This document shows positions 1 to 27,271 of a stretch of DNA of 27,271 bases, in pieces. The position numbers and the translations under genes were made by a program. This DNA is from an uncultured Candidatus Saccharimonas sp. GTDB lineage: Bacteria; Patescibacteriota; Saccharimonadia; Saccharimonadales; OMJO01. Each line of letters begins with the position of its first letter. Within the stretch, counting starts at the first letter, position 1. Below the pieces are notes generated by a model. The model made no database searches and had not been told where the DNA came from. It saw nothing but the letters and a program-made list of their open reading frames with translations. Where the stretch lies: NCBI GenBank assembly GCA_964349795.1, contig CAYGHF010000001.1, positions 1 through 27,271 of the forward strand. The letters run 5' to 3'.

Positions 1-127
1 TATTATGCAGGATTCCGCTGAATTAGGTAGTTTTGATTGCCATATACTTGGATCTTTGAGCTAGTAAGGACGTTCATTGGCGTAGTGCCCAGCAGTGCTG
101 CCCGCACTTGGCACCAGCAGCACAGAC

Positions 128-961
128 CTATTCACAACCAGCAAGGACAAGTTCGTGGATTACGCCTAAATGGTCCGAGTTAAGCCAAACGAGTGCCGGT
201 TCGCCTTGCTCCTGACATGTCGAAAATACAAAATCAATGCTACGGTTGGGGTTGTCGGCCGGAAACGTATTGCCTCGCCTAGGGTGTGATGCAATTGATT
301 CAGAAAAATATTCGCCCAAGGTCGTCTGGGCAATTGTTTCTAAATCCTCATTCAAGTCACCGCAGCCTTCGTCGACATTCCCTTCCCGTGCAATTTGCCC
401 GAGCCTACCAAACTGGGCACCATGATAACGCTGCTTGGTAGTTACATGGGTTGCGAGCAATTCGATCTCCCCAACCTTGGTTGCAATCTGAACCAACAAT
501 GCGCCGCGCTGCCGAATGCTGTCGGCGGGTGGCAAGTTATAGTTTTTCTTCAGCTCCATGTCTGACTTACTAATAACGGCGTTGCCGTAGCCATCTCGCT
601 CGGTTTCGGCATACAAGACATTCAATCCCGAGTCGTACAATTTATCTAACTGTCCTTCGGTAATATCTACCTCCTGCAAGCAAGCAATGTCCACGTCATT
701 ATCCGTCATTGCAGACAAAAGATCGTCCATATTATCCGAGCCGTCTGCCCCACGCCAACCGTGCACATTGGCCGTCATCACTCGGACGGTTTCGCCCTGA
801 AGTTCAGTTGACCTGGCGTGCACTAGTTCTAGTTCATCGGCATATTCTACGTCAGCCTGAATACCTGCCACAAGCGCCGTAGCCAGCAAAAACGATGCGC
901 CACCTTTTGGCAAAATGCGCCAAAAGCCGCGTTTCTCTCTGGGTTTCAAAAATTCTGACAT
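128..961 (-). CDS. Endonuclease/exonuclease/phosphatase (EEP) family protein with N-terminal signal/anchor
   Basis: EEP motifs VMTANVHG, DIACLQEVD, GNAVIS, THV, GDLN, SIDFVF and SDH are in the expected order; hydrophobic N-terminal segment ASFLLATALVAGI. Confidence 0.85.
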   Translation of the reverse strand: MSEFLKPREKRGFWRILPKGGASFLLATALVAGIQADVEYADELELVHARSTELQGETVRVMTANVHGWRGADGSDNMDDLLSAMTDNDVDIACLQEVDITEGQLDKLYDSGLNVLYAETERDGYGNAVISKSDMELKKNYNLPPADSIRQRGALLVQIATKVGEIELLATHVTTKQRYHGAQFGRLGQIAREGNVDEGCGDLNEDLETIAQTTLGEYFSESIASHPRRGNTFPADNPNRSIDFVFSTCQEQGEPALVWLNSDHLGVIHELVLAGCE

Positions 962-1008
962 AGTTTCTGTCTGCAGTTATACCACGCTACTAGCAAAATC
1001 ACCGCTGT

Positions 1009-1725
1009 TTATTTCAAACTCAGATAGTGCTTTCTCTTGGCTTCTGGCAGCCGCTCGATTGCATAGCGCAGCGTAGTGCGCGGCAAGCTGGCCACATTTT
1101 CATCCAGAAACTTTTTCAAGACCTTTTCATCAACACGTTTCCCAATTTCGCGCAGCATCCAGCCGACTGCTTTTTGAATTAGATCATGTTTATCGTGTTT
1201 CAATATCTCAATAATCTGCAGTGCTTCGTCAGCACTGCCCCTGCCAATGTAGTAGCTGGTGGCCAGAATTGCAATGCGCCGTTCCCATAGGTTTTTAGAG
1301 AGCGCTAACTTGGTAAGTGTCTGTATTTTATACGGGCTGCCCTCTAGCCACGGGCCTAAGATATAGCCCGCCGAGCTGTCGACCAAATCCCAATTGTTTA
1401 CACGTTTGGTGTTTGCCAAATACAGGTTGGCAACTTGGGCTTTTTTAAACTCATCACCTTTTTGGTAGGTCAAAACTAGCATAAAAAGTGCTGTTAGCCG
1501 CTCCTCGTGCCACGGGCTTTTTAGCATTTGCTCCATCGCCTCTAGCGACAAAGTTTTATAAAACTGTTTGGCAATTTTTCGTTGCTGCGGCACAGTCACG
1601 CCCAAAAACTTATCGCCCTCACCGTACTGCCCCACACCAGTCTTAAAAAACCATTGACCAGCCTTTGCCCGCTCTGACGTAGCAACCGCCCGCATCGCTT
1701 CCTGTATCTGCTCGACCACCGCCAT
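1009..1725 (-). CDS. DNA alkylation repair protein (AlkD-like HEAT-repeat family)
   Basis: Family-typical segments FFKTGVGQYGEGDKFLGVTVP, HEERLTAL, NNWDLVDSSA, NLWERRIAI, IQKAVGWMLRE and RTTLRYAIE. Confidence 0.85.
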   Translation of the reverse strand: MAVVEQIQEAMRAVATSERAKAGQWFFKTGVGQYGEGDKFLGVTVPQQRKIAKQFYKTLSLEAMEQMLKSPWHEERLTALFMLVLTYQKGDEFKKAQVANLYLANTKRVNNWDLVDSSAGYILGPWLEGSPYKIQTLTKLALSKNLWERRIAILATSYYIGRGSADEALQIIEILKHDKHDLIQKAVGWMLREIGKRVDEKVLKKFLDENVASLPRTTLRYAIERLPEAKRKHYLSLK

Positions 1726-1727
1726 AA

Positions 1728-3356
1728 CTACATCTTCTCTGGGGCGGAGATGTTTAGCAGTTCTAGGCCGTTTTTTAGGGTGTCGGCGTAGGCTTGAACT
1801 AATTTTGTACGAACGGCTTCGCGCTCATCGCCTATCACTCGGTTTTTTTCGTAAAAGCGATTAAAAACTTGGGCTAATTCATATAAATACGTGCATGTGT
1901 GATGAGACATTAGCTCATCAACAGCTTTATCTACTACTTCGGCATACTCGCCTATTTTCCGCAGCAGGTTGCGCTCTGCTTCGTCGAGGGCTGAGGGCTG
2001 AGGGCTAAGGGCTAAGCGTTTTTTAGGCTTACGCAAAATCGACCGAGCTCGGGCATGGGCGTACTGGAGATATGGTCCACTATTGCCCTGCAGACTCACC
2101 GATTCTTCAACATCATAAACAATGTCCGAGCCCAAACGATGTTTCAAAAAGCCGTACTTTATAGCTGCTAGGTCTGTACCCTGCGGTGAATCTGGATATT
2201 TTTTTTCTAACTCACCTTCAACATCTACCATTAATCTAGTTGCCGTGAATACGTCCCCTTTACGGCTACTCATTTTGCCAGTCGACAGACTTAAAAAGCC
2301 GTGCGCCAAGTGTGCAGTTTTTTTGGCTAGTTCTTCGTCAATTTCTTTGAGAGCCGCCAACATAACCTTGAAATACTCGCTTTGTTCGTGCGCTGTAATT
2401 ATTATCGAACGACTGGCTTTGGGAAAATCACTGTTTTTGAGCTCGGCCAACCCGAGATCCTTAGTTTCATAAGTAGGCAGCTCTTTGCCAGTTATAAAAA
2501 CGCGGGTATGCAGACCTACTTTTTCGCCTTCGTAAACAACCGCCCCATCACTATCTTTAAAAACTTTGCCTTGGTGTTTTTTGACAAAATCCATACCTGT
2601 TTGGGCAGATTCACTCTCTAGATAACGTTTGTCTGTGGTTATGCCTAGATCACCGATAACAGCGTCGAATTCTCTAAAACTTTCTTGTTTGCCCCAGTCA
2701 TAAAGCTGGTTGATGGCATCATCATCTTTTTTATAAATGTGTTCATTAATTTTGTCGATATTAGCTTTTGCGGCGGCATCGCCCTCGTAGGCGGCAGCAC
2801 CCTTTTGATAGTAAAGACCTACGTTTTGAATCACTTTATCTGGCTCTACGCCTGACTGCTGCATGCCCCAAATAGCCTTAGCAACGTGCAAACCAACGTC
2901 GCCGTGATAGCTAAGTCGCTCCACTTTTGCCCCAGCCGCTTCTAGCAATGAACTAATTGCGTCGCCGACTATGTAGCTATAAAGATGACCGATGTGCATT
3001 TCTTTGAATGGATTTGGATCGCCAAACTCAACAAGAATCTCTTGCCCAGATAATGTCTTAGCGATATCGTGGCTTGCTAACTTCCAAAGAGCTTCGTCGT
3101 TAAGTGTAATGTTTATAAAGCCTTGGCCTGCTACCTGCACGCTTTTTACTACTTTTCCACCTTGAGATTGCAAATTTTTTGCAATTTGGTCGGCAATATC
3201 ACGTGGGTTTTTGTTCAATTCTTGTGCAAGCTGCAAAGCAACATTTGTAGCGTAGTCGCCAAATTGTTCATCTGGTCTAGTTAGGGCAACCGGCACATCT
3301 ACAGCGAACAAATCTTTGCACGCGCCAGCAATCGCCTGTTCAATCTCTGTCTTCAT
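1728..3356 (-). CDS. argS: Arginine--tRNA ligase
   Basis: N-terminal FGDYATN and GQGFIN; HIGH motif (PNPFKEMHIGH); KMSSRKG; GNSGPYLQYAHAR; DALR-type C-terminus FNRFYEKNRV. Confidence 0.97.
   Translation of the reverse strand: MKTEIEQAIAGACKDLFAVDVPVALTRPDEQFGDYATNVALQLAQELNKNPRDIADQIAKNLQSQGGKVVKSVQVAGQGFINITLNDEALWKLASHDIAKTLSGQEILVEFGDPNPFKEMHIGHLYSYIVGDAISSLLEAAGAKVERLSYHGDVGLHVAKAIWGMQQSGVEPDKVIQNVGLYYQKGAAAYEGDAAAKANIDKINEHIYKKDDDAINQLYDWGKQESFREFDAVIGDLGITTDKRYLESESAQTGMDFVKKHQGKVFKDSDGAVVYEGEKVGLHTRVFITGKELPTYETKDLGLAELKNSDFPKASRSIIITAHEQSEYFKVMLAALKEIDEELAKKTAHLAHGFLSLSTGKMSSRKGDVFTATRLMVDVEGELEKKYPDSPQGTDLAAIKYGFLKHRLGSDIVYDVEESVSLQGNSGPYLQYAHARARSILRKPKKRLALSPQPSALDEAERNLLRKIGEYAEVVDKAVDELMSHHTCTYLYELAQVFNRFYEKNRVIGDEREAVRTKLVQAYADTLKNGLELLNISAPEKM
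1986..2016. repeat. Heptamer tandem repeat (RAGGGCT) x4.4 inside argS
   Basis: gagggct gagggct gagggct aagggct aag; encodes LALSPQPSAL in argS. Confidence 0.85.
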
Positions 3357-4041
3357 TGTCTACAGTATAGTGCAAGGCAGCGGCAAACTGCCAGACGATG
3401 AAATAAAAACTTCCGATAAGTACAAAAAATGTCAGTGTGGTAGCGAATGCTTGCGGATGATCTGTCGGATTTATAAACCTGTCCGATACATCGAACAAAA
3501 GCGCTGCTGGATGAACAACCACGTCCCAAGTGTTCCACCTGAGGTTTCTGCCCAGATAAACTGCAAAACTCGCTGCTAAAATGATAATACCCATGACTGA
3601 ATGTGCTTGCACTGCCCAATATCGCTTGTATAGCTCTCTGTGCATGAGATACAGGCTTGCCATGCCGGCAATCATGCCGTTTATGGTAAAAGAAAGTATC
3701 ATAACAACGTCAAACAACACATTTTGCTGGCTAGATAACCTCAGATGGATTAGATCACTGGCAACATAAAAACTGTTTGGCAAAAATATCAGCCACAGGA
3801 ATGACAGACCCAAGTTCTGCCAGCTAAGCCAACGGTGATGCTTGAGCCGCTGGGACAGAACATAGACAATCAGAAATGGCAGCCACGCAAGTACAAGATT
3901 CCAAACCAAGAATGCGTAATCCCAATTCTTGGTCGCAAACACCTTAACCGCAAGAAAAACCAAGCTAACAATATTTGCCACAATCATTGATATGACAAGA
4001 CCCTTGTAACGGGGAAACATAATGGCTCTTGCACCCTTCAT
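3340..4041 (-). CDS. DUF1361-like multi-pass membrane protein
   Basis: FLVWNLVLAWLP, WLIFLPNSFYVASDLIHL and YLGRNLRWNTWD match my recollection of DUF1361; several TM segments. An alternative ATG lies at 4020. Confidence 0.8.
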   Translation of the reverse strand: MKGARAIMFPRYKGLVISMIVANIVSLVFLAVKVFATKNWDYAFLVWNLVLAWLPFLIVYVLSQRLKHHRWLSWQNLGLSFLWLIFLPNSFYVASDLIHLRLSSQQNVLFDVVMILSFTINGMIAGMASLYLMHRELYKRYWAVQAHSVMGIIILAASFAVYLGRNLRWNTWDVVVHPAALLFDVSDRFINPTDHPQAFATTLTFFVLIGSFYFIVWQFAAALHYTVDNEDRD

Positions 4042-4113
4042 ACTATAACCAGTATAGCAGCGCTGTTTATCGCCTGATTATAAAAAATCTATATTGAAGT
4101 ATAATGGAGTCAA

Positions 4114-4731
4114 ATGAACCCTTTGGATTCCACCAGAAACTTAGTACGAAAATTGATGCATGTCATTGCCGTAGCCCTGAATAAACTATCGGCTGGGAAA
4201 CTTACGCCAAACACAGTGACAATTGTTGGCCTACTGGCACATTTGCCAATTGCCTACCTCATTGCCACCAGACACAACCTAAAGGCGGCTGCGTTACTGG
4301 TCATTTTTGGACTATTTGACACTCTAGATGGTGAATTAGCTCGTTTGCAAAAACGCGACAGCCCAGCAGGTATGTTGCTGGACGCTAGTACAGATAGAAT
4401 GAAGGAAGTACTGCTTTATACAGGAGCAGCCTATGCGATTTCGCTAACAGACAAACCACAAATGGCAGCATGGGCAGTTGTGGCATGCGGTGCCAGTCTA
4501 ACCGTCAGCTACGTCAAAGCCAAGGGCGAAACAGCCGTTGCCAAAAGCAACATCACTACTACTGAAGTAAACAAACTGTTTGCCGATGGTTTAATGCGCT
4601 TTGAAGTCCGCATGGTCGCGCTGATCGTGGGGCTATTGACCAATAGGCTACTAGAGGCAGTCATTATCATTGGTGTTCTGTCATCAATCACTGCTACAAA
4701 CCGACTGATAAAAATTAGCCGAAAGATATAA
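4114..4731 (+). CDS. CDP-alcohol phosphatidyltransferase (PgsA / phosphatidylinositol-phosphate-synthase-like)
   Basis: Signature D-x2-D-G-x2-A-R-x8-G-x3-D-x3-D (DTLDGELARLQKRDSPAGMLLDASTD), TPNTVT, SYVKAKGE; hydrophobic throughout. Confidence 0.9.
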   Translation: MNPLDSTRNLVRKLMHVIAVALNKLSAGKLTPNTVTIVGLLAHLPIAYLIATRHNLKAAALLVIFGLFDTLDGELARLQKRDSPAGMLLDASTDRMKEVLLYTGAAYAISLTDKPQMAAWAVVACGASLTVSYVKAKGETAVAKSNITTTEVNKLFADGLMRFEVRMVALIVGLLTNRLLEAVIIIGVLSSITATNRLIKISRKI

Positions 4732-4732
4732 T

Positions 4733-4886
4733 GACCCCATTTCATATCTCCCCTCCAGCCTCACTTGTCTCTGACGGCACCACCTACCTGTTTTGCTCGT
4801 CAGCATATCTACGGATATTCCTTCTCACAATAACTGATATCTGGCACTCGCCAGAAACAAGTTCGCTTAACATACGGGAGGGGGTC
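4733..4886 (+). promoter_or_regulatory. Candidate structured intercistronic leader whose closing stem includes the SD-like GGGAGGGGG of the PHP gene
   Basis: gacccc(4733-38)/ggggtc(4881-86); ctccc(4748-52)/gggag(4876-80); acttgt/acaagt; ctgacg/cgtcag; atatc-TACG-gatat (cUACGg loop); tctggc-actc-gccaga. Confidence 0.5.
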
Positions 4887-4887
4887 T

Positions 4888-5538
4888 ATGTTTAAGATTG
4901 ACCTGCATACTCACTCGATAGCCTCACATGATGGTGGCATAACGTCTGCCCAGTACGAAAAAGCACTCCACTCTGGGGTGCTGGATTGTGTTGCGATTAC
5001 TGACCACAACACGATTGATTTTGCGATGCATATGCATTTGGCACTTGGAGAACACATAATTGTTGGTGAAGAAATAATGACAGACGCTGGGGAGATTATT
5101 GGCCTATACCTAAGCAAGCCGATAGCGTCGGGTTTGAGCCCGCTTGAAACCATCAAACAGATAAATGACCAAAATGGCTTGGTATACATTCCCCACCCTT
5201 TTGAAACAGTCAGGAAAGGTCTGCCGCCAAATATTCTGGACGAATTAGCAGACCAAATCGACATTGTCGAGATATTCAATGGACGGGCTTTTGTGCAGAA
5301 TCGCAATGCCCAAGCTGCCGTATGGACAAAATTAAATCATATTACCGGTGTTGCCAGCAGTGATGCTCATGGCATTAGGGGTCTTGGCAAAACATTCACG
5401 AGTATCGCGGAAGTCCCGACCCGCAATAATTTCCTCCAATTGCTGGCGGGTGGCACGCCTATAGCCGCAAAGCCGACCGTCAGAGGATTGCTATACCCGA
5501 AATATCATCGCATTCGTAAAAAGTTGGCCAGAAAATAA
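4888..5538 (+). CDS. PHP-domain metal-dependent phosphoesterase
   Basis: IDLHTHS, HDG, AITDHNT, GEEI, HPF and SDAH metal-binding motifs. Confidence 0.9.
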   Translation: MFKIDLHTHSIASHDGGITSAQYEKALHSGVLDCVAITDHNTIDFAMHMHLALGEHIIVGEEIMTDAGEIIGLYLSKPIASGLSPLETIKQINDQNGLVYIPHPFETVRKGLPPNILDELADQIDIVEIFNGRAFVQNRNAQAAVWTKLNHITGVASSDAHGIRGLGKTFTSIAEVPTRNNFLQLLAGGTPIAAKPTVRGLLYPKYHRIRKKLARK

Positions 5539-6104
5539 TGTTTGATGCCTTCTTTAGCAGTCAACTTGCCCACGCCTTTTGGCTTTTCTTGCCTGCTGGG
5601 ATTGCCAACATGACTCCACCCATAGTCAACAAGATTCCATTACTAAATAGTTGGAAAACACCGATTGATCTAGGCAAAACCGTTCATGGACAGCGCATTT
5701 TGGGCGACAACAAGACTTGGCGAGGCTTGGTTTACGGAACAATTACTGGGGGAATATCTGCCATTATCATCAATAACTACTGGCAAGGTTTTGTAGATTA
5801 CGCCCAAAACACACCCTTTTGGCCAGCTGGTAGCGCCTTTGTGATTGGTTGTGCGCTGGGCGCTGGGGCATTGATTGGTGACGCCGTAGAGAGTTACTTC
5901 AAAAGACGGGCACGGGTTCCCGCTGGTAACAGCTGGTTTCCTTTTGACCAAATAGATTACATCGTCGGTGGTTTAATCATTTCGCTGCCATTTACCAACT
6001 GGCAGGTATCAACGGCACTTTATATTTTGGGCCTATTCTTTGGTTTGCACCTTCTAGTCAGCTACATCGGCTACCTACTAGGCTTCAAAGACAAAGCTAT
6101 TTAG
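5538..6104 (+). CDS. CDP-archaeol synthase-like (CarS/DUF46) membrane cytidylyltransferase
   Basis: LPAGIANMTP, PIDLG, ILGDNKTWRGL, GDAVESYFKRR and FPFDQID; start is coupled to the PHP stop (TAATG). Confidence 0.82.
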   Translation: MFDAFFSSQLAHAFWLFLPAGIANMTPPIVNKIPLLNSWKTPIDLGKTVHGQRILGDNKTWRGLVYGTITGGISAIIINNYWQGFVDYAQNTPFWPAGSAFVIGCALGAGALIGDAVESYFKRRARVPAGNSWFPFDQIDYIVGGLIISLPFTNWQVSTALYILGLFFGLHLLVSYIGYLLGFKDKAI

Positions 6105-6822
6105 AGAGTACAAAGCACTCGTGACCAAGCATAGTATTTATAGTCTCAGGTGAAGAATTTTTGAAAATAACCTCTGTTTGTGACGGCATAGCCATAAGAG
6201 CCGCCCGTTTTTTCTTTAACACCGCGGGAGATAATTTGTAGCTAATATCGCATTCGCCAGAATGCTTTAGCGGCAACTCGTCTATGTTAAAGAAAATATT
6301 AAACTGTTCGTCGGCGATTTTCAGATGCGTTTCGTAGGCACTAGTTTCAATGACCCAATGATAGACTGCAACGTCAATGTCCTCTGTCGCACAATCAACC
6401 CAGCAAGACACTGAACAGTGGTCGGAATGACCAGTCCAGCCATCTGGACCAAATGTAAGAATTGTGTCTGGTTTGTACTGGCGAATCAGTTTTTTAAGTT
6501 GTTCCCCGCCTGTTTTTTCTGGAACATCACAACAACAGCCATCTTGGTAATCAAGCCAGTGATGCGTCCTCACACCAAGTATTTTCAAGGCATTCGCCAG
6601 TTCACCAGCCCTAATTTCACCCAACTTTTCGGCTGGCCACCGGTTGGCGTCTTGTACCCCAGATTCCCCTTTTGTGGCAGTTACGCAAATAACTTTCTGG
6701 CCATTGTCTACAGCAGTCGTCATTATCCCAGCGCAACTATAAGACTCATCATCGGGGTGTGCCCACACCGACAAAATAGTGCCCAACCGTTTTATATCTC
6801 CGGCGGTCACTATCGGTTTCAT
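6097..6822 (-). CDS. PIG-L/LmbE family N-acetylglucosaminyl deacetylase (MshB/BshB-like)
   Basis: VWAHPDDE, TATKGESG, R-x2-E-L-x2-A-x3-LG and TFGPDGWTGHSDH motifs. Confidence 0.9.
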   Translation of the reverse strand: MKPIVTAGDIKRLGTILSVWAHPDDESYSCAGIMTTAVDNGQKVICVTATKGESGVQDANRWPAEKLGEIRAGELANALKILGVRTHHWLDYQDGCCCDVPEKTGGEQLKKLIRQYKPDTILTFGPDGWTGHSDHCSVSCWVDCATEDIDVAVYHWVIETSAYETHLKIADEQFNIFFNIDELPLKHSGECDISYKLSPAVLKKKRAALMAMPSQTEVIFKNSSPETINTMLGHECFVLSK

Positions 6823-6825
6823 GAC

Positions 6826-7857
6826 TTATTCGTCCAGCGCTTTCTTGAATTTTTCTACCAAATCTACAGGGGTTGGATCGACGTTATTTAACAATGCCAG
6901 ATAAATACTGACAAAATCACCCAACATTGAAGTCCACAGTAGCTGTTTCAGAATATTATCGCCCTCTACCTGAACAATTTCTGGTGATGGACGCTTACCA
7001 GATAACATGCGCTCGGTAACTTCAAAACGTTTCTGAATCCGTGGATGTTCTAGACTACTTCTCAGATCAACAACACAATACGGCTTATCGACTGGCTGCG
7101 AGCTCCAACCTATAAATTCGTTGTGCGAAAATTCGGGAAGTTGATTCCACCAAGCTAGGTGTTTGGCATTTTCATTGATACAGATCTTCCACTTGCGAGC
7201 GGCCGGTGCCAACAGTGGTCCGCCGTAGATAACAACACTCTTGCCAACCATTTCTTGGGCAAGTTTTTTGGCGAAGTTTTGGCTGACTGGTACGGTTGGC
7301 AACCACTTGGTAATCTGCTGAGTCAACCATTGTCCTGTTGCAGGTAACTCATTTGTGCTACCTTTTGGACATAATCCAAGCGACTCCAGAAGCTCGGTCA
7401 TGGCGGCCAAAAAGTAAAATGTAGACATCCTAGGTTGCGTGCCAGTGGGTATTTCGAAAGCTGGGTGGCCCTTCTGCTTGGCAATGTCTAGCAACTTCCC
7501 GGCGCTAGACACAACCGCAATTGTGGCACTAGTTTTTTCTGCAAGTTCCAGACAAGCGAGAACTTCTTCGGTATTGCCTGAGTAGCTAGAAGCAATAAAT
7601 AACGTTTCATCATTTACATAAGAAGGGATTTTATAGTCACCGACTACTTCCATAGGCACCGACACTGTAGGCCAAGTTTTTAGGTAGTACATTGGCCAAG
7701 CAGAGCCGCCCATCCCAGCCACAACAATATTTCGTATTGCCTTTTTGGGCTGGGTTGCCACTTGATACGTTTGTTGAAGCTGTTGCCACTGTTTTTCTGC
7801 TATACCCAACGCATCACTCGGATCATGTTGGTGAATATATTTTAGATCATCTAGCAC
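6826..7857 (-). CDS. Bifunctional phosphoglucose/phosphomannose isomerase (SIS domain)
   Basis: GMGGS, SSYSGNTEE, GTQPR, ENAK and PEFSHNE motifs. Start reassigned to GTG 7857, preceded by GGAGG-N5 (343 aa), instead of 7944. Confidence 0.9.
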   Translation of the reverse strand: MLDDLKYIHQHDPSDALGIAEKQWQQLQQTYQVATQPKKAIRNIVVAGMGGSAWPMYYLKTWPTVSVPMEVVGDYKIPSYVNDETLFIASSYSGNTEEVLACLELAEKTSATIAVVSSAGKLLDIAKQKGHPAFEIPTGTQPRMSTFYFLAAMTELLESLGLCPKGSTNELPATGQWLTQQITKWLPTVPVSQNFAKKLAQEMVGKSVVIYGGPLLAPAARKWKICINENAKHLAWWNQLPEFSHNEFIGWSSQPVDKPYCVVDLRSSLEHPRIQKRFEVTERMLSGKRPSPEIVQVEGDNILKQLLWTSMLGDFVSIYLALLNNVDPTPVDLVEKFKKALDE

Positions 7858-7932
7858 AATATCCTCCAAACCGTTTACGTTTTTTGTCTCATACCCTATA
7901 CTATAATACGAAATACGATTAAGGGGGTGGAA

Positions 7933-8418
7933 ATGTTTGGTCACGACGACAAAGACAAGAATGACGATGCAGGGTTACCGTTTAACCCAATCGTTAAAGA
8001 CGAACCTACTCCAGACGGTACGCTTGATGACAGTGCTGGGGCCAGCATGATGGGGCCACCGCCAGCTCCACCAGAACCTGCTAAGGGCTTGCCTTTTGTC
8101 CCACCACCAAAATCACCAGTTCCACGCCCAGCCACCACCAGTACAAGCGAGCCATCAGATGTAAGCAGCGTAGATGATCTAGTTGGCATCAAGCAAGAAG
8201 CTCTTAAGCAACTCTCACCCTTAGTCAGTCACTTGGACCAAACCCCAGAAGAAAAGTTCCGAACTACCATGATGATGATCCAAGCAACAGATGATGACAA
8301 GCTCATAGGTCAAGCTTTTGAGGCAGCAAAGCAAATCAAAGACGACAAAACGCGCGCTCAGGCACTACTTGATGTCATAAACGAAATAAACTACTTCACG
8401 CAGCAGAACGAAAAGTAA
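7933..8418 (+). CDS. Hypothetical protein with Pro/Asp-rich N-terminal half and helical C-terminal domain
   Basis: Open frame with GGGGG 5 nt before ATG 7933 and TATAAT at 7902-7907; low-complexity N-terminus followed by an amphipathic helical region. Confidence 0.75.
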   Translation: MFGHDDKDKNDDAGLPFNPIVKDEPTPDGTLDDSAGASMMGPPPAPPEPAKGLPFVPPPKSPVPRPATTSTSEPSDVSSVDDLVGIKQEALKQLSPLVSHLDQTPEEKFRTTMMMIQATDDDKLIGQAFEAAKQIKDDKTRAQALLDVINEINYFTQQNEK

Positions 8419-8439
8419 TTATTTAGAGCTAATCCACGT

Positions 8440-8955
8440 CTATCGGTTAAGTTTGCGCTTTGTGTGTGCGTAATGAGCTGTTGTGGCGAGCACGCTAACG
8501 GCAACAAAAACTGTCATGGTCTCGGTGGGACCAGTTTTTGGTAGTGGTTCTGTCTGTTTACTAGGCGCCTGTGTGGTTGGGGTTTTAGCAACTGGCGTTC
8601 CGGCATCAGAATCTTCGACAACAGATGTTTGCGTTTTGTTTATATTTTGGGGATTGGTTGGTGGCTGGGGCGAACTAGGCTGGGCTGGTTGCACTATTGA
8701 ACCAACTGCCGGTGAGGATTTTGTGGTGCTTGGGGTAACTGCTACGGGTTTAGGCTTGTTGTCTTCCGTGAAGCGACGATATATGGAACGCCCACCAAAG
8801 AATAATCCAACCGCCACTAGTAATGTTGTTACTAAAGTCGCAAAAGCCAAAAGCCAAGCAATACCTACTCGTTCACGACGCTCGGCTTGATAATATTCTT
8901 GTACCTCATTAGGTATGGGTGATTGAGTTGATGTTTTGCGCTTAAATTGCCACAT
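8440..8955 (-). CDS. LPxTG-motif surface protein with N-terminal TM and P/T/Q/S-rich linker
   Basis: TM LLAFATLVTTLLVAVGLFFGG; C-terminal LPKTG, hydrophobic stretch and basic tail TKRKLNR; SD AGGAG 5 nt before ATG. Confidence 0.8.
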   Translation of the reverse strand: MWQFKRKTSTQSPIPNEVQEYYQAERRERVGIAWLLAFATLVTTLLVAVGLFFGGRSIYRRFTEDNKPKPVAVTPSTTKSSPAVGSIVQPAQPSSPQPPTNPQNINKTQTSVVEDSDAGTPVAKTPTTQAPSKQTEPLPKTGPTETMTVFVAVSVLATTAHYAHTKRKLNR

Positions 8956-9022
8956 AGCTTCTCCTAGTCCACCCTATTGCTGTATACAGTAGTACAAAAT
9001 CCCACTTTTAGCAATATTGGAC

Positions 9023-10477
9023 TTACCGCATCCATGGTGGCATGCGATGACGAACAATAAACCATGCCACGCCAGCAACAATCGTAGCTACTGTCATTGA
9101 TACGGCAAGCCTGTTACTGCTACTCTTGCTGGCTGCTATTTTTAGACTACTCACCACCATTTGTACTGGTGCTTGACTAGTAAACTTAACGCCATTCTTA
9201 TCGACAGTTTGGCTGGTGATCTCATCATCATCGTCAGCCGACGAGCTAGCATCACCTGTTGTGGTTTTATCGCTGGTTTGACTAGTCTCAGAACCAGAAC
9301 CGCCAGTGGTAGTAGCGCCAGAGTTCCCGCCCCCGCTGTTATCTTGGGCTACAGGATGTGTCAAAGTTTTGTAGGTAGAATACGCTGGTTTCTGGCTACT
9401 GTCAGGGCGAAGTAACCCAAACCAGCTCTCGACACTGTTTGCATCAGTACCAATATCTTGATAGCTGTACCAAAACAGTGGTCCAGCCCAACTATACTGC
9501 GCCGCCAAGTCATAAGCATTTTGGACAAAAGTCACCTGTTGAGCTTCGCTAACAGCAGCACTTCCGCCTCCTGTAGGCGCGCCAAATTCTGTCATCCAGA
9601 TTGGCTTACCACTATCGCCATTCGCCGCCATTAGGTCGCGAAGATTATTCGGCGTCGCGCTCATCTGACTCCATGAACTCCATGAAGCATACGTAGCTGG
9701 GCAGTCAAAAGTACCGGCAAAACAGTATGGATGATGTCCTAAGGCGTCAAAGTAACCACCTGCTCCGGCGCTATACATTTGCGTCAAGAAATCTGGCGGT
9801 GCGATATTTGTGCCATTACTGGCGGCTGGGCTAAGTCCGCCACTTACGACAACGGCATTTGGATCTGCACTTTTGATAGCATCATGTCCAGCTTTTAGTA
9901 TTTGCGTGTAGGCATTGGCGTCGGGTTGGGGAAGCCAGAAGGTGGTAATGTTTGGCTCATTCCATATCTCCCAATAATGTACGCCCTGAGAGGAGTAACG
10001 GCTGGCGACAGCACCTGCAAAATTGCCATAATCGCTTGCGTTTGCTGGTGCACACTTATCATCATTATTACAACCAGCTGGGCGGGCCCAAGCCGGCGTA
10101 TAGCTAATCGTACCAAGTATTTTTAGACCACGGGCTTTGGCTGCGCTGATGACAGCGTCATATTTTGTCCAGTTGTAACTACTCGGACCATCCGCCTGAA
10201 TGTCAGTCCATGCTATATCAAATCTTATCCAACGAGCACCAAGATCTACATATGTATCCAGCTCTTTTGCCAACTCTGACGCCGATTTGTACTGTATGTT
10301 GCCCCCCGAGGAAACACCAAATTTGTCTAACCCAGTAACTGTCGCTGTAGCAGCGTCAGACAATGGGCTATTCACGGCTAACCAAACCGACAAAGCACTC
10401 CAAACCACAGCAAAAGTAATTACCGATGTGGCAAAGACAAACTTGAGCGGACTCCCTCGCTGCTTCTTTTTCTTCAC
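9023..10477 (-). CDS. Secreted, C-terminally anchored clan GH-A glycoside hydrolase (GH5/GH39-like)
   Basis: Basic plus hydrophobic signal; WIRFDIAW; acid/base WEIWNEPN; nucleophile WMTEFG; S/T/G linker; C-terminal TM followed by RHR. Confidence 0.88.
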   Translation of the reverse strand: MKKKKQRGSPLKFVFATSVITFAVVWSALSVWLAVNSPLSDAATATVTGLDKFGVSSGGNIQYKSASELAKELDTYVDLGARWIRFDIAWTDIQADGPSSYNWTKYDAVISAAKARGLKILGTISYTPAWARPAGCNNDDKCAPANASDYGNFAGAVASRYSSQGVHYWEIWNEPNITTFWLPQPDANAYTQILKAGHDAIKSADPNAVVVSGGLSPAASNGTNIAPPDFLTQMYSAGAGGYFDALGHHPYCFAGTFDCPATYASWSSWSQMSATPNNLRDLMAANGDSGKPIWMTEFGAPTGGGSAAVSEAQQVTFVQNAYDLAAQYSWAGPLFWYSYQDIGTDANSVESWFGLLRPDSSQKPAYSTYKTLTHPVAQDNSGGGNSGATTTGGSGSETSQTSDKTTTGDASSSADDDDEITSQTVDKNGVKFTSQAPVQMVVSSLKIAASKSSSNRLAVSMTVATIVAGVAWFIVRHRMPPWMR

Positions 10478-10505
10478 ATAGCTAGTATATGTCGAGGAGT
10501 GGGTT

Positions 10506-12176
10506 TTACATACCCATCATGCCGCCCATGTCTGGGGCAGCTGGCGCTGGATTCTTTTCTGGTACTTCTACAACTAACGCACCCATGGTCATGGACGTGC
10601 CAGCAATCGATACTGCGTTTTGGATGGCTTCTTTGGTCACACGAGTTGGGTCAACAATACCCGCGGCTTTTAGGTCCACCAGTTTAGTTGGGTTTTCTAC
10701 GTTAACTCCGTAACCTGACTTTGCTTTTCGAACTTGGGGCAACCATTCATCGGGATTAATGCCCGCGTTTTCTAGCAAAATACGGAATGGTTGTTCAAGC
10801 GCTGTTACTAGTAGACGCTTCCCGAATTGCATGGATGTAATATCAACTGGGCTGTCGATTTTCTTAAAGTCCACCGCACGCTCAACATAAGAAGTCAAAT
10901 CAACTAGTGTGACACCGCCGCCTGGCACAATTCCTTCGTCTAGGGCTGCCTTTACGGCTGCGACTGCGTCATCGACGCGGAATTTCTTTTCTTCAATCTC
11001 TGTTTCAGTTGCGCCACCAACTTTTATAACGGCAACCTTGCCCTGCAAGGCAGCGCGGCGTTTTTCTAGGTTTTCTTTTTCGTATTCGCTAGTTGCAGCT
11101 TCAGTTTGTGCGGTAATTTGCTTGATTCGGGCAGCTACAGCATTTGTCTTGCCTGCCCCTTCAATGATTGTGGTCTCGTCTTTGGTCACAATGACCTTAC
11201 GGGCGCTACCAATCATATCCATTTCTACGTTTTCAAAGGTGTGGCCAGCGTCGTCGGTTATGACAACCGCGCCAGTCAGAACGGCAATGTCTTCCAATAC
11301 TTCCTTGCGCCGATCACCAAATGCAGGCGCCTTGATGGCAATGGTGTTAAACACACCTTTTAGTCGGTTCAAGATCAGCGTGCCGAGCGCTTCGCCCTCG
11401 ACGTCATCAGCAATTAGCACCAAGTCCTTTTTGCCAGCTTGGGCTAGTTTTTCTAGTACCGGCAAGAACTCTTGGATGGAACTGATCTTTTTGTCCGTGA
11501 TAACAACTGCTGGTTTATCGTAAACTGCTTCCATGCGAGCAGTGTCTGTCACCATGTAGGGGCTGACAAAACCTCGGTCAAAGGTAAAGCCTTCTACGAC
11601 TTCACTCTCTAGCAGTAGACCCTGTCCTTCTTCAACAGTTACCACACCGTCTTTGCCAACTTTTTCAATTACGCCGGCAATCAAGTCGCCAATCTCGGCA
11701 TCACCAGCAGAGATGGTAGCTACTTCTGCTACGCGCTTTTTGTTGCTCTTGATATCTTCACTCATGCTGCCAAGCTTTTTGATAACGTCAGCGGCAGCAG
11801 ACTCAAGACCCTTTCGAAGCAACATTGGGTTGTGGCCAGCGGCTATCAACTTGTTGGCTTCATTTAGAATATGGTAGGTCAGAACGGTAACTGTAGTTGT
11901 GCCATCACCTGCAACGTCGTTCATCTTGCTGGCGGCTTGTTTGATAAGCTCGGCGCCAACTTTGTAGCCCAACGTTTCATCATCTTCGTCTGCAATTTCC
12001 ACACCTTTAGCTACTGTTACGCCATCGTGCGTGACAGTAGGGCTGCCGTAGCTCTTGCTGATTACAACATTGCGACCTTTCGGCCCCATAGTGGTCTTAA
12101 CTGCGTCGTATAAGATCTGAGCTCCACCGAGTACTCGTCTACGCGCATCATCATCGTAAAATACTTTTTTTGCCAT
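10506..12176 (-). CDS. groL: Chaperonin GroEL
   Basis: TMGPKGRNV, AGDGTTT, AVIKVGGATE, GIVPGGG and GGM tail; SD GGAGG upstream. Confidence 0.99.
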   Translation of the reverse strand: MAKKVFYDDDARRRVLGGAQILYDAVKTTMGPKGRNVVISKSYGSPTVTHDGVTVAKGVEIADEDDETLGYKVGAELIKQAASKMNDVAGDGTTTVTVLTYHILNEANKLIAAGHNPMLLRKGLESAAADVIKKLGSMSEDIKSNKKRVAEVATISAGDAEIGDLIAGVIEKVGKDGVVTVEEGQGLLLESEVVEGFTFDRGFVSPYMVTDTARMEAVYDKPAVVITDKKISSIQEFLPVLEKLAQAGKKDLVLIADDVEGEALGTLILNRLKGVFNTIAIKAPAFGDRRKEVLEDIAVLTGAVVITDDAGHTFENVEMDMIGSARKVIVTKDETTIIEGAGKTNAVAARIKQITAQTEAATSEYEKENLEKRRAALQGKVAVIKVGGATETEIEEKKFRVDDAVAAVKAALDEGIVPGGGVTLVDLTSYVERAVDFKKIDSPVDITSMQFGKRLLVTALEQPFRILLENAGINPDEWLPQVRKAKSGYGVNVENPTKLVDLKAAGIVDPTRVTKEAIQNAVSIAGTSMTMGALVVEVPEKNPAPAAPDMGGMMGM

Positions 12177-12187
12177 TTCTGCCTCCG

Positions 12188-12457
12188 TTATTTCACCGTT
12201 GCTACGATATTTTTGTAATAAATGATGACGTATTCGTCACTGCCCTGCTTCAATTCAGTGGCTTCGTAGCTGTTCTTATAAATAATCTTGTCGCCAACTT
12301 TGACACCGTCAACAGATTTGCCAACCGCCACAACTTTGGCTTCTTTTGGTTTTTCTTTGGCGCCATCTGGCAAATAAAAGCCACTTGCCGTCTTGGCTTC
12401 CGCGGCGTGATGCTGAGCTACTACATACTCAGCCTGTGGTTGGATTTGTACAGCCAT
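12188..12457 (-). CDS. groS: Co-chaperonin GroES
   Basis: KTASGFYLPDGAKEKP, VVAVG, VKVGDKI; directly upstream of groL; SD GGAGG. Confidence 0.95.
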   Translation of the reverse strand: MAVQIQPQAEYVVAQHHAAEAKTASGFYLPDGAKEKPKEAKVVAVGKSVDGVKVGDKIIYKNSYEATELKQGSDEYVIIYYKNIVATVK

Positions 12458-12485
12458 CCTATAACCTCCCTTAAAGATTCATAAA

Positions 12486-12680
12486 GGGTTCAGACTTCTC
12501 GCAATAATCACTCATTCCGCACTTGATCGTAACAACAGACAGCACCAATGACGTGCTGCAATCGCCCATTCTTCGCTCAGCGTAGCTACGGCTATGCCTC
12601 TCTCAGATTGAACAATTTCGCTAACGTCAGCTACTCTCTGTTATCTACGACAAGTACAAAATGAGTGATAGTCTCAACCC
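12486..12680 (-). other. Rod-like ~195-nt hairpin in the groESL 5' leader
   Basis: Ends pair: gggtt/aaccc, agact/agtct and a perfect 10-bp atcactcatt(12507-16)/aatgagtgat(12660-69), continued by stacked helices whose G-U pairs work only on the minus strand. Confidence 0.6.
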
Positions 12681-12681
12681 A

Positions 12682-12708
12682 TTAGCACTCATAATACCCG
12701 AGTGCTAA
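12682..12708. promoter_or_regulatory. CIRCE operator (HrcA binding site)
   Basis: Exact consensus TTAGCACTC-N9-GAGTGCTAA upstream of groES-groEL. Confidence 0.97.
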
Positions 12709-12720
12709 TTTGCTTGTCAA
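12691..12720 (-). promoter_or_regulatory. sigma70-type promoter of groESL, overlapped by CIRCE
   Basis: TTGACA(12720-15)-N18-TATTAT(12696-91) on the minus strand. Confidence 0.75.
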
Positions 12721-12738
12721 CAGTTAGACTTAACCAAC

Positions 12739-12760
12739 AAAAAAACAGCCTTCGTGGCTG
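12739..12760 (-). terminator. Intrinsic terminator
   Basis: Minus strand CAGCC-ACGAA-GGCTG followed by T7. Confidence 0.75.
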
Positions 12761-12853
12761 CCTGATAAGTGAGAATTACGTTGAGATTACAGTGTGTGGC
12801 CAGAGACCGGAAGGAGGGGGTGGCGCGCAGCGCATGGTATGACCGCATGTGCG

Positions 12854-13316
12854 TGTCGTCCATGACATACGCGTCACCCCACTCCAACCGGAAACAACAC
12901 TCCGCCCAGCGTCCGGTCAGATCAGCGTAGAGGCTGATCTACGCGTATCTCACCGCCCCCCTTGGGATGACGCCCTGACGGCTTCGCCACGTTTGCGGTC
13001 TTGCCGCTTGGCGTCGCCTTGCTTGCGCTTCTCTTCCTTCTCTCGAAGGATCTGTGCCTTTGACTTTGACATATATCACCTCCTCAGGTGCTTGAGTGTC
13101 TACCGACGACCCATCTGGCCGGTGTATGCCCGAAAGGGCAACGGCTTCTGTCGGGCCAGACCAACCTCTCGAACGACTCGGTCGTCGTCCAGGTGGTAGG
13201 GGTCGCTGGCTGCACGCCGCAGCGCATCACGCACAAGTGTGCGTTCTGAGCCCTCACGTGCTCTTTTGTCTGACTTAGACACTACATGCTCCTGGTTGTT
13301 CATGTCGTCCATGACA
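12854..13316. repeat. 14-bp direct repeat, each copy a small hairpin (12854-12867 and 13303-13316)
   Basis: tgtcgtccatgaca occurs twice; the minus strand reads TGTC-ATGGAC-GACA. Confidence 0.85.
12950..13072 (-). CDS. Unannotated 40-aa basic small protein MSKSKAQILREKEEKRKQGDAKRQDRKRGEAVRASSQGGR
   Basis: AGGAGGTGA (13084-76) precedes ATG 13072, with 6 nt between AGGAGG and ATG; purine-rich coding-like sequence; 14 K/R and 6 D/E; stop TGA at 12952-12950. Confidence 0.6.
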   Translation of the reverse strand: MSKSKAQILREKEEKRKQGDAKRQDRKRGEAVRASSQGGR

Positions 13317-13485
13317 GGGGCTGGGTTTCACGTATCCTTCCGTGAAATACATAGTCACAATAGTGACTGCGCGTTTCACAGAAGGATGTCTGTAATCTCA
13401 ACGTACATGTGCCCGAACCTTGCGGCTCAAGGACACAACAAAATCAACAAAGCATGGCAAACCATGATTTAATCGATTTAGCAAT

Positions 13486-13513
13486 ATTATACCCCCGATT
13501 CTGTATTTTGCAA
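13486..13513 (-). promoter_or_regulatory. sigma70-type promoter pointing into the structured element
   Basis: Minus strand TTGCAA(13513-08)-N16-TATAAT(13491-86). Confidence 0.6.
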
Positions 13514-13547
13514 GAATTAAAAACCGAGCACTTGCTACAATACTCCT

Positions 13548-14132
13548 ATGCCCAAAACCGACTATTCCCCTGTTGTCGACATGCCGGCAAACAGTCCCTT
13601 TTTTGATTTCTCAATTGGCAAGATTACAGACGTTATGGCAGACGCAACTACCGGCATTGGCAAATACAACGAACGTCGGCAAGACGTCTATAGTGACTTT
13701 TTTCATGGCGAGCGCAACATACACGTTGGTGTCGACCTGTTCATGCCCGCCGGCACAACCGTGAAAGCCTTTTCCAAGGGCGAAATATTTATGACTGCCT
13801 ACAATAGTGCCCTAGGTGACTACGGCTATACGATAATCTGCAAACATAAACTTCACGATGGACGTGAAATATACGCTCTGTATGGTCATCTGAGTAGTGG
13901 GTCTACCTCGCATAAGTTGGCTGGCCAAACAATCAGCCAAGGTGAAACAATCGGCTGGATCGGAGATGAATCAGAAAATGGCGGCTGGCCACCACATGTT
14001 CACTTTCAACTATCTTGGGAAGCCCCAGAAACATGCGACATGCCCGGAGTCGTAGCCCAAAAAGACTTACCCGAGGCACTTCAACTATACCCCGACCCAG
14101 CATCAATATTGGACACTGTTGATTCAAAATAA
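13548..14132 (+). CDS. M23 family metallopeptidase, no signal peptide
   Basis: HxxxD (HVGVD), YGHL and HxH (WPPHVHFQ); TACAAT lies 6 nt before ATG. Confidence 0.88.
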   Translation: MPKTDYSPVVDMPANSPFFDFSIGKITDVMADATTGIGKYNERRQDVYSDFFHGERNIHVGVDLFMPAGTTVKAFSKGEIFMTAYNSALGDYGYTIICKHKLHDGREIYALYGHLSSGSTSHKLAGQTISQGETIGWIGDESENGGWPPHVHFQLSWEAPETCDMPGVVAQKDLPEALQLYPDPASILDTVDSK

Positions 14133-14175
14133 AAAACAGCCGTTTCTGGTAAAACAAAAACACGTGCACTAATCA

Positions 14176-14204
14176 TTGACATTCTGACATAAAAATGCTA
14201 TTAT
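14176..14204 (+). promoter_or_regulatory. sigma70-type promoter
   Basis: TTGACA(14176-81)-N17-TATTAT(14199-204), upstream of ATG 14226. Confidence 0.75.
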
Positions 14205-14225
14205 TGTATCTGCTAAATCCTAACT

Positions 14226-15047
14226 ATGTCAGAACCAAACCAAGAACCATCCGTAACTCCGTTTGACGAGACCCTTAGATCTCATTTTGAGGGTAATCCT
14301 GAAGCGCTTACTGGTATTACTACTGCGGAAGATGTTGAACGAGCCGCAATGGAAATCCTCGATGCACTGCCTGAGGGACGAGAGCTGATGGAACGAATTA
14401 CGACAGCCCGAGAAAAGAATCACGAAGATGTAGATGCCGTCCGCGAGCGTGGTAATCTATGGCGAGCAATTACCGTCGAGATTTCACTGGTCACAGGCGT
14501 AGAAATTGAAGCAGCAGAACACGAAGCGCAACGTGACACATACCGCAAAAACCTGCGGGGGCTTCTGTCATCTATAGATACAGAGGCGAGTGATGAGGAC
14601 ATTATGCTAAAACTTGGCATGATTCGCCCAGTTGAGGGCGCCCGAGGTCATATATTTAGTTTCCCAGCACGAGTCTTCCCGCCATTTGTAAAAGAACAAT
14701 GGGAAACCTACCTAGGCATGATCAAGCAGTTCGACGATGCCCAACGCAAGCTCAAAGCTGGCATTATCACACAAGAGGATTTTAACGGCATCGACCGAAT
14801 GCGAACCAGTGCACACAATACTGTTTCCCATTCAGTCGGGGAAGTCCTTGAATTCTCCGATTGGGAGCTCGATGACTACCGCCGTCTCGTTGCTAAAATG
14901 CGTGATGGTAAATTTGCAGAGCCAAAAGGTGAATTGGGGACATACGCTAGCTTGTTGAGAGAGCGTATCCCTGTTCCTGAACACCTAACAAATGTCCACC
15001 GACATCTCGGTAGACACGGTATTGGACAAGTTTCGGAATCAAGTTAA
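14226..15047 (+). CDS. Hypothetical acidic, helical protein
   Basis: 273-aa ORF with its own consensus promoter; no motif recognised. Confidence 0.7.
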   Translation: MSEPNQEPSVTPFDETLRSHFEGNPEALTGITTAEDVERAAMEILDALPEGRELMERITTAREKNHEDVDAVRERGNLWRAITVEISLVTGVEIEAAEHEAQRDTYRKNLRGLLSSIDTEASDEDIMLKLGMIRPVEGARGHIFSFPARVFPPFVKEQWETYLGMIKQFDDAQRKLKAGIITQEDFNGIDRMRTSAHNTVSHSVGEVLEFSDWELDDYRRLVAKMRDGKFAEPKGELGTYASLLRERIPVPEHLTNVHRHLGRHGIGQVSESS

Positions 15048-15130
15048 ACCTTAAGCTACTGATTGCCGAATCCGAATTTTCACATGATCTGCGGAACCTT
15101 ACTACCGCACCATAAATACAGAATAAAAAA

Positions 15131-15575
15131 AGCACAGATGGAGAAAGAGGATGGCGGGGCGACCAAGTGGTCGGGAGATGGAGGTAGTTTCGGGGCGAGA
15201 GCCGCGACTGACCTTCGGTATCCCGACCACTTGGCGCTGGATGCCACTGACTCGACGGGTGGGCAGATTTCGCCTCTTTCAACTGTGGTTGCTGAGACCA
15301 CGTCTACCCGCTGTCTGTGCTTAGTGGCATGCCCCTCCCACACGGTGATTGCTCGTCCCTCTCTGGGCGGATACCTTGGGACCCCGCGTGGTACGGAGAC
15401 TGGGGTGATGCGGGTAGCTTGCGCTACGGTGGATGCGAGTGCATCTCTCATTCCCCCCAAATGATGTCATGCTCTTGCGAGCGGCTTTTTTGGGCTTTTT
15501 CTCCTCTCTTGTCTTACAACTAGGTATCAAAACACACGGGCGTTCTGGTACCTAGCTGTAAAATCCATCTGTGCT
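15131..15575. ncRNA. Second candidate structured element bounded by a perfect 12-bp inverted repeat; strand uncertain
   Basis: agcacagatgga(15131-42)/tccatctgtgct(15564-75); 14-bp perfect helix 15163-76/15221-34; atgccact/agtggcat; 13-bp helix 15514-26/15549-61 with one non-canonical pair; several tetraloop hairpins. Confidence 0.45.
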
Positions 15576-15686
15576 GTTAAGGTGCTTTTGCCGGCTCTAA
15601 AACACGGTAAAACCGCGGAACTCCATGCAAAAGTTGATGCAATTTAACTCCCAACTGAATTAAATTACAAGAATATTTTTTACAAC

Positions 15687-16805
15687 TTAGCCGTGATAAA
15701 GCTGATCGGCCGACATACGTGTAACCGCAGCATTGATGACTAACTTGGCTTTCACGCGTGACAAATTAGCATCTGCAATAGCTTTATCGAGAGTTTCGAA
15801 GAAAGCATCGCCTCTTAGCGACTTCAGATCATAGGCTTCTTCGATCTGCCTAGCTTGAACGTCTATTGCTCGACATACAGCAGTTTCAAATGCCGCGTTA
15901 ATAACGCCTCTTCCTATAATTAACTCGCCAAGCAAAGCAGGTTTATGCCCATCAGCCTTGCCTTTAAGGACGTCATCCATTGATTTTGCGGTGATAAAGT
16001 GGACGTCTTGGTCTGTGCGTATAACTGAAAGTTTCCCAGGCTGCACTGGGTAAAGACGAAATATTACGGCCGTTGGAGTCTCTGCCAAAATCCTTGTCAT
16101 ATTTTGGGGGAAATTACGATGAGGATCGATCCCCAACACCTCACATGCAGCATTGTAACCCTTGAGGTAAACAAAATCACCCTGTGGGCCAACGTTATCC
16201 AAACAGATTATAGTCGTGGTATCTACCCGATCAGTGTGTGCACCGTGTTCTTGACGTCCTAAGGGATCTTTAGGGTCAAAAACCTGTAAGTTTATAACTG
16301 TCCCCTCATCAGGGTCGTCCGATACCTCTACTGTTGGATCCCTAGCAATTTCACGTATTGTTGGCGTCAGACCACGTTGCAAGGCAAGCACATCAGGTAT
16401 GTATTGACCGATGTTTTTATATGAAACCGCACGCATATGCCTCTCGGTTCCATTATAGGCATCTGCGAAATCACGGAGTGCGATAATGTCATCGCCCCCC
16501 TCTGAATCCCAAATATTTTGCAAATCCCCAATCGTACTCCATCTTGCAGCAGCCGTAAACTGCTCCACAGTAACTTGTGCCGACTCCCCTTCTTCATTCA
16601 TAACTGTGATTTTGCAATCCCCATCAAGTACTGCTGCACCATCACGATCGAACAAGCGCGCAGCTTCTCCTAGGTTTTTAGCAGGGCTTTCAAACCGCTG
16701 GACCAGAGCAACCCCCTCTACGCCCTTGAGATTTAACTCCTGTACATCAACATGTTCAATCATTGAAAATTCGGGTAGTTGGTTTGGGTCTTGTGTGAGT
16801 TCCAT
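15687..16805 (-). CDS. Putative 2-oxoglutarate/Fe(II)-dependent oxygenase (ArpA/BesD-like pattern)
   Basis: HxD in QEHGAHTDRVDTTTIICLD..QGDFVY and distal His in PGKLSVIRTDQDVHFIT. Own promoter TTGTGA-N17-CATACT ends 8 nt before ATG. Confidence 0.6.
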   Translation of the reverse strand: MELTQDPNQLPEFSMIEHVDVQELNLKGVEGVALVQRFESPAKNLGEAARLFDRDGAAVLDGDCKITVMNEEGESAQVTVEQFTAAARWSTIGDLQNIWDSEGGDDIIALRDFADAYNGTERHMRAVSYKNIGQYIPDVLALQRGLTPTIREIARDPTVEVSDDPDEGTVINLQVFDPKDPLGRQEHGAHTDRVDTTTIICLDNVGPQGDFVYLKGYNAACEVLGIDPHRNFPQNMTRILAETPTAVIFRLYPVQPGKLSVIRTDQDVHFITAKSMDDVLKGKADGHKPALLGELIIGRGVINAAFETAVCRAIDVQARQIEEAYDLKSLRGDAFFETLDKAIADANLSRVKAKLVINAAVTRMSADQLYHG

Positions 16806-16843
16806 ATCTGTTAAGTATGGCAGCTTTGATGACGCTTCACAAG

Positions 16844-18145
16844 CTATAGCAACTTGATTCCGTGGGCTTTGAGGGCGGCTTTTAGGGCTTTTTCTTCATC
16901 CCAAGGTTTGTCTTTGCCGCCCGCTAGTGCGATGGTTTTTTCATGTCCTTTGCTGAGCAGTAAAATAACGTCACCCACTCCTGCCAGCTCGACTGCCTTG
17001 TCTATAGCCTGAGCCCGATCGTTATTTTCTATCACCTCTGGGATTTTCTTGCTTTTGGCAATGCCTTCGCGAATTTGAGCGTTGATAACTTCGTTGCTCT
17101 CACTACGCGGATCATCCTCTGTCAAAATAATTCGTTCGCAGTAATCCGCCGCCAGAGTGCCTTGCAGATAACGACTTTCGTGATCGCGCTCGCCAGCACG
17201 GCCAAACACGGCAGTTAATTTGCCTTTTGTCAGCGGACGCACTTCTTTGAAAATCTTCTCAAAGCTATCTGGTGTATGGGCAAAATCGATGATGGCGCTA
17301 AAGCCTTTGTCTGTCTTGTAGCTTGCCATGCGGCCGGGGACAGATGACAGATCAGCAATACCTTTGGCAATCTTGTCTGAGGGTATTCCAAGCGCCAGCG
17401 CAGCGGTCACGACCGCTAACACGTTAGAAACGTTAAACGTACTCGGTAGCTGGGTTTTGACTTCGAATGGTTCGGCAAGCCTGCTGTCGACTGTAAATGT
17501 TGACCCCTCAGAAGTTGTTTGGACATTTTTGGGCATGACGTCAGCCGATTTTTCACGTCCGTAGGTCACCGTTTTAGCAATACCTACAAAATACTGGGCA
17601 TTGGTATCATCAGCATTTACGATGCCTACTCCGCCAGATTTTTTGACCAGTTTGAACAGTCTTTGCTTGGCCTTACGATACGCCTCGAAAGTACCATGAT
17701 AGTCCAAATGTTCGTGGCTCAGATTGGTGAAAATGCCAGCTTTAAATGGGATTCCCCAAACACGGTTTTGGGCTAAAGCGTGCGATGCAACTTCAATCAC
17801 TACCCACTCGACACCGTTGGCACGAACTTTTTCAAGATTTTTGACTAGCTGAGTAGCGCCAAGCGTAGTCATGCGGCTGGCGTTGTGTAATGGGCCATCG
17901 CCAAAGTCATGTTCCACAGTGGTAAAATAGGCAGTTTTATACCCCGCAGCCCGCAGCACGCTGGCCATTAATGTCACTGTTGTCGTCTTGCCAGATGTAC
18001 CAGTTACGCCAATCACATTAAGTTTTTTGGCTGGAAAGCCTTGTTTGTTTTGGGCTATCACAGCCTCAGCCAAATGCCCGACTGGCTCAATCTTTTGGAA
18101 CAAGCTTCTTGGCACAAATTTTTTGACTGTTCCCCGAATTCTCAT
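16844..18145 (-). CDS. murE: UDP-MurNAc-dipeptide:diamino-acid ligase (MurE)
   Basis: GVTGTSGKTTT, EVASHAL, FTNLSHEHLDYH, VPGRM, DFAHTPDS and EDDPRSE. Start reassigned to ATG 18145, with TATAAT 7 nt upstream. Confidence 0.9.
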   Translation of the reverse strand: MRIRGTVKKFVPRSLFQKIEPVGHLAEAVIAQNKQGFPAKKLNVIGVTGTSGKTTTVTLMASVLRAAGYKTAYFTTVEHDFGDGPLHNASRMTTLGATQLVKNLEKVRANGVEWVVIEVASHALAQNRVWGIPFKAGIFTNLSHEHLDYHGTFEAYRKAKQRLFKLVKKSGGVGIVNADDTNAQYFVGIAKTVTYGREKSADVMPKNVQTTSEGSTFTVDSRLAEPFEVKTQLPSTFNVSNVLAVVTAALALGIPSDKIAKGIADLSSVPGRMASYKTDKGFSAIIDFAHTPDSFEKIFKEVRPLTKGKLTAVFGRAGERDHESRYLQGTLAADYCERIILTEDDPRSESNEVINAQIREGIAKSKKIPEVIENNDRAQAIDKAVELAGVGDVILLLSKGHEKTIALAGGKDKPWDEEKALKAALKAHGIKLL

Positions 18146-18242
18146 TATGACTATTATACGGAAAATCCGAGCCAAATGAAAAATCGCATTGTAGCTTTGG
18201 TACTTTTTTAAAACCACTTTTATAACAGACCACGCACCAAAT

Positions 18243-19016
18243 CTAGCTGCCTAGGTGATGCAAAACTTCAGCTCGCGGGGTTTCGTAAGGGTGTATGGCG
18301 CCATAGTCCACTTCTGGAAATTTGTGACCAGTAACAAGTTCGTTGGTAGCTTGGATCAACGGCTCGTGACCTACTATAAATAGCCCGTTTGCCTCCTCAA
18401 TAACTGGCAAAAGTTGTGGATGGGCGCTCCGCACTATAGCGCCGACCATCGCTGAAAGCGACTCTGCAGACGTATTGTAAGAATCGCCTGCCGAGCTAGT
18501 TAGTTCGTGGCTCACTGCGTATGGCGCGCCAGACCCTGCCGGCAGTAATACTCCGTGCTCGTCCAAAATTCCACTTAGGATATCCGCAGTTTCACGAGTG
18601 CGTTGCTTGCCTGACGCTATAACAGCTATCTTTATACCCAAACCACCCAGATTTTGAATAGCCGCATGCCACTGCGGGCTCAAGCGCGCCATTTCTTTAT
18701 CCATAATGCTGGAAGCTTCGCGTTGCAGCCGTTGAGCGTCGTCTTCACCCAATATTTTAGCCATATCTTGACCTGAAGTGTACGAGCCGTCGCCCAAACC
18801 AAGGGCGGAGTTAATATGGTTTCTGGCTATTCTAGCTGCTTCAGCAACTGGCTCTTTGTGCCCTAACACATGCTCTGTGATAAGTTCGGGCACTCCTTGA
18901 GCAGCCTCGTCGATGAGTCGCTTTCTGCCACTGTCGCTTAACGAAGGGTCGAGCACGCCCTTAGTCTTGTCTGGTTCGCCATGTCTAACAGTGAAAATAT
19001 GTATATTTTTGCTCAT
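18243..19016 (-). CDS. Histidine phosphatase superfamily protein (SixA/PGM-like) with insertion
   Basis: N-terminal VRHGE, LSDSG, R-T-x-E-T-A (RTRETA) and late GHEP. Confidence 0.7.
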   Translation of the reverse strand: MSKNIHIFTVRHGEPDKTKGVLDPSLSDSGRKRLIDEAAQGVPELITEHVLGHKEPVAEAARIARNHINSALGLGDGSYTSGQDMAKILGEDDAQRLQREASSIMDKEMARLSPQWHAAIQNLGGLGIKIAVIASGKQRTRETADILSGILDEHGVLLPAGSGAPYAVSHELTSSAGDSYNTSAESLSAMVGAIVRSAHPQLLPVIEEANGLFIVGHEPLIQATNELVTGHKFPEVDYGAIHPYETPRAEVLHHLGS

Positions 19017-19027
19017 AACAGCTTATT

Positions 19028-19056
19028 ATTATAACTATTATTGGGCAATTTGTCAA
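19028..19056 (-). promoter_or_regulatory. Perfect consensus sigma70-type promoter
   Basis: Minus strand TTGACA(19056-51)-N17-TATAAT(19033-28). Confidence 0.85.
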
Positions 19057-19113
19057 TGTCTCCTTGGGGAGTCCATTTTAGGCAGGCACCTCTACCTCTG
19101 GTAAAATGAACAG

Positions 19114-20187
19114 ATGAAAATATTGGGTATCGAGACAAGTTGTGATGAAACTGCGGCAGCCGTTGTGGAATCCGCCAGCCGGCGGAGGCTCACTTTGCTG
19201 TCCGACGTAGTCGCCACCAGCATGGATTTGCATGTGAAATATGGTGGCGTGGTACCAGAAGTCGCCGCCCGTAGCCATATCGAATCTATCACCCCAGTGA
19301 TTCAGCAAGCCCTGCACGACGCTCATTGCACGTGGTCGGATATAGACGGCATCGCTGTAACCTACGGGGCTGGGCTTGGTGGTAGCCTGTTAATTGGTGT
19401 TTTAACGGCTCGAACACTAGCAATTATTCACAATAAACCGCTGTATGCCATCAACCACGTAGAGGGTCACCTGTATGCCAACTTTATAACTGATACTCCC
19501 CTGCTCGGCTACGCACTTCCTAGTTCACAACCAGAATTCCCTGCTCTTGGTCTGATTGTCAGTGGTGGGCACAGCCAACTGGTACTATTTCGCAACCATT
19601 TTGACTACACTCTTTTGGGCCAAACCAACGACGATGCTATTGGTGAGGCCTTTGATAAAGTTGCCAAAATCCTCGGCCTGCCCTACCCCGGTGGTCCGAG
19701 TGTTAGCAAAAAAGCCGAAACCGGCAACCCGTTCAAGTACAAACTTCCTAAGGCAAAAATGTCTGAGCGATATGACTTTAGCTTTTCAGGACTCAAAACA
19801 GCCGTTTTAAGGTTAGCCCAGAGTGAGTGCGGTAAAAGTTACGACTTCCCTTCCTCAAAACTGTCAGAGCTGCTCTCTGAGGCTCAGAAGGCAGATATTG
19901 CAGCCAGCTTCCAGCGTATTGCCATAGAAACAGTGGTAGATAAGACCGTCCAAGCCTTTGAAGAATTCCAGCCAAAGACGGTTATCATCGGTGGTGGCGT
20001 GGCTAGTAGCCCAGAACTTCGTAAGCAATTATCAGCAAGACTCCCCTTGCCTGTCAGTTACAGCGACCCAAAACTGTGTACCGACAACGGCGCGATGATT
20101 GCCGCTCTTGGCAGTTTCAAAGCCATGCACAAACAGCCGAAAGCCAATCCTTACTCCCTAGAAATTGCCCCAAACCTTAGCATGTAA
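19114..20187 (+). CDS. tsaD: tRNA N6-threonylcarbamoyladenosine synthase TsaD
   Basis: LGIETSCDETAAA, YGGVVPEVAARSH, NHVEGH, VSGGHSQL, DDAIGEAFDK, FSFSGLKT and CTDNGAMIA. Confidence 0.97.
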   Translation: MKILGIETSCDETAAAVVESASRRRLTLLSDVVATSMDLHVKYGGVVPEVAARSHIESITPVIQQALHDAHCTWSDIDGIAVTYGAGLGGSLLIGVLTARTLAIIHNKPLYAINHVEGHLYANFITDTPLLGYALPSSQPEFPALGLIVSGGHSQLVLFRNHFDYTLLGQTNDDAIGEAFDKVAKILGLPYPGGPSVSKKAETGNPFKYKLPKAKMSERYDFSFSGLKTAVLRLAQSECGKSYDFPSSKLSELLSEAQKADIAASFQRIAIETVVDKTVQAFEEFQPKTVIIGGGVASSPELRKQLSARLPLPVSYSDPKLCTDNGAMIAALGSFKAMHKQPKANPYSLEIAPNLSM

Positions 20188-20189
20188 CC

Positions 20190-20864
20190 TTAGGCTATAC
20201 CACGGAGGTCTATGGTATCGATGTTGGTGCCAACTTCGATGTTTCGCATACTAATATCCGCCCCGTCCATCAACCGAAGAAGCTCACGCAGTTTATCATC
20301 ATCCAATTGGGGTTGTAGTTTGTCCAGTTCAACGTCCAATTTTATGCTGCCTAACACTCCCTTAGCCCAGTCCGGATCATTTACATCAGGGACAGGTATG
20401 TCTTGGCTGGGTTCTGGTAAGTCTTTGTCACTTCTGGAGACGTTGTTACTAGTTCTGTATGTAGCAGAGGCAGTTCCGTGATCAGCTGGGTTTTTGTCAA
20501 TTTCATAAGCCTCTGTGACAAAGACCTTTTTATCGCCAACAGACAATTCAAGATTGGGATATGTAAACATCACTTTGGTTACTGCGCTGCCCTGTTCGGT
20601 TATCTGATCCAAATACATAGTGCCAAGTTGACCATTTTGCATGGTCATCGGAAAACTAACAGATCGATGGGCAGAAGTATACTCATTTAATGTGGCGCGA
20701 TCGTCAACGTCACCACCCGGCAAGCCAAGATCTGGAATAGAAAACTCCTCAACTTGGCTATTTACCCCTTCGAGTAGTTCTTCGGCCTTGGTGCAGACTG
20801 CATCAATCAATACTTCATCGATGTGTGTTTCGGGGTTTTGTGGCGCTGGAAGTGTATCTGTCAT
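20190..20864 (-). CDS. Hypothetical acidic protein
   Basis: 224-aa ORF starting 16 nt after the ART-like gene on the same strand; no motif recognised. Confidence 0.65.
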   Translation of the reverse strand: MTDTLPAPQNPETHIDEVLIDAVCTKAEELLEGVNSQVEEFSIPDLGLPGGDVDDRATLNEYTSAHRSVSFPMTMQNGQLGTMYLDQITEQGSAVTKVMFTYPNLELSVGDKKVFVTEAYEIDKNPADHGTASATYRTSNNVSRSDKDLPEPSQDIPVPDVNDPDWAKGVLGSIKLDVELDKLQPQLDDDKLRELLRLMDGADISMRNIEVGTNIDTIDLRGIA

Positions 20865-20880
20865 GCGTAGTGTTATTATG

Positions 20881-21387
20881 CTATCTTGTCATTTCTTTAG
20901 CAATGAATATTTGCGCGGGGTCGAAGACGACAACCTCGTGTTTGCGCGGATTCACTAGGCCATCGTACCCCTGTGGTACTGCATCGATACTGCCACTTTC
21001 GATGCCTGACCCTACCTCTACTGCCAAGGGATTTCGCATCTTTAGAATTACAGCGTAAACAGACGACTGCCCTGAATCACTTTGCTCATGTTGCTCGGCA
21101 CGCAAAGTATCGGCAAAAAAACGTGCTGGATTGAGCCTTTCAGAAAAATATATACCATGCTGCCCCTGCCCTGTATGCCTTGGATTATCTCTGTTAAATT
21201 CAGTCACCCCACTATGACCTCCGTGATAAAAAATTAACGGTACACCGTCTTGTCTGGCAACCACGTCAGCACCATTTTCACCGACCCAAGCCTTATATGC
21301 TTCAGATTCCACAATAGCTGTGAGCTCTTCGTCTGATAATTCAGCAACTGGGCTAGGTTGCGGTTCGATTTGGGTTTCAGTTGTCAT
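20881..21387 (-). CDS. Stand-alone ADP-ribosyltransferase-like domain (ART-PolyVal-like, H-Y-E type)
   Basis: DGVPLIFYHG ... GIYFS ... VYAVILKMRNPL ... GYDGLV ... HEVVVFDPAQI follows the ART pattern seen in phage/plasmid polyvalent proteins. Confidence 0.7.
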   Translation of the reverse strand: MTTETQIEPQPSPVAELSDEELTAIVESEAYKAWVGENGADVVARQDGVPLIFYHGGHSGVTEFNRDNPRHTGQGQHGIYFSERLNPARFFADTLRAEQHEQSDSGQSSVYAVILKMRNPLAVEVGSGIESGSIDAVPQGYDGLVNPRKHEVVVFDPAQIFIAKEMTR

Positions 21388-21415
21388 TATTTTTATTTTT
21401 TTGATTAACGAAATT

Positions 21416-21444
21416 ATTGTAGCAAAATTTCACCAATTTGTCAA
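21416..21444 (-). promoter_or_regulatory. sigma70-type promoter of the ART-like gene
   Basis: Minus strand TTGACA(21444-39)-N17-TACAAT(21421-16). Confidence 0.8.
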
Positions 21445-21521
21445 TCCCAGTACCAGAGGTCGCCTTGTTTTGTAATCCGATTGCAGACTACAAAAACAAA
21501 GGACTCGATACGGGACGGGTG

Positions 21522-21550
21522 TTGCACCCCCGTTAAATAATTGTTATGAT
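21522..21550 (+). promoter_or_regulatory. sigma70-type promoter about 190 nt upstream of valS
   Basis: TTGCAC(21522-27)-N17-TATGAT(21545-50) with an extended TG. Confidence 0.55.
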
Positions 21551-21743
21551 TACTATGCAAAACAAAAAGTTCGGGGACCGCTTGTACGACCATACAAGCC
21601 GCACATTTGGAACAAAAGATCAGTCAAAGAGGAAAGTATAGAGGGTTTTCGTGGGAAAACCTTGTGTAGTTTTGTCTTTTTCACATGAAACGATAACAGA
21701 GGTGCTGGCTATTTATTCAAAGGGTTGATATGCTTTTACTAAC

Positions 21744-24293
21744 ATGACTTTGAGCAAAGCCTATCAGCCCAATGAGCACGAATCTAACATCTACAAGCTG
21801 TGGGTAGACAGCGGTGCATTCAAGCCCAAAAAGGGAAGTGGTGACCCCTATAGTATTGTTATGCCACCACCTAACGCAAATGGTGACTTGCACACTGGCC
21901 ACGCCCTAATGCTGGCGCTAGAAGACATCGCCATACGTTTTCAGAGAATGCAGGGTAGGGAAACCTTGTGGCTACCAGGGGCGGACCATGCTGGTTTTGA
22001 AACTCAAGTGGTCTACGAAAAAAAGCTCGCCAAAGAAGGCAGAAGTCGTTTCGACTTTACTAGGGAAGAGCTATATAAGCAGATTTGGGATTTTGTAGCC
22101 GATAATCGGCAAACCTTCGAGAACCAGTTTCGAAGAATTGGAGTCAGCGCAGATTGGGATAGGTTTACATATACTTTGGACAAAAAGATTATTAGTACTG
22201 CCTACCAAACCTTCAAAAAAATGTGGAATGAGAAGCTGATTTACAGAGGTGAAAGACTGGTAAATTATTGCACACACCACCGCACTGGTTTTGCCGATAT
22301 TGAGGTTGAATACAAGGACGTGACTACGCCGCTTTACTACATGAAGTATGGGCCGTTTGAGCTTGCCACAACAAGACCCGAGACTAAGTTTGGTGACACC
22401 GCTGTGGCAGTTCACCCTACCGACAAGCGTTATAAAAAATGGGTAGGCCAAACCGTAACCGTAGAGGGTGTAAATGGGCCTTTCGAGGTGCGGGTAGTAG
22501 CTGATGAGATGGTCGATCCAAAGTTTGGAACAGGGGTGGTTAAGATTACTCCTGCGCACTCGTTTGATGACTGGGAAGTTGCCCAGCGGCACAATCTGCA
22601 ACCTGTTCGAGTGATAGACCACGATGGCACATTAAATCACAAGACAGGCAGGTTCGCCGGCATGACGATAATGGATGGCCGAAAAGCCGTTGCTAAAGCT
22701 TTGGAAGAAAAAGGCTTGCTGCTAAAAGTAGATAAGAACTACAAAACTCGTGTTGGCCACTGTTATAAATGTGGCACCGTGATAGAACCCATGCTTATGG
22801 AGCAGTGGTTCATCGACATGCAGCCGCTCGCCAAAAAGGCAATTACGTCTCTGGAAAACAAAGAAATCACATTCTACCCAGACAGCAAACGCAAGCAGTT
22901 AATCGGCTACCTAGAAGGATTAAGGGACTGGAACATCAGCCGGCAGATTGCTTGGGGTATACCGATCCCCGCATTTCAGAACATAAACGACAGAGACGAC
23001 TGGATCTATGACAAGCGTGTTGACCAAGAAACCATTGAAGTCGATGGCAAAACCTACCGCCGTGATCCAGACGTATTTGATACTTGGTTCTCAAGCAGCA
23101 GTTGGCCATACGCAACAATGGATTACCCAGAAGGTGAAGATTTCAAGCGCTTTTACCCAACCAGCCTAATGGAAACTGGCGGCGAAATCCTATATCCGTG
23201 GGTATCCCGTATGATCATGATGGGGCTGTATGTAACAGGGAAGATTCCGTTCAAAGAAGTCTACATTCACGGCTACGTGTTGGCAGAAGACGGCAGCAAA
23301 ATGAGCAAGTCGGTCGGCAACGTCATTAACCCGCTAGCGGCAATTGATGAGTACGGCTCAGACGCCCTACGCATGGGCATTGTGGCTGGACGTGTGCCAG
23401 CAGTGAATCGTGGCTACGACCCGCGCAAAGTCGAAGACGCGCGCAACTTTTGTAACAAACTGTGGAATATTGCTCGGTTTATTGAAAGCAAGGTAGGGAC
23501 GATTGAGCCTACTTCAAAACCTGATCCCGAAAGCATTGCCGATTTCTGGATATTGACTAAAATACAACGTTCTGAAAGAAGTATACGAACGTCTTTGGAC
23601 AAATATCGCTTTGCTGAAGCTTATGATGAGCTGTACCACTTGGTGTGGGACGATTTTGCCGATTGGTATATAGAATCTTCCAAAACCCAGCAAAATGATG
23701 CCACGCTGGCTTGGGCACTTCGGACCATTTTGCAACTGGCACACCCGTTTGCGCCATTTTTGACCGAAACTATCTGGCAGGCACTGGGCTTTGCGACTGG
23801 TCAAAAAACCTTGACCCAGAGTCCGTGGCCTATAACTAGCGAAACGCCCATTTCACAAAGCAAAGCATTTGATAAGCTAAAATTGCTCATAGAAGAAATA
23901 CGCTTTGTACAAGCTACTTTGGGGGAACGCAAACTCGTCCTGAAATACACCAATTCACCCCTGTTAAGTGAACAATCCGATCTGATTAAGTCACTGACTG
24001 GGCTTAGTGAGGTAGCAACCGGTGAGGCAGGGAAGGGTGGCATCAGTTTGAACCGATCTGGCTTAGTCTGTTGGCTTGCTGTGAACGAGATTACCGCCAA
24101 AAAATTTCACGCCGCACTAACCCAAAAATTAGATGAGCAGGGAAGGGTAGTTCAGCAGCTAGAAGCACGCTTAAAAAATAAGTCGTACGTAAAAAATGCT
24201 CCGAAAAAGATTGTCGACCAAACCAAACAACAACTTGAAGAAACCACTGAGTTATTCAAAAAACTTCAGAAAGATGTGAAAAGTTTTAGTTAG
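21744..24293 (+). CDS. valS: Valine--tRNA ligase
   Basis: PPPNANGDLHTGH, PGADHAG, ATTRPET, GTGVVKITPAH, DWNISRQ, DVFDTWFSS, KMSKS and C-terminal coiled coil. Confidence 0.97.
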   Translation: MTLSKAYQPNEHESNIYKLWVDSGAFKPKKGSGDPYSIVMPPPNANGDLHTGHALMLALEDIAIRFQRMQGRETLWLPGADHAGFETQVVYEKKLAKEGRSRFDFTREELYKQIWDFVADNRQTFENQFRRIGVSADWDRFTYTLDKKIISTAYQTFKKMWNEKLIYRGERLVNYCTHHRTGFADIEVEYKDVTTPLYYMKYGPFELATTRPETKFGDTAVAVHPTDKRYKKWVGQTVTVEGVNGPFEVRVVADEMVDPKFGTGVVKITPAHSFDDWEVAQRHNLQPVRVIDHDGTLNHKTGRFAGMTIMDGRKAVAKALEEKGLLLKVDKNYKTRVGHCYKCGTVIEPMLMEQWFIDMQPLAKKAITSLENKEITFYPDSKRKQLIGYLEGLRDWNISRQIAWGIPIPAFQNINDRDDWIYDKRVDQETIEVDGKTYRRDPDVFDTWFSSSSWPYATMDYPEGEDFKRFYPTSLMETGGEILYPWVSRMIMMGLYVTGKIPFKEVYIHGYVLAEDGSKMSKSVGNVINPLAAIDEYGSDALRMGIVAGRVPAVNRGYDPRKVEDARNFCNKLWNIARFIESKVGTIEPTSKPDPESIADFWILTKIQRSERSIRTSLDKYRFAEAYDELYHLVWDDFADWYIESSKTQQNDATLAWALRTILQLAHPFAPFLTETIWQALGFATGQKTLTQSPWPITSETPISQSKAFDKLKLLIEEIRFVQATLGERKLVLKYTNSPLLSEQSDLIKSLTGLSEVATGEAGKGGISLNRSGLVCWLAVNEITAKKFHAALTQKLDEQGRVVQQLEARLKNKSYVKNAPKKIVDQTKQQLEETTELFKKLQKDVKSFS

Positions 24294-24313
24294 AGCTAAC
24301 TCACATTTACCTG

Positions 24314-25171
24314 TTAGCTAACAGACGCTTCCGGCTCTAACGCCTGCCGAACATGGTCAGCGCTTTCCTCGGGGCGATAGTCATCAAACCAAAGTACGTG
24401 CCAGCCCATTTTCTCGGCTGCCATCAGGTTGGCACGCGAATCGTCGACCAGTAATATCTCGTTTGGCTGAACATTGGCTCGCTCCTGAGCGATTTTGTAG
24501 ATTTCAGGCTCTGGTTTGATGGTGCCGACCTCTGAGGAATCAATGATTGCAGAGTAGGGGAGGCTGGGCAAGATCTCCCTCGCCAGCATGGCATCAATAA
24601 ATCCGGGCATAATGTTACTAAGTAGTCCAATATGATAATTTTCTGATGCCCACTGGAGTAATGTTGCCATCTCCTCAATAGGGTCGATTGCCTCAAGATA
24701 ATAATCCAACCAGTCGATTGCACTCGTCCCAATCCTCTCGGCAAAAATCTTGTCAAACTCCTCAACTGTCATTTCACCCCTGCAAACTTCATCGTTATAG
24801 TGCCAAAAAGTTGATTCAATAATGTCGGCTGGGGCACCGGTTTCTTGCGCCAATTTTGTGAATGCACGGTGGAAAAATCGCACCAAACAACCATTAATAT
24901 CAAAGTAAATAAAGCGCACGCCGCTCTTGGAACGCTTTTTTAGCATCTCAACTGGCTTAGGACCTATTTCACCCAACAGATCACCTAACGTGGTGTTGAG
25001 CGCCGCGGCGATGCTCTGAATCGTGAAAATCGATGGTGCTTTGATAGCGCCGCGTTCAATTTTTGCCAAAGTTGAATAACTAAGCCCAGCCTTTTGACAC
25101 AGCTCTTGCTGTGTCAGCCCAGCTTTTTTTCGAACATTTTGTAATTGCCTTCCTAGGCCCACCTCGTCCAT
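24314..25171 (-). CDS. XRE-family HTH fused to a HAD-superfamily phosphatase
   Basis: RKKAGLTQQELCQKAGLSYSTLAKIERG (HTH); HAD motifs FDING, LLSN, KPEPEIY and VDDSRAN. Confidence 0.88.
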   Translation of the reverse strand: MDEVGLGRQLQNVRKKAGLTQQELCQKAGLSYSTLAKIERGAIKAPSIFTIQSIAAALNTTLGDLLGEIGPKPVEMLKKRSKSGVRFIYFDINGCLVRFFHRAFTKLAQETGAPADIIESTFWHYNDEVCRGEMTVEEFDKIFAERIGTSAIDWLDYYLEAIDPIEEMATLLQWASENYHIGLLSNIMPGFIDAMLAREILPSLPYSAIIDSSEVGTIKPEPEIYKIAQERANVQPNEILLVDDSRANLMAAEKMGWHVLWFDDYRPEESADHVRQALEPEASVS

Positions 25172-25218
25172 TGACCTAATGATACTGATTTTTGCGGTTG
25201 CTGACTAGTACTAAAAGG

Positions 25219-25395
25219 CTAGCTAGCCAACATACTGATCAGTGTCACGGCTACCAAAAAGGCTATACCAGCACTAATTGCAGCTCCAATAAGTGAGCTT
25301 TGCTTGTTGCCACCTGTTTGACGCAACATCTTGGTATACACCCAAACGCCCAATGGTCCAGCCACAAATAAAGAAATCATAACGTTTGAAAACAT
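25219..25395 (-). CDS. Unannotated 58-aa two-TM small membrane protein
   Basis: MFSNVMISLFVAGPLGVWVYTKMLRQTGGNKQSSLIGAAISAGIAFLVAVTLISMLAS; fills the gap between the HIT and XRE-HAD genes on the same strand; below the ORF-track cutoff. Confidence 0.75.
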   Translation of the reverse strand: MFSNVMISLFVAGPLGVWVYTKMLRQTGGNKQSSLIGAAISAGIAFLVAVTLISMLAS

Positions 25396-25409
25396 AGCTA
25401 TAGTCTACC

Positions 25410-25808
25410 TTACTTTATGGCAATTTTTTCAGCAATTTTTGCCAGTTCATCGTGGTTTGGCTCACTTGTTGTGTCTTGTTTCGCACGAAATTGATCACCA
25501 GTATTAATTGCGAATAGTTTTGCATGAACATGCGGGACATCTAATCCCTCAATTTGTACGCTAACACGTATTTTGTCAGAGAAAACTTCTTTTAGGCGTT
25601 GGCCAACTCTTTTCACGGTGGCAAAAAAAGCAATGTAGTCGTCATCACTTAGATCTAGAAATGTTTCAACCTGTTTTTTGGAAACCACAAGAGTCATCCC
25701 AGGTTGTACTGGGTGAATGTCTAAAAATGCAATTGTGCGCTCATCTTCGTAAATTTTGTGGCAAGGCACTTCGCCTTTGATGATTTTGGTAAAAATACTG
25801 TCCTGCAT
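25410..25808 (-). CDS. HIT family nucleotide hydrolase
   Basis: MQDSIFTKIIKGEVP, FLDIHPVQPG and VPHVH; start reassigned to ATG 25808. Confidence 0.88.
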   Translation of the reverse strand: MQDSIFTKIIKGEVPCHKIYEDERTIAFLDIHPVQPGMTLVVSKKQVETFLDLSDDDYIAFFATVKRVGQRLKEVFSDKIRVSVQIEGLDVPHVHAKLFAINTGDQFRAKQDTTSEPNHDELAKIAEKIAIK

Positions 25809-25875
25809 AACTAAAGTCTGGCACTGGCACAACATTCATGCAAGTACTTTGACCGACATGTCGTACAATATGCTT

Positions 25876-26988
25876 ATGATTTTTGTTCGAAAGCTAGGGC
25901 TTTGGGCAGCCAGCGGTTTACTAAAGACAATGTTACTGTCGCTGGCTTTGGTAAGTGCGGTTGTTCTGGTGTTTGGTACACCCAAACACATAAAAAGTGT
26001 ACTCAAAGCTGAAAATGTCTACGAAACCGCCCGCGACACGATTCTCGAAAAAGCCAAAGACAGTGCCAGCCAACAATCTGACACGCAGCTTCCGATTTCT
26101 GATCCCGATATACAGCAGATCGTAAAAGATGCCGTGCCCATTGATTTTTTAGAATCAAGTGGTAATGAAGTCATTGACGGTCTGTATGCATGGCTTGAAG
26201 GTAAAACAACCAAACCGGAATTTTCAATCGAGACAACAGAAGTCCGCGCCCGTTTTATAGTTTTGCTTGGCGATTACACCGAGAAGAAATACGTTGCTCT
26301 GCCTATTTGCTCTAAGACTGAAGAGAGAAAAATCAACCCAAGCGAGCCGTTTGATCCATTCAATTCAACTTGCCGCCCGTCCGCTCTATCGGCGGTGGTG
26401 GTACGGTCACAGCTTGTCAGCCAACTCGAAAAAGGTGATTTCTTCAAAGCACCAGACATTTCGAGTGCAAACTTGTCAAAAGATACAAACGGCCAAACCA
26501 TATTTGATAGCTTGAGTGAAGCACCAAAAGCCTATCAATTTTCTCAAACATCACCACTCATTTTTGAAGTTCTGGCGCTGTTAATGGCTGCAGGGGTAAT
26601 ATTTTTGCACTGGGGAAAGAGAAAAGGGCTACGAAGCGTGGGGATATCTCTTGTCAGCACCGGTGTAGTTTTAGCTGGATTGAGCTATTTGGCATCAAGC
26701 CTATTCCACAAACAGATTCAGCCAACCGGTAGCCTAGGTAAAACATTTCAGAGCAATAGCCTTCAAAAATCTTTGGCAGGGGTGATTGATTCATTGGGCC
26801 AGATATTTAGCCAGAAATTAATCTGGTTTGGACTAGCCTATTCATTAATCGGCATAGCCCTAATTCTGGTAGCAAAGTATTGGAAAAAACAGACTAAAGA
26901 CGAAGCCAAGAAAAAAGAAGATCCTGCTCCACCGACTGATTCAACGGAAGACACTACAAAAAGCTCAAAAAAAATCGATTCTAAATAA
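25876..26988 (+). CDS. Hypothetical membrane protein (N-terminal TM, extracytoplasmic domain with two Cys, three C-terminal TMs)
   Basis: Hydrophobicity pattern; start reassigned to ATG 25876, with TACAAT 6 nt upstream. Confidence 0.7.
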   Translation: MIFVRKLGLWAASGLLKTMLLSLALVSAVVLVFGTPKHIKSVLKAENVYETARDTILEKAKDSASQQSDTQLPISDPDIQQIVKDAVPIDFLESSGNEVIDGLYAWLEGKTTKPEFSIETTEVRARFIVLLGDYTEKKYVALPICSKTEERKINPSEPFDPFNSTCRPSALSAVVVRSQLVSQLEKGDFFKAPDISSANLSKDTNGQTIFDSLSEAPKAYQFSQTSPLIFEVLALLMAAGVIFLHWGKRKGLRSVGISLVSTGVVLAGLSYLASSLFHKQIQPTGSLGKTFQSNSLQKSLAGVIDSLGQIFSQKLIWFGLAYSLIGIALILVAKYWKKQTKDEAKKKEDPAPPTDSTEDTTKSSKKIDSK

Positions 26989-27271
26989 GCCCTGTGGTGG
27001 AACACGGGTCTAGAACTTTGTTGGGTCCTTCGACTCGTTTCACTCGCTCTCTTCGAGCCTGAGCGATGAGACTCAGGTCTCAGAGTCGATGGCAGGATCA
27101 TTCTCCGCTCTGGCTTGCCATGAGCAAGCGCAGCGCGTCGAATGGCGGAAGGGGTGGGATAGTGCACATTAATCTGTGCGCCAAGTAAACTTGGGCAACA
27201 GACTAATGACCGAACCACATTGGGTTCAATCTCAAGCTTTCTTCAAGAAAGCCAAACCCAAACCTTGCGGA
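26989..27271. other. Third hairpin-dense non-coding stretch, truncated by the window edge
   Basis: tcgactc/gagtcga, gagac-tcag-gtctc, atggca/tgccat, gcaca/tgtgc, ccaag-taaa-cttgg, and ttgggtt/aacccaa enclosing gctttct/agaaagc. No open frame enters from the edge on the minus strand. Confidence 0.4.

Follow-up and report, generated by a model that had tools for sequence, protein, structure and literature searches.

A self-contained transcription unit with a predicted RNA of ~740 nt appears to lie on the minus strand, upstream of the chaperonin genes, in the stretch of DNA analysed here (the window, 27,271 nt, which is contig C1 of its source assembly). Judged from its sequence, this RNA is a new kind of structured messenger RNA and not a pure non-coding RNA, since the folded RNA carries small protein genes. 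Its scaffold consists of two 5′ hairpins, a 13–18-bp clamp and, towards the 3′ end, another hairpin, a C-rich tract, and a terminator; it is shared by 16 other units of the Saccharimonadales (17 in total), most of them directly upstream of groES. The anatomy and its conservation, the covariation of the leader hairpin HP2 and of the clamp P1, the extreme folding, and the coding cargo were observed directly. On balance, it is probable that the unit belongs to a Saccharimonadales-specific family of end-clamped, heavily folded mRNAs, in which the scaffold would serve in cis as a chassis for stability and processing.

The genome of the window, labelled G000, is a 693-kb assembly in 104 contigs (91% complete, GC 0.45). 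The runs that hold the window are groundwater and freshwater metagenomes, and the sole run labelled 'RNA' is probably DNA.

Anatomy of the unit

An earlier, sequence-only reading of this DNA had placed a promoter, a bulged GCAA hairpin, a 16-bp inverted repeat, and a terminator on the minus strand, and all of them were found there as claimed (Table 1). The interior, which had been described as GC-richer, measures 0.58–0.64 GC inside the unit compared to 0.45 for the genome. Read on the minus strand, the unit has the M23-peptidase gene on one side and groES-groEL on the other. HP2 consists of a 6-bp lower helix, a 2-nt 5′ bulge, a 5-bp upper helix, and the GCAA loop, while the C-rich, G-poor tract is mostly the 3′ strand of the 3′ hairpin and precedes the 3′ arm in all units. 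The TATAAT of the promoter-like site is kept in related units. A strain in run X5 diverges in sequence upstream of 13523, which marks the unit boundary there.

Table 1. Predicted features of the unit and its flanks, with positions in the window
Feature	Position	Strand	Basis or remark
M23-peptidase gene	13548-14132	plus	neighbour of the unit
Promoter-like site TTGCAA-N16-TATAAT	13486..13513	minus	10/12 matches; sigma-70-type
HP1, AU-rich hairpin at the extreme 5′ end of the predicted transcript	13441..13479	minus	folding
HP2, bulged hairpin	13408..13437	minus	folding and covariation
P1 clamp, 5′ arm: core ACGTTGAGATT plus ACAG	13390..13405	minus	perfect 16-bp inverted repeat
P2, long hairpin directly inside the clamp	13334..13387	minus	inverted-repeat pair, 25-nt arms
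ORF1 (type A), 70 aa, hydrophilic	13100..13312	minus	relatives in G004b, L070, G007
Shine-Dalgarno sequence GAGGAGGTGA of ORF2	13076..13085	minus	sequence
ORF2, 40 aa, Lys/Arg-rich	12950..13072	minus	common to units with unrelated ORF1s
3′ hairpin CCGGUUGGAGUGGGGUG ... CACCCCCUCCUUCCGG	12807..12891	minus	fold and comparison
P1 clamp, 3′ arm: CTGT plus AATCTCAACGT plus A	12777..12792	minus	perfect 16-bp inverted repeat
Intrinsic terminator, 8-bp stem and T-run	12737..12763 (stem 12763-12743)	minus	closes the unit; equivalents in relatives
groES promoter with CIRCE operator	12681..12720 (CIRCE 12681-12709)	minus	outside the unit; starts directly after its terminator
groES-groEL	12457-10506	minus	downstream of the unit

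The leader of groES also varies, as a contig of run X8 skips 163 nt of it (window 12505-12667), and strains thus differ by the presence or absence of the long, hairpin-like leader of groESL.

A family of units with one scaffold

From 5′ to 3′, the units share the order TATAAT, HP1, HP2, ACGTTGAGATT, interior, 3′ hairpin with C-tract, AATCTCAACGT, terminator, and CIRCE-groES promoter. The interiors are 450–1550 nt long and GC-rich, with no sequence similarity between genera, and a BLASTN comparison of the window's interior with 60 relatives returned no match because only the ends of the unit are conserved. The proposal that relatives could be reached by BLASTN failed for the interior; it was through groES neighbourhoods that the scaffold was found, and with it the covariation in clamp and leader hairpin. 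Among the groES neighbourhoods of ten other species from the same GTDB family, six have the architecture. Units upstream of groES are found in G001, G003/L073, G004 (two units in tandem), G007, G009, G010, L070, L072, and L074–76 and, in other families, in G022, G029, and G105. Searches of metagenomes and proteins were the source of L070, L072, L073 (G003 in its complete form), and L074–L077, while a sampling of the order yielded G022, G029, and G105 and four more. Of these four, the unit of G044 is ~3.5 kb upstream of groES and those of G091, G072, and G140 have no groES within the stretch fetched; units not adjoining groES occur in three families.

A covariance model, R2, was built from HP2 plus the 5′ arm with a hand-set structure. 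Of 151 species genomes from the order it matches 10, G000 among them, spread over at least 9 GTDB families, and within G000 it matches this locus only. When 401 genomes were scanned for the clamp 11-mer, close convergent pairs were seen only at such units and the rest were at the level of the control pattern. In the genomes of the family the 11-mer is confined to this locus, apart from single chance-level matches, and an unpublished genome among the 401 (G264) has only two isolated matches and is not used to support any conclusion. The pattern of 3′ arm plus CIRCE gave mostly chance matches in genome contigs, and otherwise only the already-known family; in metagenome contigs, two of its nine matches were real.

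Assemblies often break in or beside the units (G003:C19, G008:C17, L074–L077), as would be expected if strains differ in the cargo region or if folded, GC-rich DNA assembles poorly. In G007 (L016, 3309-4112), an 800-nt GC-rich stretch that folds with a z of −7.3, and has no clamp motif, lies between the 3′ arm and the CIRCE promoter.

Folding and covariation

As had been anticipated for a structured RNA, both strands fold better than dinucleotide-shuffled controls: the 742-nt transcript reaches −335 kcal/mol compared to −255 ± 7 for 20 shuffles (z −11.7), and the antisense strand has a z of −9.2. Every unit has a sense-strand z between −5.7 and −14.3, with 66–70% of its bases paired, and many long-range helices are within the coding parts; the fold is multibranched and not a rod. 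The nested helices proposed from the sequence were borne out in part, with several present in the minimum-free-energy fold, tctggcc/ggccaga and ggagtggggtg/caccccctcc among them.

The leader hairpins carry the signature of RNA. Across seven sequences, 95.7% of the cells of HP2 are paired and five of its ten pairs have changed on both sides, a covariation score reached by none of 500 shuffles, while slid controls were 13–49% paired. HP2 also holds an invariant G.U pair that is valid on the minus strand only, as the opposite strand would have a C.A mismatch. A hairpin equivalent to HP1, of different sequence, is found in eight related leaders. P1 is Watson-Crick in 232 of 255 cells over the 17 units, with both-sided changes at two core positions and four inner positions; these compensatory changes uphold the proposal that the 5′ and 3′ ends of the RNA pair. 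The 11-bp core of P1 is invariant within the family, but two of its positions have changed on both sides in G140 and G044, and the inner pairs, three to seven in number, vary freely (ACAG/CUGU, AUGGC/GCCAU, GCGG/CCGC, and GUGG/CCGC with a wobble). The mismatches of P1, 7 G.U versus 11 A.C with the A.C mostly at helix ends, have no overall strand bias, and thus P1 alone cannot separate an RNA helix from a DNA repeat; it is HP2 and HP1 that tell the two apart. P2 is kept with compensatory changes among type-A units (G004b and L070; the types are described below), and a UUGAG motif is present in HP2 and also in P1.

The RNA belongs to no family in Rfam, in agreement with the sequence-only reading. 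Nothing in the whole window or in six related loci matched at gathering scores, including tmRNA, RNase P, SRP, 6S, group I and II introns, self-cleaving ribozymes, and ROOL, GOLLD, HEARO, or OLE, and the best matches in the region at permissive thresholds were at chance level (E ≥ 2.8).

Coding cargo

The interior of the units is best read as coding cargo and not as a conserved non-coding RNA, with genes that encode small, highly charged proteins. The start of the main ORF falls ~105–135 nt after the 5′ arm in 14 of 16 units, mostly behind a good Shine-Dalgarno sequence (SD). Type-A units (this window, G004b, L070, and G007) have an ORF1 of 53–83 aa with the pattern G-[SA]-x-R...L-[RQ]-x-x-A...P...D-x-D, for which pN is 0.38–0.52 and pS 0.63–0.90. 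Type-B units (G001, G003/L073, G004, G009, G010, L072, and L074) have one ORF of 150–260 aa with the motif CxIQPGCW and a C-terminal FRVFKPRGETYA, and its dN/dS is 0.24–0.5. Kinship between the type-A and type-B ORF1 was rejected, the two being unrelated by hhalign. ORF2, of ~40 residues (MSxSKA...RxDRRxxxAVKASxGxGR; pN 0.37–0.52, pS 0.79–0.95), occurs in type-A and type-B units of several genera, is absent from three type-B units (G001, G010, and the upstream unit of G004), and has retained SD, start, length, and the two termini across three genera. In ORF2 as in type-A ORF1, synonymous differences approach saturation, at about double the non-synonymous level. All three ORF families (ORF2, type-A ORF1, and type-B ORF1) are each found in several genera with fewer non-synonymous than synonymous differences.

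Searches of Pfam, NCBIfam, PDB sequences, and the ESM Atlas assigned no family to any of the ORFs. A full HMMER scan of 1.8 billion proteins found relatives of type-B ORF1 only in such units, one other match aside, which was to a repeat-rich 2490-aa protein with surface-repeat (DUF11) Pfam domains and was taken as spurious. The AlphaFold2 model of the type-B protein has a mean pLDDT of 53 and is confident only for an N-terminal basic helical hairpin (pLDDT 85–94). All of the cargo proteins are rich in Arg/Lys helices and acidic tails, and ORF1, ORF2, and their relatives are hydrophilic and rich in Lys, Arg, Asp, and Glu, without a hydrophobic stretch.

It is unlikely, though it deserves to be weighed, that the scaffold alone is functional as a pure structured ncRNA and that the ORFs are incidental frames in a GC-rich, folded sequence. 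Such an RNA would account for the extreme folding and for a scaffold that is conserved beyond any cargo, with no similarity by BLASTP between the cargo proteins of units from different families. It would also suit the ORF1 of the window, which lacks a convincing SD and which in two strains, one of them within the source sample, has a frameshifting 2-nt insertion at codon 10, as well as the ORF2 of L070, which has a 1-nt deletion early in the gene. A GTG located 18 nt upstream could rescue the frame of ORF1 in the strains with the insertion. Weighing against an incidental origin of the ORFs are the retention of the signals, length, and termini of ORF2 while its synonymous sites saturate, the dN/dS of type-B ORF1, the fixed distance and the SDs of the ORF starts in 14 of 16 units, and the failure of the interior to align as RNA between genera. 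Where the sequence-only reading offered a novel large ncRNA or a dual-function RNA, it is the dual-function RNA that comes closest, and the pure ncRNA finds no support in an interior that appears to be coding and is not conserved as RNA between genera.

The start of ORF1 is covered by a hypervariable patch (13273-13326, 54 nt), with seven substitutions and a 2-nt insertion between strains; seven of the 15 strain differences listed inside the unit fall in it, and two haplotypes of it coexist within one sample (run X1). There was no sign of a diversity-generating retroelement, as the substitutions in the patch are not adenine-specific.

Proposed mechanism

For the end-clamped mRNA that is preferred here, a sigma-70-type promoter would drive a ~740-nt transcript that opens with HP1 and then the bulged HP2, and the 16-bp P1 helix would tie its 5′ and 3′ parts together. 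The transcript would carry two small genes, ORF1 (70 aa) and ORF2 (40 aa), and would end with the 3′ hairpin, the C-rich tract, the 3′ arm of P1, and the intrinsic terminator, ahead of the CIRCE-controlled groESL promoter. The 5′-terminal hairpins and the clamp may shield both RNA ends from exonucleases, RNase III could plausibly cut the long perfect duplex and so trim the RNA to a defined end-paired form, and the conserved hairpin or the clamp may be bound by the small basic proteins that the same RNA encodes. We infer a cis-acting role for the scaffold in stability and processing because conservation falls precisely on the parts suited to shielding or defining the RNA ends: the hairpin at the 5′ terminus, the perfect duplex between both ends, and the terminator.

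Trimming at the clamp is plausible as the genome encodes RNase III (G000:C13:1287-1670), with the limitation that a P1 of 13–18 bp is shorter than classical RNase III stems. RNase III processing stems flank mature RNAs, as in the 16S and 23S precursors and the early mRNAs of phage T7. The unit resembles these in that distant complements, hundreds of nucleotides apart, form a long perfect duplex round a structured, GC-richer RNA; it differs from them in the length of the duplex, 13–18 bp compared to two or more helical turns, and in enclosing a fast-evolving mRNA. Rho was not found in the 91%-complete genome, which makes a Rho-dependent role of the C-rich tract, as a rut site, unlikely. The predicted unpaired probability of the start sites (0.38) is that of the average for the RNA (0.35), and hence there is no sign of translational gating; occlusion of the SD as a gating mechanism is unsupported, since no preference for sequestering the SD regions was seen.

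The 11-bp core and the G.U pair in HP2 are more invariant than pairing alone would require, which hints at a sequence-specific partner of the scaffold, for which the encoded basic peptides are candidates. Only the position beside groESL suggests a stress-related role. A bolder and rather unlikely version would have a portable RNA chassis (HP1-HP2-P1 ... 3′-hairpin-C-tract) read by a dedicated factor, perhaps the encoded Arg/Lys-rich peptides, to yield either a ribonucleoprotein with a long lifetime or an mRNA destined for packaging or export; lineages would exchange one small charged protein for another, unrelated one within the same chassis.

Comparison with known systems and other explanations

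In principle, the closest known systems are the end-paired type I toxin mRNAs, although the unit lacks the small hydrophobic, membrane-active peptide that defines them. Like hok/sok and the aapA1/IsoA1 of Helicobacter pylori, the unit would be a very stable small-protein mRNA with paired ends and its own promoter and terminator (PMC5416894, PMC6733600). A locus of this type, in which 5′-3′ pairing silences the mRNA of a toxic small protein until its 3′ end is processed, a principle well documented for aapA1 and hok (PMC5416894, PMC6733600), would explain the end pairing, the very stable fold, and the small ORFs. Unlike those systems, the peptides of the unit are hydrophilic, basic, and Lys/Arg-rich without a hydrophobic helix, which argues that it is not a type I toxin locus. 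No antisense gene was evident from the sequence of the window's unit, the plus strand of which has a single weak promoter-like site (9/12 matches). In further contrast to hok/sok and aapA1/IsoA1, the SD regions and start sites are not preferentially occluded, the RNA is 2–4 times longer, some of the cargos reach 260 aa, and the locus is single, syntenic, and vertically inherited. A toxin-antitoxin function is accordingly judged very unlikely, and the analogy with hok and aapA drawn in the sequence-only reading stands for the pairing of the ends and falls for a toxin-type product.

There is likewise only a slim chance that the RNA is principally a stable ribonucleoprotein, or is exported or packaged, with HP2 and P1 as the recognition signal for a dedicated factor and a cargo that is lineage-specific. 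A conserved scaffold round unrelated cargo, the Arg/Lys-rich helices in all of the cargo together with the basic helical hairpin predicted by AlphaFold2, and the occurrence of UUGAG in both HP2 and P1 are consistent with such a role; the cargo, on the other hand, has no homology to any RNA-binding family.

An element acting at the level of DNA, be it a MITE of the IS630-Tc1-mariner type, the remnant of a transposon bounded by terminal inverted repeats, or a segment flipped by a recombinase, is scarcely credible. The perfect 16-bp inverted repeat with TA at both of its outer ends in the window's copy, which had led to both ideas being raised, the good folding of both strands, and the frequent contig breaks inside units would fit one. 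The unit is nevertheless present once in the 693-kb assembly by BLASTN, the clamp 11-mer is limited to this locus in the genomes of the family, and, set against the outside promoter, HP2, and the C-tract, all 17 units point the same way; one locus per genome and one orientation lead to the rejection of both the MITE and the inverton. The position is syntenic, and the flanks beside the arms differ between species and are mostly not TA, which is found beside both arms in G000, G001, L072, and L073 while other outer bases are found in G007, G004, G010, G009, and others. No strand-change joint was seen in the assembled contigs of four runs and no recombinase gene is adjacent, the neighbours being groES/groEL, the M23 peptidase, and a 273-aa orphan. 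Finally, HP2 is outside the repeat and covaries as RNA.

Two further comparisons can be drawn. The genomes of ssRNA phages and the viroid-like Obelisk RNAs are coding RNAs with extreme secondary structure, and the hallmarks of an Obelisk or viroid-like RNA are replication as a circular RNA, a rod-like fold, and the lack of a DNA copy. One larger ORF with one of ~40–50 aa superficially recalls the layout of Oblin-1 and Oblin-2, but an Obelisk-like replicon was rejected for a unit that is chromosomal, syntenic DNA in many genomes, with a conserved neighbourhood, a promoter, a terminator, and a multibranched fold; no replicase or ribozyme was found in the unit or in the relatives' loci examined. 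The large RNAs ROOL, GOLLD, HEARO, OLE, and raiA are similar in size class, high structure, and narrow phylogenetic range, but these, introns (including an intron within a small RNA), and ribozymes were set aside as no covariance model matched, and unlike those RNAs the interior of the unit encodes proteins and is not conserved as RNA.

Significance

To our knowledge, the RNA biology of the Patescibacteria, with their tiny genomes, is almost wholly unexplored. In the units described here conservation is higher in the clamp, the two leader hairpins, and the 3′ module than in the proteins encoded between them, and the mRNA is, over its whole length, as tightly folded as the genome of a viroid or RNA phage. 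Should it turn out to govern stability, processing, or localisation, the scaffold would add a new device to post-transcriptional control and offer a handle for expressing genes in organisms that are hard to manipulate. The portable chassis, if true, would mean that ultra-small epibiotic bacteria control gene expression in a new way. The analysis also defines three orphan families of small proteins (ORF2, type-A ORF1, and type-B ORF1).

Other elements in the window and elsewhere

In unrelated high-GC metagenome contigs (L065, L068, and L071), a tandem direct repeat of AATCTCAACATAAGCTGC is located upstream of a CIRCE element, which may be chance or a shared promoter-proximal motif. The end of the window's own contig (26981-27271, minus strand) has CCGCAAGGTTTGGG and CTTGAGATTG in common with HP2 and P1, and parts of this stretch are found again on contigs C37, C69, and C7 (46 nt at 100%, 53 nt at 87%). 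The stretch went undetected by model R2 and may be a repeated element that breaks the assembly. A second end-clamped unit, of the same layout and different sequence, is present at 15131-15575 on the minus strand. Its clamp, GCACAGATGG/CCATCTGTGC, is followed by T7, and a 15-bp hairpin comes directly after the 5′ arm. A small ORF with a basic product (15530-15321) is also present, and a C-rich tract precedes the 3′ arm. This unit folds with a z of −8.0 and has 76 nt that are 79% conserved in G001.

Follow-up and report, generated by a model that had tools for sequence, protein, structure and literature searches.

A probable basic microprotein gene in an end-paired, tightly folded two-cistron mRNA beside groESL in Saccharimonadales

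Can a 40-codon, lysine- and arginine-rich open reading frame, embedded in a strongly folded RNA element and preceded by a Shine-Dalgarno (SD) sequence apparently locked in a hairpin, be a gene, and what would then allow its translation? The question is raised by a 27,271-nucleotide stretch of DNA from an uncultured Candidatus Saccharimonas sp. (the window; all positions below refer to it), where such a frame, denoted ORF B here, had been predicted within what was taken to be a structured noncoding RNA. Saccharibacteria possess genomes of 0.6-1 Mb in which little that is dispensable is kept and, to our knowledge, these ultra-small, host-dependent bacteria have hardly been studied for small proteins or structured mRNAs.

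A two-gene unit upstream of groESL

The element (12777-13405; this and all other features described below are on the minus strand) is located just upstream of the groES-groEL chaperone genes, next to the groES promoter (TTGACA-N18-TATTAT, 12681-12720) with its CIRCE operator, TTAGCACTC-N9-GAGTGCTAA. A consensus scan detects a sigma-70-like promoter ahead of the element (TTGCAA-N16-TATAAT, 13486-13513; the position is conserved in the relatives L042 and L105), and a terminator scan places an intrinsic terminator behind it (12743-12763); most of the relatives carry a hairpin and a T run 3' of the corresponding helix arm. The ends of the element form a closing helix that corresponds to a perfect 16-bp inverted repeat, with the 5' arm UACGUUGAGAUUACAG at 13390-13405 and the 3' arm CUGUAAUCUCAACGUA at 12777-12792, and is recovered in the minimum free energy (MFE) structure. 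Of the 15 members compared, 14 have exactly the same 9-bp core, GUUGAGAUU; covariation is seen in the inner 3-5 bp, where G-U pairs form on the sense (minus) strand only, and the L105 helix has one base added in each arm, that is, a compensatory inserted pair. The same repeat could be read as a MITE or transposon end, a reading that we rejected given that it is single-copy in the 693-kb assembly, syntenic, and forms G-U pairs only on the sense strand; an integron attC-like reading of GTTGAGA/TCTCAAC was also discarded, because the sequences misfit RYYYAAC/GTTRRRY and the units each carry their own promoter and terminator.

The predicted structure includes several further hairpins. A 5' leader hairpin (UGUGUCC..GAGCC-GCAA-GGUUC..GGGCACA, 13408-13437) is found both in the MFE structure and by RNAalifold, where, across 13 members, 7 of its 11 pairs show compensatory double changes. 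The 5' arm of the closing helix is followed by a long 5' UTR hairpin (13334-13387, MFE), which is kept with changes in L105, and the 3' UTR contains a long hairpin with a G-rich 5' strand and a C-rich 3' strand (12807-12891, MFE), in which GGGGUG/CACCCC is replaced by AGAGGUGGC/GCCACCUCU in L105; motifs of the GGUCUGGGUG/CACCCAGACC type occur in other family members. Overall, the element folds far better than its shuffled versions (z of -18.6 with 20 shuffles and -10.1 with 12 shuffles), and so do the elements of the relatives (z from -4.6 to -12). No match at the gathering threshold was obtained when the window was searched against Rfam, including ROOL, GOLLD, OLE, HEARO, tmRNA, RNase P and group I/II introns; at E<=10, the region 12400-13700 yielded only chance-level matches (E 3.6-5.9, 15-17 bits), and the tmRNA and tRNA search found none.

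The sense strand of the element contains exactly two strong combinations of an SD and a start codon, AGGAG-6-GTG (60 aa) and AGGAG-7-ATG (40 aa), and no strong combination was detected on the antisense strand. The element is a self-contained, end-paired, very strongly folded two-cistron mRNA rather than a purely noncoding RNA. The original prediction, in which the host element was regarded as noncoding, missed the first cistron, ORF A (13100-13282, 60 aa, GTG start), which represents a new small-protein family. The SD of ORF A (AGGAG, 13289-13293) lies 6 nt before the GTG, with a 2-nt indel in the spacer in L042 and the contig X5. The substitution patterns indicate that ORF A is a real gene under purifying selection, with dN/dS of about 0.2: in a comparison with the relative X16, 18 nucleotide changes comprise 11 synonymous ones and 7 that cause 5 amino-acid replacements; compared with L105, amino-acid identity is 66% and dN/dS is 0.18; and pN/pS is 0.25 between the ORF A of G008b and L106, both from a sister clade. 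ORF A homologues were found in G004, G008b, G227, P0006 and P0007, and in most family members the first start is located 116-132 nt from the 5' arm. The product is hydrophilic and carries an acidic DDD patch; AlphaFold2 models it with low confidence (pLDDT 62).

About 15 related elements were found in Saccharimonadales genomes and metagenomes, all of them upstream of a CIRCE/groES promoter. Each genome contains one copy, always at the same syntenic site, and this holds across several families; the unit measures 0.6-1.6 kb (630-1560 nt). With the element as query, BLAST returned chance-size matches only, both in the family and in a 400-genome sample of the order, because the interiors diverge too fast, and pattern scans of metagenomes and genomes gave mostly chance matches outside Saccharibacteria; no description of the element was found in the literature searched. 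At the protein level, a profile search with ORF A against 1.84 billion representative proteins retrieved 6 clusters only, all of the same kind, and a word-indexed search with both ORFs retrieved nothing beyond the window's own copy, which was the sole exact-word match of ORF B, and a single 95% relative. Neither ORF matched any family among Pfam, NCBIfam, PHROGs and PDB sequences, and the ESM Atlas neighbours of both are unnamed, with scores under the reliable level. Gene callers miss this two-gene unit, and ORF B is almost never called. The only RNA-labelled sequencing run that contains a relative is probably DNA and covers just 13074-13331, so we did not count it as support for transcription.

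Coding evidence in the ORF B slot

ORF B occupies 12950-13072, with the ATG at 13072-13070 and the TGA at 12952-12950, and encodes the 40-aa peptide MSKSKAQILREKEEKRKQGDAKRQDRKRGEAVRASSQGGR, which contains 14 K/R (7 K and 7 R, 35% of the residues) and 6 D/E, with a mixed K/R/E/Q composition and no R-rich block. Thus, the frame and its basic composition were correctly predicted, as was its dissimilarity to membrane-acting type I toxins, the only aliphatic residues being I8, L9 and V32. AlphaFold2 predicts a single charged helix spanning residues 5-37 (mean pLDDT 83). The open frame as such carries no weight as evidence because the stretch is T-poor (9-11% T); all three frames are open, and frame 0 stays open in 36% of the shuffles. 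The SD, AGGAGGUGA (AGGAGGTGA; 13076-13084), precedes the ATG by 7 nt, counted from the AGGAG core; the exact 9-mer AGGAGGTGA occurs once in the window and five times in the 693-kb genome.

Could this be a chance ORF behind a chance SD-like 9-mer? About 0.2 exact copies of the 9-mer would be expected in a sequence the size of the window, and composition alone opens the frame about as often as in the shuffles. However, an SD, a start codon and a basic ORF recur at one and the same position in G008b, L106, G004, G227, G010 and L105, which, across these sequences, exceeds chance, and the 19-nt SD hairpin sequence is identical in L105 despite the overall identity of 68%. A chance origin, already disfavoured on these grounds, appears highly improbable, and ORF B is probably a real small gene.

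In two clades, the slot recurs behind a short ORF A, where a strong SD and a start codon introduce a basic product of 40-52 aa. The layout of the window's element is repeated in G008b, with AGGAG-4-ATG (53 aa) followed by AGGAG-7-ATG (46 aa); in G004 and G227, a basic ORF of 43-52 aa directly follows a short ORF A and starts 330-341 nt from the 5' arm. In L105, an ATG after the identical SD hairpin opens a basic 52-codon frame that ends at the same GGR-stop within a conserved hairpin; this C-terminal conservation may be RNA-driven because it falls inside a covarying hairpin. The contig X16 retains the SD, and its ATG context is new. There is no detectable homology between the two clades in a profile-profile comparison (hhalign probability 0.1), so the orthology of ORF B is based on where the frame lies, its SD context, its size and its composition. 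Homologous loci without the frame, which the original prediction had named as evidence against it, do exist: six members with a long ORF A (G002, G003, G008a, G029, L049 and L069) have no ORF B, and in L103 its start is out of frame with the conserved frame, a frameshift. Judging from this distribution, ORF B is a clade-restricted, dispensable part of the RNA family.

In the sister clade, these comparisons give clear evidence of protein-level purifying selection on the slot. The ORF B products of G008b and L106 share 26 of 37 amino acids, mismatches at the three codon positions number 9/7/21, pS is 0.71 and pN 0.22 (pN/pS 0.31), and the indels are whole codons. Between G008b and L103, the frame of ORF B is free of stops, with a pN/pS of 0.55 and a BLOSUM sum of 74, compared to stops, ratios >=1.0 and BLOSUM sums of 24 and 27 in the other two frames, and K-to-R replacements have occurred via three-base changes. 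The coding evidence is weaker in the clade of the window itself. The ORF B peptide matches that of G009 with a z of 6.5 over shuffles, and the similarity is frame-specific (score 63 versus <=33 for every other frame pair; mismatches by codon position 11/11/21). For G010, an alternative frame scores nearly the same (46 versus 51-52), and the mismatches (16/19/21) show no third-position bias. The only 96-97%-identical relative that spans the whole of ORF B, the 647-nt contig X5, has 0 changes over 12898-13150 and 9 substitutions in 13151-13312; with zero changes in ORF B, it allows no dN/dS test, and this invariance could equally reflect RNA-level constraint or recombination.

These latter observations bring into focus the possibility that ORF B is untranslated and that the T-poor, purine-rich stretch, together with the AGGAGGUGA/CACCU hairpin, functions as RNA, for example, as a protein or ribosome site, the frame being a by-product of composition. 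The strong folding of the element and all its relatives, the three open frames, the constancy of X5 across ORF B and its flanks where ORF A varies, the near-equal frames in the G010 comparison and the location of the stop codon within a covarying hairpin are all compatible with such a function. This hairpin (12914-12955) is the extended form of one of two mutually exclusive hairpins noticed originally past the ORF B stop. Both can be found in the sequence, but only the extended 12925-12944 form is present in the MFE structure and has comparative support, keeping its pairing through four compensatory double changes relative to L105, whereas the alternative at 12919-12940 gains an A.C mismatch (both read by eye). 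The interior of ORF B behaves differently from these flanking hairpins, which covary: compared with L105, no helix is obviously kept, UCCUUC/GAAGGA at 13050-13035, for instance, being lost. The SD and the start are retained as the body diverges with changes in length, the G009 similarity follows the reading frame, and the equivalent slot of the sister clade bears a clear frame-specific coding signature. An untranslated RNA function at this site therefore seems unlikely to us.

Masking of the ORF B start site and its likely coupling to ORF A

The SD of ORF B had been described as locked in a hairpin. The hairpin is there, with CACCU (13090-13086) paired to AGGUG (13081-13077) in 5 bp around a GAGG loop (dG -6.9 kcal/mol), but the lock is partial: in the full-transcript ensemble, the pairing of AGGA, with which the SD begins, is only 0.2-0.57, compared to 0.75-0.96 for GGUG. 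What the original prediction overlooked is an outer 4-bp helix, GACA (13100-13097) with UGUC (13071-13068), that reaches the start codon; its 5' arm starts with the final nucleotide of the ORF A stop codon and extends over the three that follow, and its 3' arm covers the UG of the ORF B start codon plus the two nucleotides downstream. The resulting intercistronic masking structure (13068-13100) is part of the full-length MFE, and the 36-nt segment folds at dG -10.7. Conditional translation of ORF B, as originally proposed, is plausible because the SD and the AUG are partly masked.

We believe that ORF B quite probably forms the downstream cistron of a small two-gene mRNA, transcribed independently and unusually tightly folded, and that its production is translationally coupled to that of ORF A. 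The transcript would extend from the promoter at 13513-13486 to the terminator at 12763-12743 and encode both microproteins, its 5' and 3' ends would be clamped by the closing helix, and its folding would be far tighter than that of an ordinary mRNA. In the folded RNA, both ribosome-binding sites would be masked, the SD of ORF A by pairing (predicted at 0.96-0.99), and the SD and AUG of ORF B by pairing to bases 0-12 nt past the ORF A stop. A ribosome that terminates on ORF A would cover and melt the masking structure, making the synthesis of ORF B dependent on translation of ORF A. Such coupling is the most economical reading of the lock because the ORF A stop abuts the SD hairpin and, on the geometry of the site, it is likely. 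The comparisons show the sequence features, the family, the covarying RNA helices and purifying selection on ORF A and, within the sister clade, on the ORF B slot; that ORF B is translated in this genome, that it is coupled to ORF A and whatever function it may have are what we infer.

Alternatively, ORF B might be translated under the control of the SD hairpin acting on its own, as an RNA thermometer or stress switch opened by heat, which is closest to what was first proposed. The partial pairing of the SD and AUG, the shortness of the hairpin and the constant adjacency of the unit to a CIRCE/groES heat-shock promoter speak for such a switch. However, under the thermodynamic model, pairing of the SD is almost flat between 25 and 50 C, that is, there is no thermal opening; the GAGG core already lies in the loop; and the strength of the hairpin differs widely among the relatives (-2.9 to -6.9). 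What stays constant is instead that the masking arm lies near the end of ORF A, the anti-SD arm or the AUG partner being no more than about 12 nt from its stop in the window's element as well as in L105, G008b, L106 and G004. Control by temperature thus appears rather unlikely compared with coupling to ORF A.

Comparison with known regulatory RNAs and small proteins

The mRNAs of type I toxins, such as hok/Sok of plasmid R1 and aapA1/IsoA1 of Helicobacter pylori, resemble the element in that they contain small ORFs and are compact, with paired ends (PMC5416894, PMC6733600, PMC9841398). Long-distance 5'-3' interactions are found in these mRNAs (PMC6733600), and aapA1 mRNA in its full-length form is not translated before it has been processed at the 3' end (PMC5416894). 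In the element, too, the ribosome-binding sites appear to be sequestered, that of ORF A almost completely and that of ORF B in part, and the full-length form may be presumed inert. Such parallels could suggest a toxin-antitoxin-like module, in which processing would activate a stable, end-paired, translationally inert mRNA and one of the two ORFs would encode a harmful small protein; the combination of a basic product with a partner that has an acidic patch is also reminiscent of toxin-antitoxin pairs. Unlike the membrane peptides of hok and aapA1, however, the products of the element are hydrophilic, and that of ORF B is strongly basic. No antisense RNA is evident from the sequence: on the plus strand of the element, the consensus scan detected a single weak promoter-like site (9/12) and no terminator. 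The RNA is also 2-6 times longer than the type I toxin mRNAs (150-400 nt), and includes two cistrons, or one long one, under purifying selection. With a single copy at a fixed syntenic site beside groESL across families, a housekeeping or stress gene fits better than an addiction module, and we regard a toxin function as very unlikely.

For the proposed coupling, textbook cases in which masking of the second SD couples two cistrons are the coat-replicase pair of RNA phage MS2 and ribosomal-protein operons. There, as in the element, the SD and AUG of the second cistron pair with sequence at the end of the first, and termination upstream would open them; in the element, the coupling is read from geometry, and the hairpin is weak in some of the relatives.

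With regard to function, our best guess is that ORF A and ORF B form a nucleic-acid- or ribosome-associated, stress-linked pair, given their charge and the fixed position beside the CIRCE-controlled groESL operon. That ORF B binds nucleic acid, the ribosome or its own RNA in the manner of arginine-rich-motif peptides is speculation, for which the predicted charged helix is the only structural hint. Similarly to the lambda N and HIV Tat/Rev peptides, ORF B is short, highly basic and probably helical; unlike them, it is of mixed composition and similar to no known family, and no cognate RNA hairpin was identified. Ribosome modulation factor (RMF) is one of several small basic ribosome-associated stress proteins. 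Like these, ORF B is small, basic and linked to a stress setting, and the UTRs of its mRNA are extensively structured, but it has no homology to them (Pfam, NCBIfam negative).

Dual-function RNAs, such as RNAIII/hld of Staphylococcus aureus and SR1/SR1P of Bacillus subtilis, combine coding with regulation. Like the element, they are large, multi-hairpin RNAs with long-range pairing of the ends that also encode a peptide of 26-39 aa; unlike in these RNAs, most of the length of the element is coding in many members, no regulatory target is predicted for it, and there is no sequence or Rfam relationship. It is conceivable, if quite unlikely, that the family represents a new class of dual-function RNA in Saccharimonadales, long-lived and end-clamped, with a dedicated factor that recognises the closing helix, and with ORF A and the basic-helix ORF B assembling with the RNA or the ribosome into a stress-linked, groESL-coupled particle.

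Across several families, the unit stays next to the main chaperone operon, and it unites two orphan microproteins, RNA folding well in excess of ordinary mRNAs and an end-to-end helix with a near-invariant 9-bp core. If ORF B is translated, it would define a new family of basic microproteins and provide a clean natural case of masked-SD coupling; should the RNA also be active as such, it would represent a new dual-function class. In annotations, the supposedly noncoding structured element should appear as an operon of two genes.

The probable second cistron and its ribosome-binding site

The predicted hidden Lys/Arg-rich ORF of 40 codons, with its Shine-Dalgarno sequence (SD) and hairpin, is indeed present. 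This ORF (ORF B) extends on the minus strand from ATG at 13072 to TGA at 12952-12950, as the probable second cistron of a structured element (12777-13405, minus). The peptide, MSKSKAQILREKEEKRKQGDAKRQDRKRGEAVRASSQGGR, contains 7 K, 7 R and 6 D/E, with only three aliphatic residues, and is modeled by AlphaFold2, from an alignment of 4 sequences, as a single long helix (residues 5-37, pLDDT 83). The SD of ORF B, AGGAGGTGA (13084-13076, minus), is the only exact copy of this sequence in the window and one of 5 in the 693-kb assembly. It is involved in a hairpin with a stem of CACCU (13090-13086) and AGGUG (13081-13077) and a GAGG loop (dG -6.9 kcal/mol). The description of this SD as locked is overstated because a partition-function calculation for the entire transcript leaves its 5' half mostly free (pairing 0.2-0.57) and its 3' half mostly paired (0.75-0.96), with pairing nearly flat from 25 to 50 C. 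The original prediction missed an outer helix around the hairpin, GACA (13100-13097) with UGUC (13071-13068); with this helix included, the 36 nt that run from the stop codon of ORF A through the ORF B AUG and slightly beyond fold at -10.7 kcal/mol.

Two mutually exclusive hairpins had also been proposed to follow the ORF B stop codon. The minimum free energy structure uses the 12925-12944 stem, extended to 12914-12955 and containing the UGA. In L105, a related metagenome contig from the window's own clade, pairing in the extended stem is maintained via G-C to A-U, A-U to G-C, G-C to U-A and U-A to C-G changes; the C-terminal codons of ORF B fall within this covarying hairpin. The alternative 12919-12940 stem acquires an A.C mismatch in L105, and a switch between the two is unsupported; this mismatch and several of the covariation statements for the 3' hairpins come from a two-sequence alignment read by eye.

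A family of structured units upstream of groESL

The element is bounded by a promoter-like site (13513-13486, minus) and an intrinsic terminator (12763-12743, minus), its ends are joined by a perfect 16-bp helix (13405-13390 with 12792-12777, minus), and ORF B lies in a GC-rich island (57-64% vs 45.3% in the genome). Directly downstream are the groES promoter, TTGACA-N18-TATTAT, and the overlapping canonical CIRCE operator (TTAGCACTC-N9-GAGTGCTAA; 12486-12720, minus), followed by groES and groEL; the same interval includes a long leader ahead of groES. The predicted folding energy of the minus-strand RNA is -297 kcal/mol (z = -18.6 vs 20 dinucleotide shuffles; z = -10.1 in a separate 12-shuffle run), compared with z = -6.9 for the plus strand. 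The element is single-copy in the assembly and matches no Rfam family, and the window contains no tRNA or tmRNA genes. Two copies of the motif UGUCAUGGACGACA are found in the element RNA, one shortly before the ribosome-binding site of ORF A (13297-13316, minus), the other at the tip of the 3' hairpin (12848-12867, minus); both are recognizable in L105 and are possible protein-binding or alternative-pairing sites.

Related units are found in genomes of the same family (G002, G003, G004, G008 with two in tandem, G009 and G010), in other families of the order (G227, G029), in further Saccharimonadales MAGs (L049, L067, L069) and on metagenome contigs (L042/L090, L095, L097, L103, L104/L105, L106), all from Candidatus Saccharibacteria / Saccharimonadales. 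BLAST between genera did not align the interiors of the elements; the ends are conserved. Every unit consists of a promoter, a 5' hairpin, the arm GUUGAGAUU, a GC-rich region of 0.55-1.55 kb, a G-rich/C-rich 3' hairpin, the arm AAUCUCAAC, a terminator (in most members) and a CIRCE-type promoter. Of the 15 members compared, 14 have exactly the same 9-bp core in the closing helix, and the next 3-5 pairs covary (ACAG/CUGU, AUGGC/GCCAU, GCGG/CCGC, GUGAG/CUCAC, AUGAG/CUCAU), including G-U pairs that are valid on the sense strand only. The exception, L105 (150-165, 830-845), has one extra base in each arm (GUUGAGAAUUACAG / CUGUAAUUCUCAAC), that is, a compensating inserted pair. The 5' hairpin shows compensatory double changes at 7 of its 11 pairs (13 members), and in each of the 12 members tested the folding is much stronger than that of shuffled sequences (z -4.6 to -12). 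From this covariation, the inserted pair in L105, the sense-only G-U pairs and the folding beyond shuffles, we infer that the helices of the family are real RNA structure.

Most members also carry a TTTAAT/ATTTAA-like motif between the -10 box and the 5' hairpin (window 13440-13485, minus), which may be an operator or leader signal. In G008:C13 (L030), at ~1138-2693, two tandem members, each with its own promoter and terminator, precede groES; one contains a 220-aa ORF and the other the pair of short ORF A and ORF B.

Coding evidence for the two cistrons

In nearly every member, the first strong SD and start are located 116-132 nt from the 5' arm. In the window, these belong to ORF A (GTG 13282 to 13100, minus; AGGAG-6 nt-GTG; 60 aa). 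The ATG at 13312 listed by the ORF finder is ruled out as the ORF A start by a 2-nt insertion in the X5 and L042 metagenome contigs, between this ATG and the GTG, within the SD-start spacer. Among the 18 differences within ORF A from X16, a 93% identical metagenome contig, there are 11 synonymous nucleotide changes and only 5 amino-acid replacements; compared with L105 (68% nucleotide identity overall), ORF A protein identity is 66% and dN/dS is 0.18. The core G-S-E-R-x-x-V-R-x-x-L-R-R-A-x-x-x-P-x-x-x-D-D-D is shared with G008b, L106, L103, G004 and G227. A search of 1.84 billion representatives with an ORF A profile yielded only six clusters, all from such units, and 4 of 401 genomes in the order sample matched. 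For ORF A, AlphaFold2 predicts two short helices with low confidence. In other members, the first or main ORF is much longer (94-265 aa), basic and then acidic, weakly alignable, with excess third-position change. Given that ORF A is conserved and coding, the element is not simply a structured noncoding RNA: it is an mRNA, or an RNA serving as both.

In members with a short ORF A, a second strong SD and start follow the ORF A stop by 13-40 nt and open a basic frame of 40-52 aa: AGGAG-7-ATG in the window's genome (40 aa) and G008b (46 aa), AGGAG-4-ATG in G004 (52 aa), AAGGG-8-GTG in G227 (43 aa), the same SD hairpin as in the window in L105 (52 aa), and a 40-aa frame in L106. In G010, AAGGG-6-GTG (46 aa) follows a long ORF A. 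On either strand of the window element, the only SD and start combinations are those of ORF A and ORF B.

The expectation that homologues would preserve the frame is borne out in part. In the sister clade, 26 of 37 residues are the same in G008b and L106; their mismatches fall 9/7/21 across the three codon positions, pS is 0.71, pN is 0.22, and indels comprise whole codons. When G008b is compared with L103, the frame of ORF B is free of stops, with a pN/pS of 0.55 and a BLOSUM sum of 74; stops interrupt the other two frames, where the ratios are 1.0-1.5 and the sums 24 and 27. Replacement of Lys by Arg involves three-base changes. These patterns show that the slot in this clade is under protein-level selection. 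On the other side, six family members lack ORF B, and in L103 (2690-2830) the SD-proximal TTG start is one base off the frame conserved with G008b and L106; possible explanations are a recent frameshift, an error of assembly or some unusual feature.

No homology is detectable between the two ORF B clades. In the window's own clade, L105 matches the window exactly over the 19 nt around the SD hairpin, has an ATG after them and ends the frame at the same ...GGR-stop; X16 keeps the SD, with ATG GCT in a different context. The X5 contig (647 nt; 16 substitutions and two short insertions) shows no change at all across 12898-13150, which precludes a dN/dS estimate from it. Against the G009 frame, ORF B gives z 6.5 over shuffles and a score of 63 vs <=33 in the other eight frame pairs (mismatches 11/11/21 by codon position); against G010, z is 5.7, but an alternative frame scores 46 vs 51-52. 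Because the ORF B stretch contains 9-11% T, every frame across it is open. With evidence that is comparative and thermodynamic throughout, and few close relatives, we consider it quite probable that ORF B of the window is translated.

Possible mode of expression and relation to known systems

In the window's genome, the partners masking the SD and AUG of ORF B are located 0-12 nt beyond the stop codon of ORF A, and the same geometry recurs in L105, G008b, L106 and G004 (hairpins of -2.9 to -6.9 kcal/mol). A ribosome terminating on ORF A would cover the masking bases, and translation of ORF B would thus be coupled to that of ORF A. A masked downstream start opened by a terminating ribosome is classical translational coupling, as in MS2 and ribosomal-protein operons. 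The SD of ORF A is itself predicted to be paired (0.96-0.99), and therefore entry to the whole unit may need RNA unfolding or processing. Speculatively, unfolding or processing of the end-clamped RNA would gate the unit; in type I toxin mRNAs, entry depends on such steps (PMC5416894, PMC6733600). The charge and size of the products and the fixed position beside groESL suggest that ORF A and ORF B may be a pair linked to stress and associated with nucleic acids or ribosomes, possibly with the DDD patch of ORF A as the contact between them.

In its way of working, the element is closest to a bicistronic mRNA with masking and translational coupling; the pairing of its ends recalls type I toxin mRNAs, and in size and fold it recalls dual-function RNAs such as RNAIII. 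It is a member of none of these classes: both products are hydrophilic, a sequence scan gave no evident antisense RNA, and neither Rfam nor protein families match the element or its products. A literature search found no description of it, which does not prove absence. We regard the element as a syntenic mRNA of unusual structure that carries orphan microproteins.

Elsewhere in the window, a second GC-rich, hairpin-dense stretch (15131-15575, plus) is closed by a terminator-like hairpin and T run near 15470-15490 and matches nothing in Rfam even at E<=10; with the SD-like GGAGAAAGAGG and an ATG at its 5' end, it may be a structured small-ORF transcript too. At the contig end (26981-27271, minus), CCGCAAGGTTYGGG...TTGAGATT is common to the 5' leader of the element, with no matching 3' arm present; a 46-nt piece of this region is repeated exactly on C37 and partially on C7 and C69 of the same assembly.
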